DNA of 64,000 nucleotides from Chloroflexota bacterium. Lineage in GTDB: Bacteria > Chloroflexota > UBA11872 > VXOZ01. Below are positions 1 through 64,000 of the stretch, piece by piece. Made by a program: the position numbers and the translations under genes. The notes beneath the pieces were generated by a model. That model was not told the DNA's origin, made no database searches, and saw only the letters and a list, made by a program, of their open reading frames with translations. Location: positions 2,176,001 to 2,240,000 of the forward strand of contig OY760183.1 of the NCBI GenBank assembly GCA_963663275.1, in the 5' to 3' direction. Within the stretch, counting starts at the first letter, position 1. Every line of letters starts with the position of its first letter.

Positions 1-1162
1 CTTCCAGAGCCGTGATGAGGCGGACGCAGACCTCGTTCGCCAGGAAGCAGCCGTCCGCAGTGAGGCGTATGGCGGAATCGTCCACCGCTACCAGGTCGGC
101 GCGGGTCAGTTCGGCCAACTCTGCGCCAAGCGGAATCACAGGATCAACGCCAAAGCGCGCCGCGAACTCCTGGCGCGCGATACCTCTCTTGAGCAAGCGC
201 AGGTTGAGGAAGATGCTCTCTTCCATGGCCATGGACGGCGTGACGGTCTCCGCGCGCTGGATTGTCGATTCTCCCTGGAGGCCCCGCTCGATGTACTCAC
301 GAGGCGCGCGAATCTCCTGCGTGCGCGCGCCGTGCAGAAAGCCATGCGCGCCTGCGCCCAGGCCCAGGTATGGCTCGTAGCGCCAGTAGACTTGATTGTG
401 CCGTCCCTCGTTGCCCGGCAGCGCCCAGTTAGAGATTTCGTAGTGTTCATAGCCGGCCCCGGCCAAGCGATGCTGGGCGTAGGCGTACATGTCGGCCGCA
501 ACGTCATCGGCGGGCAGCCGCACGCGCCCGTTCGCTACCCAGCGCGCATAGGGCGTGGTGGGTTCCACGGTCAGGCAGTAGAGCGAGAGGTGTTCCGGCG
601 CGAGGGCGAGGGCGGCGGCCACGTCATGACGCCAGTCGGCCAGCGACTGGTCGGGCACGGCGTACATGAGGTCGAGGCTGAGGTTGCGGAATCCGGCTTG
701 CCGGGCCAGGCGCAGGGCGCGCTTGGCCTGCGCGGCATTGTGGTCGCGCCCCAGAGTCTTGAGGAAGCGGTCCGAGAAACTCTGCACGCCGAACGAGAGG
801 CGGTTGACCCCGGCGGCGCGAAATCCGCTGAAGCGCGCGGCGTCGGCGGTAACCGGATTGGCCTCCAGCGTAATCTCGCAGTCCGCCGTGAGCGGCAGGA
901 CGGCGTTCACCGCTGCGATAATTTGGGCAACGTGTTTGGGTTCCAGCAATGATGGCGTGCCGCCGCCGAAGTAAATCGTGCGTGCCGCCTGATAGCCGCT
1001 CTCCGCGCCCCGCCGTGCTATGACGCGGCATAATGCTTCAACGTAGGCCGGGATGAGCGACTGGAGGCCGGCGTACGTGTTAAAATCGCAGTACGGACAC
1101 CGCACGCGGCAGAAGGGAATGTGCACATAGACGGCGAGCGCGTTCTTGACTTCCACACCCAT
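1..1162 (-). CDS. hemW: Radical SAM heme chaperone HemW (HemN-like); 3' end runs off the window edge
   Basis: Manual translation of the minus strand (absent from the ORF track): MGVEVKNALAVYVHIPFCRVRCPYCDFNTY...TIYFGGGTPSLL, and C-terminal RLTADGCFLANEVCVRL in the same frame at the window start. Confidence 0.9.
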   Translation of the reverse strand, partial: MGVEVKNALAVYVHIPFCRVRCPYCDFNTYAGLQSLIPAYVEALCRVIARRGAESGYQAARTIYFGGGTPSLLEPKHVAQIIAAVNAVLPLTADCEITLEANPVTADAARFSGFRAAGVNRLSFGVQSFSDRFLKTLGRDHNAAQAKRALRLARQAGFRNLSLDLMYAVPDQSLADWRHDVAAALALAPEHLSLYCLTVEPTTPYARWVANGRVRLPADDVAADMYAYAQHRLAGAGYEHYEISNWALPGNEGRHNQVYWRYEPYLGLGAGAHGFLHGARTQEIRAPREYIERGLQGESTIQRAETVTPSMAMEESIFLNLRLLKRGIARQEFAARFGVDPVIPLGAELAELTRADLVAVDDSAIRLTADGCFLANEVCVRLITALE

Positions 1163-1987
1163 GTCTTTCCCGCAGAAATCGTGCAGGCGCGTGAGCGGTA
1201 TTTCGCCAACGAGCCCTGGTTCGAGACGCTCTACGCCGCGCCGCGCAGCCGCTTGGCGACCGCCGCCGACCTGGCGCGGGCTATGGAACGTGACAGTATT
1301 TCCGCGGCGGTGGCGCTGAATTTCGGCTGGCGCGACCCGGGACTCTGCCGCGCGACGAACGACTCTATTCTAGATGCTCTGCGGCCGCATCGCCAGATTG
1401 CGCCGTTCTGCGCGGTCGCGCCGGGGGATGCGGGCGCGGCGCACGAGATCGGGCGCTGCGCGGCGCTAGGCTTTCGCGGCGTGGGCGAACTCAACGCCGA
1501 CGGCCAGGGCTTCGACGTGACCGACGAGCGCACGATGCGGCCCGTCATCGAGGCGTGCCGCGCCCACGGCATGGTTTTGCTCCTCCATGCCAGCGAGCCG
1601 TTGGGACATACGTACCCCGGCAAAGGGACTACGACGCCGGAGAAGTTGGTCCGCCTGCTGGCAATGGCGGAGGACGTGCCGCTGGTGTTGGCCCACTGGG
1701 GCGGCGGTCTGCTGTTCCACGAACTCATGCCTGAAATCGAAGAGTTGACGCGCACGACTTTCTACGATTCCGCGGCCACGCCGTATCTCTATACGCCGGA
1801 GATCTATGAGATTGGCGCGCGGCTTGGCGGTTCACGGCTGCTCTTTGGCAGCGACTACCCGCTCATGCCGCCGCGCCGCGCGCTTGCGCACGTGGACAAG
1901 GCGCAATTAGGCGTTGAAGACCGCCGCGCGTTGCTCTGGGACAACGGCGCGCGCTTGCTGGGACTGACGCCGCGTGCGCAGCCATGA
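1121..1987 (+). CDS. Amidohydrolase family protein (amidohydro_2 TIM barrel)
   Basis: DFHTH metal motif, GFRGVGEL, LAHWGGG, LFGSDYP. Confidence 0.85.
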   Translation: MHIDGERVLDFHTHVFPAEIVQARERYFANEPWFETLYAAPRSRLATAADLARAMERDSISAAVALNFGWRDPGLCRATNDSILDALRPHRQIAPFCAVAPGDAGAAHEIGRCAALGFRGVGELNADGQGFDVTDERTMRPVIEACRAHGMVLLLHASEPLGHTYPGKGTTTPEKLVRLLAMAEDVPLVLAHWGGGLLFHELMPEIEELTRTTFYDSAATPYLYTPEIYEIGARLGGSRLLFGSDYPLMPPRRALAHVDKAQLGVEDRRALLWDNGARLLGLTPRAQP

Positions 1988-2057
1988 CGGTGCGATGCTT
2001 GCAGGGCGTGCTCACCCGGATGAAACCTCTAGGAAACCCCGCAGAGAGGCGTCCAGT

Positions 2058-2185
2058 CCCCTCTCCACGGGGGAGAGGGTTAGGGTGAGGGGGGATTGTG
2101 CGAGGACATGCGCCCAAGTCTTGCGTAATCGGGAGGAAACAGAGAGGATTCCCCTCACCCCGGCCCTCTCCCCAGGGAGAGGGGG
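2058..2185. repeat. Inverted doublet of palindromic repeat family A (CCCTCTCC-n-GGAGAGGG plus GGGTGAGGG tail)
   Basis: ccctctccacgggggagagggttagggtgagggg ... cccctcaccccggccctctccccagggagagggg; further copies near 18401-18487, 23127-23233/24500-24521, 24581-24760, 33197-33233, 38383-38415, 43585-43620. Confidence 0.85.
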
Positions 2186-2241
2186 TCTATAGGCCGGTCT
2201 GGGTTGCTCACAGCGTGGCCCGTACGGGATGCGGAGATCTC

Positions 2242-3573
2242 CTAATGGACCTCGGCCAAGGCGCCGCTCAGTTTGCCGGCGTGGGCGGCGATTTTGGCGA
2301 ACGCGGCGGCGTATTGGGCGATCAATTCATCCGCCGGACGGGTGAAACTGGGAATCCGGATCGTATCGTAGGGGATTTCCGGGTCTTCCGTAACGGGCAG
2401 CCTGACGTTCGCGTAGTCTACCCGCGTGGCGTTCGGTCCCAGCACTTCCCAGAGGACGTCCCCGGTGCCGTGTTCGTTGCCCTGAAAGACCGGATGCTTG
2501 TGGAGCATGTGAGTGAGACCGTTGGCGTGGGGCGTGAGCGTGTCCTTCTGCGCGGGAGAAGAAACCTGCGCGCCTTCGGCCTGGAGCGCCTCCAGCAGCC
2601 GCCTGCGGGTGATGCCGCCAAGCGCGCCGGGATCGAACGTGATGCGGCCGCTGGAATACGGCGAAGGAAAGTAATCGGGAAAGCCGGGCGCGGAAAAACC
2701 GTCGATTGCAGCTATGGCCGCTCCCAGCTTGTCGGTGTTTGCATGCCGCACGGCGAGGCGTTCTGGCCAGTATTTCATCTGCACCACGCCAATGGCCGCC
2801 GATAGGGTCGCCATGCGGTATTTTTCACCGAAGCTGAAGCCGGTCATGGCGCGCCACTTGGGATTGGGCAATTCGCGCAGGCGTTCGTAGTGTCCCAGGC
2901 ATGCGGCGCGTTGGTAAACTTCTGTGTCATTGGTCATAAAGACGCCGCCCTCGCCGGCCGACGTGCTCTTGCCGTGCTGGAAACTGATGGCGGCGGCGTC
3001 GCCAATCGAACCCGCCATGCGCCCGCGATGGGTCGCGCCCTGGGAGATGCAGTTGTCTTCCACAACGCGCAACGAGTGGCGCGCCGCGATGTCCATGATG
3101 GCGTCCATGTCCGCCGGACAGCCGGGCCAGTGGACGACCATGATGGCTCTGGTGCGCGGCGTGATCTTGCGTTCTACGTCGGCCGGGTCGAGGGTGAGCG
3201 TGAGAGGATCGATGTCGGCGAAAACCGGCACGGCGCCGCTGCCGACAATCGGCAGACAGTTGAAGGGATGGATGGCCGACTGGCAAATCACCTCGTCCCC
3301 AGACAGAACGCCAACGCCAAAGAGCGCCGCCCGCAGCGAGGCCGTGCCCGACGAATGCGCCAGCGCGTGCTTGACGCCCCACGTTTCCGCCACCATCCGC
3401 TCCAAGTCCGTGATCGGCCCCGGCCCGCCAAACTGGCTGGCAAGGGCGTGGTTGCGAATGAGGTTCGAAACGACTTCTACTTCTTCCTCGGTGTAGATCG
3501 GCCACTGGGTGTAGTAATTGTGGTCGATGGTCACGGCGGGTTCGCCGCCCAGAATCGCGGGTAGTGGTGTCAT
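2242..3573 (-). CDS. DegT/DnrJ/EryC1/StrS PLP-dependent aminotransferase
   Basis: SSGTASL, VPVFADID, SFQHGKSTSAGEGG (PLP lysine); ATG at 3573 preceded by AGGAG. Confidence 0.88.
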   Translation of the reverse strand: MTPLPAILGGEPAVTIDHNYYTQWPIYTEEEVEVVSNLIRNHALASQFGGPGPITDLERMVAETWGVKHALAHSSGTASLRAALFGVGVLSGDEVICQSAIHPFNCLPIVGSGAVPVFADIDPLTLTLDPADVERKITPRTRAIMVVHWPGCPADMDAIMDIAARHSLRVVEDNCISQGATHRGRMAGSIGDAAAISFQHGKSTSAGEGGVFMTNDTEVYQRAACLGHYERLRELPNPKWRAMTGFSFGEKYRMATLSAAIGVVQMKYWPERLAVRHANTDKLGAAIAAIDGFSAPGFPDYFPSPYSSGRITFDPGALGGITRRRLLEALQAEGAQVSSPAQKDTLTPHANGLTHMLHKHPVFQGNEHGTGDVLWEVLGPNATRVDYANVRLPVTEDPEIPYDTIRIPSFTRPADELIAQYAAAFAKIAAHAGKLSGALAEVH

Positions 3574-3657
3574 GCTCCTGCCTCGCTGGTAGACTGACCT
3601 TCTCTTGCCGTACGGCCTTCTCATGCTACGTTTGCAAGCGCCGCGCGCACGGACGGG

Positions 3658-4518
3658 CTATGCGCCGTGGGGAATGCCCAGTTCCGCGCAGATGCCCTTT
3701 ACATAAGAGAAGTCGGCCTTGGTCTGCTCGATCAATTCGTCGTGTGAGAGGCTCTTCCACGAGGCGCCGCCTTGGTATTCGCTGTGGAACGAGGCGTAGC
3801 CGTCGTAGCCAATCTGCCTGAGGTAGCCGAACGCTTCCGGATACGGCGTAAAACCGCGTTCGACGGGCACCAGCCTCCGATGCCACTTGTGCGCGCCGGT
3901 CTTGGGGTCTTCTTCCCAGAACTGGCCCATGTTCTTCAGCGCGAGCATGACCAACCGGTCCGACACTAAGTCCAGACCCTGAATCCAGCCGCCGTAGCTG
4001 CCCTCCACGCCCATGTGTCCAAAATCGCCGTAGACGCCGATGGCCTGCGGGTCGAAGTCCTCGATGAGCGGAAGTACGATAGTCGCTACTGCGGACATAA
4101 AGGGTCCGGAGTGGATGTGCATGCCGCCTTGGACGTCATACTTGTGGCAGAGGCGTTCGATGCTGCGCACCGCTTCCCGCGTCTCGGCAAGCTGGCGCCT
4201 GAGATTGCCGAAACCGTCGTACTTGTGGTAGCCCAGCTTGAACTGGGTAATGCCCAGGTCGCTGGCGGTTGCCAGGATGTCCGCGGCGTGGGGGGCGTCG
4301 GCGCTGAAGATGTTCGTGGTAATCCAGCCGATTTCCAAGCCCCGGTCGCGGATGGCTTTAGCGGCCTTGGGCAGATCGGTTTTGACGTTTTCGGGCAGCA
4401 CGTGGCCGGGGCTGCGCACGGTCAGGTCGACGCCGTCCAAACCGATGCCGGCAATCGTATCCGCAAGTTCCGCGTAGCTGAGGTGCTCGAGATGCTTGGA
4501 GAACATGATGAACTTCAT
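3658..4518 (-). CDS. Sugar phosphate isomerase/epimerase (xylose-isomerase-like TIM barrel)
   Basis: FSKHL, GLDGVDLTVRSPGHV, HIHSG, DFGH, SFHSEY. Confidence 0.8.
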   Translation of the reverse strand: MKFIMFSKHLEHLSYAELADTIAGIGLDGVDLTVRSPGHVLPENVKTDLPKAAKAIRDRGLEIGWITTNIFSADAPHAADILATASDLGITQFKLGYHKYDGFGNLRRQLAETREAVRSIERLCHKYDVQGGMHIHSGPFMSAVATIVLPLIEDFDPQAIGVYGDFGHMGVEGSYGGWIQGLDLVSDRLVMLALKNMGQFWEEDPKTGAHKWHRRLVPVERGFTPYPEAFGYLRQIGYDGYASFHSEYQGGASWKSLSHDELIEQTKADFSYVKGICAELGIPHGA

Positions 4519-4699
4519 GCGGTGAAGACTCCTTGCCTAGGCGGGAAATAATTGACTGCTGCGCGCTAGTGTAGCGGTTTCAGTGGGCGCTGTCTATCGG
4601 GATACGGCGGTTGGAGCGGCCGCGGGCCGCTTGCAGAGCGGCTTGCGCGAGGCGCTGCGTTCCCTTAGCGGTCAGAACGCAATGCCGTTGCGCAAGACC

Positions 4700-4835
4700 C
4701 GATAGGGTAGTTCAGCCCGCTGGAACGTTGCGCTTCGGTAGGCTCAGCGCAGGCGTGTCGAAGCGTGAACCGGCAGGGCAAAGCGCCGCATCCAATTTGC
4801 CCGGTCACTCGTCAACAGGCTCGAGGCGAACGATG
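4700..4835. repeat. Degenerate palindromic repeat (family D, CTTCGACAGGCTCAG type)
   Basis: cttcggtaggctcagcgcaggcgtgtcgaagcg resembles the units at 50352-50660. Confidence 0.5.
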
Positions 4836-4882
4836 TGAACACAGACTGTCCAGAAGAGTGACGGGATGGCCGCTCGCTCGCC

Positions 4883-5473
4883 TCAACGCAACTGGCTCCG
4901 GACGTGGAGCACGCGCTGCACCGTGGTAAGCAGCGTCAGGATGGCCAACAGCCAGATGACGATTTTGAGCACGATCAGCAGGTTGGCGGGGAAGAGCAAC
5001 GCCAGGCCGAGCGCGATCACGCGCTCCGGACGTTGAAACCAACCGACGCTGCACTCAAGGCCCAACCCTTCCGCCCGGGCGCGGGTGTAGCTCACCATCT
5101 GCGAGCCAACCAACATCAGCGCCGCGCCCAGCACGGTCAGATCGTCCTGCAAGCTGAGGAAATACCCAATCAAGCCCAGGCAGATGGCGGCCTCCGCCAG
5201 CCGGTCCAAGGTGGAATCGAAGAAGGCGCCGAAGGTCGTGCGCCGGTCGCTGACCCGCGCCAGCGCGCCGTCCAGCATGTCGAAGGCGCTAGCCACCAGC
5301 ACAAGCACGGCCGCCCACGGCCACAGCCCTTGCCATACCGCCGCGGCCGCCACGAAGCTGAGCGCCAAGCCAACGGTCGTGACCGTGTTCGGTTGTACGC
5401 CCAGGCGCGCCAGCGGGCGCACCACCGCCTCCATAGCCGTTTGCGCCCAGGCGCGCACACCGGGATGAATCAT
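4883..5473 (-). CDS. pgsA: CDP-alcohol phosphatidyltransferase, probable phosphatidylinositol-phosphate synthase
   Basis: DMLDGALAR...FGAFFDSTLDR signature, VSYTRARAEGLG, RPER; same operon as ino1 and pimA. Confidence 0.85.
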   Translation of the reverse strand: MIHPGVRAWAQTAMEAVVRPLARLGVQPNTVTTVGLALSFVAAAAVWQGLWPWAAVLVLVASAFDMLDGALARVSDRRTTFGAFFDSTLDRLAEAAICLGLIGYFLSLQDDLTVLGAALMLVGSQMVSYTRARAEGLGLECSVGWFQRPERVIALGLALLFPANLLIVLKIVIWLLAILTLLTTVQRVLHVRSQLR

Positions 5474-5537
5474 GACGTAGCCATCTCCATTGAATTGCCG
5501 TCGAGTGCGGCGCGCGCTCGCGGCGAGCGGCCGTACC

Positions 5538-6728
5538 TCACGAAACTTTATCCTTCTTCCACCGCCGTATGCGCGCCCAATTGTAGCGGGGGCCGCGCGG
5601 CGCGGCGTTGGCGATGCTTTCCTCATAGAAACCGATGATCTGCGCCGCGACCTTTTCCCACGAGTAGCCTTGCGCCGCCTGCGCTCCCTTGGCGCCGGCC
5701 TCCGCGCGCAGCGATTCGCTATCGAGAAAGCGCAGCAGGGCCTGCGCCAGTGCCGCGTCGTCTTCCGGCGGCACGAGCGCGCCGGCGCCGGTGCCCGCCA
5801 ACACGCCCCGGTAGCCTTCGATGCCGGACGCCACCACCGGTTTGCCGGCTGCCATGGCCTCCAGTAACACGATGCCCTGGCTCTCCCCGCCCGTAGAGGG
5901 CGCGCAGAAGACGTGGCACGACTTGTAGTAGCGCACCTTCTCTTCCCGGCTCACGAAACCCACGAACATCACGTTGGCCAGGCCCAGTTCCACCACAATC
6001 TTCTCGTAGTCGGCGCGCTGTTCCTCCGTGAACGCCCCTACCACAATCAGGCGCACGTCTTGCGCGCTGCGCTCCTGCACCGTCCGCAAGGCCTCCAAGA
6101 GGTACGCCAGGCCTTTGCGCTTCTCCAGCCGCCCCACGAACAGGACGTTCATCATGCCGTCGTCCAGTTCGGGGAAGGGCGGCAGGGCGCTTTGGAAGAG
6201 CCGCATGTCGATGCCGTTGGGGATGATGTGGTACTGGGACGGAAAGTACCGTTCGATCAACTCCCGGGCCGCCGCCGATACCGCGATGCGCCCCTGCAAG
6301 CGGTTGAAGTACCGCTTCAGCAACGGCTTGCCGTAGAGATAGGCAAAGTGCGAGCGCCGGTAGGTGTGGAAGGTGCCTACGTTTACCGTGCGAGAGTGGC
6401 GCAGCACCGTAATCGGCAGTGCCGGCGCCAGCGGCTCGTGCAGGTGCACCACGTCGAACCGCTCGCCGCTGAGAATCTCCTTCACCTGGCGCGAAAGCGT
6501 GAGCGAGAGCGAAATGCGCGCCACCGAGGCGTTCGTCGGCACCCTGACAATCGTCTTGCCCACCCGGTATAGGTTGTCGTAGGGCAACTCCTCTTCCGGC
6601 TGGGATGAAGGCGCGAGAATGCGCACCTCGTGACCCATGCGCCGAAACTGCGCGTTGAGATGGCTGATGTGTTCGGTCACACCGCCTGGGTAGGCGTAGT
6701 CGTAGGGCGAAACCAGGGCAATCTTCAC
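5538..6728 (-). CDS. pimA: GT4 glycosyltransferase, PimA-like phosphatidyl-myo-inositol alpha-mannosyltransferase
   Basis: KIALVSPYD...PGGV, HLHEP, VGTFH, GRLEKRKG, STGGESQGIVLLEAMAAG; GTG start at 6728 (alternative 6740). Confidence 0.8.
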   Translation of the reverse strand: MKIALVSPYDYAYPGGVTEHISHLNAQFRRMGHEVRILAPSSQPEEELPYDNLYRVGKTIVRVPTNASVARISLSLTLSRQVKEILSGERFDVVHLHEPLAPALPITVLRHSRTVNVGTFHTYRRSHFAYLYGKPLLKRYFNRLQGRIAVSAAARELIERYFPSQYHIIPNGIDMRLFQSALPPFPELDDGMMNVLFVGRLEKRKGLAYLLEALRTVQERSAQDVRLIVVGAFTEEQRADYEKIVVELGLANVMFVGFVSREEKVRYYKSCHVFCAPSTGGESQGIVLLEAMAAGKPVVASGIEGYRGVLAGTGAGALVPPEDDAALAQALLRFLDSESLRAEAGAKGAQAAQGYSWEKVAAQIIGFYEESIANAAPRGPRYNWARIRRWKKDKVS

Positions 6729-6736
6729 GCGCCGCC

Positions 6737-7474
6737 TCACTTCCCAAGGACCAGCGTTTCTCCCAGCCAGTCCGCATACCGCCGCATCTTGCGCCGGAAG
6801 TAGAGCATCGACTCTTCCAGATCGAAGTAGCCGCCGCCGGCCAGCGTCGTCTTCTGCGCGATTGCCAGCCGCACGTCATCGGCCGTCTTGCCGGGAAAGA
6901 GGGTGTGCGCCTTGCCAATGCCCTCCAGGATGTGGGCGTCGCTGCCGCCAACCTGGGGAAGACTGAGCTTCCGCTGGAGTTCCAGCGCCTTCTCGTAGCT
7001 CATCTTGCCGGCCGGACTGGCGTTCATCACCTCGATCGCGTCGAAGCGGTAGCCCTTCCGTTCCAGGCGTTTCAGGGTGTGGGGCATGAAGCTAAGCGTC
7101 AACCAGGACATGGGATGCGGCACCACGACCAGTCCGCCTTGTTCGCGGATGGCGTCGATCGTCCATTCGGCGCTGCGCAGCACGGGAAACGCCGTTTCTA
7201 CCCAAAGACCGATGAGGTGGCCGTCGAACGTGGATACCTCGATACCGGGAATCACTTCCACGCCGGGGAACTGGTCGGCGAGCGCCGCGGCCTCCAGCGC
7301 GCCGTCGATCTCATCGTGATCCGTGACGGCCAGCACCGCGATGTCAGTCTTGGCGCTTACGTAGTCCAACATCTCGTAGGGCGTGAACGTGCCGTCGCTC
7401 GCCTTCGTGTGAATGTGCAGGTCCGCTATGCTCAAGGACGCCGGAGTTGGCAATTCTGCCGGGGACGGTTGCAC
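6737..7474 (-). CDS. PHP-domain metallophosphoesterase
   Basis: DLHIHT, TDHD, GIEVS, GHL, PHP, GGSDAH motifs; GTG at 7474 preceded by AGGAGG. Confidence 0.85.
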   Translation of the reverse strand: MQPSPAELPTPASLSIADLHIHTKASDGTFTPYEMLDYVSAKTDIAVLAVTDHDEIDGALEAAALADQFPGVEVIPGIEVSTFDGHLIGLWVETAFPVLRSAEWTIDAIREQGGLVVVPHPMSWLTLSFMPHTLKRLERKGYRFDAIEVMNASPAGKMSYEKALELQRKLSLPQVGGSDAHILEGIGKAHTLFPGKTADDVRLAIAQKTTLAGGGYFDLEESMLYFRRKMRRYADWLGETLVLGK

Positions 7475-7491
7475 GTGCGCGACCCTCCTAT

Positions 7492-8412
7492 TCAAGCGCG
7501 GCCCGCGGTGGAAGCGTCGCCGGTCAACGGCTGGGGCCACATGCGGCGAAACATGTACCACTGCTCCGGGCAACCCCGCACGATCTCTTCGAACATGCTC
7601 GCCAGTTGCTGCATGACCGCCTGGATGTCCTGTTTCTCATCGTCGCTCCGCGCGGTGTAGAGCGGCGGGTAGACGGTGACGGCCAGGCCGTCGCCGTCGC
7701 TGCGCCGGCAGTCGCACATCACCAGCGGAGCGCCGGTGCGCAGCGCCAGCGCCGCCGGCCCGGCGGGCAAGTACACCCGCGTGCCAAAGAACGTTACGGG
7801 CACGCCCTGCGCATTCATCGGCCGGTCGAAGAGCAGCCCGACGACGCGGTTGGCGTGGAGTTGCCGCAGCATGGCGCGCAAGCCCCGTTCCACCGGCACG
7901 GTATCGAAACCCAATCGCTCCCGCACCCGGCGCACGACCCAATCCAACGTTCCGCTCTGCAGGCGGTCTACCGGAATCAGCACCGGAAACCGCTGGGCGA
8001 GCATCGCGCCGCCCAGGTCCCACAGGCCAAAGTGCCCGGAAACGAAGATCACCCCTTTGCCGGCTTGCAGGGCTTCCGCTATGTACTCTTCGCCGTGAAA
8101 CTCCCGTACCCGCTTCTGCAAACGCTCCGGCGTCATCCGCAGCCAACTGAGGAAGTCTGCCAGATACCAGCCGTAGTTCTCCATGGACTTCCTGGCCAGC
8201 CGTTGCGTCTCCGGGTCCCGCTCCGGTTTGCCCAACACGTGGGACATGTTGGCAATGACGTTCTCGCGTCCCGCGCTCCAGACGGTGAAGATCAGGCGGG
8301 CCAGCAGGCTGGCGGCGCGATACTTGACCGCTTGCGGCAGGACGCCGTCCAACGCGGCGCCCGTCACCAACAAGAGCCGTCCCATTACCCCGCCGAACGT
8401 CATGTCGCGCAC
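7492..8412 (-). CDS. Lipid acyltransferase, PatA-like (LpxL/PIM acyltransferase family)
   Basis: HFGLWD (HxxxxD), LLFDR, VTFFG, PAGPAALALRTGAP, PEQWYMF. Confidence 0.85.
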   Translation of the reverse strand: MRDMTFGGVMGRLLLVTGAALDGVLPQAVKYRAASLLARLIFTVWSAGRENVIANMSHVLGKPERDPETQRLARKSMENYGWYLADFLSWLRMTPERLQKRVREFHGEEYIAEALQAGKGVIFVSGHFGLWDLGGAMLAQRFPVLIPVDRLQSGTLDWVVRRVRERLGFDTVPVERGLRAMLRQLHANRVVGLLFDRPMNAQGVPVTFFGTRVYLPAGPAALALRTGAPLVMCDCRRSDGDGLAVTVYPPLYTARSDDEKQDIQAVMQQLASMFEEIVRGCPEQWYMFRRMWPQPLTGDASTAGRA

Positions 8413-8418
8413 ATCTCC

Positions 8419-9534
8419 TTACGCGGGGTCGTCGCCTTGGAGAACGTGTCCCGCGTCATCGCCGGTTCCGGCGATGAACGCTTCCAGCATTTCCCGCGCC
8501 CGCTCGTCGGCAATCTGTTGCGGCGGCGACTTCATCAGATACGCCGAGGCCGCCACCAGCGTGCCGCTCAGATTTCGGTCCAGCCCGATTTTGGCCAAGC
8601 GGACGGCATCCAGCACCACTCCCGCGGAATTCGGTGAATCCCATACTTCCAGCTTGAGTTCGGCGCGCAGCGGCACGTCGCCAAAGGACCGGCCGTTCAT
8701 ATAGATGTAGGCCCACTTGCGGTCTTGCAGGAACGGCACGTGGTCGCTGGGCCCGATGTAGACGTTATCCGCGCCGGGATCGTAATCCAACTGCGAGGTG
8801 ACCGCGTTCGTCTTGGATTCCTTCTTGGAATTGAGGCGCGAGCGTTCCAGCATGTTGAGGAAGTCGGTATTGCCCCCCACGTTGAGCTGGCTGGTTTCCT
8901 CCAGGCGCACGCCGCGCTCCCGGAAGAGCCGCGCCAGCGCGCGATGGACGATCGTGGCGCCCACCTGCGACTTGATGTCGTCGCCTACGATGGGCACGCC
9001 CGCTTCGTGAAAGCGCCGCTGCCAATACGGCTCGCGGCCGATGAAAACCGGAATGCAGTTGACGAAGGCGCAACCGGCCTGCAAGACCTGCTCCACGTAC
9101 CACTTCGTCGCCTCTTCGCTGCCGACCGGCAAGTAGCTGACGACCACGTCGGTGCCGGTCTCTTTCAGGATATTGACGATGTCGTCGGTAGCGCCGGGCG
9201 CTTTATTCACCACGCCGCTGAGATACTGGCCGATGCCGTCGTGGGTCATGCCTCGATGCACGGTCACGCCCAGCGGTTCCACCTCAGAGAACTTGATCGT
9301 GTTGTTCGGCGATTCCCACATCGCCTCGCTGAGGTCCTTGCCAACCTTGTTTTCGTCCACGTCGAACGCGGCTGAGAACTCCACGTCGCTGACGTGGTAA
9401 TCGCCCAGGCGCACGTGCATGAGACCCGGCACGAAATCCGAATCCGCCGCGTTCCGGTAATAGCTCACACCCTGAATTAGAGACGACGCGCAGTTGCCCA
9501 CGCCAACAATCGCCACCCGTACCGTACTACTCAC
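8419..9534 (-). CDS. ino1: myo-inositol-1(3)-phosphate synthase
   Basis: [57 protein letters not shown]. Confidence 0.95.
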
Positions 9535-9588
9535 CGATTCAACTCTCCCTAGCGCTGCTGCAATACTTCTCGCTAACCTGCCTTGCCC

Positions 9589-9990
9589 GTAGCGCGGGGG
9601 CTTGTCCCCCGCCGTCCTTCACTGTCTTGGGGGCTTGCGCCCCGCCTTCCCTCACCGTAGCGCGGGGGCTCTTCCCCCGCTGACCTTGACTGTCTTGGGG
9701 GCTTGCCCCCCGCTTCTCCTCACCGTAGCGCGGGGGCTCATCCCCAATGCTGTCGCATTAAACACAATGAGAGTGAAAACAACGCTCGTTTCTCCGGTAG
9801 CGCAGGTTTGTAACCTGCGTCTTCCGTAAGGTCAATCCATTCCGTTCTCATTTTTCTTGTTCCGGCGGGGGACAAGCCCCCGCGCTACGTTAATGCGACA
9901 GTATTGGGGCTCATCCCCCGCTGACCTTGACTGTTCCCGGGGCTTGCCCCCCGCTGTCCCTCACCGCTGCGCGGGGGCTTCTCTCCCGCG
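9589..9990. repeat. Tandem array of GTAG-type REP-like hairpins (family B, GTAGCGCGGGGGCTTGTCCCCCGC)
   Basis: Alternating hairpins with about 68 bp period; same family at 40207-40545. Confidence 0.85.
9745..9906. mobile_element. MITE with 16-bp terminal inverted repeats and 11-bp target duplication (IS4-like ends)
   Basis: CAATGCTGTCGCATTA ... TAATGCGACAGTATTG; GGGCTCATCCC at 9734-9744 and 9907-9917; second copy at 40309-40486. Confidence 0.8.
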
Positions 9991-10053
9991 CCAACCGCCG
10001 CGCCTGCCCATGCCTTCAACGTCCATGCCGCGCGTGCGGTTTCCGCGCTCACC

Positions 10054-10392
10054 TTACGACGAACCCGCCGCCTGTTCCGCCAAGGCCGCCTCCTCTTCCT
10101 GTTCCACCGCCAGCAAGTCCTCCAGGCCTTGGGCGACCTGCCGGAAGCCGGCGCGATTGATCGTGTAATGCACTTGCCGCCCGTCTTTGGCCGCGTCCAC
10201 CAGGCCGGCGCGGCGCAAGATGCTCAGGTGCCACGAGAGCAACGGCTGGCTGATGCGCACGTGCTCCCGCAGTTCCGTCACCGTCATCGTCTCTTCAGCC
10301 GCCAGCACCCGCAGAATCTCCAAGCGGGAACGACTGGCCAACGCCCGCAACTGCCTGCTTAGCTCACGCACCGATCTCTCCTGCAAAGGCAT
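10054..10392 (-). CDS. ArsR/SmtB family transcriptional regulator
   Basis: RALASRSRLEIL...ISQPLLSWHLSILRRAGLV...GRQVHY winged HTH. Confidence 0.9.
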   Translation of the reverse strand: MPLQERSVRELSRQLRALASRSRLEILRVLAAEETMTVTELREHVRISQPLLSWHLSILRRAGLVDAAKDGRQVHYTINRAGFRQVAQGLEDLLAVEQEEEAALAEQAAGSS

Positions 10393-10459
10393 CGCTGCTC
10401 CTAACCAACCTGCCGCCTGACCAACAATATATCAAATATCGTTGAAGTGATTTTTCTTT

Positions 10460-10488
10460 ATATTATCCTGTTCTGTAGCTTAAGTCAA
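10460..10488 (-). promoter_or_regulatory. Putative sigma70 promoter for arsR and possibly the ino1 operon
   Basis: TTGACT-17 nt-TAATAT on the minus strand; imperfect palindrome TATCAAatatcgTTGAAG just downstream could be an ArsR box. Confidence 0.55.
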
Positions 10489-10500
10489 CAGATCCTGGCG

Positions 10501-10530
10501 TTGACGGTGGGCTGCCTGCGTTGATAGACT
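10501..10530 (+). promoter_or_regulatory. Putative sigma70 promoter of the dnd-like operon
   Basis: TTGACG-18 nt-TAGACT with TGn extended -10. Confidence 0.5.
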
Positions 10531-10594
10531 AGGATTGCACAGAATCTGGGATAGTTCAATCAGTCTGTTTGCCCAAGTGAGTAGAAGGTAGTCA

Positions 10595-11788
10595 TTGCGG
10601 AGAGCCATCTATCTGGACTATGCAGCAACTACGCCCGTCGATCCCCATGTAGCAAGAGCTATGATGAGGTTCTTGGGAACTGACGGGACGTTTGGCAATC
10701 CAGCATCACGTACACACCGCTTCGGTTGGCAAGCCGAGAAAGCGGTTGAAAACTCCCGGCAGGAAGTGGCGGAACTGATCAAAGCGGAACCGGATGAAAT
10801 CATTTGGACTTCGGGAGCCACGGAGTCGGACAACCTAGCAATCAAGGGCGTTGCCAATGCCTACGCCGACTGTGGCAAGCACATAGTCACTTCGGCAATT
10901 GAGCACAAGGCCGTGCTGGACTCATGTCGATACTTGGAAGGTCAAGGGTATGAGGTTACGTACATTGAGCCGAGTGCTGAGGGGATTGTTTGCCCTGAGG
11001 AAGTAGAGTCGGCCTTGCGTTCTGATACAATCTTGGTATCTTTGATGCACGTCAACAATGAGATTGGAACCATTACTGATGTCAAGGCCATTGCTGCGAT
11101 CACTCGCGAACGCAACATTCCTTTCCACGTTGACGCTGCACAGAGTGCCGCACGCCTGAAGTTAGATGTGCAGAGTATGCAGGCCGACCTCTTGTCTCTA
11201 AGTGGGCATAAGATGTACGGTCCCAAGGGAATCGGGGCGTTGTATGTTAGGCGAAATCCACGGATACGACTAGAGGCCCAGATGCATGGTGGGGGACACG
11301 AACTTGGCATGCGTTCAGGAACTCTACCCACTCACCAAATTGCAGGAATGGGCGAGGCTGCCCGTCTCATTGAAGAGCGACGTGAGTCTGACGGCGCCAA
11401 GATTGACTTTTTGTCGAAGCGCCTTCTGAGCCGCTTAGAGAAGATTGAGCAGTTATCAATCAATGGAAAGCGTACAAGTTGCGTGTCGGGCATCATAAAT
11501 GTGACCATTCCATCTGTCGAAAGTGAATCGCTAATCATGATGCTTAGAGGCAATATAGCCATATCTACTGGGTCTGCGTGTACTTCGGCAAGCGTGGAGC
11601 CCTCTCACGTCCTGAGAGCGCTTGGAATGGATGTAGAAGCCGCACACAGTTCTCTCCGGCTGAGTTTGGGTAGGTTTACGACTGCTGAAGAGATAGACTA
11701 TGCTACTGAACAGATCAGCGGCGCCGTAGACGAATTGCGCAGCATTTCTCCCAATTGGTTGGAGCATCGCAAGAGGATTGAAGCATGA
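10595..11788 (+). CDS. dndA: Cysteine desulfurase, DndA/IscS type, in the phosphorothioation cassette
   Basis: [28 protein letters not shown] (PLP Lys), STGSAC (catalytic Cys); ATGA overlap with dndC; lower GC than flanks. Confidence 0.88.
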
Positions 11789-12951
11789 GTACTTCCTACG
11801 CGGACAGCTGCGGGCAAGCTACCCAAAGTATCGCCGCCCACCTCGCCTCCGTGTCTGAAGTAATGAAGGCTGAGTATCGCAAGAATCACTCCGATCCCTG
11901 GATTGTTGCCTATTCCGGGGGCAAAGATTCGACGTTGCTGATGCAGTTGGTTTGGGAGATGCTCTTGTCGCTTGATCCGGAAGAGCGCCGCCGCATGGTT
12001 TACGTCGTAGCTAACGACACGCTGGTCGAATCTCCCCTTGTCATTGAGCATTTGAAGCAGAGCATTGATGTCATTCGCCAAACGGCGGACGAGATGGGAT
12101 TGCCAATTACCACTCAGATTACCAAGCCCTATGTAGACCAGACATTTTGGGTCAATGTCATAGGACGCGGTTATATTCCACCGACACGCAACTTCCGTTG
12201 GTGTACAGACAGGATGAAAATCCAACCGACGAATCGCTTGATAGAGGAACTCGTCGCCCGACATAGACGCGCAATACTGCTTGTGGGTACGCGCCGCAGC
12301 GAATCTCAGAGCCGCCGCCGCAATATGCAGAAGCATCGCGTGAGAGCCGACAAGATGAATCCGCACAGTTCTATAAAGGGCTGCCGGATGTTCGCGCCGC
12401 TTGCGGACTTGCAGGACGATGATGTGTGGATGATTCTCATGCAGAGAAAGCCGCCGTGGGGCGGCTCGCATCGTAACCTGATAACGCTCTATCGCAATGC
12501 GGGTGGGGGCGAGTGCCCGCTGGTACTAACCAAAGAAGATGCCCCGTCATGCGGCACAACTTCACCACGGTTCGGCTGCTGGACGTGCACCGTCGTCACG
12601 AAGGACCGCAGTATGCGCGGGACGATTGATTCCGGACATGCCCAGCAGGTGAAGTTGGAGGCACTATTCAGTTTTCGTGAGTGGCTAATTGAACTCCGTG
12701 AGGACAACGATAACCGTTTGCCGGTACGCCGTGATGGACGTACCAAGACTCGTGTGGATGGCTCTCGTGTTTTTGGCCCATTTAAGCTTGAAGTACGCAA
12801 GCAAATCCTGATTAGGTTGCGTAAGATGGAGGAGCAAATCGAAGAGCGGCTTGTTTCGCAATCTGAGATCATGGTCATTGAGGACATTTGGTGGCGTGAT
12901 AAGATTCGCGAGCAGGGCCGTCTTTCCTTGCTTGAAAAGTTGAATGTGTAG
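11785..12951 (+). CDS. dndC: DNA phosphorothioation sulfurtransferase DndC (PAPS-reductase/PP-loop family, Fe-S)
   Basis: [62 protein letters not shown]. Confidence 0.92.
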
Positions 12952-12956
12952 ATTCT

Positions 12957-14744
12957 ATGGTGCTTAGCTACGATCCGACAACGGTTGTAGAAGCAAGGGC
13001 TTCTACCTTATCCTCACTACTCTATAAAGGTGAGTTCGAGGTTCCGTGGCATCAACGAAACTACGACTGGACGAAAGAGGATGTCGAAGAGTTCTTGCAG
13101 GACTTAGACGAGGCATTTAGAGAGGAAAGGTCATCCTATTTCCTGGGAGCTATCGTATTGGTCAAGAAGCTGGAAGGCAAGTGGGAAATAAACGATGGGC
13201 AGCAACGTATGGTGACCTTCTCGCTGGTTTGCGCTCGGCTCGTTCGTAAATTCGCAGATGGTGTCGATTCCCGGTGCGAAGCACTAGCACTACGCGTAAT
13301 TTTCAATTTGAGTGAGAATCACATACGTGAGCTCTCGGAAGCTGAAGATCTCAGACCACGAATAACCCCACCTCAGCACGACAAGATGAATTTTGATTCG
13401 CTAGTACGTGGGCAGAACATCGGCACAAATGGCAAGCTCAAGACTGCTTGGGACGAGATTGACAGACATTTCACAACCATGAGTGCTGATGAGGCAAAAG
13501 GTTTCTTGGAATTCATACTCACAAGGCTAGAAGTGGCCTGTCTATTTGTTCCAAGTGAAATCGACCCCAGTGCCGTATTTGAAACGCTGAATGCGCGCGG
13601 AAAGCCTTTAGATGACTTAGACCTGATAAGGAATCATCTCTATTCGTTCTTTAGCGGAGACTCCATGAAGACCAAAAGGGAGACTGCACACGAGAACCTG
13701 GAGAGATTTCGTGCCCAGCTTCGGAGGCAAGAGGAGCCGGCAGAGTACCTGCGTTGCTTCTTACAGTGCAGATTTGGTTACTTGAGGAAAGATCGCTTTT
13801 ACCGAGACGTCAAGAGCAGAATAAAGACCGCCTGCGGAGGATTGCTCTCGCCAGATTCACCCGAGTATGTTTTTGGCCTGATAAGCGAGTTTTCCGCACT
13901 AGACAAGGTCGAACTCTTCCGCTCCATTGTCTCACCTAGTGAGGATGCGGACTTAGTCAAGAGTTTCTTGCGATATTCAGGACAAGCTAATTCTCCTAGG
14001 AATCTATTTGCGTTCTTGAAGGAACTCAGGAGCTACAAGATTACAAGACCCATCGTATTCGGGCTACTTTACCACTATGTTCGAGAAGCGGATGGCAGAG
14101 AGAAAAGGCGAGTAGCAAAGCTCGCACACCAACAATTGGACCTGCTATCGTCCTTTGTAATGCGGACAGCCACGATCACGTCAAGATTTGTGCCTTCTCA
14201 ATTCGAGAGTGAGTTCTCGAACCTAGCAAGTACGATCATGCACGCTAATTCTCTTGATAACGTCAATATCGTGAATGCCTTACGCGCAAGAGATGATGCC
14301 GGCGTTTTTGAGGACTCAGTTTTTGTTGAGAGGATGGCACAAGTGCAAATTCGCAACAACACAAAAGCCAGACGAATTTTGCTAGCCCTAGCTTATTTTC
14401 ATCAATTTGACGACCTTGTCATGAATGAAGAGCGGTACACAGTGGAGCACATTTTGCCCGATTCAGACAAGCACCTAATCGGCTGGAAGAGATTCAATGA
14501 GCGAGCACATACGGAGTATGTTTCTCGCCTCGGAAACCTTACCTTGCTCAGCAACGTGGACAATCGCCCTGGAACAGCCGACAACCAAAGTTTCACTAGG
14601 AAAAGAGAGATATTTGAAAGTAGTGCAATTCGACTTTCCCGGGCGATTGCTGGATGCTCAGACTGGTCGCCCGAGGAAATCCAGAAACGGCAGTGTCGAT
14701 TAGCTAAGTTAGCCTCTCAAGTGTGGCGTTTACCTGATGTATAA
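12957..14744 (+). CDS. DUF262 + DUF1524 (HNH) protein, SspE/GmrSD-like nuclease
   Basis: VPWHQRNYDW, YFLGAIV, DGQQR, FETLNARGKPL; C-terminal TVEHILP and LGNLTLL...N. Confidence 0.88.
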   Translation: MVLSYDPTTVVEARASTLSSLLYKGEFEVPWHQRNYDWTKEDVEEFLQDLDEAFREERSSYFLGAIVLVKKLEGKWEINDGQQRMVTFSLVCARLVRKFADGVDSRCEALALRVIFNLSENHIRELSEAEDLRPRITPPQHDKMNFDSLVRGQNIGTNGKLKTAWDEIDRHFTTMSADEAKGFLEFILTRLEVACLFVPSEIDPSAVFETLNARGKPLDDLDLIRNHLYSFFSGDSMKTKRETAHENLERFRAQLRRQEEPAEYLRCFLQCRFGYLRKDRFYRDVKSRIKTACGGLLSPDSPEYVFGLISEFSALDKVELFRSIVSPSEDADLVKSFLRYSGQANSPRNLFAFLKELRSYKITRPIVFGLLYHYVREADGREKRRVAKLAHQQLDLLSSFVMRTATITSRFVPSQFESEFSNLASTIMHANSLDNVNIVNALRARDDAGVFEDSVFVERMAQVQIRNNTKARRILLALAYFHQFDDLVMNEERYTVEHILPDSDKHLIGWKRFNERAHTEYVSRLGNLTLLSNVDNRPGTADNQSFTRKREIFESSAIRLSRAIAGCSDWSPEEIQKRQCRLAKLASQVWRLPDV

Positions 14745-15073
14745 TGGAGAAGCATACAAGATCATTATCGCCGTGGTCATATCCTACCCTTTCACGTGTT
14801 CCAGATGAGATTACCGGTGTCTATGCGTTCTGGTGCAGGGACAACGGAAAGTGTATCTATGTCGGCCAAGCGAAAGAGCGGTCGATTAGGGAGCGCCTAA
14901 GAGACCATTGGCACGGCTCGCACAATGAGATCTTGGGGTTGTGGATAAAAGTTTACGGTGAGACGCTGGACGTGTGCTACCTGTCTGTTGAGAGAGACAG
15001 GATCGACACACTTGAGAGACGCCTAATAAAGGTGTGGAAACCTGAAGCGAACAAGCAGCACAGCCAACGGTAA
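14744..15073 (+). CDS. Stand-alone GIY-YIG nuclease
   Basis: GVYAF...IYVGQA..SIRERL..H...LERRLI...P.AN; TAATG overlap with the upstream gene. Confidence 0.85.
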   Translation: MEKHTRSLSPWSYPTLSRVPDEITGVYAFWCRDNGKCIYVGQAKERSIRERLRDHWHGSHNEILGLWIKVYGETLDVCYLSVERDRIDTLERRLIKVWKPEANKQHSQR

Positions 15074-15084
15074 AGGAAGCAGCG

Positions 15085-16365
15085 ATGCCGACAACTCTAC
15101 CAGCCATGAAAGCCCGGTTGGGCAATACTGACTACTATATCCTTTCAATGAAAGCTCAGGAACTGTCTGACAGAGTCAAGATCCCGCGGGAATTGGAAGG
15201 TTGGGAAGACATGTCGGTCGAGGAGCGCTATCAGCGCGACCTCAACTATAGCCGTGTGAAAAATCAGATTGCCCCATACTTCGCTAACGACGAGTCACGG
15301 TTCTTCGGGGCAGTCATCGTCGCAGCGATGAACTTCGACGACCAAGATCAATTTGAGCCTCTCTCCGACATGCTGACGAGGGGAGTACCCAATTTGTACA
15401 AGACGGCAGCAACTTCGATAGGGTTTCTCACATTTAAGGGAGGAGAGGTCCTAGTTCCTCTTGACGGGCAACACCGCATCAAGGCGATTGAATTTGCGGT
15501 TAGTGGACTTGATGAACGAGGTCGTGAGATTACGAGCATAGAAACGCCTTGCACGGGACTCGCTCAGGAAGATGTCACTGTTATCCTTGTCCCCTACGAG
15601 TCTAGAAGTGCGCGTAGGATTTTCACACGAGTAAATCGTTACGCCAAGCCCACGACAACCGGACAGAACATCGTAACTGATGACGATGACATCATTGCGG
15701 TCATAACCCGTGAAATCTCCAACGACCTAATAGGTGCAAGGCTAGTTAAATTCAGCACCAACACTTTGAATAGAAGTGATCGGCACTTTACGACTCTTGC
15801 GATAATTTACAATTGCAACGCGGCAATTATCGCAGACAATTTCCCAAAGGGGAAAGTTGACAAGACCCGTTTGCCTAGCTCAGAGAATGTAATCCTCTTT
15901 CGCAAGAAGGTGTACGAGGTTTGGGAGCAGTTGCTTGAAAGTGTAGAAGTGTTTAAGGACGCTCTGGCTGATACCGAGAGCGGAAGCGATGAAAAGCGGC
16001 GCAATATTCGAGAGTCCAATTTGCTTGGCAAGCCGGTTGCTCAAGAGTGTCTGGTGCGCGCCTTTGTGCGCCTGGTAAGTCCGCCGACCAACCTCTCAAT
16101 GGATGATGCCTGCGACAACCTAAATCGCTTGCCTTGGGCAATCACAGAGGAGAACCTCCAGGTTTGGGACCGAGTGCTTTGGACCGGCGGTGTGGATGGA
16201 AGGATAATCACTAAGAACCGGAACCTAGCAACCAAGTTGATTTCCTATCTCGCAGGCGAAAAGCTTGGTGATGATGTGATATCAGAGTTGCTTCAAGACT
16301 ACCGAGCGCAATTCCCGGAAAGCGATCGGATTAACAAGCAACTGCCAGATGTGCCCAAAGTTTGA
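15085..16365 (+). CDS. dndB: DGQHR-domain protein, DndB-like
   Basis: YQRDLNYSRV..I..Y, RFFGAVIV, PLDGQHR, IFTRVNRYAKP. Confidence 0.85.
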   Translation: MPTTLPAMKARLGNTDYYILSMKAQELSDRVKIPRELEGWEDMSVEERYQRDLNYSRVKNQIAPYFANDESRFFGAVIVAAMNFDDQDQFEPLSDMLTRGVPNLYKTAATSIGFLTFKGGEVLVPLDGQHRIKAIEFAVSGLDERGREITSIETPCTGLAQEDVTVILVPYESRSARRIFTRVNRYAKPTTTGQNIVTDDDDIIAVITREISNDLIGARLVKFSTNTLNRSDRHFTTLAIIYNCNAAIIADNFPKGKVDKTRLPSSENVILFRKKVYEVWEQLLESVEVFKDALADTESGSDEKRRNIRESNLLGKPVAQECLVRAFVRLVSPPTNLSMDDACDNLNRLPWAITEENLQVWDRVLWTGGVDGRIITKNRNLATKLISYLAGEKLGDDVISELLQDYRAQFPESDRINKQLPDVPKV

Positions 16366-16443
16366 GCCGCAAATAGCTAAAGATCTTTGACACTCAACTC
16401 AGTGTGTCTTCCTGCGCGTGGCACTTGCTAGCATAGTACCAAC

Positions 16444-17574
16444 ATGCGAGTGGCACTGGCGCACGATTACTTCTATGCCCTGGGAGGCGCGGAGCGGACC
16501 GTGGCGGTTATGCGCGGGCTGTGGCCGGCGGCGCCCGTGTACACAGCTTTCGTTGACTATGGGACGTTTCCGCGCCTGCGGGGCAGTGCGCTGGACGTGG
16601 CGGCGTGGGACGTGCGCGCGTCGTTCCTGCAGCGGGTTCCGCACCCGGCCCGCTACCAGAAGTATCTCACGCCGCTCTACCCGCTGGCGTTTCGCGGCAT
16701 CGACGTGGGAGCCTACGACGTGGTCGTTTCCTCGGCCAGTTTCGCGGCGAAGGGCATTCCACGCCATCCGTACACCCTGCACGTGTGCTACTGTTACACG
16801 CCGCCGCGCTTCCTGTGGGGCCTGACGCCGGCCACGGACCGCGGGCGCATGTCCTGGCCGCTGCGCGGGCTCGACGCGCTGTTGCGGCCGCCGCTGCGCC
16901 GGTGGGACCGCTGGGCCGCCGCCCAGCCGCACCATCTCGTGGCCATCTCCCAGACCGTGGCGGCGCGCATCCGCAGAGTCTATGGCAGAGAATCGACCGT
17001 TATCTATCCGCCCGTCGCCACGCGCCGCTTCCAGTCGCAGCCCTGCCGCGATGAGGGGTATTATGTATTCGTGGGGCGGCTGGAGGCGCACAAGCAGGTT
17101 GACGTGGCGATCGCGGCGGCGCAAGCCGCCGGCGTTCCCCTGCGTGTCATCGGCGACGGCCCGCTCCGCGAGAGCCTGGTACGCACAGTGCCTTCCAACG
17201 TGACTATCCTCGGCTGGCTGCCCGAGCAGGAGTTGAGCGCACAACTCGCCGGCTGCCGCGCGCTTCTCTTTCCCGGTGAAGAGGATTTCGGCATCGTCAT
17301 GGTCGAAGCCCTGAGCGCGGGCAAGCCGGTGATCGCTTACGGCGCCGGCGGCGCGACCGAGATCGTGCAGCCGGAGGTGAACGGCGTGCTGGTGCCCGAG
17401 CAGTCGGCAGACGCTTTCGCTCAGGTACTGCGGTCATTCGACCCCAACCGTTTCTCACCGGCGACGTGCCGGGAGACGGCAACGCGCTTCGATGAATCAG
17501 TCTTTGCCGGTCAATTCAAGGCGTTCGTGGAAGAAAAGTGGACGACATTCGTGCAGACAAGACCGACCGGCTAG
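16444..17574 (+). CDS. GT4 glycosyltransferase
   Basis: VALAHDY...GGAER, CYCYTPPR, EEDFGIVMVEALSAGKPV. Confidence 0.9.
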   Translation: MRVALAHDYFYALGGAERTVAVMRGLWPAAPVYTAFVDYGTFPRLRGSALDVAAWDVRASFLQRVPHPARYQKYLTPLYPLAFRGIDVGAYDVVVSSASFAAKGIPRHPYTLHVCYCYTPPRFLWGLTPATDRGRMSWPLRGLDALLRPPLRRWDRWAAAQPHHLVAISQTVAARIRRVYGRESTVIYPPVATRRFQSQPCRDEGYYVFVGRLEAHKQVDVAIAAAQAAGVPLRVIGDGPLRESLVRTVPSNVTILGWLPEQELSAQLAGCRALLFPGEEDFGIVMVEALSAGKPVIAYGAGGATEIVQPEVNGVLVPEQSADAFAQVLRSFDPNRFSPATCRETATRFDESVFAGQFKAFVEEKWTTFVQTRPTG

Positions 17575-18323
17575 CCAACGGCAGCGCCCACGTGCCCGCT
17601 AGCGCGGATGCGCTGGGCGTGCGTGTGGACTGCGTCTCCATGTGCCAGGCGGTTGACCGTTGCGCGCAATTGCTCGACACGGCCGGCCACCACCAGGTGG
17701 TGACGCTCAACCCGGAGTTCGTGATGCACGCCCAGCGCGACGCGCCTTTCCGCGCGCTGGTGCGGGAGGCCGCCCTGGTGGTGCCGGACGGCGCGGGCAT
17801 CGTCTGGGCTTTGCGCCGCCAAGGCGTTGCCACCGTCGAGCGCGTGACGGGCATCGACTTGATGCGGGAGCTTTGCGCCCTTGCCGCGCAACAGAGGATG
17901 CCCGTCTTTCTGCTCGGCGCGGCGCCGGGGGTGGCGGCGCAAGCGGCGGATGCGTTGCGGCGGGAGTTTCCCGGCCTCACGGTCGCGGGCACGGCCGTCG
18001 GCGCGCCGGATCCGGCACAAGCGCCCGCGCTGTGCGCGCAGATCCGCGAATCGGGCGCGGCAGTCCTCTTCGTCGCCTTTGGCTGTCCCGCGCAGGATTC
18101 TTGGATTCAGCGGCACCAGCAAGAGTCCGGCGCGCGCCTGGCCATGGGCGTCGGCGGCAGTTTCGACTACATCTCCGGCAAGGTCGCGCGCGCCCCACTT
18201 TGGCTGCGCCGCGTGAATCTCGAGTGGCTCTTTCGTCTCGCGCGCCAGCCGTGGCGGTGGCGGCGGCAGCGCGTGCTCGTTGTGTACCTGTGGCGCGTGC
18301 TGCGCCAGCAAACGCCGCGTTAA
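17538..18323 (+). CDS. WecB/TagA/CpsF family glycosyltransferase (GT26)
   Basis: VTLNPE, PDGAGIV, ERVTGID, FGCPAQ, GVGGSFD, RAP, LEWLFRL. Confidence 0.9.
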   Translation: MDDIRADKTDRLANGSAHVPASADALGVRVDCVSMCQAVDRCAQLLDTAGHHQVVTLNPEFVMHAQRDAPFRALVREAALVVPDGAGIVWALRRQGVATVERVTGIDLMRELCALAAQQRMPVFLLGAAPGVAAQAADALRREFPGLTVAGTAVGAPDPAQAPALCAQIRESGAAVLFVAFGCPAQDSWIQRHQQESGARLAMGVGGSFDYISGKVARAPLWLRRVNLEWLFRLARQPWRWRRQRVLVVYLWRVLRQQTPR

Positions 18324-18324
18324 A

Positions 18325-18373
18325 CCCCATGAATTGACCCAATGAGTTGACCCAATGAACTCACCCAATGAAC
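18325..18373. repeat. 13-bp tandem repeat, about 3.8 copies
   Basis: ccccatgaattga cccaatgagttga cccaatgaactca cccaatgaac. Confidence 0.85.
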
Positions 18374-18400
18374 GGGGACAATTCTGCCGCACGACTCTCT

Positions 18401-18487
18401 CCCTCTCCCTGGGGAGCACGTCTCGTTCCCTCTTCCTGGGGAGCGCGTCTCGTTACCTCTCCCTGAGGAGAGGGTTAGGGTGAGGGG
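18401..18487. repeat. 27-bp tandem amplification of family A repeat
   Basis: ccctctccctggggagcacgtctcgtt / ccctcttcctggggagcgcgtctcgtt / acctctccctgaggagagggttagggtgagggg. Confidence 0.75.
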
Positions 18488-18606
18488 TAAATCTTCCCAA
18501 CGCTCCCCTCTTTGGAGATACAGTCGGCACGAAAGCCGGTTGCCGCTCAGGATGGGCGCAGGTTGCAAACCTTCCCTACTGAGGAGGTACGAACAAGAGG
18601 CGCATA

Positions 18607-19632
18607 GTGGCTGACACGAATGACAGCACCCGGATGAACGACCCGGCCGCTGACGGCGCGCGGCGCTATGACGTGCTGGTCGTCGGCAGCGTCAACACAG
18701 ACCTAGTGGTTTCCGTGCCGACGCTGCCGCAAGCCGGCGAAACCGTGCTGGGCGGCGACTTGCGGCGCATTGGCGGCGGCAAGGGCGCGAACCAAGCCGT
18801 AGCCGCCGCGCGGCTGAGAGCGCGCACGGTCATGATCGGCCGCGTTGGCGCCGACGCATTCGGCAAGGAACGCGTTAAGGAACTGAAGTCATACGGCGTG
18901 GCGGCCGGCGCAATCGTAGCGGACGACGCTCGGCCGACCGGCGCGGCGCTCATTCTTGTGGACGAAGAGGGCGAGAACGTCATTGCCGTCTCACCCGGCG
19001 CCAATGCGGCGCTCGCGCCGTCTCACGTGACGGACGCTTCTGCGCTCTTCGCGCAGGCGAGCGTGCTGGTTTGCCAACTTGAAGTACCCCTTAGAACCGT
19101 AGAAACCGCCTTGGCGCAGGCCCGTGCGCATGACGTGACAACCATCCTCAACGCCGCTCCCGGCAACCCGGAGGCGGCGCACCTGCTCGCGTCAACCGAT
19201 GTGTTGATCGTAAACCGGATCGAGGCCGCCAGCCTGACGGCGCATCCGGTAGAGTCAATAGCCGCCGCGCGCGCCGCCGCAGCAGCGCTTAGCGAGGAAG
19301 TCCGGCGCGCGGCAATCCTCACGCTGGGCGCGGAGGGCAGCATTGTCGCTGCGCACGGCAGTGTAGCTCACGTGCCGGCGTGGCGTGTAGACCCGGTTGA
19401 CGCTACCGCAGCCGGCGACGCCTTCGTCGGCGCACTGGCAGCGGCGCTCTCCGGTGGGGAGAAGCTAGCGGACGCCGCGCGCTTTGCCACCGCGGCCGCG
19501 GCGATCGCGGTGGGCCGGTTTGGCGCGCAACCCTCGTTGCCTACCCGCGCGGAAGTCGATTCCTCTCTCCAAGACCCTCCTGTTGCCGCGCACGCCACAA
19601 CCTGCCACGATGGGGAAGGCAACGACCCGTGA
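18607..19632 (+). CDS. rbsK: Ribokinase
   Basis: VVGSVNTD, GGKGANQAVAAARL, CQLEVP, NAAP, DATAAGDAFVG. Confidence 0.88.
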   Translation: MADTNDSTRMNDPAADGARRYDVLVVGSVNTDLVVSVPTLPQAGETVLGGDLRRIGGGKGANQAVAAARLRARTVMIGRVGADAFGKERVKELKSYGVAAGAIVADDARPTGAALILVDEEGENVIAVSPGANAALAPSHVTDASALFAQASVLVCQLEVPLRTVETALAQARAHDVTTILNAAPGNPEAAHLLASTDVLIVNRIEAASLTAHPVESIAAARAAAAALSEEVRRAAILTLGAEGSIVAAHGSVAHVPAWRVDPVDATAAGDAFVGALAAALSGGEKLADAARFATAAAAIAVGRFGAQPSLPTRAEVDSSLQDPPVAAHATTCHDGEGNDP

Positions 19633-19655
19633 GCCGCAACACCGGAGGCGCAGCG

Positions 19656-20696
19656 ATGCGCACACGTTCCTGGCACGACGCGCTGGCGCGCTTTACCGCC
19701 CAGCGCATCCTCGTCATCGGCGACATGGTGGCCGACGAGCACATCTTCACCCGCGCCAGCGGCATGTCGCGTGAAGCGCCGCTGCCGGTCTTGCACTATG
19801 TTGACCGCAAACTGGTGCCCGGCGGCGCCACCAACGTCGCCCGCAACGCCCGGGCGCTCGGCGCGGAGGTCTGGGTCACGGGCGTTATCGGGGACGACGG
19901 CATCGGCCATGACCTGCGCCGCATGCTTGAAGACGACGGCGTTCACTGTGATGACCTCCTTGCCGCCAACGACCGCGCGACCTCGACCAAGACCCGCATC
20001 TGGGCCGGCGGCGACCAGCAGCCCGTGCAGCAGCAGGTCTGCCGCTTGGATCGCGTCGAGCGCGTACCCGTTTCGCCGGAGCTCTGCCAGCAGGTCATAG
20101 CCGGGCTTACCCGCCGCATTCCCCAGGTAGACGCCGTCATCGTCGCCGACTACGAGATCAGCATGATCGACGATGCCGTCATTGAGACCGTCCTGCGCCG
20201 CGCCCGCGCCGAACACAAACCGGTCACGGTAGACTCCCACGGCAACCTGACGCGCTTTCCGGGGGCCGACACGTTCACGCCGAACCAGCCGGAAGTGGAG
20301 TTCACGCTGGGGCGCGCGTTGCAATCGCAAGAAGCGTTAGAATCGGCCGGCGCGGAGTTGCTCAAGCGGCTTGAAACCACGGCGCTGCTCATCACGCGCG
20401 GCAGCGAGGGCATGTCGCTCTTTTCCGCCGGCGCCGCGCCCTACCACATACCGGCGTTGGGCGACGACCGCGTGATCGACCCCACCGGAGCCGGCGATAC
20501 CGTTTCAGCCGTGCTCACGCTGGCGCTGCTCGCTGGTCTGCCGCCCCCCCGCGCTGCTATGATGGCAGCGGCAGCGGCGAGCATCGTCGTGCGCAAACTC
20601 GGCGCGGACGTTGCTACTCCCGCCGAGATCCTGGCCGTGTTGGCATCCACAGAAAGCCAAGAGCAAGAGCGTGACCGCACGGAAAGTCCTGACTGA
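19656..20696 (+). CDS. HldE/RfaE kinase domain (heptose-7-phosphate kinase-like, PfkB family)
   Basis: VIGDMVADE, SREAPLPV, PGGATNVA.N, TPNQPE, ITRGSEGM, DPTGAGDTV. Confidence 0.8.
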   Translation: MRTRSWHDALARFTAQRILVIGDMVADEHIFTRASGMSREAPLPVLHYVDRKLVPGGATNVARNARALGAEVWVTGVIGDDGIGHDLRRMLEDDGVHCDDLLAANDRATSTKTRIWAGGDQQPVQQQVCRLDRVERVPVSPELCQQVIAGLTRRIPQVDAVIVADYEISMIDDAVIETVLRRARAEHKPVTVDSHGNLTRFPGADTFTPNQPEVEFTLGRALQSQEALESAGAELLKRLETTALLITRGSEGMSLFSAGAAPYHIPALGDDRVIDPTGAGDTVSAVLTLALLAGLPPPRAAMMAAAAASIVVRKLGADVATPAEILAVLASTESQEQERDRTESPD

Positions 20697-21156
20697 AAAG
20701 GCGCTCCGCGACCGCTGCAGCGCCTCAAAACGGCGCGGCCAGACGATCGTCTTCACCAACGGCTGCTTCGACGTGCTGCATCCCGGACACGTCGTCTATC
20801 TCGAGGCGGCGCGGGCGCTGGGTGACGTGCTGATGGTCGCCGTGAACAGCGATCGCTCCGTGCGGTCTTTGAAAGGGCCGGCGCGGCCCATCACGCCGGC
20901 GTGGGACCGGGCGCGCGTGCTGGCGGCGCTGGCCTGCGTGGATTGCGTTACGGTGTTCGACGACAGCACGGCCAAGAGACTTCTGGGAACGGTGCAGCCG
21001 GACATCTACGTCAAAGGCGGCGACTACCTGGAATCCGAGCCGGTGGAAGCCGCCGTCGTCAGAGCCTATGGCGGCAGCGTACGCATTCTGCCGTTCACCC
21101 CCGGCTACAGCACGACGGCCCTGGTGCGGCGTATCGTTGCCGGCGAGCAATCCTAG
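20671..21156 (+). CDS. rfaE2: HldE/RfaE nucleotidyltransferase domain (heptose-1-phosphate adenylyltransferase-like)
   Basis: VFTNGCFDVLHPGH, NSDRSVRSLKGPARP, YVKGGDY, GYSTT. Confidence 0.85.
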   Translation: MTARKVLTEKALRDRCSASKRRGQTIVFTNGCFDVLHPGHVVYLEAARALGDVLMVAVNSDRSVRSLKGPARPITPAWDRARVLAALACVDCVTVFDDSTAKRLLGTVQPDIYVKGGDYLESEPVEAAVVRAYGGSVRILPFTPGYSTTALVRRIVAGEQS

Positions 21157-21198
21157 CGGCTCCATTTCCGTCATACCATTCAAGGAGGAGAACACACC

Positions 21199-21657
21199 GT
21201 GGCGCAACGCACCCTCATCATCGTCAAGCCCGACGGCGTGCAACGCGGACTGGTCGGCGAAATCCTGGGCCGCTGCGAACGGCGCGGCCTCAAGATTGTC
21301 GGCCTCAAGCTCATGGCGATCGACCGGGCTCTCGCCGAGACGCATTACGCTGTGCACAAAGACAAGCCGTTCTTCAGCGACTTGATCGAATTCATCACCG
21401 CCAGCCCGGTCGTCTGCTCCGTGGTGGAGGGGCCGGAAGCGATCGGCCTCGTCAGGATGCTGGTGGGCGCCACCAGGTTCACCGAGGCCGCGCCCGGCTC
21501 GATCCGGGGTGACTTCGCCCTGGACCTCACAATGAATCTCATCCACGCTTCCGACGCGCCTGAAACGGCGGAGAAAGAGGTCGAACTCTTCTTTCAGCCA
21601 GGTGAACTCGTAGACTACGCGCGGGAGGGCGATCGCTGGATAACGAGTGAGGAGTAA
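21199..21657 (+). CDS. ndk: Nucleoside diphosphate kinase
   Basis: RTLIIVKPDGVQRGLVGEI, HY..H.DKPFF, PGSIRGDF, NLIHASD. Confidence 0.96.
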   Translation: MAQRTLIIVKPDGVQRGLVGEILGRCERRGLKIVGLKLMAIDRALAETHYAVHKDKPFFSDLIEFITASPVVCSVVEGPEAIGLVRMLVGATRFTEAAPGSIRGDFALDLTMNLIHASDAPETAEKEVELFFQPGELVDYAREGDRWITSEE

Positions 21658-21661
21658 GACC

Positions 21662-23074
21662 ATGAAAGATCAGCGACCGAACATCATACTCTACACCACC
21701 GACCAGCATCGGGGCGGCCATCTCGGCATCGCCGGACACCCGGTGATCGAAACGCCCAACGTGGACGCATTCGTCGAGCACGGGGCCTACTTCCCCAACG
21801 CCTACACGGAGATTCCCTCCACCACCGGCGCGCGGCGCTGCCTCCACGGCGGCCAGCGCAGCTATGACTGCGGCCTGGTCGGCTATTCGGCCGCCGAGTG
21901 GCACGAGCCGAACACGCTGGCGGCGGTGCTTGCCGACGCCGGGTATCACTGCATCAACGTGGGCTGGCGCAACATGCACCCGCGCCGCAAGCTCTACGGC
22001 TTTCACACCGTAATCCCCCACGATCTGCGCCAGGGAGATGACGATTACTGGGAATGGCTGTGCGAGGAGCTTGGCCCCTTTGCCCACGAGCGCATCGCCG
22101 GCTCCGACGCCAACGGCTGGCTGGGACGGCCCTGGGCCTACGAGGAGCGCTACCACGCCACCAATTGGACGGTGGATGTCACCATAGAACAGATCAAGAA
22201 GCGCGATCCCACCCGTCCCGTCTTCGTTTGGTGTTCGCACCTCCGGCCGCACTCGCCCTACGACCCGCCGCAGTTCTTCTGGGACATGTACATCAATCGG
22301 CAATTGCCGGAGGTTCCCGTGGGTGATTGGGCCGAGCGGTACAACGTGCCCCAGCCCAGCCTGCCCCGCCAAGCGTGGCACGGTCGTCTGACCGACGAAC
22401 AACTGCAGCGCATGCGCGCGGCCTACATGGGCTGCATCAGCCATATAGACTATCAACTCGGCTATCTGTTGGAATTGGTCCAAGGAGAACTGGATCGCAA
22501 TTTGATGATGGTCTTCACGGCTGACCACGGCGACATGATGGGCGACCACAACCTGCTGCGCAAGACGTATGCCTACGAGGGTTCGGCGCGCATTCCGTTC
22601 GTTGTCAAGTATCCGCGCAGCCTCGATGCGCCGTCGGGCACGTTCGACCATCCGGTCGGTTTGCAGGACGTGATGCCGACGATTCTCGAGGCGACCGGCA
22701 CGCCCATTCCCGACTCCGTCACCGGCACGAGCGTCCTGAAGGCGGCGCGCGGCGAACCGTGGCGCGAATACGTTCACGGCGAGCACTCGCCCTGCTACAG
22801 CGCCGATAACGCGGTGCAGTACCTCACCGACGGCAAGGAAAAGTACCTCTGGTATCCGGTGCGCGGCGAGGAGCAGTTCTTCGATTTGGCGCACGACCGC
22901 CAGGAACTTTACGATAGATCCGGCGATCCGGCTTATGCCGACCGCGTAGCCCTGTGGCGCAACCGCCTGATCGCCCTACTGGGTGAACGCGGCGACGGCT
23001 TCTCCGACGGCGAAACGCTGCTCGTGCGTCCCGAGGGTTACGGCCCGCAGGCAGTGCGGCCTGAGGCGGTCTGA
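21662..23074 (+). CDS. Sulfatase-fold hydrolase with atypical active-site motif
   Basis: PNIILYTTDQHR, TPNVD, RPHSPYDPP, FTADHGDMMGDH..RK; signature reads PSTTGAR rather than PxCxPxR. Confidence 0.85.
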   Translation: MKDQRPNIILYTTDQHRGGHLGIAGHPVIETPNVDAFVEHGAYFPNAYTEIPSTTGARRCLHGGQRSYDCGLVGYSAAEWHEPNTLAAVLADAGYHCINVGWRNMHPRRKLYGFHTVIPHDLRQGDDDYWEWLCEELGPFAHERIAGSDANGWLGRPWAYEERYHATNWTVDVTIEQIKKRDPTRPVFVWCSHLRPHSPYDPPQFFWDMYINRQLPEVPVGDWAERYNVPQPSLPRQAWHGRLTDEQLQRMRAAYMGCISHIDYQLGYLLELVQGELDRNLMMVFTADHGDMMGDHNLLRKTYAYEGSARIPFVVKYPRSLDAPSGTFDHPVGLQDVMPTILEATGTPIPDSVTGTSVLKAARGEPWREYVHGEHSPCYSADNAVQYLTDGKEKYLWYPVRGEEQFFDLAHDRQELYDRSGDPAYADRVALWRNRLIALLGERGDGFSDGETLLVRPEGYGPQAVRPEAV

Positions 23075-23233
23075 GCGCAGTATCCAAAAGACCGATTGTG
23101 GAAACCAAACTGCCAGGTGAAAAACTTCCTCTCCCTGGGGAGAACCGGTAGGCGAGAAGACTCCCTTTCTCTGGGAAGCGGGCCGGGCTTTGGGTGGCAC
23201 TTTTCCGCATTAGAACTCCCTCTCCCTGGGGAG

Positions 23234-24499
23234 TGTACAGTCCGGGGACATGGGTAACAGTTATTCAGGGAGATAGGTTACACATTTTGTTCACTGAGGT
23301 CTACCGTTCTTATCGGATTGACAGCGAAGTATACGTTCCAGACGCCGTCGGTTTGCGTGGGTCGCAGGGCGACGCGGGTGTGGGCGAAAGCTCGCCCCAC
23401 GCGGAGGGTCTTGCCCTGGAACGAGATGCGGCCGCTGACGTCGACGGCGCGCACCTGGTCGTCGGGAGCGTAGGTGATGGGGGGCAGCGTTTCGGGAAAG
23501 GGCTGTGGACTGGGCGTGTACCGGCTGACGGGCGTGTTGAGCGTGAGGGCGTGGTGCGGGCGTTCCCGGTTGTAGAAGTGCCGCCAAGCGTCGAAGGCGC
23601 GCTGGCAGTGCTCCAGGTTGGTGAAGGTGCGACCGGCCAGGACTTCGCTTTTCAGGGAGCGGTGGAAGCGTTCCAGCTTGCCGAGGGTCTGGGGATGGTA
23701 GGGACGGCTGTGAAGCACCTTGATGCCCAGGCGCATGAGCCAGACGGTGAGCGGCGTGAAGGGATGGGCGCTGTCGTTGCCCCAGGGGGCGCCGTTGTCC
23801 ATGAGCATGGCCGCAGGCAGGCCGTAGCGCCGAAAGACGCGGGTGAGGCGCTCCTGGACGGTCTGACCCCGCTCGTCGGCGCAGGCCTCCACAGCCAGGT
23901 TGTAGCGGGAATGGTCGTCGAGCACGGTGAGCGGATGGCAGCGGTCGCGAGACATGGCGAAATGCCCCTTGAAGTCCATCTGCCAGAGTTCGTTGGGCAG
24001 CGGGCGCTCAAAGCGAATGAAGGGCATGCGCTTGGCGCTCTCGGCCGGGTCGATCAACCCGTGGCGCTTGAGAATGGCGTTGATGGTGCTCCTGGCGGGC
24101 ACGTCGGCGTAGCCGCGGTTCCGCAGCATCCGGCCCAGCGCGTCCGCGCCCTTCCCCGGATGTGCCAGGCGCAAGGCGATGATGTGCCGCTCCATCTCTG
24201 GACGCGTGCGCTGTGGGCTGGTGTGCGGACGCCGCGACCGGTCCCCCAGGTTCTCCATCCCGCCCTGCCTGTAGCGCGTGCGCCACTTGTAGCCGGTCTT
24301 GCGGCTGATGCCCATACGCTTGCACAGTGCGCTCATGCTCACCTCACCCGTCAGCATCACGGCTATAAACTCTTCCCGCTCAGACATAGGTGTACTCACT
24401 TTCCACGACATGGTCGTCCTCCTCTAGTGACGAATTCCCATGCCTTATGGTGTAACCTATGTCCCTGAAAATGTGTTACCTATGTCCCCGGGCTCTACA
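23234..24499 (-). mobile_element. Complete IS481-family insertion sequence
   Basis: TGT...ACA ends, about 50-bp imperfect IRs (tgtacagtccggggacatgggtaaca / tgtagagcccggggacataggtaaca), 5-bp flanking duplication GGGAG. Confidence 0.92.
23278..24411 (-). CDS. IS481-family DDE transposase
   Basis: N-terminal HTH (GISRKTGYKW), LWQMDFKG, DDHSRY, DNGAPW, HPQTLGKLERFHRSLK. Confidence 0.95.
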   Translation of the reverse strand: MSWKVSTPMSEREEFIAVMLTGEVSMSALCKRMGISRKTGYKWRTRYRQGGMENLGDRSRRPHTSPQRTRPEMERHIIALRLAHPGKGADALGRMLRNRGYADVPARSTINAILKRHGLIDPAESAKRMPFIRFERPLPNELWQMDFKGHFAMSRDRCHPLTVLDDHSRYNLAVEACADERGQTVQERLTRVFRRYGLPAAMLMDNGAPWGNDSAHPFTPLTVWLMRLGIKVLHSRPYHPQTLGKLERFHRSLKSEVLAGRTFTNLEHCQRAFDAWRHFYNRERPHHALTLNTPVSRYTPSPQPFPETLPPITYAPDDQVRAVDVSGRISFQGKTLRVGRAFAHTRVALRPTQTDGVWNVYFAVNPIRTVDLSEQNV

Positions 24500-24607
24500 G
24501 GGAGAGGGCCGGGGTGAGGGGAGAATGAACGCCGATTCAGCCCCTTGCCGCAAGACTTGGGCTATGATTCGCTGCAAATCCCCCCTCACCCTAACCCTCT
24601 CCCCCAG

Positions 24608-24747
24608 GAGACCTTTGCATAACTCTGTCATTCCGGCGAAAGCCGGAATCCAGACCGCATTTACAACTAAAAATAGCCTGTTTTCAATCCTTTGCACCCC
24701 CATCCCAACCTTCCCCCTCGATGGGGAAGGGGTTATGCAAAGGTCTC
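24608..24747. mobile_element. 140-bp MITE with IS5-like terminal inverted repeats
   Basis: GAGACCTTTGCATAAC ... GTTATGCAAAGGTCTC perfect 16-bp IR; CCCAG on both flanks (24603-24607, 24748-24752). Confidence 0.78.
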
Positions 24748-24919
24748 CCCAGGGAGAGGGAACAAATCGCCTTTTAGCGAGGTTTCACCAAGGTCTTCCC
24801 CCTGGGAGGCGGCCGGCCTGGCAGTGAAGACACAGCAAGACCGCGCTATACTGGGTGTGCGCAATGCAACCGGACGCGAGCGCAACCGCATTCGGGCCGA
24901 TACACGGAGGTTCCGCCAG

Positions 24920-26695
24920 ATGGCCGCCACAGCCGCATTCGACCCCATCACCTTCGAAGTCGTGCGCCACGCGCTGACCGAGGCTACCGAGGAGATGGCG
25001 GTCGCCCTCCGCCGCAGCGCCTATTCGACCAACATCAAGACCCGCGCCGACTTCTCCTGCGCGTTCTTCGACCGCGATCTGAACGTGGTGGCGCAGGCGT
25101 TCTGCCAGGCGGTGCATCTTGGATCGCTGGTGCACCTGGCGCCGATTGCCGTGCGCGCCTACGGCCCGGAGAACCTCGGCCCGGGCGACGCCATTCTCTG
25201 CAACGACCCCTATCTCGGCGGCGTGCACCTCAACGACATCAGCCTCATTTCGCCGGTCTACTGCGACGGCGACCTCTTTGGCTACGTGGCGAACATGGCG
25301 CACCACGTGGACGTAGGCGGCGGCGCGCCGGCCAGTGTGGGCGCGTTCCGCGAGGTCTACCAGGAAGGCGTCATCATCCCGCCGGTAAAGTTGGTGGCAG
25401 GCGGTGAGATCGTGGAGGACGTGTTCCGCCTCATCCTGGGGCAAATCCGCTCCAAACGCGAGACCGCCGGTGACTTTCGCGCCCAGATGGCCGCCAACGC
25501 CACCGGCGCGCGCCGCCTCGCCGAGCTTACGCGGCAGACCGGCATCGAAACCGTCAATCGCTACATCGAGGAATTGACGGCCTATGCCGAGCGGCGCACC
25601 CGCGCCGAAATCGCCAAACTGCCGCAAGGCGAATTCACCGCCGAGGGCTACGTGGACACCGACGGCTATACCGACCAGCCGGTGCGCCTGGCCGCCAGAA
25701 TTCGCATCGACGATGACGGCGTGCTCTTCGACCTCGACGGCTGCGACCCGCAGCGGCGCGCGCCGGTGAACTCCACCTTTGCCCAGACGTATTCCGCCTG
25801 CGCCTACAATCTGAAGTGCCTTATCGATCCCGACATTCCGCCGAACCAGGGTTTCTATCGCTTCGTGCGCATTGACGCGCCGGAGGGCACGGTGGTCAAC
25901 TGCCGGCCGCCCGCGCCGGTGGTGGGCGGCTGGGAAACCCACGCGCGCCTTAACGACGTTATCTTCAAGGCGCTGGCGTCTGCGCTGCCGGAGCGCGTGC
26001 CCGCGGGCGGCAAGGCGATGCAGTGCCATGCCGGGTTCGGCGGCATCGACCCGCGCAACGGCGAGTACTACTGCTTCCTGGAGACCCTGGCCGGCGGCTA
26101 CGGCGGACGCGCCCGCAGCGACGGCCCGGACGCGGTGCAAACTCACGGCCAGAACACCGAGAACGCGCCCATTGAAGAGACGGAACGCTACTATCCGGTG
26201 CGCATCCTGCGCTACGAGTTGGTGGACGACTCGGAAGGGCCGGGCACGTACCGCGGCGGACTGGGCCTGCGCCGCGATTACGTCTTTCCCGATCACGAGG
26301 TCACCTTCACCGTGCTCGCCGACAGAGATAAGGAGGGCCCGTGGGGCCTCTTTGGCGGTGAAGCCGGCCGTCCGGCCTTCTACCTGCATACGCGCGACGG
26401 CGAGACGGAATACTTGAGTTCCAAGACAACGCTGGACGTGCTTCCCGGGGAGGTGATTCGCTACGAGACCTGCGGCGGCGGAGGCTTCGGCCCGCCTGAG
26501 TTGCGCGATCCGCAACTGGTGCTGCGCGACGCGCGCCAAGGCAAAGTCAGCGTGGAGCGCGCGCGTACGGTCTATGGCGTGGCCGTGGACCCGGAGAAGT
26601 GGGAAGTAGACAGCGCCGCTACCCAGGCATTGCGAGAAACGACGCGCGCCAACGAAAGCGGTTCAGAAGGAAACGGAACGGGGAGCGGGCTGTGA
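24920..26695 (+). CDS. hyuB: Hydantoinase B / oxoprolinase family subunit
   Basis: DPITFEVV, RSAYSTNIK..ADFSCA, NDPYLGGVHLND, HHVDVGG, ETCGGGGFGPP. Confidence 0.9.
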   Translation: MAATAAFDPITFEVVRHALTEATEEMAVALRRSAYSTNIKTRADFSCAFFDRDLNVVAQAFCQAVHLGSLVHLAPIAVRAYGPENLGPGDAILCNDPYLGGVHLNDISLISPVYCDGDLFGYVANMAHHVDVGGGAPASVGAFREVYQEGVIIPPVKLVAGGEIVEDVFRLILGQIRSKRETAGDFRAQMAANATGARRLAELTRQTGIETVNRYIEELTAYAERRTRAEIAKLPQGEFTAEGYVDTDGYTDQPVRLAARIRIDDDGVLFDLDGCDPQRRAPVNSTFAQTYSACAYNLKCLIDPDIPPNQGFYRFVRIDAPEGTVVNCRPPAPVVGGWETHARLNDVIFKALASALPERVPAGGKAMQCHAGFGGIDPRNGEYYCFLETLAGGYGGRARSDGPDAVQTHGQNTENAPIEETERYYPVRILRYELVDDSEGPGTYRGGLGLRRDYVFPDHEVTFTVLADRDKEGPWGLFGGEAGRPAFYLHTRDGETEYLSSKTTLDVLPGEVIRYETCGGGGFGPPELRDPQLVLRDARQGKVSVERARTVYGVAVDPEKWEVDSAATQALRETTRANESGSEGNGTGSGL

Positions 26696-28812
26696 GTGAG
26701 GCGAGATTCCGGCTCGGCGTAGACATTGGCGGCACCTTCACCGACGCCACGTTGGTGGACGAAAGCAGCGGCAGCCTCTGGAACGCCAAAGTCTCTTCCA
26801 CGCCGGACGACCCGGCGCGGGGCTTTCTCACCGTCACGCGCCAAATCCTCGACCACGCCGATCTCGCCCCGGAGGCATTGCGCTACGTGGTTCACGCCAC
26901 CACCGTGGCCACGAACGCCATCATCGAAGGCAAAGTCGCGCCCACCGCGCTCATCACCACCGAGGGCTTTCGCGACATCCTGGAAATCGCCCGGCAGATT
27001 CGTCCCTCGCTCTACGACACCCAATTCGAGAAACCAAAGCCCCTCGTGCCGCGCGACCGCTGCTTTGGCGTGCGCGAACGGCTGGACGCCGCCGGCGCGG
27101 TCTTGACCCCATTGGACGAAGCCGCCCTGCCGCGCATCGCGTCCATCATCCAGGAGGCGGGCATTGAGTCCGTTGCCGTCTGCTTCTTGCACTCGTACCT
27201 GAATCCGGAGCACGAGCAAGCGGCAGGAGCGATTTTGCGGGCGCACGCGCCGGATGTCGCCATTTCGCTCTCCTCGGACGTAGCGCCGGAGATTCGCGAG
27301 TATTTTCGCGCCAGCACCACCGTCATCAACGCCGCGCTTCGCCCCATCGTCTCGCGCTATCTCGAAAACATTGAGAGTCGTCTGCGCGCGCAAGGCATTG
27401 CTTCGGAACTCCTGGTGATGCAGAGCAGCGGCGGCCTCATGACGTTCGGCGACGCGCGCCGCCGGCCCGTTTTCATGGTGGAATCCGGCCCGGCCGCGGG
27501 CGTGATCACGGCGGCGCACCTGGGCGAAGCGTTGGGCCACGAAAACGTCATCTCCTTCGACATGGGCGGCACCACCGCCAAAGTCGGCCTGGTGCAGGAT
27601 GGCGCGCCGCGCATCACGAAAGACTATGAGGTCGGCTCCGTGGCCCAGCCCGGCAGCGGCGGCTTTCGCGCCGGCGGCTATCCTATCCGCACACCGGTGA
27701 TCGATCTGGTGGAGATCGGCGCCGGCGGCGGTTCCATCGCCTGGATCGACCCCGGCGGAATCTTGCGGGTCGGACCCCAGAGCGCCGGGGCCGACCCCGG
27801 CCCGGCCTGCTACGGCCAAGGCGGCACAGAACCGACGGTCACCGACGCCAACCTGGTGCTTGGCCGCCTCAATCCCGGCTACCTGCTCGGTGGAGATCTG
27901 AAGCTGGACAGCGCCTTGGCGCACCAGGCAATCGAGGAGCGTATTGCCAAGCCGCTGGGATTGGACGTGGTGCGCGCCGCCCACAGCATCGTCGAGATTG
28001 CCAACGTGGCCATGATTAACGCGCTGCGTCTCGTCTCGGTGCAGCGCGGCCACGACCCCCGCGACTTTGCGCTCACCGCCTTTGGCGGGGCCGGGCCGCT
28101 GCACGCCAACCGCCTGGCGCACGAGATGAACATCCCCGTTACCGTCATTCCCACCAGCCCGGGCACGGCCTCGGCGCTGGGCCTCCTTGTCACCGACATT
28201 ACCTACGACTACGCCACCACGCTGATCGAGCGAGTCGACCGCTTAGCGCCGGGAGAAGTGGCGGACGTGTTCGCGGACCTGCGGCGGCAGGGCGCGGCGG
28301 CGCTCGGCTCGGCAGGCGTCGCGCCGGACGACATGGCGTTCGCGCAGCACGTTGACGTGCGCTACGTTGGGCAGAGTTACGAACTCTCGCTGCCGTGTGC
28401 GGATGGCGCGGCCGGCGGTCTGGTCGTGGACGACCTTCTGGATCAATTTCATAGGGAACACCACCGGGTCTACGGCCACAGCGTGCCCGGCGAACCGGTG
28501 GAGACGGTGAACCTCCGGCTTACGGCTCTGGGCACGATCGTCAAGCCGCCGCTGCTTGAAAAAGACGCCGGGAAGCGCGATGCGCACGCGGCGCAACAGA
28601 GCACTCGTCCGGTCTTCTTTGGCGAAACGGACACGTTCGTGGATTGCCCCGTCTATGATCGATACCTGCTCGGGGCGGGCGCAAGCGTGGCGGGGCCCGC
28701 GATTGTGGAAGAATACGATTCCACGACCGTAATTCACCCCGGCTACTACGCAGCGGTGGACCATTACGGTACACTATTGATAACTCGCGCCGGCGCAGAA
28801 GAGCCGGCGTAG
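26692..28812 (+). CDS. hyuA: Hydantoinase A / oxoprolinase ATP-hydrolysing subunit
   Basis: GVDIGGTFTD, HATTVATNA, ESGPAAG, DMGGTT, GAGGGSIA, PTVTDANL, FGGAGPLHA. Confidence 0.9.
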   Translation: MSEARFRLGVDIGGTFTDATLVDESSGSLWNAKVSSTPDDPARGFLTVTRQILDHADLAPEALRYVVHATTVATNAIIEGKVAPTALITTEGFRDILEIARQIRPSLYDTQFEKPKPLVPRDRCFGVRERLDAAGAVLTPLDEAALPRIASIIQEAGIESVAVCFLHSYLNPEHEQAAGAILRAHAPDVAISLSSDVAPEIREYFRASTTVINAALRPIVSRYLENIESRLRAQGIASELLVMQSSGGLMTFGDARRRPVFMVESGPAAGVITAAHLGEALGHENVISFDMGGTTAKVGLVQDGAPRITKDYEVGSVAQPGSGGFRAGGYPIRTPVIDLVEIGAGGGSIAWIDPGGILRVGPQSAGADPGPACYGQGGTEPTVTDANLVLGRLNPGYLLGGDLKLDSALAHQAIEERIAKPLGLDVVRAAHSIVEIANVAMINALRLVSVQRGHDPRDFALTAFGGAGPLHANRLAHEMNIPVTVIPTSPGTASALGLLVTDITYDYATTLIERVDRLAPGEVADVFADLRRQGAAALGSAGVAPDDMAFAQHVDVRYVGQSYELSLPCADGAAGGLVVDDLLDQFHREHHRVYGHSVPGEPVETVNLRLTALGTIVKPPLLEKDAGKRDAHAAQQSTRPVFFGETDTFVDCPVYDRYLLGAGASVAGPAIVEEYDSTTVIHPGYYAAVDHYGTLLITRAGAEEPA

Positions 28813-28870
28813 CAAGCAGACACGAGAGAGACCCGGCACGTATAGAATTCCGATGAAAGCGAGGAGCCAC

Positions 28871-30049
28871 GTGGGCGAGACGGCGGACGTTGTCGTTGTA
28901 GGCGGCGGCAGTACCGGTACCAGCATTGCCTGGCGCCTGGCGCAGATGGGCGCGGGCCGGGTCGTGTTGCTGGAACGGCGGGGTCTCGCGGCGCAGGCCA
29001 CGGGCGTGACCGCCGGCATCGTGCGCACCCACTATACCCACGAGACCTTGGCGCGCATGGCCCTGCGCGCGCGCCGGTTCTTCGAGAACTTCGGCGATGA
29101 GACCGGCGGCGACGCCGGATTCCGGCGGGCCGGTTTCCTGGCCTTGCTGGGCCCGGACGACGTGGAAACCGTAGCGGCCAACGTTGCCATGCACCGCGAT
29201 CTCGGTATCAACGCCTTCATCCTCTCGCCCGACGAAATACGGGAAATCGAACCGCGCCTGGCCTTGTTCGGCATTGGCGCGGCCGCGTGGGAGCCGGAGT
29301 CCGGCTATGCCGACCCGGTGCGCGCGACCCTGAGTTTTGCCGACGCCGCCCGGCGGTGCGGCGCGGAACTCCGCGTAGGCGTGGGAGCGGACAGCATCGA
29401 TACGGATGGAAGTAGCGTTACCGGCGTGGCGACGAACGCGGGCTACATCTCCACCCCGGCGGTCGTGGTCGCCAACGGCTTCTCCTCCCGCGCCCTGGTA
29501 GCGCCGCTGGGCATCGACCTTCCCCTTACGCCGATACGACACGCCGTGGCGCTCATGCAACGCGCCGCGCACTTCGGCAAGCCGCATCCCATCATCTCCG
29601 ACCGCGTGCAGGGCAGTTACTACCGCCCCCGGGATGACGGCCAGACCATGGTCGGCAAGACCGCGCCCTACGACGGTGATGAAGATCCGGACGCCGACGC
29701 CTGGCCCGCCCCACAACCGGCTATACTGCAAACCCTGGCCGCGCGGTACCGGCGGCGGTTCCCCAACCAGGGCGCGCCCGCCGTGAACAGCGCCACCTCC
29801 GGCCTCTACGATTGCGCGCCGGACCTCCAGCCGCTGCTCGGACCGGCCCCGGACGTGGCGGGCCTGCATCTCGCCGTCGGTCTGAGCGGCCACGGTTTCA
29901 AGTTGAGTCCCATATTCAGCCAAATGCTGGCGGAGCAGATGCTCACCGGCCGTAGTTCGCAGTTTGACATTACCCTGTTCAGTCCGGCACGCTTTATCCA
30001 GGAACGCCGTATCGTGCCCCAGCACGCCTACTCGGTATCGACTCTGTAG
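28871..30049 (+). CDS. FAD-dependent oxidoreductase (sarcosine oxidase beta / DAO family)
   Basis: VVVVGGGSTG Rossmann motif, GYADP, GLYD..PD..P.LG, GLSGHGFKLSP. Confidence 0.85.
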   Translation: MGETADVVVVGGGSTGTSIAWRLAQMGAGRVVLLERRGLAAQATGVTAGIVRTHYTHETLARMALRARRFFENFGDETGGDAGFRRAGFLALLGPDDVETVAANVAMHRDLGINAFILSPDEIREIEPRLALFGIGAAAWEPESGYADPVRATLSFADAARRCGAELRVGVGADSIDTDGSSVTGVATNAGYISTPAVVVANGFSSRALVAPLGIDLPLTPIRHAVALMQRAAHFGKPHPIISDRVQGSYYRPRDDGQTMVGKTAPYDGDEDPDADAWPAPQPAILQTLAARYRRRFPNQGAPAVNSATSGLYDCAPDLQPLLGPAPDVAGLHLAVGLSGHGFKLSPIFSQMLAEQMLTGRSSQFDITLFSPARFIQERRIVPQHAYSVSTL

Positions 30050-30246
30050 GCAAGTGTGAGAGAATAGCCGCGCAAGAACCATTCAACGTACATCCTCTAC
30101 CGGAGCAGCGAGCGGGCAAGAGGGAGAGAAAGGAGGGCCATCGAGAGAAGACGCAAGCGCCCGCGCAAGACCAAATGTGATGCAATCTGAGTGTGCCGAG
30201 CAGCATTCTTGGCGCACCTGCAGGAGACCACGGGAGGTCAAGAGCA

Positions 30247-31626
30247 ATGGCAACGGGCAACGGATTTACGACACGACGCCGGTTCCTGGGCGGATTTGCC
30301 GCCCTGTCCGGCGCGGCGCTGGCCGCGGCGTGCGGCGCGATGCCGGCCGCGCAGACCGGCGAGATGGCGGAAGAGAAGGAAGCGGAAGCCCCCAAGGAAG
30401 CCGAAGCGCCCCAGGCGGAGGTCATCGAGGTGGTGTGGGCCTGCTACGACCTGCAGGAGCATCGCAACAAGACCCTGCGAGAAATGGCGGAGGTCTGCAA
30501 CAACGCCCTGGACAATCGCGTTACCAGACTCGAAATCGTCACCGAGAACTTCCTGGAGAAGATCCGCACCGAGTTTGTTGCCGGCACCACCACCTACGAC
30601 ATCGTCGTGAACCAGATCAACTGGGTGCAGGCCGGCGCGCGCACGGGCATGTTCCTGCCTATCAGCGACTACATGAAGCGCGACGGCGTATCCCGCGACG
30701 ACTACCTTGACTCCTCTTCCTGGGACGTCAATGGTATTATGTACGGCCTGGCCTTCCTCGGCGGCGGCGACGCCATCTACTACAACAAGGAAATCTTCGA
30801 CAACGAGGGCGTGCCGTATCCGGAAATGGGCACCACGCTGGAGCAGTTGCTCGACGGCGCGACCAAGATGACGAAGCGCACCGGCGACCAGACCACCCAG
30901 TGGGGCTATAACTTCGGCTACGCCTCCCTGGAGGTCAACCTGGGCAGCTTCGTGCTGGACCATGGCGGCCAGGTGCTGAATGAGGAGCGCGACAAGGCGC
31001 TCTACGGCGAGGACCAGAACGCCATCGCGGGCGCACAGATGTACGTGGACATGATCCTCAAGCATCGTGTGGTGCCCTGGGGCGAGGAACGCTCTGAGTT
31101 GCGCAAGGAAGGCGGCGGCGGGCGCCACATCGGCACCGGCAAGTTCGCCATGTCGCAGATCACCTTGATCCCGCTCAAGGGCGCGTATGAGGTGCTCGGC
31201 GACCGGCTCGGCATCGCGCCGATCGGCACCGGCCCGGCGGGCACTCGCAGCCCGGCCACCGGCAGCAACGCCTGGAGCATCATGTCGCTCACCGAGGTGC
31301 CCGACGCGGCCTGGGACGTGTTCCACGTCCTGTGCCAGAAAGAGGCGCAAGACCTCTACGCCGTGCACGCATTTCCCGGACTCTTTGCCTCGGCCAACGT
31401 GTTCCTGGACAACTACCCGGGCATGGACTGGGACATCGTCCTGGACCACTGGCGGGACGACGGCCGCGACTTCTTCCTGACGCCGGAAACCGGCGAATTC
31501 TGGACGACCGCGAACCAGAACCTCCAACCGATGTACACCGGCGAGAGTACCGTGCAGGAAGCGATGAAGACGTCCGCCGACGCGGTGAACGCCCTCTTCG
31601 CGGAACGCCCGGACGACTGGAACTAG
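30247..31626 (+). CDS. ABC transporter extracellular solute-binding lipoprotein (sugar-binding family 1), Tat signal
   Basis: TRRRFL twin-arginine motif, LAAACG lipobox, IYYNKEIFD..GVPYP. Confidence 0.85.
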   Translation: MATGNGFTTRRRFLGGFAALSGAALAAACGAMPAAQTGEMAEEKEAEAPKEAEAPQAEVIEVVWACYDLQEHRNKTLREMAEVCNNALDNRVTRLEIVTENFLEKIRTEFVAGTTTYDIVVNQINWVQAGARTGMFLPISDYMKRDGVSRDDYLDSSSWDVNGIMYGLAFLGGGDAIYYNKEIFDNEGVPYPEMGTTLEQLLDGATKMTKRTGDQTTQWGYNFGYASLEVNLGSFVLDHGGQVLNEERDKALYGEDQNAIAGAQMYVDMILKHRVVPWGEERSELRKEGGGGRHIGTGKFAMSQITLIPLKGAYEVLGDRLGIAPIGTGPAGTRSPATGSNAWSIMSLTEVPDAAWDVFHVLCQKEAQDLYAVHAFPGLFASANVFLDNYPGMDWDIVLDHWRDDGRDFFLTPETGEFWTTANQNLQPMYTGESTVQEAMKTSADAVNALFAERPDDWN

Positions 31627-31840
31627 CCTGGTTGGCAGCGGGGTGCGCTATGGCGCGCCCCGCTATTCCTTGCCGACATTTGCATTGCTGATGAGTCCCT
31701 GTTCGGATCAAACAAGATAGGGACAGGTGGTACCAAAAAGCGAGTCCTCTCGCAAAGTCACGCATGGTCTCGCCTAACCTGTGATTCCCGCGTAGGCGGG
31801 AACCGGGGGGACCGCTCGTCATTTGTATGTTGTAGATACG

Positions 31841-31916
31841 TGTCATTCTGAGGAGCGTAGCGACGAAGAATCTATTGCGCGCGAATTCTAGATTCCTCGC
31901 TGCGCTCGGAATGACA
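31841..31916. repeat. Palindromic repeat family C (TGTCATTCTGAG...GAATGACA)
   Basis: tgtcattctgaggagcgtagcgacgaagaatct...agattcctcgctgcgctcggaatgaca; second copy at 38469-38569. Confidence 0.8.
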
Positions 31917-32067
31917 TGACATCCAGCAATGACATGATCTCCTGCAATGACAAGAGTCCATTTGAGCAAGAGAACGTGGCTGATTCCACTTAATCCTTTC
32001 GCGCTAATGTTCATTTAGTAGCAAACGTGAGTGTCTATTCACACTCCAACCCCGCTGAGGCCCTTCA

Positions 32068-33033
32068 ATGACACTCCGCGAACTCTACGAAACCGCCATC
32101 GAACTCGGCATCGCCCTCGATCCGCGCAGCCGCGCGACGCTCGACGCCGAACTCGCCCGGCGCAAGCAAGAATTCGACGCCTTGCCGGACTGGAAGAAAC
32201 CCTACTTCGACCACGAGCGCCTGCGCAATCCCTACGGCGACGTGCGCATCGTGAACGGCCCGGAAGACGCGGAAGTGCGCACGGCGCTGGCTGGCATCAA
32301 CATCGGCACGGATGAATTTCTCATCGCCGACCGCCTGAAGGACAAAGGCGTGCCGCTCGACGCGATCATCGCGCACCACACCAGCGGCACCGGCATCGGC
32401 CGCTCGCACATCGACGACATTACCCTCATCAACATCGACATCTTCGAGCGGGAAGGCGTGCCGCGCAAGGATGCGGAGAAAGTCCTCTTGCCCTGGATCG
32501 ACGAGTGGCGCACCGGCTACGACGACATGCCCCACCGCATGGGGCCGGACATGGCGCGGCTCTTCGAGATTCCCTTCATCCAGATTCACACGCCGCAAGA
32601 CCTCTATATCGGCGTAGGCATCAAACAGGTGTTCGACGAACTTCAGCCGCGGACGCTCGCCGACGCCGAGGAGGCGCTCATGACTATACCGGAGTTCCAG
32701 GGCGCGGCCCGCCACGGCGCGTACTCTATGGTGCTGGCGGGCGAACCGGATACCCCGCTGGGACGCTACCTCATCCAGGACGCCGGCGGTTGGCTCTGGC
32801 CGCCGACGGCGCAGCCGCTCTTCGCCAAAGCCGGCATAAACACCGTGCTGCAAATCGGCGCTTCCCCGGCTGTGGCCAAGGCGGGCGCGGACGTGGGCGT
32901 GTCGATAGTCCGGCTGCCCCACGCCGCCGCCGACAATCTCGGCATCAACCTCTTCTACGACGAAGTCGAACGCCGCCACGGGCCGCTGGACATCATCGCC
33001 TGCAACTACTTCGAGCGCATCAGGCACACGTAG
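32068..33033 (+). CDS. NIF3-like (NGG1p-interacting factor) metal-binding protein
   Basis: GIALDPR, NPYGDVRI, IIAHH, IHTPQD, HAAADNLGINL pattern. Confidence 0.7.
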   Translation: MTLRELYETAIELGIALDPRSRATLDAELARRKQEFDALPDWKKPYFDHERLRNPYGDVRIVNGPEDAEVRTALAGINIGTDEFLIADRLKDKGVPLDAIIAHHTSGTGIGRSHIDDITLINIDIFEREGVPRKDAEKVLLPWIDEWRTGYDDMPHRMGPDMARLFEIPFIQIHTPQDLYIGVGIKQVFDELQPRTLADAEEALMTIPEFQGAARHGAYSMVLAGEPDTPLGRYLIQDAGGWLWPPTAQPLFAKAGINTVLQIGASPAVAKAGADVGVSIVRLPHAAADNLGINLFYDEVERRHGPLDIIACNYFERIRHT

Positions 33034-33324
33034 CAAATTGCCCACCTGTGCATCACGCCCACTTGGACATACTGTCAACCAGCAATTACTGTCAGCCAGT
33101 ACTCACTTTCAACCTGAGCTGCCGAATTGCCAAGGCTTCCATCTGCCCATATCTCTGGGGGAGTCTCTTGCGTTTCCTTGGACGGCGCGCGATGAAACTC
33201 CCTCTCCCTGGGGAGAGGGCCGGGGTGAGGGGGAAAAGACTGGGATGAAGCCACGACGCTGAATCGGCATCTAGCTGTCGCCCGACCTGTGTGCGACTCA
33301 ATTGATAGCGAAGGAGTAAGAACC

Positions 33325-34362
33325 GTGCGCCGCATCGAACTCTCCGGTACACCCTACGCGATGGGCCTCCAGCACGGCGCGGCGTGCGCCGCGGCAATCA
33401 ATACCGCCATCGAGCGGGTGGTCTATGGCAGGCAAATCGACGCCGCGCACCGCGAACGGGTCGTGCGCCAGAACGAACGCAATGTCGATCGGGTCTTCCC
33501 CGAGGCGCTGGAAGAGATGCAAGGCATCGCCGACGGCGCCGGTCTCAAGCGCGACGACATCCTGGCCTACGCCGCCTGCATGGAGGTGGGCCGCGCCGCG
33601 CCCGGCTGCACCAACGTTGCCGTACGCATGGACGAACACGGCGTGGTGCATTACAAGTCCAACGACGTGGGCAAGGAATCCCTCGGTTCATACCTCTTCT
33701 GGGACATCCGGCCCGACAAGGGGCATCCCTTCATCTGCGTCTCCGGGCCCGGCGCGCCCTGGATGGGGCCGGGCGTGAACGACACCGGCCTCACCTTTGG
33801 CGGCAGCAGCATCATGAACACCGACCAGGACTGGGAGCGGGGCATTCCCACGAATCTGCTGCAGCGCTACCTCTTGCAGTATTGCGCCGACGTAGACGAG
33901 GGCATTGCGCTCTGCGAAAGCACGCCGGTCATGAACCACGGCATGAACATCATGCTCACCGATCCCGGCGCGAACGCGGTGGTGGTGGAACGCTCCGCCA
34001 CGCGCCTGGCCGTGCGGCGCATGGAGAATGACGCCATCTGGTGCGCGAACCACTACGTGACGCCGGAGATGCAACCTGTCGATGGCAGGACGAACGCAGA
34101 CTTCCGCGCAAACAGCGAGGGCCGCGCGGCGCTGCTGGCGGAACTGACTGAGGAAAGACCGCATACGTTAGATCAGGTGAAGCGCATCGCGCGCGCCCAC
34201 GCCGATCCGGTCTCGATGTGCCAGCACGGGCCGATGCACAGCGTCTTCGGCATCATCGCGATCGCCCGCGAGCGCACGCTGCTCGCCAGCGACGGGTATC
34301 CCTGCCAGAATGAGCTTGAAGTCTTTACTATGGACGCCGCCGTCACCGCGGTAAGGAATTGA
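33325..34362 (+). CDS. C45 family autoproteolytic Ntn hydrolase/acyltransferase
   Basis: GTPYAMGLQHG, EEMQGIADG, GCT cleavage site, GVNDTGL, CANHY. Confidence 0.85.
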   Translation: MRRIELSGTPYAMGLQHGAACAAAINTAIERVVYGRQIDAAHRERVVRQNERNVDRVFPEALEEMQGIADGAGLKRDDILAYAACMEVGRAAPGCTNVAVRMDEHGVVHYKSNDVGKESLGSYLFWDIRPDKGHPFICVSGPGAPWMGPGVNDTGLTFGGSSIMNTDQDWERGIPTNLLQRYLLQYCADVDEGIALCESTPVMNHGMNIMLTDPGANAVVVERSATRLAVRRMENDAIWCANHYVTPEMQPVDGRTNADFRANSEGRAALLAELTEERPHTLDQVKRIARAHADPVSMCQHGPMHSVFGIIAIARERTLLASDGYPCQNELEVFTMDAAVTAVRN

Positions 34363-34371
34363 GGAAAGGCC

Positions 34372-36207
34372 ATGAACCAGCCAATACTGCTCCTCTACGC
34401 CGATGATGCGCTCACCACGCCCGTCAGCGCCGAAATTCTGCGCTGCGAGGGTTTTCCCTGGCTGGAAGCGCGGCCGGCGTCAGGCTTCACGGACGCGCCG
34501 CCGGGGGCAGAACTCCTCGTCGTGGCCGGCAGCGGCCTGAGCAACGAAACCGCTGAACGCCTGGCCGCGGCGGTGGCGGGCGGTACGTCCCTTATTGCCC
34601 TCGCGCCGGATCCCGCCCTGCTGCGCGTCTTCGGTGTCACTGCGGGCGAGACCGTCACCGACACCTGGCTTACGGTTAAGCAACTGCCCCGCTGGGAACA
34701 CGGCAGCCTGCCCTTGCTCTGCCCCGATGACGTTGCGCAACCCCTGAACGGCGGCGAGATTGTCGCCGAACTGCGGGACGCGGCGGGCGCGCTCTACGGC
34801 GCCGGCATCGTGGAGGCCCGGCTTGGAGAAGGCACGGCGTGGCTCTACGGCTACGATCTCTGCCAGGCGGTCGTTACCTTTCGCCACGGCGACGGCGACC
34901 TCCACGAGCGACCCTTGCGCGACATGGGACCGCTGAAAGGCCCGCGCCACCTCTACAGCTTCTTCGCACTCTCCGAGAAAACCACCCGCGACGTGCCGGT
35001 GGCGGACGTGCATCAAGATATTCTGCGCACTTTGGTTGCCGAGGCGTTGGCCGACACGCCCTTGCCGCGCCTCTGGTACTTCCCCGACGCCGCGCCGGCT
35101 TTGTGGTTCATCAAGGGCGACGGCTGCGGCGAGCAAGGCGCGCCGGTGCTGGTTGACATAGTGGAGTCCTACGACGCGCTGCTCACCTTCTACCGCGCGC
35201 CGTTCAGCCGCTACGCGGGCGACCTGATGAAAGAGTGGCACGCGCGCGGGCACGCCGTCTCCATCGAGGTGGACCTGACCAGCATCACGCAGTACGCCGT
35301 GCAGGAAAGCGGCGCGCAGGTGCGCTACGGCCGCACGCCGGAAGACCTGAACGAAAACTACCTGCCCGCTCTCCGCGCCAACTTGCAGGAGTCGTGGGAC
35401 GTCTTTCGCCGGGAGACCGGCCTGGACGTGGAGACGATTTGCAGCCACGGCTGCCAGTGGACCGGCTACCCGCTGCTGCAGATCATGCTGGATTTCGGCT
35501 GGTACACGCCCACGCACTTCGCCTCCCACGATCCCCGAATGAGGCGCGACCGCAACTACGGCCCCTACATGATCGGCACCGGCCTCTGCATGCCCTACTT
35601 CCAGCACGGCGTGGGAATTACGGACATGTGGCACATGCCCGCCCAATGGGACGAAAGCCAGACCATCGGCCGCCACGCGGACCTGCTGGCCGGCCCCATG
35701 GCGGACGCGCCGGACCGCGTGGAGGGCATGGTGGGACTCACCTCAGAGGAGTACGGCGTGGAACTGGCGCGCTTTGCCGAGTCGGCGGCCACCCGCTGGC
35801 ACGTGATGCAGATCGCCAACTTCCACCCGGTCTACGCCGCCGGCCCGCAGGACCACGTGCGCGCCTCGCGCCACGCTTTGGAACTGGGCATGGAAGGCGC
35901 GGTTGCCGCCGGTTGCCGCTTCGAAAACCAGGAGAACTATTCCGCCTTCTCCCGCGCGCGCACGGGCGTGCGCCTGACCGAGTCCTACTCTCAGGACGAC
36001 ACCCGCTTCATCACGCTCGAGGCCGGCGCGAACATAACCGGCCTCACCCTGCTCCTGCCCGAAAACGTCGCGTCCGTGCAAGCAAAGGACACGGGCGCGG
36101 CGCTGCCCATCCAACAGGTAACGCTCGAAAGCCGGCAGCAGCGCGCGGTGACTGTCGATCTCAACGCAGGCGCGCCACGTACTCTGTGCTTTAAATCAAT
36201 AGCGTAG
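34372..36207 (+). CDS. Hypothetical protein, possible central polysaccharide-deacetylase-like domain
   Basis: 611-aa ORF with host-like codon usage, RBS GAGGAAAGG, coupled to the C45 gene; LPRLWYFP..KGDG, SHGCQW, NFHP. Confidence 0.6.
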   Translation: MNQPILLLYADDALTTPVSAEILRCEGFPWLEARPASGFTDAPPGAELLVVAGSGLSNETAERLAAAVAGGTSLIALAPDPALLRVFGVTAGETVTDTWLTVKQLPRWEHGSLPLLCPDDVAQPLNGGEIVAELRDAAGALYGAGIVEARLGEGTAWLYGYDLCQAVVTFRHGDGDLHERPLRDMGPLKGPRHLYSFFALSEKTTRDVPVADVHQDILRTLVAEALADTPLPRLWYFPDAAPALWFIKGDGCGEQGAPVLVDIVESYDALLTFYRAPFSRYAGDLMKEWHARGHAVSIEVDLTSITQYAVQESGAQVRYGRTPEDLNENYLPALRANLQESWDVFRRETGLDVETICSHGCQWTGYPLLQIMLDFGWYTPTHFASHDPRMRRDRNYGPYMIGTGLCMPYFQHGVGITDMWHMPAQWDESQTIGRHADLLAGPMADAPDRVEGMVGLTSEEYGVELARFAESAATRWHVMQIANFHPVYAAGPQDHVRASRHALELGMEGAVAAGCRFENQENYSAFSRARTGVRLTESYSQDDTRFITLEAGANITGLTLLLPENVASVQAKDTGAALPIQQVTLESRQQRAVTVDLNAGAPRTLCFKSIA

Positions 36208-36299
36208 CCAAGGCTAGTAAGAGCCGCGTGACCCTATGCCTTGGACTGCTCTGTTCTAAGAATGTCGTCCCTTCACGTACCGTCCCGCCGGGCATGACA

Positions 36300-37022
36300 T
36301 CAACGGCTGAGTATATTGCCCATCCCTGTCATCACGTTACTGGGAATAGATACCCACTGTTTCTTAGGCACCGCTTGCGCCAGACGCTGGCTGTACCCAT
36401 GCTGAGCAGTGATAAGATAGACTTCCACCTCTTTAGCCCGCAAGTCGCGTATGAGATCTAGGAAATCGCCATCCTGGGTAATCAGGACAAGGACTGTGTC
36501 CTGCGGTTCTTGGCCGCAGTCACTTCTAGCCTGGCTCACAATCTCGTCATCAATGTCCTCATCATCTTCCCAGACGCGCCATCCTCGCTTTTCGAGCTCA
36601 TTCGCCGCCAAACTTTGACTGGGACTGGCAAAAGCCTTGAAGCGTCGATAGGATGTAGACGAAAAGCGTCTGTCAAACTCTTGTCTAATCCAAGCGTTCA
36701 CGGATTCCACTGCGATAAGTGGAACCGTCACGTTCTGAAAGTCCCACATAGCAAGTAGGCGAGAACGCCCCTTTGGTTTCTTGGGCACCGGCCGCCTCCT
36801 CTTGAAGAAACTAATCTGACATTTGTGCTCCATGGCGACGGAATAGATGGCTGCCAGAGAATCTGCATCCGGCTTTGTGGCACCAGTTTCCCACCGGGAA
36901 AGGGTATTAGCCGGCACGCCAAGAAGTTTCGCCATCTTTGCCTGAGAAAGCCCTAACTTCCCGCGTAACTGCGCGAGGGTTTCAGGCTTATACTCATACT
37001 TGCCTGCCTTAACCGGCGCCAT
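36300..37022 (-). CDS. XRE-type HTH fused to NYN (PIN-like) domain
   Basis: LRGKLGLSQAKMAKLLGVPANTLSRWETG; then WDFQN, DIDDEI, LITQDGDF acidic NYN motifs. Confidence 0.85.
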   Translation of the reverse strand: MAPVKAGKYEYKPETLAQLRGKLGLSQAKMAKLLGVPANTLSRWETGATKPDADSLAAIYSVAMEHKCQISFFKRRRPVPKKPKGRSRLLAMWDFQNVTVPLIAVESVNAWIRQEFDRRFSSTSYRRFKAFASPSQSLAANELEKRGWRVWEDDEDIDDEIVSQARSDCGQEPQDTVLVLITQDGDFLDLIRDLRAKEVEVYLITAQHGYSQRLAQAVPKKQWVSIPSNVMTGMGNILSR

Positions 37023-37030
37023 GGATAAAG

Positions 37031-37207
37031 CTAACCCCGCTTCTGTGCCGACCTGTTCCCCTGGCGAGAACTATTGAAACTGCCATTGTTAGGGTTTAGC
37101 TGGTTGCTTCGATTGTCCAGCGCAGCCTTATGTGACCGGTTGTTGGGGTTCTTGACATTTGCCCGCTGACTTCCGGATGCGTTCTTACCACTCTTGCTCT
37201 TAGCCAT
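37031..37207 (-). CDS. 58-aa Asn/Lys/Ser-rich micro-protein with two NPNN motifs
   Basis: GGAGGTG RBS before ATG 37207; MAKSKSGKNASGSQRANVKNPNNRSHKAALDNRSNQLNPNN; ends 8 nt before the HTH-NYN start. Confidence 0.75.
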   Translation of the reverse strand: MAKSKSGKNASGSQRANVKNPNNRSHKAALDNRSNQLNPNNGSFNSSRQGNRSAQKRG

Positions 37208-37473
37208 GTTCACCTCCAAAGCTGAATATCATGGCTAGAGTATACCACACAGATACATGGACTACAACCGAACTGTAGATTACACCATCTGTGTATTGGC
37301 AGAAATTCGGGTCTTGGGGTTAGTCGTGCGCTGGCCACTAGTGTCTCACCGCTTGGAACGCAGAAGGATGCACTTGGCAGAGAATTAAGTACGGAGGCTT
37401 GTGCCAGCCCAAATGGAACAAAAAGAGCGCAGGTTATAAACCTGCGCTACCGGTCGGATCTGGCGGGGCATAC

Positions 37474-38205
37474 TTAGGTCACGGGTTTGCGCAGCGCGTA
37501 GATGATGAAGTTCGGCACGCGGATTTCGTCGGCTAGGCCCGGATTCGCGGCGAGTTGCGCCTCAGAGGGCGTCGGCTCGTGGAGGCCGTCGATGACGAAA
37601 CCGGCATCCACAAAGGCGGAAACGTAGCTGGCGAGCGTCCGGTGCATGTTGATGAACGTCTCGCCCCACCATTCGAATTCGCGGGGACCTTCGGTCGTGT
37701 AATTGTCAACGGGGTAGAAGAACTTGCGGCTGCCCTGCCTGATCCAGCCGTTGGGCTGCGCCATGCGCATTGGGTGCACGTTGCACACGATGAAGCGCCC
37801 GCCGGGCCGCAGCACGCGATACGCCGCCTGGATCGACCGCCGGTAATCGAGCACGTCCACCAGCACGATGTACGAAACCGCCAGCTCGAAGCTGGCGTCG
37901 CCGATGTCCGCAAGGTCTTCGGCGTTGCCGACCAGATAGGTCTCTTCGCCGCGTGCCAACGCGCGCGCCGTCTCCACCAGCGCCTCGGTGAGGTCGATGC
38001 CGGTAACGTCCGCGTCGAGACCGGCCAAGACGCGGCAGAAGCGCCCCTCGCCGCAGCCGATGTCCAGCACCCGCCGGCCCGCCACGTCCCCCAGCGCGTC
38101 CAGTATCCAGGAGTCGAGCATACCGGTGCGCACGGTCTGGTCTTGTTGCACCCAGTCCTGGGCGTGTTCGACCCACTGCGCGCGCAGTTCTTGTTCTAAG
38201 CTCAT
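37474..38205 (-). CDS. Class I SAM-dependent methyltransferase
   Basis: VLDIGCGEGR, GIDL, RVLRPGGRF, HRTLASY. Confidence 0.9.
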   Translation of the reverse strand: MSLEQELRAQWVEHAQDWVQQDQTVRTGMLDSWILDALGDVAGRRVLDIGCGEGRFCRVLAGLDADVTGIDLTEALVETARALARGEETYLVGNAEDLADIGDASFELAVSYIVLVDVLDYRRSIQAAYRVLRPGGRFIVCNVHPMRMAQPNGWIRQGSRKFFYPVDNYTTEGPREFEWWGETFINMHRTLASYVSAFVDAGFVIDGLHEPTPSEAQLAANPGLADEIRVPNFIIYALRKPVT

Positions 38206-38250
38206 CGAGTGAGAGGACTCCCAACAAAGACGGTGGTGGTGGTTGACGAT

Positions 38251-38325
38251 TGGCTCCGCGGCGAGGACTCGAACCTCGAACCAGACGGTTAACAGCCGCC
38301 TGCTCTACCATTGAGCTACCGCGGA
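38251..38325 (-). tRNA. tRNA-Asn (GTT)
   Basis: tccgcggtagctcaatggtagagcaggcggctGTTaaccgtctggttcgaggttcgagtcctcgccgcggagCCA; cloverleaf with encoded CCA. Confidence 0.96.
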
Positions 38326-38468
38326 AGGTCGGTGATTCCAGTGTACCAACGCGGGGCGCGAATGGTCAACGGCGGCGGGCGGCCCCCTTCACCCCGGCCC
38401 TCTCGCCAGGGAGAGCTGACAGGGGTAGGCAAAACATTACTGTAGCTATGGTCCGTCCGGCCTCCACC

Positions 38469-38569
38469 TGTCATTCTGAGGAGCGCAGCGACGAAGAATC
38501 TAAAGTCTATGCCAGCGCAAACCTACCGCCTTAGATTCTTCACTCCGCTCCGCTACGTTCAGAATGACA
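38469..38569. repeat. Palindromic repeat family C, second copy
   Basis: tgtcattctgaggagcgcagcgacgaagaatct...agattcttcactccgctccgctacgttcagaatgaca. Confidence 0.8.
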
Positions 38570-38759
38570 GTAGCCAAGTCGATTTTCCATCGATTGCGAG
38601 TAGGCCGATAGCTGAATGCCTACCCCTGTCAGCCCCCAGGGAGAGGGGACTGTTCGCCTCTCAGCGAGGTTACGCACACGCTTCCTCCAGGGAGAGGGAG
38701 GTTTCTCCCCAGGTAAGGAGGCTTCTCGTCTGCGGGTCTCGGTGTGGAATGGGTTTACC

Positions 38760-40175
38760 TCAGACTAGACCCGCGCGGTCTTGGTTCAGGCGGACGCGCG
38801 CCGTTTGAATGGCGGCCTCAACTTGCGCGGGCGCCGTGCCGCCGGGGAGGTCGCGGGCCGCAAGCGAACCCTCTACCGCAATCGCGTCGAACACGTCCGC
38901 GGCAATGCGGTCGGACACTTTCTGGTACTCCGCCAGCGTCAAGTCCGCCAGGCCGCAGCCGCGCTCGAGGCACAAGCGCACGATGTTGCCTACCACCGTG
39001 TGCGCTTCGCGAAACGGCAGGCCCTTGCGCACGAGGTAGTCGGCGAGGTCGGTGGCCGTGGAAAAGCCGCCCTGAGCGGCCTCGGCCATGCGCGCGGCAT
39101 CGACGCGGAGCGTGCCAATCACGGCGTTCATGATGTCCAGGCACGCCGCCGTGGTGTCCATCCCGTCAAAGAGCGCCGCCTTGTCTTCCTGGAGGTCGCG
39201 ATTGTAGGTGAGCGGCAGCCCCTCGATGAGGGTAAGCAGCGCGAAGAGGTCGCCGAATACGCGGCCGGCCTTGCCGCGCGTCAGTTCCGCCGCGTCCGGA
39301 TTCTTCTTCTGGGGCATGATGCTGGAGCCGGTGGCGTAGGCGTCGTCAAGCTCTACGAAGCCGAACTCGGCGGACGACCAGAGGATGATCTCCGCCGCCA
39401 GCCGGGAGAGGTGCGCCATGATGAGACTGCACACGTGCAGCGCCTCGATTGCGAAGTCGCGGTCGCTCACCGCGTCCATGCTGTTCGCGGCAATGGCGTC
39501 GAAGCCAAGCTCCCGCGCCACGAATTCGCGGTCGAGCGGATACGGCGCGCCCGCCAGGGCCGCCGCGCCCAGCGGCAGCACGTTGACCCGCGCCCGGCAC
39601 TCCCGCGAACGGGCAACGTCGCGGGCGAACATCTCCACGTAGGCAAGCAGGTGGTGGCCGAACGTCACCGGCTGCGCGCGCTGCATGTGCGTGTAGCCGG
39701 GCATGGCGGACGCAGCGTGCTCAGCGGCCCGGTCGAGCAGCGTCTCTTGAAATTGACAAAGTTGTAGACCGAGCGCGTCGAGCGCGCCCCGGAGCCACAG
39801 GCGCGCGTCGGTGGCCACCTGATCGTTGCGGCTGCGGGCCGTGTGCAGTTTGCCCGCCACCGCCCCGACGCGCTCCCGCAAGAGGTCTTCTATTGCCGAG
39901 TGTACGTCCTCCCAACGCTCCACGTCCGGCGTGATCGCCCCGTTCTCGATCTCGTCAAGTATTGCCGCCAGGCCCGCGCAGATGGCGTCGGCTTCCGCCT
40001 GGGCGATGATGCCCTGCTTGGCCAACATGCGGCAGTGCGCCCGCGAGCCGATGATGTCCTCGCGGTAGAGCCGCCAGTCCACCGGCAACGAGCTCGAAAA
40101 CGCCAGCATGTCGCCGGCCAGCGCCTTGCTGAAGCGCCCGCCCCACAACGTGGACGTTTCTTTGGTGTTCTCCAT
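38760..40175 (-). CDS. argH: Argininosuccinate lyase
   Basis: LWGGRF, HTARSRNDQV, GSSIMPQKKNPD, YNRDLQEDK. Confidence 0.96.
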   Translation of the reverse strand: MENTKETSTLWGGRFSKALAGDMLAFSSSLPVDWRLYREDIIGSRAHCRMLAKQGIIAQAEADAICAGLAAILDEIENGAITPDVERWEDVHSAIEDLLRERVGAVAGKLHTARSRNDQVATDARLWLRGALDALGLQLCQFQETLLDRAAEHAASAMPGYTHMQRAQPVTFGHHLLAYVEMFARDVARSRECRARVNVLPLGAAALAGAPYPLDREFVARELGFDAIAANSMDAVSDRDFAIEALHVCSLIMAHLSRLAAEIILWSSAEFGFVELDDAYATGSSIMPQKKNPDAAELTRGKAGRVFGDLFALLTLIEGLPLTYNRDLQEDKAALFDGMDTTAACLDIMNAVIGTLRVDAARMAEAAQGGFSTATDLADYLVRKGLPFREAHTVVGNIVRLCLERGCGLADLTLAEYQKVSDRIAADVFDAIAVEGSLAARDLPGGTAPAQVEAAIQTARVRLNQDRAGLV

Positions 40176-40206
40176 GCGAAACTGCGCCTAATGTCCGTTG
40201 GCAATC

Positions 40207-40545
40207 GTAGCGCGGGGGCTAGCCCCCCGCCGGGCCTGCAATCTTGTGTAGCGCGGGGGCTCGTCCCCCGCCAGGCCTGGGAAACTGTGTATCGCGGGGA
40301 TTCGTCCCCAATGCTGTCGCATTTAAACGCGATGAAAAGAGAGACTACGCTTGCTTCTCCGGTAGCGCAGGTTCGCACGGGAGGTGCGCGTAACCTGCGT
40401 CTTCCGCAGGGTCAATCCATGCCGTGAGCGAAGCTCGTCTTCCGGCGGGGGACAAGCCCTCGCGCTACGCTAATGCGACAGTATTGAGCACTGTTCCCCG
40501 ACGGGCCTGGGAAACCATGTAGCGCGGGGGCTTGTCCCCCGCCAG
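40207..40545. repeat. Family B REP-like tandem array (about 41-bp period) containing a second MITE copy at 40309-40486
   Basis: gtagcgcgggggctNgtcccccgccaggcctgg units; CAATGCTGTCGCATTT...TAATGCGACAGTATTG. Confidence 0.82.
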
Positions 40546-40671
40546 GATTGGAAATCTATAAATCAGAGGTGTCCACACCAAGTCGAAGAGGAGAAGATGG
40601 ATTCCCGCTTTCGCGGGAATGACGGACCGACCGCTGCCGCCCGAAAGGCGCCGCCCGGAAGGCGGGCGCGG

Positions 40672-41925
<1,254 letters not shown>

Positions 41926-42038
41926 AGTGATATTCCCCTCTTCCTAGACGTCAGGTAACGGACGTGCGCGAAAGTGCGCTCAACAGTGAACACTGAATGC
42001 GGAGGCTGCGCGACACGCCAAACCTGCGCGCAATGCCC

Positions 42039-43226
42039 TTAGAGAATTCCGCCCAGCGTTTTCTCAACCAGCGCCAGTCCTTCATCCGCTTCCGCGTCGG
42101 TCAGCGTCAGCGCCGGCGCCATGCGGATGCTGGGCGGAGCGACGCGGTTTACGATGAGGCCGCATTCCAACGCGTGCGCCAGGAACGACTCAGCCCGTTC
42201 TTCACCCAGATCGAACGCCAGCAGCAGCCCTTTGCCGCGAATGTCCGTAATTGCGTTGCCGTGGCGGGCGCTGATGCCGGCCAGCCCGGCCTTGAGGCGT
42301 TCGCCCTGGCGCTCCGCGTTCCGCCATAGTTCGTTCTCGATCACGTGGCCCACCACCGCCGCCGCGCCCGCGCAGACGAAGGGATTGCCGCCAAACGTGG
42401 AGCCGTGATCGCCGGGCACGAAAACCGCGGCGCGTTCGTTGACCATACAAGCGCCGATGGGCAAGCCGCCGCCCAGCGCCTTGGCCAGCGCCATCACGTC
42501 CGGTTGGATGCCGTAGTGCTCGTAAGCGAAGAAGCGTCCGGTGCGTCCGATGCCGGTCTGCACCTCGTCCAGCGCCAGCAGCAAGTCGTTCTCGTCGCAG
42601 AGCGCGCGCAGCCCCTGCACGTAGTCCTGGCCCGCCTCGTACACGCCGCCTTCACCCTGGATGAGTTCCACCAGGACGCCGGCCGTTTTCGGGCCCACCG
42701 CCGCCTGCGCCGCCGCCAGGTCGTTGAACGGCACGCGCACGAAGCCCTCCGGCATGGGCACGAAGTCTTCCTGGTAATGCGGGTTCGCCGTGGCCGCCAC
42801 GGAAGCGATCGTGCGTCCGTGGAAGGCGTTGGTCATCACGATGATTTCATAGGCCCCGTCGCGGTTCAGCTTGCCGTATTTTCTGACGATTTTGATGGTG
42901 GTCTCCAGCGCCTCCGAGCCGCTATTCACGAAGAAGACCCGGTCCAGCGCGGAGTTTTCCACCAGCAACTCCGCCAGCTCGTACTGCCGGGGCACGTGGA
43001 ACAGCGAGGAGGTATGCAGCAGCGTGGTCGCCTGCTGCGCAATCGCCTTCACCTGTACGGGATGGGCATGGCCGAGCGCGTTGACCGCGATGCCCTGCAA
43101 GAAGTCCAGGTAACGCCTGCCGCGATCATCCCACACCCACGAGCCGTCGCCGGACACCAACGTCACCGGCAGGCGGTTGAATGTGTTCATGTAGTACTGC
43201 TTCTCTTTGGCAGGCCAGTCGGTCAT
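42039..43226 (-). CDS. argD: Acetylornithine aminotransferase
   Basis: GIAVNALGHAHP, NSGSEA, FHGRT, DEVQTGIGRTG, AKALGGG, HGSTFGGNP; next to argG/argH. Confidence 0.9.
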   Translation of the reverse strand: MTDWPAKEKQYYMNTFNRLPVTLVSGDGSWVWDDRGRRYLDFLQGIAVNALGHAHPVQVKAIAQQATTLLHTSSLFHVPRQYELAELLVENSALDRVFFVNSGSEALETTIKIVRKYGKLNRDGAYEIIVMTNAFHGRTIASVAATANPHYQEDFVPMPEGFVRVPFNDLAAAQAAVGPKTAGVLVELIQGEGGVYEAGQDYVQGLRALCDENDLLLALDEVQTGIGRTGRFFAYEHYGIQPDVMALAKALGGGLPIGACMVNERAAVFVPGDHGSTFGGNPFVCAGAAAVVGHVIENELWRNAERQGERLKAGLAGISARHGNAITDIRGKGLLLAFDLGEERAESFLAHALECGLIVNRVAPPSIRMAPALTLTDAEADEGLALVEKTLGGIL

Positions 43227-43727
43227 GCCGTTCCCTTCCTTCCCGCGATGCTGAAAACACACGTAGCCTAGTATAGCGCAGACTCAGGCGGTTTTGTACC
43301 GTGCGAGCGCAAAGCGACTGAAGTCGATTGACGATCTCTTGTCAGTGAATGCAGAGTCATCGTTGACGAGACGTGCGCGGGGCTTCATCTAGACGCGGCC
43401 GCCTTGGGAATTGGCACATGCCGTTGGCCCTGCAACTCGCGTGCAAAGGCCACGGTGAATGCCAGACAATTGGCAAGGCGATCTCCGATGTTCCCGCGAA
43501 TGCGGTGATCCCTTTGCGCCGCGCGGCTGTACTCAGGCTTGCGCTCGCTGCGAGGCCGGCTGCGGGAAGCGCCGGGGCGCGGTCACCCTCACCCTGGCCC
43601 TCTCCCTCGAGGGAGAGGGGACAAAATTGCAGACCTGCAGACTGCGCGCGGGCCGCCGCTTTAGAGGAATGTCGGGCTTCAAGCGCAAGCCAAGGCGTTG
43701 GCTGGATTACGTCGCTGCGCGGGAAAG

Positions 43728-44930
<1,203 letters not shown>

Positions 44931-45003
44931 GACTTTTGTCCCTTCTCTTCCTCACGTGCCTGATAGTTTCGCGGCGGCTTGCATTTAGGCGCGGCCGCGC
45001 GCA

Positions 45004-46275
45004 TCATGTTCCTTCTTCCCAAGACGACATGTATTTCTCTTGATCCGGCGTGAGCTTGTCGATGGTGAGCCCCATCGAATCGAGCTTGAGGCGCGCCACG
45101 CTGGCGTCGATGGCGGCGGGCACGGTGTACACCCGGTCATCCAGTTCCGCGTGATTCGCCACGACGTACTCCGTGCTCAAGGCTTGGTTGGCAAAGCTCA
45201 TGTCCATTACGCTGGCGGGATGGCCCTCAGCGCCCGATAGGTTGACCAAGCGCCCGTCGCTGAGCAGTGAGATGCGTCTGCCGCTCGGCAAGCTGAACTC
45301 CTCCACCTGATCCCGCACCATGGCAGACGAGTCGGCCAGTTTGCGCAGCGCCGGGATGTTGATCTCCACGTTGAAGTGCCCGGCGTTGGCGATGATCGCG
45401 CCGTCTTTCATGGCGGCGAAGTGCGCGAGGTCGAGCACGTGCCGGTTGCCCGTCACCGTGATGTAGACGTCGCCGCGCGACGCGGCCAGATGCAGCGGCA
45501 ACACCCGGAAGCCGTCCATGGCGGCTTCCAGCGCGTTGAGCGGGTCAACCTCGGTCACGATAACCTGCGCGCCGGCGCCCTTGGCCCGGGCGGCGATGCC
45601 GCGTCCGCACCAGCCGTAGCCGCACACGACCACGGTACGGCCCGCCAGCAGAATGTTCGTCAGGCGCAGAATGCCGTCCAGGCTGCTCTGGCCCGTGCCG
45701 TAGCGGTTGTCGAAGAGGTGTTTCGTCTTCGCCTCGTTGACGGCGATGATCGGATAGCGCAGGACGTTGTTCTCCTCCATGCTGCGCAGGCGCACCACGC
45801 CGGTGGTCGTCTCCTCGGTGCCGCCCACCAAGGTGTCCAGGAGCGCCGGCCGCTGCTTGTGCGCCACGGTCACCAGGTCGCAGCCGTCGTCCATCGTAAT
45901 GTGCGGTTCGTGGTCCAGGGCCGCGTCGATGTGGCGGTAGTAGGTCTGCTCGTCCTCGCCCTTGATGGCGAACGTGGGGATGCCGAAGTCCTCGACCAGC
46001 GACGCGGCAACGTCATCCTGCGTCGAGAGCGGGTTCGAGGCGCAGAGCACGGCGTCCGCGCCGCCGGCTTTGAGCGTGCGCATGAGATTGGCGGTCTCGC
46101 TGGTCACGTGCAGGCAGGCGGCGATGCGCATGCCCGCCAGCGGCTGCTCGTCCGCAAAGCGTTCGCGGATGAGTTGGAGCACTGGCATCATGCGGTCGGC
46201 CCACTCGATGCGCAGTTTTCCCTGGGGGGCGAGGCCCCTGTCCTTTACATCGCTATTGACGGTTGCCGTAGCCAT
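45004..46275 (-). CDS. ahcY: Adenosylhomocysteinase
   Basis: CLHVTSETA, SNPLSTQD, EETTTG, KHLFDNRYGTGQS, GRLVNL..AEGHP. Confidence 0.96.
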   Translation of the reverse strand: MATATVNSDVKDRGLAPQGKLRIEWADRMMPVLQLIRERFADEQPLAGMRIAACLHVTSETANLMRTLKAGGADAVLCASNPLSTQDDVAASLVEDFGIPTFAIKGEDEQTYYRHIDAALDHEPHITMDDGCDLVTVAHKQRPALLDTLVGGTEETTTGVVRLRSMEENNVLRYPIIAVNEAKTKHLFDNRYGTGQSSLDGILRLTNILLAGRTVVVCGYGWCGRGIAARAKGAGAQVIVTEVDPLNALEAAMDGFRVLPLHLAASRGDVYITVTGNRHVLDLAHFAAMKDGAIIANAGHFNVEINIPALRKLADSSAMVRDQVEEFSLPSGRRISLLSDGRLVNLSGAEGHPASVMDMSFANQALSTEYVVANHAELDDRVYTVPAAIDASVARLKLDSMGLTIDKLTPDQEKYMSSWEEGT

Positions 46276-46301
46276 TGCGTCTCTCCTTGATGAGACCGGA
46301 C

Positions 46302-47213
46302 TTAATTGAGGGTATCAAAATGCGTATACGAGATGAACTCGCGGTAGCGCCGCTGAATGTCTTCCCGCGTTACGTCCTTCAGGCGGTTTACGCTGAAGTC
46401 TTCCACCGTGAAAGAGGCGACGACGCTGCCGTGAATGAGCGCGCGGTGAAGGCCGCGTTCGCTTTCGCGCCCATGGTGCGCGATGTAGCCGAGAAAGCCG
46501 CCAGCAAAGGAATCTCCCGCCCCGGTTGGGTCTACCACGTCCTCCAAAGGGTACGCGGGAGCGTAGTAGTAGCCGTCCCGGGTAACCAACGCGGCCCCGT
46601 GCTCGCCCTTCTTGACAATGAGCGCGCGCGGCCCCAGCGCCAACACCTGACGCGCCGCTCGCAACAGACTGTGTTCTCCGGTGTATTGTCGCAACTCCTC
46701 GTCGTTGACCATGATGAGATCGACCCGGCGCATCACCGCGGTCAGCGTCTCGCGTTGCGTCTCGATCCAGTAATTCATCGTGTCCAGCACGGTCAATGTG
46801 GGCCTTTCCATCTGGTCGAGCGCGTTCAATTGGATGGTTGGATCGACGTTTGCCAGGAAGACGAACGGCGTCCGGCGGTAGGCGGCGGGCAACGTGGGGT
46901 TGAACGTGGCCAGCACGTTGAGATCGGTTGCCAGCGTATCCCGTGTGTTCATGTCGCGGTGGTACTTGCCGGCCCAATGGAAGGTCTTGCCTTCCTGGAC
47001 TTCAAGACCCTCCAGGTCGAACTGCCGCTCCTGGAGATACGCCATGTAGTCCGGGGGAAAGTCCGCGCCGACAACACCGATGATCTGCACCGGCCCGTAG
47101 AGGCTGCCGGCGGTGGCGGCGTAGACGGCGGAGCCGCCCAGCACACCCTCAGCGGACGCGGAGGGCGTCACAATGTCGTCAGTGGCGACGGTGCCGACGA
47201 TCAACATGCTCAT
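46302..47213 (-). CDS. PfkB-family kinase, possibly adenosine/nucleoside kinase
   Basis: LGGSA.Y, DTMNYWI, KKGEHGA, DPTGAGDSFAGGF; between mtnP and ahcY. Confidence 0.8.
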   Translation of the reverse strand: MSMLIVGTVATDDIVTPSASAEGVLGGSAVYAATAGSLYGPVQIIGVVGADFPPDYMAYLQERQFDLEGLEVQEGKTFHWAGKYHRDMNTRDTLATDLNVLATFNPTLPAAYRRTPFVFLANVDPTIQLNALDQMERPTLTVLDTMNYWIETQRETLTAVMRRVDLIMVNDEELRQYTGEHSLLRAARQVLALGPRALIVKKGEHGAALVTRDGYYYAPAYPLEDVVDPTGAGDSFAGGFLGYIAHHGRESERGLHRALIHGSVVASFTVEDFSVNRLKDVTREDIQRRYREFISYTHFDTLN

Positions 47214-47312
47214 GTGCTTCTTCCGTGCCTCCGGCTCATTCGCTCAATTCAAACACGGGCTGCGGCGGGACCACCCTGGCGCTCTTGGCAGTCTTCGCCG
47301 CGCTTTTCAGGG

Positions 47313-48185
47313 TCACAGGTACTTGCCGACAATCAGGTCTAACGCGGCGCGTTGCGCCGGCGGAATGCTGTCCGGCGCCGTGATGACGGCGTTGGCCAGC
47401 GCGTCCGGGCAGGGGCAGCCGGTTCTTTCCTGCGGCAGCGCGGTGACGGCGCGCCGCACGATCTCCTTGGCATGGTCGACGTTCCGCTGGAGGTTCTCGA
47501 CCACCATCTCGACGGACACCTCGCCGGCCGTTTCGTGCCAGACGTCGTAGTCGGTGACGCAGGCGAGCGCGGCGTAGCAGATTTCGGCTTCCCGCGCCAG
47601 CTTGGCCTCCGGTACCGCCGTCATGCCGATCACGTCCATGCCCCAGCCGCGATAGACTTCGGACTCGGCCTTCGTGGAGAACTGGGGGCCTTCAATGCAA
47701 ATGTACGTGCCTCCGTTGTGCATCGCAACCCCGGTCGCCTGGCCGGCCTGATAGAGCGTGCCGCTTACCACGGGGCAGTACGGCTGCGCCAAGCCCACGT
47801 GGGCCACGATGCCCTCGCCAAAGAAGGTGCTGACGCGCCGCTTGGTGTGGTCGTAGAGCTGGTCCGGCACGAGAATGTGCTGGGGCGCCAGTTCTTCCCG
47901 CAGGGAGCCGCACGCCGAGATGGAGATGAGAATCTCGACGCCGAGGCGCTTGAAGCCAAACACGTTGGCGCGGGCGTTGAGGTCGCTAGGCTGGATGCGG
48001 TGTCCGCGCCCGTGCCGGGGCAGGAAGGCGAGCGAAACGCCGTGCAGCGAACCCAAGGTGAAGGCGTCGCTGGGCGGGCCGAACGGCGTAGAGACATGCA
48101 CGTCCCGCCGGTCTTGCAGTCCTTCCACGTCCGCAAAGCCGGTACCGCCGATGATACCTACTCGCGCAGCGGGTTGCATCCCCAT
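47313..48185 (-). CDS. mtnP: S-methyl-5'-thioadenosine phosphorylase
   Basis: GIIGGTG, TPFGPPS, RHGRGH, EGPQFSTKAES, GMTAVPEAKLAREAE, TDYD; TGATG overlap with mtnA. Confidence 0.93.
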   Translation of the reverse strand: MGMQPAARVGIIGGTGFADVEGLQDRRDVHVSTPFGPPSDAFTLGSLHGVSLAFLPRHGRGHRIQPSDLNARANVFGFKRLGVEILISISACGSLREELAPQHILVPDQLYDHTKRRVSTFFGEGIVAHVGLAQPYCPVVSGTLYQAGQATGVAMHNGGTYICIEGPQFSTKAESEVYRGWGMDVIGMTAVPEAKLAREAEICYAALACVTDYDVWHETAGEVSVEMVVENLQRNVDHAKEIVRRAVTALPQERTGCPCPDALANAVITAPDSIPPAQRAALDLIVGKYL

Positions 48186-49294
48186 CAGGCGTGTACGCTC
48201 TCCTTGGGCGCGTCCGCCGGAGCGAACGGCGCTTGTTCCCGCTGATTTTGCGCTCGGCGGGCAGCGTTTACGGCCGCGGCCAGCGCCGGACCGTAGGGCG
48301 GCTCCAGCACCCCGGTTTCGGTGATAATCGCCGTCACGAGCGCGTGCGGCGTCACGTCGAAGGCGGGATGCGCGGCGGGCGTGCCTTCCGGCGCGATCTG
48401 AATGCCCGCGAAGCGGCGCACTTCGCCGGCCTCGCGCTCTTCTATGGGAATCTCGCTGCCCGTGGCTATGCCGCGGTCGATGGTCGAGGCAGCGGCGGCG
48501 ACGTAGAAGGGAATCCCGTGATGGCGCGCCAGTACGGCAAGCGGGTACGTGCCAATCTTGTTGGCAACGTCGCCGTTGGCCGCGATCCGGTCCGCGCCAA
48601 CGATGACCTTCCGCGCGGCCCCGCGCTGCATGAAGTGTCCGGCCATGCTGTCCGTGATGAGCGTGTGGGGAATACCGAGTTGGCAAAGTTCCCACGCGGT
48701 CAGGCGCGCCCCTTGCAGGTAGGGCCGGGTCTCGTCCACCAGCACGTGTATTGCCTTGCCCGCCTCGTGCGCGGCGCGAATGACTCCCAGCGCGGTGCCG
48801 TATTCCACGCAGGCCAGGCCGCCGGTGTTGCAATGGGTCAAAACGGTGTCGCCGTCGGCGAGCAGGTGTTGCCCGTGTGCGCCGATTGCGCGATTGGCGG
48901 CCGCGTCTTCACGCGCGATTGCTTGCGCTTCCAGCAGCGCGGCATCGCGCATGGCCGCGACGCCGGATGCCGCCGCCGCCGCCACCGCCCGCATCACGCG
49001 CGCAATCGCCCAAGTGAGGTTTACCGCCGTGGGCCGGGTTGCGCCCAAGACCTGCGCGTCATTGTCAAGCGCCGCCAGGAGCGCGTCTGCAGAGGCCGCG
49101 CGCTCTTGTTGCGCGCCCAAGGCGAGGCCGTACGCGGCGCAAGCGCCAATAGCCGGCGCTCCGCGAATCTTCATCTCGCGGATTGCGGTGGCCACCTCTG
49201 CCACGGTGCGGCAGACCGTGACCTCCAGCCGGTGCGGCAGTTGGCGTTGGTCGATGAGGCGAACGCCTTCAGGAGACCATTCAACGGTGCGCAT
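48185..49294 (-). CDS. mtnA: Methylthioribose-1-phosphate isomerase
   Basis: IDQRQLP, IRGAPAIG, RPTAVNL, THCNTGGLA, ETRPYLQGARLTAWE, ANKIGTY. Confidence 0.95.
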   Translation of the reverse strand: MRTVEWSPEGVRLIDQRQLPHRLEVTVCRTVAEVATAIREMKIRGAPAIGACAAYGLALGAQQERAASADALLAALDNDAQVLGATRPTAVNLTWAIARVMRAVAAAAASGVAAMRDAALLEAQAIAREDAAANRAIGAHGQHLLADGDTVLTHCNTGGLACVEYGTALGVIRAAHEAGKAIHVLVDETRPYLQGARLTAWELCQLGIPHTLITDSMAGHFMQRGAARKVIVGADRIAANGDVANKIGTYPLAVLARHHGIPFYVAAAASTIDRGIATGSEIPIEEREAGEVRRFAGIQIAPEGTPAAHPAFDVTPHALVTAIITETGVLEPPYGPALAAAVNAARRAQNQREQAPFAPADAPKESVHA

Positions 49295-49524
49295 AGTGTC
49301 TTCAACTTACACTAAGCTAACGGGTATTGACGTGTGGTACTCCGGCCACGCCCGCGCATCCTAGTCTAACGAAAGCGGGGCGCGGAGGGCCGGTTTAAAC
49401 CGAATGCCTTCCCATGCTTGCACGGGAAGGCGCGGAAGGGTTCTTAGGTTTGGTATGCGATTACTCCCCGTCCGTCTGCGCGGCGCCCCGGCAATGCTGC
49501 GGCGGGACGCCCGGAGGTTCGGTT

Positions 49525-49866
49525 CTAGCCAAGGCGCGGCTCTGCGCTCGCGGCGGCCGTTTGCGGCTCCTCAACGTGCGGTTGGGCCGCCTGTGGTTCC
49601 GCCGCGGGCTCCTGTGCTCCTTGCGTTTCGTGGAGCCGCGTTTGCGCCTCTTCCGCCATGGTGCGTCCCCGCTCCACGATGCCTACGGTGCCTCCGCGCG
49701 CGCGTTCTACGGCGTCTTCAGCGCCTTTTCGCAGGTCTTCCGTCTTCTTACCAAGGTATTCGCGAGTTTCTTCCCCGCTCTGGGGCGTCAAGAGCATCGC
49801 TAGCACCACGCCGCAGAGGGCGCCAAAGGTCAAGCCGAAAATGAAACTTCCCGTATTGTTAGGCAT
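49525..49866 (-). CDS. YtxH-domain protein
   Basis: FIFGLTFGALCG...LLTPQSGEETR. Confidence 0.8.
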   Translation of the reverse strand: MPNNTGSFIFGLTFGALCGVVLAMLLTPQSGEETREYLGKKTEDLRKGAEDAVERARGGTVGIVERGRTMAEEAQTRLHETQGAQEPAAEPQAAQPHVEEPQTAAASAEPRLG

Positions 49867-49933
49867 AACATAATCTCCTGCCTGCGCGTGTAACGGACCG
49901 TTTTGATTAGTGGTCTTGTACTCTTAAATTGTA

Positions 49934-50239
49934 TCAACTGCGCACGTAATCCGCAAGATAGAGCAGGGTAACACACACCATCGACGCTTCTCCGGCGTGG
50001 AGGGTGCCGACCGGCTGAAAGACGGCCCCAACGTACGCGGCCGCAAGGTGGCCGAGCCAGAATCCCAGACAGCCGATCCCCAGGTACCAGAGGGTGGAAC
50101 GGTCTCCGCGACCGAACAGGACGTGGTAGGCAACGGATTCAAAACTCGCCAGCAGGAAGCCGAGCAGCAGCGCCGGCGGCACGAGCGCCAAGTAGTCGCG
50201 CAGCGTGTGAGAGAGAATCTCAAGGTCAAGGATGTTCAT
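49934..50239 (-). CDS. Small hypothetical membrane protein
   Basis: About three hydrophobic segments; co-oriented with ytxH. Confidence 0.55.
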   Translation of the reverse strand: MNILDLEILSHTLRDYLALVPPALLLGFLLASFESVAYHVLFGRGDRSTLWYLGIGCLGFWLGHLAAAYVGAVFQPVGTLHAGEASMVCVTLLYLADYVRS

Positions 50240-50351
50240 CGTGCGTGCTGTCCGGAACTGGCGGCGCCATGCCGGTAGGCCGGGCAATGGAGGCAGTGGC
50301 GTCGCGCTAGAGTATAGTGCATGCCGCTGTCTCCAAGAATCTTGAGCAATT

Positions 50352-50660
50352 GATGAGCATGCGTACAGCCGTTCGCCTAGAGCACTTCGACAAGCTCAGC
50401 ACAGGCCTGTCGAATTGTAAACGGCGGGTTGGCTATGGCGCACGGTACAACCCGTTCATACTTCGACAGGCTCAGCACGAACGGCTAGCACCGTGCGCAT
50501 AGTCCTAGATGAGCATGCGTACAGCCGTTCGCCTAGAGCACTTCGACAAGCTCAGCACAGGCCTGTCGAAAGGAGAACGGCGGGTTGGCTGTGGCGCACG
50601 GTACTACCCGTACATACTTCGACAGGCTCAGCACGAGCGGCTAGTACCGTGCTCATAGTC
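50352..50660. repeat. Tandem duplication (156-bp period) of palindromic family D element
   Basis: gatgagcatgcgtacagccgttcgcctagagcacttcgacaagctcagcacaggcctgtcgaa starts at 50352 and 50508. Confidence 0.9.
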
Positions 50661-50693
50661 TTATGCGACAAAACTGAACCGTAGAAGCGGCCC

Positions 50694-51926
50694 TCAGTCA
50701 TCCGCGGCAAGCGATAGCCGTGAAGGCGGCGCGCCGGTTTCCGCGCGGACGGCATTCACAGCGCCGGCCAGGATGTCTAGCGCGTCGTCGATGTCCGCGT
50801 GGGTGGTGTCCTTGCCAATGCTGAAGCGGAGCGCGCTGGCGGCGAGTGCCGTAGGCTTGCCCAGGGCGCGCAGCACGTGGGACGGTTCGACCGTGCCGGA
50901 CGTGCACGCCGCGCCGTTCGAGACGTCTACGCCGGCGAGGTCCAGGCGCAGCAGCAGCATTTCGTTCGATGCGCCGGGAAACGATACGTTCGCTATGCCG
51001 GCCACGCGCCGGGTCGGGTGACCGTTGCGCTCGCTCCAGGGCAAGCGTTCCTCGATGCCGCGCTCCAGGCGCTGGCGCAACTCCAGGGCGTGGGCGGCGC
51101 GGTCCGAGCGTTCGGCTTCCGCCAGGCGCAATGCCTCCGCCAGGCCCACGACGGCGGCCACGTTTTCCGTGCCGGGACGCTGCTCCCGCTCCTGCCCGCC
51201 GCCGGCGAACAATGGTTGAAACGGCACGCCGTGGCGCAGAACGAGCAAGCCGACGCCTTTCGGCCCGTAGCACTTGTGGGCGGTCAGCGAAAGCGCGTCC
51301 ACGCCCCAACCGGCGAGGCGCACGGGCAGATGGCCGGCGGCCTGGACCGCGTCGGTGTGCATCGGCACCCCGCGCTCCCGGCAGATGGCCGCAATCTCCC
51401 GCACCGGCTGGATGACGCCGATTTCATTGTTCACGGCCATGATGGAGACCAGCGCCGTGTCGTCGCGCAGCGCGGCCGCCACCGCCGCGGGATCTACCAG
51501 GCCGTCGCCGTCAACCGGCACGTACGTGACGCGAAAACCCTCTTGCTCAAGCTGCTCGCAGGCGTGGAGCACGGCATGGTGCTCGATTTGGCTGGTTACG
51601 ACGTGGCCGCCCCGGCCGGCGGCGCGTTGCGCCCGGGCGATGCCGAAGACGGCGCTGTTGTCGCTCTCCGTCCCGCCGCTGGTGAAAAGAATCTCGGTTG
51701 GCTGGCAGGCGAGCAATTGGGCGATCTGTTCGCGGGCGTCCTCTATGGCGCGGCGGGCGCGGCGGCCCGTGGCGTGGAGACTCGAGGGATTGCCGTAATT
51801 GTCCGTGAGATACGGCAGCATCGCCGCCACCACGCGCGCATCGAGCGGGGTCGTGGCGGCATAGTCCAGATAGATCCTGCGCCGTGGCTTCACTGTTTCG
51901 ATACCGGAATGCGAGGTTCGCGCCAT
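50694..51926 (-). CDS. iscS: Cysteine desulfurase (housekeeping IscS/NifS type)
   Basis: [36 protein letters not shown]; host-like GC. Confidence 0.9.
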   Translation of the reverse strand: MARTSHSGIETVKPRRRIYLDYAATTPLDARVVAAMLPYLTDNYGNPSSLHATGRRARRAIEDAREQIAQLLACQPTEILFTSGGTESDNSAVFGIARAQRAAGRGGHVVTSQIEHHAVLHACEQLEQEGFRVTYVPVDGDGLVDPAAVAAALRDDTALVSIMAVNNEIGVIQPVREIAAICRERGVPMHTDAVQAAGHLPVRLAGWGVDALSLTAHKCYGPKGVGLLVLRHGVPFQPLFAGGGQEREQRPGTENVAAVVGLAEALRLAEAERSDRAAHALELRQRLERGIEERLPWSERNGHPTRRVAGIANVSFPGASNEMLLLRLDLAGVDVSNGAACTSGTVEPSHVLRALGKPTALAASALRFSIGKDTTHADIDDALDILAGAVNAVRAETGAPPSRLSLAADD

Positions 51927-52117
51927 GCTGGGTGAGACGTGGCCGCTTGGCCGGACGGAAGGAGAGGGTCAAGCCGAGGACGCGCTCTGCGACGCGGCGA
52001 GAGCCATTTCAGTACAATGGGAACGGTTGGATGAAGTGTTTTCCTACTATAGCACGATCCGCCTGATTGGTGTACGTCTACGCTTCGTGGAATTGAGATG
52101 AATGTGGAGGATTGCAG

Positions 52118-52894
52118 ATGCGCGCATTTGTCATTGCCGGAAACTGGAAGATGAATAAGCCGCTGCCTGAAGCCGTGGCGCTGGCGGAAGGCATGAAAGC
52201 GGAATTGAGCGGCATGTCGGAAATTGACATAATCATTTGCCCTCCCTTCATCGCCCTCGACGCGGTGCGCGGCGCGGTGGAGGATACGGCGATCGCCGTC
52301 GGCGCGCAGAACATGCACTGGGAGGCCGCCGGAGCCTACACGGGAGAGGTCTCCCCCCAGATGCTGCAAGCCCTGTGCAGCCACGTGATCATCGGTCATT
52401 CGGAGCGGCGGAGCCACTTTGGCGAGACCGACGACGTGGTAAACCGCAAGGCCATCGCGGCCATCGCGCACGGGCTGACCCCCATCGTGTGCGTCGGCGA
52501 GACTGACGCCGAGAATCGCGCCGGCGAGACCCAGGCGGTGCTCACCCGCCAGACGACGCGGGCGCTCGCCGGATTGTCGGCGCAACAAGCCGCGTCGGTT
52601 ATCGTGGCGTACGAGCCGGTGTGGGCGATTGGCACGGGCCGCGCCGCCGCGCCGGAGGATGCCAACGCTACCATTGGGCAGGTACGGGATGTGATCAGGG
52701 GCGAGTTCGGCGCCGGCGCGGCGGACGCGGTGCGTATCCTCTACGGCGGCAGCATCAACCCAGGCGTGTGGCCGGACGTCATCGCCCAACCGGAAGTGGA
52801 CGGCGGCCTGGTCGGCGGCGCGAGCTTGAACGCCGAGGATTTTGTGGCGTTGGCCGCACAAACCCGGGCGGCGTCTTGCGCGAGTTCTAGCTAG
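52118..52894 (+). CDS. tpiA: Triosephosphate isomerase
   Basis: AGNWKMN, GHSERR, AYEPVWAIGTG, LYGGS, LVGGASL. Confidence 0.97.
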   Translation: MRAFVIAGNWKMNKPLPEAVALAEGMKAELSGMSEIDIIICPPFIALDAVRGAVEDTAIAVGAQNMHWEAAGAYTGEVSPQMLQALCSHVIIGHSERRSHFGETDDVVNRKAIAAIAHGLTPIVCVGETDAENRAGETQAVLTRQTTRALAGLSAQQAASVIVAYEPVWAIGTGRAAAPEDANATIGQVRDVIRGEFGAGAADAVRILYGGSINPGVWPDVIAQPEVDGGLVGGASLNAEDFVALAAQTRAASCASSS

Positions 52895-52948
52895 CGCCCT
52901 TCGACCGGAGTGGTGGCTTGCGTGGCGTGTGCCGAAACGCGCGCCGCT

Positions 52949-55105
52949 CTAGCCTGTGCGCACGTGCAAGACCGCGAACTGAGAGGGACCCAAAGAGGTG
53001 ATGATCAGGTTTTCGCGGGTGCGAACGGGCGCGCCGGACCACACTTCCTCTACTGACAGGCGTGCGCTGCCGGACACTCCGGGCGCTAGCTCGATTAAGA
53101 TTTCCTGCTCGTTGTCAGCGCCGTTCAGCAGGAGCAGAAGCATCTCTCTGGAGCTCTTCAGCCAGTAGCCGTAGAATGTGCTCGGCGGCTGGACGATGAG
53201 ACGCTCTTGGTTCCGCCAGTAGGGATGCCAGTTCGCATTGCCGAAGCCCAAACTCAGGCGCAATTCTTCCAGGCGGGCCAGGCTCTCGAGGGGAGCGGAG
53301 GGTCCGAGTTCTTCCGGCCAAAGCGACGTGTTGTACACGGCCGCCAAGGCGAACAATTCCTGGTCGGTCGTCAGTTCTGCGCGTCTGTAGATTTCAAGGG
53401 GCGCGGGTAAGCGCGCGTCTGCCGCGGACATCTGGAAGAGCGTTGGCACGCCATGGATCACGTGACCGTAGAGGTAAGGTATCTGCTCGGGTTGCCAACG
53501 TCTTGCAAGTCCCTCGCCGCCGAGACCGCCGAAAGTGATGGACTTGTAGATGTTGAATCCCGTGACAAGCAGATCGGCAAAGCCGTGAATCATGCTCCAG
53601 GGCATGGGAGTGTGCACTATCACGATCCCGTCCTCATCTCGTTCGCGCAGACCGCCGTGGAAGAGCGCATAGATTCTTTGCAACAGGTCGCGCCGGCCAT
53701 GGATGTCCAGCGCGCCCTCCGTTCCCGGCTGGCGTTCACTCTGAAGCAAAATCCGCGCGGACGGTTCGCCGATGTGCACGCTCACGCCATCAATCGGAAA
53801 CTCCGTAGCAAACGCGCGGATTGACTCTTCGAAGAACGCCGCCGATTGTTCCGTATGGAACAGCAACGGCGCCACATCGTCTGGCGGTTGAGGCACGTTC
53901 GCTATGGACGTGTGGAGCGCATGCGGCGTGTCGGCTACAACCTTTGCCGCGCCGGGGACGCGTACGGAAAGGGAGTCCGCGGAGATAGAGGGCAGCACCT
54001 TCAGCCCTACGTCATGGGTCAGATCAACCATCTCGCGAAAGGCGCGCTCATTCTCAGCGTTTTCGAAGTATGGAAACCCCGGAACGTCCGACCACCCTTC
54101 GTCCAGGACGATGGCCTCGGCGCCTTGATCCCGCAGAGACTCCAGCGTTTGGCGCGTATCGGTTGTCGTATCCATCGGGTACTGCGCTATCATCCTCTCG
54201 TCTTCCGGCCACCACTCCACGCGCACCGGCTTGACGGCGGTCTTGCTACTTACATTTGGGATTACGGGTGTTGGCTGAATGCCAAAGTCGAGATGGATCG
54301 TATCCGGCATGTCCAGAGGGCCGTTGACGAGTTCAACAAGGAGACGCATTGCACCCTCAACCGGACGCAACTGTACCAGGGTGAGCGGCTGCCGGTCCTG
54401 CTGTAGAGCGATCTTGTCGGTGAACCAAACGATGCCCCGCTCTGGATTGCCCACCCAAAAGTGAGGGGTTGAGTCTCCCGACCAACCGTTATCGGGAATG
54501 CGCCCGCCACCCCAGACTGCCCTTGTGTCTCCCAAGAACGCTCGTGAGGCGAAATCGATTGGGCCGGGACCCAGCAGGTGGTGGGCGTAGTGGGTGGTGT
54601 GCTCGCCGAGTATAGGCACGTCGAGCAGGACGGAGTCGATGGTGATGACGCCCTGGGGGATGAGGCTGACGCGCATGCGGCACATGCCGTCGTAACTGAT
54701 GGTGACGCGGGCCTGGGCGACGAGATCGCCGGCGTTGCCCCGCGCCAGCAATTCTACCTCGGTCGCGTCAATCGAGATTACACGCGCCCGCTGCCAGGCG
54801 AGCAGTTCGTCCTGGATGCGCACGTCCAGCTTGACCGCGTCGAAGAGGAACTCGGCGCCGTTCACCTCCAGGCTGGTGGGCAGCGGGCCGGCGTCGAACC
54901 GGTAGCGGTGCCCGGCGACCTCGACCGCCGTGCCCCGCACGACCAGCGGTTCCCAGGGCGGCGGCAGGGGAGACTGCCCCAAGCCCTGCTGGACGGACAC
55001 GAGCGGATCGTGGCCGCGGGCCGGTCCGCCGCAGGCCGCTAGACCGAGAGCGGCCCCACCGGCGAGCACTGCGCGGCGGCTGAATTGAGGGGCGGGTGGC
55101 GCCAT
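52949..55105 (-). CDS. Tat-exported lipoprotein, putative glycoside-hydrolase-like (DUF6067-type) protein
   Basis: SRRAVL plus LAACG; beta-sandwich N-half (FWVGNPERGIVWF, FGIQPTP), barrel-like middle, WHPYWRN near the C-terminus. Confidence 0.6.
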   Translation of the reverse strand: MAPPAPQFSRRAVLAGGAALGLAACGGPARGHDPLVSVQQGLGQSPLPPPWEPLVVRGTAVEVAGHRYRFDAGPLPTSLEVNGAEFLFDAVKLDVRIQDELLAWQRARVISIDATEVELLARGNAGDLVAQARVTISYDGMCRMRVSLIPQGVITIDSVLLDVPILGEHTTHYAHHLLGPGPIDFASRAFLGDTRAVWGGGRIPDNGWSGDSTPHFWVGNPERGIVWFTDKIALQQDRQPLTLVQLRPVEGAMRLLVELVNGPLDMPDTIHLDFGIQPTPVIPNVSSKTAVKPVRVEWWPEDERMIAQYPMDTTTDTRQTLESLRDQGAEAIVLDEGWSDVPGFPYFENAENERAFREMVDLTHDVGLKVLPSISADSLSVRVPGAAKVVADTPHALHTSIANVPQPPDDVAPLLFHTEQSAAFFEESIRAFATEFPIDGVSVHIGEPSARILLQSERQPGTEGALDIHGRRDLLQRIYALFHGGLRERDEDGIVIVHTPMPWSMIHGFADLLVTGFNIYKSITFGGLGGEGLARRWQPEQIPYLYGHVIHGVPTLFQMSAADARLPAPLEIYRRAELTTDQELFALAAVYNTSLWPEELGPSAPLESLARLEELRLSLGFGNANWHPYWRNQERLIVQPPSTFYGYWLKSSREMLLLLLNGADNEQEILIELAPGVSGSARLSVEEVWSGAPVRTRENLIITSLGPSQFAVLHVRTG

Positions 55106-55199
55106 GGGTCTTTGCCGTTCTGGCTCCTGCTTCAAATTGCTATGCGGTTACGGGCATCCTGTCCGCGTGTTACGCCGCGTGACCGTGCGCCGCGCGCAG

Positions 55200-55628
55200 T
55201 CAGCCGACTTCGGGATGGGCGCTCCACGTGGTAAACGGCGCGTCTGACGCCGGAAGCGTGATGTCGGCGACTTGACCGGGCGCAAGGTCAACCGGCGTCG
55301 TCGGCCCTAACTCGGTCCCATTCGATAGATGAACTTCGACCCGGACCTGCCGCAGCGTCGCGTCGGTGGTGTTCTCCACCGTGCCCATAAAGGCGTTGGC
55401 GTCGGCGTCATACGCCAGGATCAGCCGCGCGCCGGCCCGCACCGCATCGTACGTCTCATCCAATGCGAGCTGGGTACCGGCCTCTTCTCCATCTTCGCGA
55501 GACTCGGAGCCGCCGTTGTGCTCCCGGGACTCCCCGGCGTGCTCACCCGATTCGCCGCTCGCGCAGGCGGCAAAGGCCAGCGCCACGATGAGGCCGAGCG
55601 CCGCGAGAAAAAGCGCGCAATTCCGCAT
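55200..55628 (-). CDS. Small lipoprotein with acidic linker and beta-rich C-terminal domain
   Basis: LAFAAC lipobox; GTVENTT..TL.QVRVEVHLSNGTELGPT. Confidence 0.7.
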   Translation of the reverse strand: MRNCALFLAALGLIVALAFAACASGESGEHAGESREHNGGSESREDGEEAGTQLALDETYDAVRAGARLILAYDADANAFMGTVENTTDATLRQVRVEVHLSNGTELGPTTPVDLAPGQVADITLPASDAPFTTWSAHPEVG

Positions 55629-55697
55629 TGATGAATCCTCTTTCGTATGGCGCAGCCGCGGCGCCGCTGGAGAGCGCCCGTCGCCCATTGACCCCAT

Positions 55698-56120
55698 CTA
55701 GTCCGTGGATAGCTCGCAGTCCAACTGCCAGTTGATGCCGTATTTGTCAGTGCAGGAGCCGAAGTACGCGCCCCAGAACGTCTCCTGCAGCGGCATCGTC
55801 ACCGTGCCGCCCGCGGAGAGCTTGGCAAACAGCGCATCGGATTCCTCTTTGCTGGACGTGGAATAGGAGAGCGAGAAATTGCTGCCTACGGTTGGCGGCG
55901 GCGCAAAGCTGGCCGGCATGTCGCTGCCCATGAGAATGCTATCCCCGATGGACAAGGTGGCGTGCATGATCTTGTCCCGGTCCGATTCCGCGATCTCCAT
56001 GTCGGCTGGGCCGTCGGCGAAGGTCTGGATGATCAGGTACTCGCCGCCAAACACGGTGCGATAGAAGTCGAAGACTTCACGGCAGTTGTCGGTGAAGGTC
56101 AAGTAGACGTTGAGCGGCAT
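55698..56120 (-). CDS. VOC family protein, PhnB-like
   Basis: YLTF.DNCRE..DFY..VFGG, IMHATL, MPLQETFWGAYFG..TDKYGINW. Confidence 0.9.
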   Translation of the reverse strand: MPLNVYLTFTDNCREVFDFYRTVFGGEYLIIQTFADGPADMEIAESDRDKIMHATLSIGDSILMGSDMPASFAPPPTVGSNFSLSYSTSSKEESDALFAKLSAGGTVTMPLQETFWGAYFGSCTDKYGINWQLDCELSTD

Positions 56121-56597
56121 GGGTTCCTCCAGGTGGGATTGACGGACGCAAGGTTTGACCGCATCGGCGCAGTTCTCAGCGCGCTTATCCGGTCAACCCG
56201 CAACCGGAACGTGAGGGAATTGGACCCTGGCCAAGCACATCCGGACAGCGCGCCCAGTCCACCTGCTGGCGCGGAGTTCCAGAGTTGCTACGCCCGCCGG
56301 TGCGCGCGGTCTCGAGGCGAATGTCCCTATGAATCAGTGTACCCCATTCGCGGCGGCTGTGCGAGACGGGAGGGCGCAAAATTGAAAGTTGAGTAACTCT
56401 CCGTCCGGGACTCTCTTTGCGCTAACTCCGTTGGTGTGCACGTCCTTGGGGCCGGTTTCCACCTGGCAAGAGACGCTCGATTCCTCGAAGAAGGTAATGG
56501 ACAACTCGTGAAATATCGCCTACAATGAAAGGAACCGGCGCCCTGATTGGCGCGCCGTTGCTTTTCACTGTCGGACTATTCGCAAAGGAGCGTACAC

Positions 56598-57419
56598 ATG
56601 TCTGACCGTCCAGAGGCGGAATCTTCTTACACGATGGGCTATGGGGAAGATTTTCTCCAGCTACTTCACAAACGGAGCGCCCAGACGAACGCCGCGGGGC
56701 TGCTGCCTCATCTCAAGCCGGGCCAACGGCTGCTGGACTTTGGCTGTGGGCCGGGGACGATCTCGGTGGGTCTCGCCAAGGCGGTGGAGCCCGGCGAGTT
56801 TCACGGCATCGACATGGAAGAGTCGCAGATCGACATTTGCCGGGCCGCCGCCGCGGCGGGCGGCCACGACAACGCCGCCTTCCACGTGGGCGACGTGACC
56901 AAAATGCCTTTTGAAGACAATTACTTCGACGCTGCCTTCTGCCACACCGTGCTGACCCACGTGCCGGACACCGCGGCGGCCGTCGCCGAGGCGAAGCGCG
57001 TCTTGAAACCGGGGGGTCTGCTCTTCAGCCGCGAACTGATCGTCGATTCCTCGTTTCTCGAACCCGGTGAGGAGGATACCCGCTCGGCGTGGGATACGTT
57101 CGCCAAGCTGCTCCAGGGCAACGGCGGCCATCCGAACATGGGCAAAGAGTTGCGGGCGGTCTTCCACGAGGCCGGTTTGGCCGACGTGTGCGCCAGCGCC
57201 TCATTCGACTACTTCGGCACCACCGAGGACGCCACTTTCTTCTGTAACTTCATCCTGGATTGGTTCTGCGCGCCTACGGTCATCGGCGCGGCGGTCAAGT
57301 ACGGCGTGGCCACGGAAGAGCAGTTCGACGAGTGGCGGCGCAATCTGGAGGAGTGGAAGACGATGCCGGGCGCGCTGGGCGGCATGGCGTTTGGCGAGTG
57401 TATGGGAACCAAACCGTAG
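56598..57419 (+). CDS. Class I SAM-dependent methyltransferase (UbiE-like)
   Basis: LLDFGCGPGTI, GIDM, PFEDNYFD, RVLKPGG; AAGGAG RBS. Confidence 0.9.
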   Translation: MSDRPEAESSYTMGYGEDFLQLLHKRSAQTNAAGLLPHLKPGQRLLDFGCGPGTISVGLAKAVEPGEFHGIDMEESQIDICRAAAAAGGHDNAAFHVGDVTKMPFEDNYFDAAFCHTVLTHVPDTAAAVAEAKRVLKPGGLLFSRELIVDSSFLEPGEEDTRSAWDTFAKLLQGNGGHPNMGKELRAVFHEAGLADVCASASFDYFGTTEDATFFCNFILDWFCAPTVIGAAVKYGVATEEQFDEWRRNLEEWKTMPGALGGMAFGECMGTKP

Positions 57420-57700
57420 GGCGCGCGCTCCGCGCGAAGTAGCTCTGCATGGCGTGGGGCTGTTGCGGCCCAGCCTTTGGTTGAACCCAAAGTCCGGGAC
57501 CGTGGTGCGGGAGCTCGCGCTCAGTTGGGCCGGGTGTGCGCCAATTTCCCGGTCGTCGGCGCGGGGAACGTGGCGCGTCCGGAGCCAGCGTAAATTGCGG
57601 GCCGAACGCGCGCTGGACAAGTCTGCGCCGCGTCGCGGGGGAGAGACCGTCAACCCCGCGCGAATGAGATGCCTCAGGCCCTATTCGCCGGTATCCGTCG

Positions 57701-58135
57701 TCATCGCGTCTTAGACTCTTCCCGGAAAGGATTGATGACGCGCAGGCCAGCGTAGTCTTGGTCTGCGCTCAGGTCTTCGGAATAGACCGCTTCACAACCC
57801 AAGGCACGGGCCGCAGCGAGTATCGCTCCGTCCCAATATGAGATTCCGAATCGGCGGCTGATTGTAATCCCGGCATGGAAAACGTCGAGAGTGACTGCCT
57901 GAATGGGAAAGCGCCTGAGGGTCTCGATGAATTGCAATGCGTGTTCCGAGGTGATTGCCTCGCGGCGGGAAGCGCGCGTTGACTGGTGATAGAATTCCTG
58001 CAGAACTTGCACAGAAAGGGCGAGGTCGTTCGAATTCAACAACGCTACGGCTCTACGCCGTTTGTGGGTGTCCTCTGACAGCGCGCTTACTGCATATAGC
58101 AGGATGTTGGTGTCAACGAAGCGCATCGCGCTCAC
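57701..58135 (-). CDS. vapC: PIN-domain (VapC) toxin
   Basis: FVDTNILLYA, VLQEF, SYWDGAI, YSEDL, INPF. Confidence 0.9.
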   Translation of the reverse strand: MSAMRFVDTNILLYAVSALSEDTHKRRRAVALLNSNDLALSVQVLQEFYHQSTRASRREAITSEHALQFIETLRRFPIQAVTLDVFHAGITISRRFGISYWDGAILAAARALGCEAVYSEDLSADQDYAGLRVINPFREESKTR

Positions 58136-58473
58136 CCGGGTGCCGGTTCTTGTGGTTCCATGATGGCCGTCTCTTGGGCTTCTCGCCTGGCTCGGGAGCG
58201 GTTGTAGAGTTCTTCACGCTGCACGTTCTCGGCCATGCGCAAGCCGCCGCCATTGGCAGTGATTTCCTCAATCACCTCGTTCATGCGTTTTCGTTGCACT
58301 TCAAACGCATCCTCCGGCGTTCGTTGCAATGCCCTGTGCTCCTTGGACTGCTCAACGGCCAGGCGCTTGAGATAGCCGCGCACGAGGGCCGAGACCGACG
58401 TATCCAGTTCCGCCGCCCGGATGCGGGCGCGCCGGTGGGTCTCCTCGTCAACGGATACGGTAATGTTCTTCAT
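58132..58473 (-). CDS. Ribbon-helix-helix antitoxin (VapB-like)
   Basis: MKNITVSVDEE...ARIRAAELDTSVSALVR; 4-nt overlap with the PIN gene. Confidence 0.85.
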   Translation of the reverse strand: MKNITVSVDEETHRRARIRAAELDTSVSALVRGYLKRLAVEQSKEHRALQRTPEDAFEVQRKRMNEVIEEITANGGGLRMAENVQREELYNRSRARREAQETAIMEPQEPAPG

Positions 58474-58772
58474 GGGCACAGTCTCACAGTTTCTGTGAAT
58501 CACAGTATACCGGGACCGGCGCGCTATGCTCAAGAATGCCGGCCGGCGCGGACTCTTTCCGGGCGCCATCAAATGCCGGTTGCTTCCAACGGGTGTTCTT
58601 GTGCAAAGGCATCAGGAGACTTCTCTGGGAAGCGTGCCGCCGCCGCGCACCCCCAACCTGCCCGACGCTGCATCGGCAACTAGCCTCGTGCGGCACTCCG
58701 CCGGCAGTTCGAGCTGCCGTTTGGCAGGATCAATAGTTACATCCACCCCGACGGTGGCCTTGTCAGGAAACC

Positions 58773-59045
58773 TTACTTCTCGGTCAGCCGGCCGGATAGG
58801 TACTTGTGGATGACGCTGGAGAGCAGTGTCTGGTAGGGTATGCCTTCTTCCCTGGCCCGGGCGTGAGCGAGATTGTAGTCGCGCTCGGTTACCCGCAAGT
58901 TCACGCGCTTGGTCTTGTTGAACGTATTGCGCGCCGCCTGGCGAGCCGTCTCAAGTTCGCGTTCGGCCTCTGGAGCGGATTGCAATGTGCCGTGCTCGAA
59001 GCGCTCGAGTATGTCGCGCTCTTCCGCGCTCATCTCCTCGCTCAT
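58773..59045 (-). CDS. BrnA/CopG-like antitoxin
   Basis: KRVNLRV...AREEGIPYQTLLSSVIHKY. Confidence 0.85.
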   Translation of the reverse strand: MSEEMSAEERDILERFEHGTLQSAPEAERELETARQAARNTFNKTKRVNLRVTERDYNLAHARAREEGIPYQTLLSSVIHKYLSGRLTEK

Positions 59046-59227
59046 GATAGCTGCTTCCTCCGGTAGTCTCTCGTCGCCTTCCGGCTGGGGATGATCGTCT
59101 TCAGAAAGCGGGTGCCGTCGGTCTGCGTCACGAAAGGCACCAGGTAAATGTACTCATCGCTTTCAACAACGTAGATCATCTGCCCCGGGTAGCGATCCTG
59201 GTTCGGGTGCTTCAGCACGACTACCAA
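59042..59227 (-). pseudogene. N-terminally truncated BrnT-like toxin
   Basis: Retains HPNQDRYPGQ...YIYLVPFV...FLKTIIPSRKAT; in-frame upstream sequence is unrelated and closed by TGA, with no W-x-x-x-K-N start segment. Confidence 0.7.
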
Positions 59228-59284
59228 ACCAGTCCACGCCGGAAGGTCGGTAGTGGGCTTAGGTCGGTTGTAGCATGGGAGATT

Positions 59285-59662
59285 TCATGTTTGGTCAGGT
59301 CGGAATTGCCAGCCTCTTTCGCTGGCGCTTCGGGCTAGCGTTTTTCCCACTTTCTTTGACATATTGCCTGATAGGCCGGCAAAATCAATGTAAGCATGCT
59401 CTCTGTAAGGCTCAGAGTCGAGGACTACCTTTCTGCCATGAGCGACGCATTCTCCAACCGTCACAGCCATCACCCCATCGGATTGGTAGCCACACTCCTG
59501 TGTAAAGTGATACCAAGAGTCCTCAGCGGCAATCTGATCTCCGTCGTATACGGAGAGCCTACCCTTGTCCTTGTCTGTAGGGGTAAATGCTTGGGATGAG
59601 ACTCTATTTCCCCTCACAAAATTAGGGTGAATTTGCCGGAGAAGCAAAGTGCTATCATTCAC
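59285..59662 (-). CDS. Hypothetical protein, possible ADP-ribosyltransferase-fold toxin
   Basis: LLLRQ / SSQAF / LSV / EHAYI pattern (R-S-H); GTGA overlap with the upstream gene; low GC. Confidence 0.6.
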   Translation of the reverse strand: MNDSTLLLRQIHPNFVRGNRVSSQAFTPTDKDKGRLSVYDGDQIAAEDSWYHFTQECGYQSDGVMAVTVGECVAHGRKVVLDSEPYREHAYIDFAGLSGNMSKKVGKTLARSASERGWQFRPDQT

Positions 59663-60549
59663 TCCGCTGTTGACCCCAATTCACGAATTTCCCGATATAT
59701 CCACCCCCATGCGGCTTCATCATCAAGACCTAGAGCTTGTTCGCTGCTAAAATTGGTCTGCAAGTTGACGCAGTGCCACTCGGCAATGTGACTGGTGAGG
59801 TCTACTTCCAAGCTTACTTCATTGGCACCCAGAGACCACTCGGCTTGCACCCCACCCTCCGGCGTTGGATAGAGGTAAGGCCGTGGGAGACTGCGGGCAT
59901 AGTGAGCGTGGAACTGCACGGCTAACCAGTCGAGACCTTTGTGACTTGGTGCTACTCCGTATTGCTCGCCCCATTCAGTGGCAGACTGCATGCCATCTGC
60001 CCAACCATCCTCTAGGTACTTCATGTCCTCCAACTGCCGAGCAATATCCAATGCGTCGGCAGCCGAAGTATCTTCAAGACTCTGGTCTTTCGACTTCTGT
60101 TGCCAAAGGTCTTCCAATGGTCCTACGGCTGCAACTCTCCACACATCTGTTCCTGAAGTTAGTTGGCTATGGCTGTGGGGAGTCGTGAACACAATCTCGA
60201 CAACAGGAGTCTGCGCCTGTTGCCGAAGGGACTCTATAGCCTTGTCTACGTTAGCGCCCCAACGATCAAATCTAAAGTAGAACTGGTTAGAATTGGGTCG
60301 AGCTAGCAACACGATATCGATCTCTGGCTCGATCACAGGATCATTCCAGTCGCAATCCACCGCATTAGCCGTGAGTGTGCTGATATGCCCATGCGCATCA
60401 GTGTTCCGACCCGCCAACGTGGAGCGAAAGTCGTGGCGGAAAGAACTCAAGACTGGGTCGGACCAGAGCGCATCTTCACCCTTCCCTGTGGTACCTTTAG
60501 GGGCTTTAGAGGGATTACCGCGTTCCTGGGAAGCAGTAATGGCTTTCAT
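59659..60549 (-). CDS. Hypothetical protein; C-terminal domain with DGWADG and PTPEGGVQAEW motifs
   Basis: ATG 60549 overlaps the upstream stop (ATGA); low GC. Confidence 0.65.
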   Translation of the reverse strand: MKAITASQERGNPSKAPKGTTGKGEDALWSDPVLSSFRHDFRSTLAGRNTDAHGHISTLTANAVDCDWNDPVIEPEIDIVLLARPNSNQFYFRFDRWGANVDKAIESLRQQAQTPVVEIVFTTPHSHSQLTSGTDVWRVAAVGPLEDLWQQKSKDQSLEDTSAADALDIARQLEDMKYLEDGWADGMQSATEWGEQYGVAPSHKGLDWLAVQFHAHYARSLPRPYLYPTPEGGVQAEWSLGANEVSLEVDLTSHIAEWHCVNLQTNFSSEQALGLDDEAAWGWIYREIRELGSTAE

Positions 60550-61217
60550 CGCGTTCCCTGATCCAATCGAGTGGCGAAACTGTTGGCCTTTTCCCAAATC
60601 TCCTGAAGATCTCGGCTGATCTCATCAACATCGGGGATTCGATGTTCTTGCCTATGGTAATTCACGGCCATGAATACTCGCGTCGCACTTTCCTCACCGA
60701 ATCTTGGCTCAACCCGCACGGTCCACCGTCCAGTGGGAGAATCGAGCAGAATTTGTCCCAATCCGCCGGCTAGCTCCATGTCACCGTTGACTAAAGCAAC
60801 CCTATCAAAGAGCCGTTGGCCGAGATACTGGATGGCTGATTGCCCAGAGGTCTGGTTATACACCAACTCAATGTTGTAACCAAACGCCTGAGGACTTTGA
60901 CCCTGAGTATCTGTGTGCTTGAGGGCACAGCACACGATATCAGACAGTCTCTTCAAGTCTGCTTTGGCAGGGTATTCCCGCTGAATGGTCGTACGCGCGG
61001 AGGAAGATTCCAGAGACACTCTCTCTCTAGGCAAATCGAATTTGCGACCAGCTTCCAGGGACACATCCTGTAGGCCCAACACAACCGCCCCCGCCGCACT
61101 TCGAACCTCTGCGTTGATTGAATTCTGGAAATCCTCGAGCTCCTTCGGAGTGTTGAGCAATCCAATGCCCAACAAGACTACATTCGCATTCAATACATCC
61201 TGTATTTCCACAGTCAC
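60546..61217 (-). CDS. Hypothetical protein, TIGR04255-like alpha/beta family
   Basis: 223-aa low-GC ORF, NVVLLG...AFGYNI...AVNYH pattern; first gene of the coupled triplet. Confidence 0.55.
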   Translation of the reverse strand: MTVEIQDVLNANVVLLGIGLLNTPKELEDFQNSINAEVRSAAGAVVLGLQDVSLEAGRKFDLPRERVSLESSSARTTIQREYPAKADLKRLSDIVCCALKHTDTQGQSPQAFGYNIELVYNQTSGQSAIQYLGQRLFDRVALVNGDMELAGGLGQILLDSPTGRWTVRVEPRFGEESATRVFMAVNYHRQEHRIPDVDEISRDLQEIWEKANSFATRLDQGTR

Positions 61218-61438
61218 GGTTTTACTCCCAGAGTCTGGCTTTCATCAGCAAATGAGGTGCAGTGGACGCGAACGTCAATATGCTATCTAGTGAGTTGCTC
61301 CGTCCCAATACAATAGCATCACTCTTGACCACCAACAACCTCTGCCAGCAAGCCTTCGGTTTCCTTCTCTAATTCCAGTATATCACCCCGGATTCAATCT
61401 AGCGGGTGGGACTTGGGCCATTTACCACGTACATCCCA

Positions 61439-64000: not shown

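Follow-up and report, generated by a model that had tools for sequence, protein, structure and literature searches.

A DndC-family sulfurtransferase paired with a GmrSD-type protein in at least nine bacterial phyla: a candidate DNA phosphorothioation variant without DndD and DndE

We analyzed a five-gene island in a 64,000-nt stretch of a Chloroflexota bacterium genome (contig OY760183.1; this whole stretch is called the window) and found that its core, a gene for a DndC-family sulfurtransferase followed by a gene for a GmrSD-type protein, is found again in at least nine bacterial phyla. The recurrence of this pairing suggests a so far undescribed variant of DNA marking and defence based on sulfur. 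On balance, we lean towards reading the island as a phosphorothioate (PT) restriction-modification variant that does without DndD and DndE and is built on a complex of DndC with the GmrSD-like protein. Reasoning from the sequence, we infer PT to be the product and phage defence to be the probable role; the flow of sulfur and the choice of the protein that would restrict are proposed on the same footing. There are partial precedents in the DndI, SspE and Tdp systems and in brief mentions in work on sponge symbionts.

Organization and insertion of the island

The features of the island are as follows.

10468..16420, no strand: inserted low-GC island of ~5.95 kb, flanked by genes for an ArsR-family protein and a glycosyltransferase
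10501..10530, + strand: sigma-70-like promoter candidate (TTGACG, 18 nt, TAGACT, with TG before the –10; 9/12 matches)
10595..11788, + strand: IscS-type cysteine desulfurase (putative DndA/SspA role), 397 aa, TTG start (Aminotran_5/IscS)
11785..12951, + strand: DndC-family PP-loop/[4Fe-4S] sulfurtransferase, short form, 388 aa (PAPS_reduct/DndC)
12957..14744, + strand: GmrSD-type protein, 595 aa, with an N-terminal DUF262 domain (ParB-like NTPase, DGQQR) and a C-terminal DUF1524 domain (His-Me nuclease, EHxxP)
14744..15073, + strand: small GIY-YIG nuclease, 109 aa (Pfam GIY_YIG_2 37.1 bits, GIY-YIG 26 bits)
15085..16365, + strand: DGQHR-domain protein (ParB/Srx superfamily), 426 aa (Pfam DndB 93 bits; TIGR03187 DGQHR)

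A first-pass annotation of the window had described five tightly coupled, co-directional genes at 10595–16365 in an abruptly lower-GC block behind a plausible promoter. The ORF coordinates reproduced all five genes on the + strand together with their junctions: the first and second genes overlap by 4 nt and the third and fourth by 1 nt (TAATG), and gaps of 5 and 11 nt separate the second from the third and the fourth from the fifth, respectively. No frame disruptions were found among the ORFs of the window. The GC content was 0.46–0.53 in 500-nt windows from 10500 to 16499, compared with 0.61–0.71 on both sides. As for the promoter, one –35/–10-like site is indeed present at 10501–10530; however, the region holds 8 such sites, compared with 5.1 ± 2.2 in shuffled sequences, and the candidate is therefore weak evidence for a promoter.

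Comparison within the genus revealed an empty site in one genome (G149, locus L126), which aligns to the window up to position 10467 and resumes at 16421 with 134 nt in between. A further genome (G410) carries RusA, AHJR-REase/HEPN and Shedu-SduA_C-like genes at the same site instead, and the island itself is carried by 4 of the 17 genomes of the genus. The island is mobile and inserted into a variable site, and the comparison with G149 and G410 identifies this site as a hotspot collecting unrelated defence genes. No tRNA was found in positions 1–30000 of the window, and a search for a direct repeat flanking the island found none.

The sulfurtransferase and the desulfurase

The second gene product scored 345 bits against TIGR03183 (cut-off 290), covering model positions 6–364 of 447, and 388 bits against the PADLOC DndC model; an SspD-type assignment was rejected at a PADLOC SspD score of 34.6 bits. 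The motifs named in the first pass (SGGKDS, RWCT, GECP, SCG and FGCWTC) are visible in the translation, and SGGKDS, C140, C244, C256, C265 and C268 were invariant in 25/25 aligned DndCs, including canonical ones. This is the only DndC of the genome (343.9 bits in the genome-wide profile search), and its nearest database relative is 93% identical. Its structural matches in Foldseek were PP-loop thiolases (NcsA, TtuA, LarE and GMP synthetase; E ~2e-5, TM 0.25–0.34), and no DndC- or TdpC-like chain was found in the PDB by sequence profile or Foldseek.

This resemblance to PP-loop thiolases in general would suit a different chemistry, in which the DndC homologue and the GmrSD-like protein install a sulfur mark other than PT (or another mark), or act on RNA, and the nucleases read it. 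We consider this hardly probable: the protein passes the DndC equivalog cut-off, shares the PP-loop and all invariant cysteines with canonical DndCs and has DndCs accompanied by true DndD/DndE as its nearest relatives. Moreover, an excerpt of PMC12914056 describes each of the DndC relatives that it names (DndC, SspD, TdpC and BrxP) as a PT writer.

The first gene product exceeded the cut-off of the IscS model (NF010611, 580 bits; cut-off 548) and scored 549 and 539 bits against the PADLOC SspA and DndA models, respectively. The DndA equivalog was rejected (436.5 bits, below the cut-off of 480), and the name DndA given to this gene in the first pass was therefore an over-call; the Dnd-system feature 'DndA or IscS cysteine desulfurase' is represented by the IscS match. 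The genome contains four desulfurase-like genes, one of which is the island copy. The desulfurase gene adjoins dndC in 23 of the 31 close loci defined below.

The GmrSD-like protein

The third gene product matched Pfam GmrSD_N (97.7 bits, cut-off 33.2) and GmrSD_C (78.2 bits, cut-off 23), and the DGQQR and EHILP motifs noted in the first pass can be read in its translation. Residues N79–R84, E497, H498, P501, N527 and N543 were invariant in 21/21 aligned sequences. SspE is a PT-coupled effector with the same DUF262–DUF1524 combination; among the PADLOC models, however, the island protein matched HEC-06 best (259 bits), followed by Orf5 (194 bits), with the SspE models at 57.8–60.4 bits. Its best solved relative was DndI (9jfl; E 9e-8, a weak 34 bits), ahead of SspE (6jiv; E 6.5e-4). 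The protein shares the architecture of DndI, although orthology is not implied by so weak a similarity, and the PT-sensing Y25 of DndI aligns with H32 of the island protein (residues counted by hand).

In a comparison of the window with its syntenic relative L003, the GmrSD-like gene had diverged more than any other in the region (59% amino acid identity; the remaining island genes had 82, 87, 74 and 85% and the flanks 69–94%), and the DndC and DGQHR genes were among the best conserved. The nearest database relative of the GmrSD-like protein was likewise only 59% identical.

Search for the missing Dnd and Ssp partners

In canonical models, as given in an excerpt of PMC10853773, Dnd modification needs DndD and DndE. 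The first-pass annotation had seen neither gene at the locus, and the genome-wide search agreed with it. In the genome carrying the window (one contig, 3.53 Mb, 99.57% complete), no DndD exceeded the cut-off (best TIGR03185 match 18.8 bits, cut-off 245.85) and no TIGR03184 (DndE) match was obtained at E ≤ 0.1; none of the five other complete genomes with the locus had a DndD over the cut-off or any DndE match. In control searches, the DndD model recovered the DndD of L053 (273 bits, cut-off 246), and the DndE model placed 3/3 canonical dndE genes over its cut-off. The divergent DndE proteins of the sister clade scored just 17.9–24.6 bits on this model, which means that the search could have missed a highly diverged DndE-like protein encoded outside the island; no DndE-like gene fits inside the operon, as its gaps are at most 11 nt. 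DptG and DptH gave no match in the same genome (TIGR03236/TIGR03237, E ≤ 0.001); in control searches, the DptH model recovered 2/2 known copies, and the DptG model had no positive control. SspB (DUF4007, PF13182) also gave no match in this genome, with a model that matched none of the controls either.

Recurrence and phylogeny of the DndC–GmrSD pair

We compared 31 close loci (L003–L033), defined by a DndC at least 58% identical to that of the island (58–87%). In 30 of these 31 loci, dndC is followed immediately by the GmrSD-like gene, and tblastn found no DndD within 8 kb in any of them. The first pass had raised the question of whether the gene order recurs in unrelated genomes; it does so in at least nine phyla for the pair, but the accessory genes swap, and what is conserved is the combination of DndC with the GmrSD-like gene rather than the full set of five. 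A minimal three-gene form, IscS–DndC–GmrSD-like, is present at L014, and at L007 and L032 the GmrSD-like gene is split into two ORFs. Two members of the DndC clade described below lack the gene (L015 and L034), the latter having an HNH_4 protein instead.

Among 47 more distant loci (L036–L082; DndC 44–52% identical), a DndD match was found downstream of dndC in 42. The exceptions were L081, with a match to the C-terminal part of DndD only, ~1 kb downstream; L061, with a HerA-like ATPase but no DndD; L060, a minimal two-gene cassette of DndC and a GmrSD-like protein; and L038 and L074, both of which are short contigs.

This recurrence bears on the reading that the island is a decayed dnd cluster, which has lost dndD/E and no longer modifies DNA, its nucleases being unrelated neighbours in a defence island. 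The canonical need for DndD and DndE and the hotspot nature of the site would fit such decay, as would sponge metagenomes, in which PT genes are abundant and 'not functionally complete' according to an excerpt of PMC5099237. We nevertheless regard decay as very improbable: the translationally coupled pair has been kept in nearly all close loci and across the phyla at the DndC identities given above, every catalytic residue is invariant in the DndC and GmrSD-like alignments, the DndC and DGQHR genes are among the best conserved of the region and the frames of the window are intact.

A careful maximum-likelihood tree of 85 DndCs placed the GmrSD-linked proteins in a single clade of 34 (UFBoot/SH-aLRT 100/99), and in every one of 200 bootstrap trees a single change accounted for the GmrSD-link label; the pairing arose once on the DndC tree. 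When rooted on canonical dndBCDE, this clade is nested among DndD-linked DndCs, and the nuclease gene therefore occupies the slot of DndD. The root was set at the midpoint, which falls on the canonical DndCs, so the direction of replacement (GmrSD-like for DndD) depends on the root. The short DndC C-terminus is also found in the DndD-linked sister group and is not special to the GmrSD-linked clade. Many of the recurrence records are named after sponge-associated candidate taxa.

A predicted complex of DndC and the GmrSD-like protein

Structure prediction for DndC together with the GmrSD-like protein gave ipSAE values of 0.82, 0.82 and 0.79 in three runs, compared with 0.00 for controls (best of 3). 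The runs shared at least 87% of contacts, with a partner pLDDT of at least 83. The ipSAE mark is reached by 58/80 solved complexes and 2/110 mismatched pairs; this calibration is approximate, as our own alignments were used. A solved DndC-like chain that the model could have memorised was not found in the PDB. The predicted interface joins DndC residues 318–320 and 370–388 to residues 250–256, 314–336 and 375–383 of the GmrSD-like protein, so that the C-terminal helix of DndC is predicted to dock onto the middle domain of its partner. In both DndC (mean column identity 0.48 vs 0.71) and the GmrSD-like protein (0.40 vs 0.57), conservation is lower at the interface than in the remainder of the protein, and the interface positions that are kept are only hydrophobic ones and R371/R379. 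Going by these models, the two proteins would form a physical complex.

Since the slot of DndD is occupied and binding to DndC is predicted, the GmrSD-like nuclease may be more than an effector. The first-pass proposal of a minimal PT writer coupled to an effector nuclease holds as regards the architecture; a single-gene writer is already in print, however, with tdpC alone stated to suffice for PT synthesis in an excerpt of PMC12914056, and the nuclease may have a wider part.

The example of tdpC also favours a division of roles in which DndC and IscS write PT alone and the GmrSD-like protein acts solely as a PT-sensing restriction effector of the DndI/SspE type, its contact with DndC being incidental or regulatory. 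The protein has the size and architecture of DndI (596 aa, DGQQR and HNH), its best solved relative, and its divergence, which exceeds that of DndC against both L003 and the nearest database relative, fits a phage-exposed effector. We consider this division rather unlikely. The GmrSD-like gene lies exactly where the nearest DndC relatives have DndD, through a linkage that arose once; it is the invariant partner, whereas the nuclease-bearing accessory modules swap, and in Dnd and Ssp systems the variable part is the restriction module. In addition, the complex model passes with controls at zero, the similarity to DndI is weak, and the PT-sensing tyrosine of DndI is a histidine here.

The exchangeable accessory module

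In the small nuclease, Y27, Y39, G41, R51, E91 and N103 of the GIY-YIG domain were invariant in 14/14 aligned sequences. The last gene product exceeded the TIGR03187 cut-off (95.7 bits, cut-off 58.85), and D127–R131 were invariant in 19/19; thus, the catalytic residues are intact in all four aligned families (DndC, GmrSD-like, GIY-YIG and DGQHR). The DndB equivalog was rejected for this protein (TIGR03233 54.5 bits, far below the cut-off of 328), and the first-pass label DndB was an over-call. In its AlphaFold model (pLDDT 85.5), the N-terminal half has weak ParB/sulfiredoxin structural matches (Z 5.0, rmsd 4.3, 89 aligned), and structure comparison of the C-terminal helical half gave no clear match.

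The two genes occur together in 17 of the 31 close loci, and an SNF2/ParB/MBL module replaces them in 12 loci. On the DndC tree, the accessory module requires five changes, at least four of them forced. Two accessory modules can thus take each other's place, GIY-YIG plus DGQHR being one of them. Canonical clusters, too, have neighbouring DGQHR proteins that are accompanied by a small protein or an HNH nuclease.

Proposed mechanism and comparison with known systems

Under the DndD/DndE-less restriction-modification reading that we favour, the desulfurase would pass sulfur from cysteine to DndC, which would activate the backbone phosphate with ATP and exchange a non-bridging oxygen for sulfur. 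The partner of DndC would be the GmrSD-type middle domain, bound through the DndC C-terminal helix, in place of the DndD ATPase and DndE. The ParB-like NTPase domain (DGQQR) would provide NTP-driven DNA handling and the His-Me domain would nick or cut unmarked DNA, so that writer and nuclease would be one complex. The GIY-YIG and DGQHR proteins would be an exchangeable second module. It probably combines a ParB-type sensor/NTPase and a nuclease in trans, and would serve either as an additional effector or in regulation.

To our knowledge, the GmrSD family has so far been known only as restriction enzymes. More tentatively, and with clearly less confidence, we suggest that a GmrSD-family protein was recruited as the DNA-handling subunit of a PT writer. 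Stably bound through the DndC C-terminal helix, it would scan and nick DNA at the expense of NTP and so replace DndD/DndE (or SspB/SspC), with restriction left to exchangeable 'split SspE-like' modules. Such modules would consist of a ParB/DGQHR sensor and a nuclease in trans, represented by GIY-YIG in the island and by SNF2+ParB+MBL at other loci. If this recruitment took place, the pair would represent a fifth pathway of DNA phosphorothioation, spread horizontally over at least nine phyla.

The closest described arrangement is IscS-DndBCDE-DndI of Salmonella enterica Cerro 87, in which, according to an excerpt of PMC11662687, the DUF262-DUF1524 nuclease DndI partners canonical Dnd. Both clusters couple a desulfurase and a DndC writer to a ~596-aa DUF262 (DGQQR) plus DUF1524 (HNH) nuclease and contain a ParB-superfamily protein of the DGQHR type. 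In the island, however, no DndD/DndE was found genome-wide, the DGQHR protein does not qualify as a DndB equivalog, a GIY-YIG gene is added, and the nuclease, to which DndI is only distantly related, directly follows DndC. Since a DUF262–DUF1524 nuclease already accompanies canonical Dnd, the first-pass label of a Dnd/Ssp hybrid is not needed, and the HEC-06 and Orf5 scores also exceed those of SspE; the architecture then described, in which a desulfurase and DndC lack a large ATPase and are coupled to a nuclease of the GmrSD/SspE type, stands. SspABCD-SspE likewise combines a PT writer that includes an IscS-like protein (SspA) with a DUF262–DUF1524 partner, but the island sulfurtransferase is DndC-type and its nuclease scores far higher on HEC-06 than on SspE.

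In TdpABC of extreme thermophiles, the writer's partners are reportedly TdpA, which is a hexameric translocase, and the nuclease TdpB; the island partners are instead the GmrSD-type, GIY-YIG and DGQHR proteins. Canonical DndABCDE with DndFGH has identical DndC catalytic motifs, and the nearest DndC relatives belong to DndC-DndD-(DndE)-HerA/FtsK-type clusters (L053 and L092), which have the short C-terminus in common with the island. The island differs from both types in the GmrSD-like gene that replaces DndD/DndE and in that no DptG/DptH was found.

GmrSD/BrxU Type IV enzymes stand alone and attack modified phage DNA, such as DNA carrying glucosyl-hmC. They and the PADLOC candidate HEC-06 share GmrSD_N and GmrSD_C with the island protein, with intact NTPase and His-Me motifs. 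In contrast, the island protein is tied to a modification enzyme, DndC, with predicted binding between the two, and this fixed linkage (30/31 loci) argues against a stand-alone role.

Organization of the island

The DndC–GmrSD island is a real, conserved and mobile feature. It contains five co-directional open reading frames (ORFs), which the first-pass annotation had described as tightly coupled, and ORF translation reproduced its coordinates and junctions exactly (in order, a 4-nt overlap, a 5-nt gap, a 1-nt overlap and an 11-nt gap):

10595-11788, + strand: gene 1, IscS-type cysteine desulfurase (397 aa)
11785-12951, + strand: gene 2, DndC (388 aa)
12957-14744, + strand: gene 3, GmrSD-like protein (595 aa)
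14744-15073, + strand: gene 4, GIY-YIG nuclease (109 aa)
15085-16365, + strand: gene 5, DGQHR-domain protein (426 aa)

The abrupt low-GC block noted in the same annotation was also recovered, with a GC content of 0.46–0.53 over 10500–16499 versus 0.61–0.71 on either side. Its plausible promoter stood only as a pattern, which is present at 10501–10530 but lacks significance (8 such sites versus 5.1 ± 2.2 in shuffled sequences).

Identity of the five proteins

Gene 1 encodes an IscS-subfamily cysteine desulfurase (580 bits, cut-off 548); the earlier name DndA was not upheld, as the DndA equivalog scored 436.5 bits, under its cut-off of 480. The whole genome holds four desulfurase-like genes including gene 1: a second lies in the window at approximately 50745–51878 on the – strand (G000:C1:2226745-2227878 in the window's own genome; IscS model 390.9 bits, below the cut-off), and the two others lie elsewhere, outside the window.

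Gene 2 exceeded the DndC equivalog cut-off (345 versus 290 bits), covering only model positions 6–364 of 447. Its SGGKDS PP-loop and residues C140, C244, C256, C265 and C268 were invariant in all 25 aligned DndC proteins, four canonical or plasmid-borne sequences among them.

Gene 3 contains GmrSD_N and GmrSD_C domains, and its DGQQR motif and His-Me residues were invariant in 21 of 21 relatives. The best PADLOC models were HEC-06 (259 bits) and 'Orf5' (194 bits), SspE models scoring approximately 60 bits, and the best solved relative was DndI (9jfl; a weak match, E 9e-8). This likeness to DndI favors the main alternative considered here, in which the two proteins have separate roles: DndC would write phosphorothioate (PT) alone, like TdpC, and the GmrSD-like protein would be an effector of the DndI/SspE type. 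We regard this as possible but rather unlikely, for reasons that emerge from the genomic context and the structural modeling. A link between PADLOC 'Orf5' and DndI was sought in an E. coli dndBCDE-dndFGH record, where no DUF262 gene was found in 42 kb and three candidate ORFs had no PADLOC matches.

Gene 4 is a GIY-YIG nuclease whose residues Y27, Y39, R51, E91 and N103 were invariant in 14 of 14 sequences. Gene 5 passed the DGQHR domain model with 95.7 bits (cut-off 58.85) and had been mislabeled DndB, the DndB equivalog scoring 54.5 bits against a cut-off of 328. In the model of this protein (pLDDT 85.5), the N-terminal half is ParB/sulfiredoxin-like by weak matches (best Z 5.0), and the helical C-terminal half gave no Foldseek match at E ≤ 0.001 and only VIA-align matches with Z ≤ 5.

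Absence of DndD, DndE and other partners

The operon had been read as lacking DndD and DndE, and this held for the whole of its own complete genome (one contig of 3,531,182 bases, 99.57% complete), which encodes a single DndC. DndD scored at best 18.8 bits there (cut-off 245.85), and matches as weak as this occur in 11 of 14 control genomes; the same model gave 273 bits on the DndD of L053, a related locus. For DndE, nothing was found in this genome at E ≤ 0.1, using a model that placed three of three canonical dndE genes over the cut-off. None of five other complete carrier genomes had a DndD over the cut-off or a DndE match. In profile searches of the window's own genome, DptH and DptG were not found (the DptH control was recovered in two of two cases), and the DUF4007/SspB model, which had no positive control, gave no match.

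Recurrence of the DndC–GmrSD pair

We scanned loci using one genome per species and obtained a sample of 80 listed loci from 597 confirmed relatives. The DndC was at least 58% identical to that of the island in 31 listed loci (L003–L033). Conservation of the gene order across unrelated genomes, left in question by the first-pass annotation, was borne out: the GmrSD-like gene lies immediately 3΄ of DndC in 30 of these 31 listed close loci (the exception being L015), and the clade spans at least nine phyla according to its records (Chloroflexota, Latescibacterota, Nitrospinota, Nitrospirota, Binatota, Acidobacteriota, Thermodesulfobacteriota, Gemmatimonadota and Pseudomonadota). IscS adjoins DndC in 23 of the 31, and no DndD match was found within 8 kb of DndC in any of them. 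Several clade records bear the names of sponge-associated candidate taxa, which may point to a sponge origin. The conserved core is small, at two to three genes, and one more distant locus, L060, is a two-gene cassette of DndC and the GmrSD-like gene.

The GmrSD-like gene is split in L007 (9140-10931; 179 + 411 aa) and L032 (9118-10883; 84 + 490 aa), which could be due to frameshift, decay or assembly error. In L034 (7884-10261), a basal clade member, DndC overlaps by 4 nt a 377-aa HNH_4 protein that replaces the GmrSD-like gene, and the pair is inserted directly after sarcosine-oxidase genes. The idea that this HNH_4 protein is a truncated GmrSD-like protein found no support (hhalign probability 1.2%; no GmrSD-like N-domain seen).

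Phylogeny of DndC and its nearest DndD-linked relatives

At 44–52% DndC identity, DndD is located 3΄ of DndC in 42 of 47 listed loci (L036–L082), and in most of them a HerA/FtsK-like ATPase comes next. The exceptions are two short contigs (L038 and L074), the L060 cassette, L061, which has only a HerA-like ATPase, and L081, in which only the C-terminal part of DndD was matched, farther downstream. DndE-family genes are also present in L092, an annotated example. The resulting DndC-DndD-(DndE)-HerA/FtsK-like clusters (L053:7704-14721, L092:5856-15110 and most of L036–L082) include, in some cases, a small protein and 'DGQHR protein 1'.

In a careful maximum-likelihood tree of 85 DndC proteins, from which the fragment L035 was left out, all GmrSD-linked sequences together with L015 and L034 formed a single clade of 34 (support 100/99), and a single change of the GmrSD label was needed in each of 200 bootstrap trees (100%). 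Its closest neighbor in the tree is a sister group of DndD-linked rhizobial sequences (support 97/87), and the midpoint root is placed at canonical dndBCDE genes. Taking the direction from this root, we infer that DndD(E) was replaced once by the GmrSD-like gene. A short DndC C-terminus was rejected as a hallmark of the clade, as the DndD-linked sister sequences of L053 and L092 also lack the same extension of approximately 100 aa.

Accessory modules

GIY-YIG and DGQHR genes follow the core in 17 of the 31 listed close loci, the pair being inverted in two. In 12 others (L005, at 10979-14921, L008, L019, L021–L026 and L028–L030), a four-gene type-2 module is present instead, made up of an SNF2 helicase, a ParB_N protein, an uncharacterised protein and a protein weakly matching a ligase-associated exonuclease (457, 275, 235 and 341 aa, respectively, in L005). 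Neither module was found in L014, and L015 retains a remnant only. Since the accessory-module label changes five times on the DndC tree, with at least four changes forced by well-supported branches, the core is stable and the accessories are swapped.

PADLOC matched generic SNF2 models in the type-2 module and no system otherwise. The gene set of the module differs from that of PbeABCD, in which, according to PMC10853773, DndE, an HKD-SF2 helicase and a small protein are grouped around a CxC ABC ATPase, and this identification was rejected. Just after DndC-GmrSD, L025 encodes a 645-aa 'DNA phosphorothioation-associated putative methyltransferase' (11033-12970; TIGR04096, 469 bits) and has a distant DGQHR gene on the opposite strand; L031 contains an ORF related to this methyltransferase.

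Three plasmid dndBCDE loci (L089:2679-4452, L090:9830-11741 and L091:10117-12020) carry a divergent DGQHR protein and a small opposite-strand gene. In P. aeruginosa this small gene encodes an HNH nuclease, and its counterparts in the two remaining loci gave no Pfam match. Because DGQHR pairs with small or HNH genes flank canonical dndBCDE too, the GIY-YIG and DGQHR pair probably belongs to a wider Dnd-associated two-gene module.

A predicted complex between DndC and the GmrSD-like protein

Modeling of DndC with the GmrSD-like protein gave scores of 0.82, 0.82 and 0.79 in three runs, versus 0.00 for the best of three controls. Of 80 solved complexes, 58 attained the mark for this score, as did 2 of 110 mismatched pairs; both counts apply only approximately here because the alignments were our own. 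At least 87% of contacts recur across the runs (partner pLDDT ≥ 83), and the modeled interface joins DndC 318–320 and 370–388 (C-terminal helix) with GmrSD-like 250–256, 314–336 and 375–383. The model is unlikely to have reproduced a memorised solved complex because the PDB copy contained no DndC-like structure; searches of it for DndC-like or TdpC-like chains (phmmer, profile search and Foldseek) returned only generic PP-loop enzymes. The modeling supports the view that DndC binds the GmrSD-like protein. Conservation is below average in the interface columns (0.40 versus 0.57 in the GmrSD-like protein and 0.48 versus 0.71 in DndC; hydrophobic positions are kept), which counts against the model.

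The GmrSD-like protein is also the most diverged of the region relative to the syntenic locus L003, with 59% identity; the other island genes show 82, 87, 74 and 85% and the flanks 69–94%. The differences extend over the full length of the protein. The closest sequence to it in the database is likewise only 59% identical, whereas for DndC relatives exist at 93%. Such fast divergence again favors separate roles for a lone writer and an effector. Against this, and for a role of the GmrSD-like protein as partner of DndC, stand its position in the slot of DndD, the single origin of the linkage, its invariance while nuclease-bearing modules swap, and the complex model. We lean, by a modest degree, toward the island being a PT restriction-modification system that dispenses with DndD/E and is based on a DndC–GmrSD complex, with an exchangeable second nuclease module.

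Relation to described PT systems

To our knowledge, published PT systems combine a sulfurtransferase with a dedicated ATPase/DNA-recognition pair (DndD/E, SspB/C, BrxC) or rely on TdpC alone. A literature search for a named or tested DndC–DUF262 architecture yielded passing mentions only and no defining paper. It has been reported that tdpC alone is sufficient for PT synthesis (PMC12914056), DndI was found with IscS-DndBCDE (PMC11662687), and a DUF262 neighborhood of dndC in Sulfurimonas was named as a putative system (PMC12914056). One survey was anchored on a DndD/CxC-DndE core, without which the module was stated to be non-functional (PMC10853773), and the DndC–GmrSD clade would fall outside it because of this anchor. 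Another screen required a P-loop NTPase beside dndC (PMC12914056); the window architecture, with GIY-YIG and DGQHR, would lie outside it because it has no such NTPase near dndC, and loci with the SNF2 module might pass the filter.

A conserved, horizontally spreading core would add a PT-writing architecture, raise the question of target-site selection in the absence of DndE or SspB, and place the GmrSD family in a role linked to a modification enzyme of the host. It would also explain remarks in three reports on dndA/dndC-like genes accompanied by DUF262/DUF1524 'dndB-like' genes in sponge thaumarchaea, and on an enrichment of sponge metagenomes in DUF262/DUF1524 domains and in PT systems described as 'not functionally complete' (PMC6790972, PMC7848895, PMC5099237).

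Mobility and insertion site

The DndC of the island was found in 4 of 17 genus genomes, its own included, and a close DGQHR gene in the same three others. Across the phylum, 10 of 401 genomes (including the unpublished G350) had a DGQHR match at E ≤ 1e-10, six of the ten being weak. One genome of the genus, G324, has a second, more divergent DGQHR copy (L113, G324:C1:363831-365063; 312.8 bits) far from the island copy.

The flanks are syntenic in island-less genomes, and in G149 only 134 nt separate the points matching window 10467 and 16421. The content of this ArsR|glycosyltransferase junction varies among four genomes (L123–L126, in G244, G410, G194 and G149): G244 and G194 carry 1.2–1.5 kb of small uncharacterised ORFs, and G410 carries 3.3 kb encoding RusA, an AHJR-like REase with HEPN and a Shedu SduA_C-like protein. 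Judged from its sequence content, the insertion site is a variable defence hotspot. Searches for mobility signatures revealed no tRNA (1–30000), no Rfam family (8000–19000) and no flanking direct repeats. The gap of approximately 520 nt between an inositol-phosphate-synthase-like gene and the ArsR gene is filled by a GC-rich palindromic repeat cluster (9588–9989; 81-nt direct copies at 9597, 9665 and 9906, and inverted arms of up to 32 nt), which looks REP/MITE-like.
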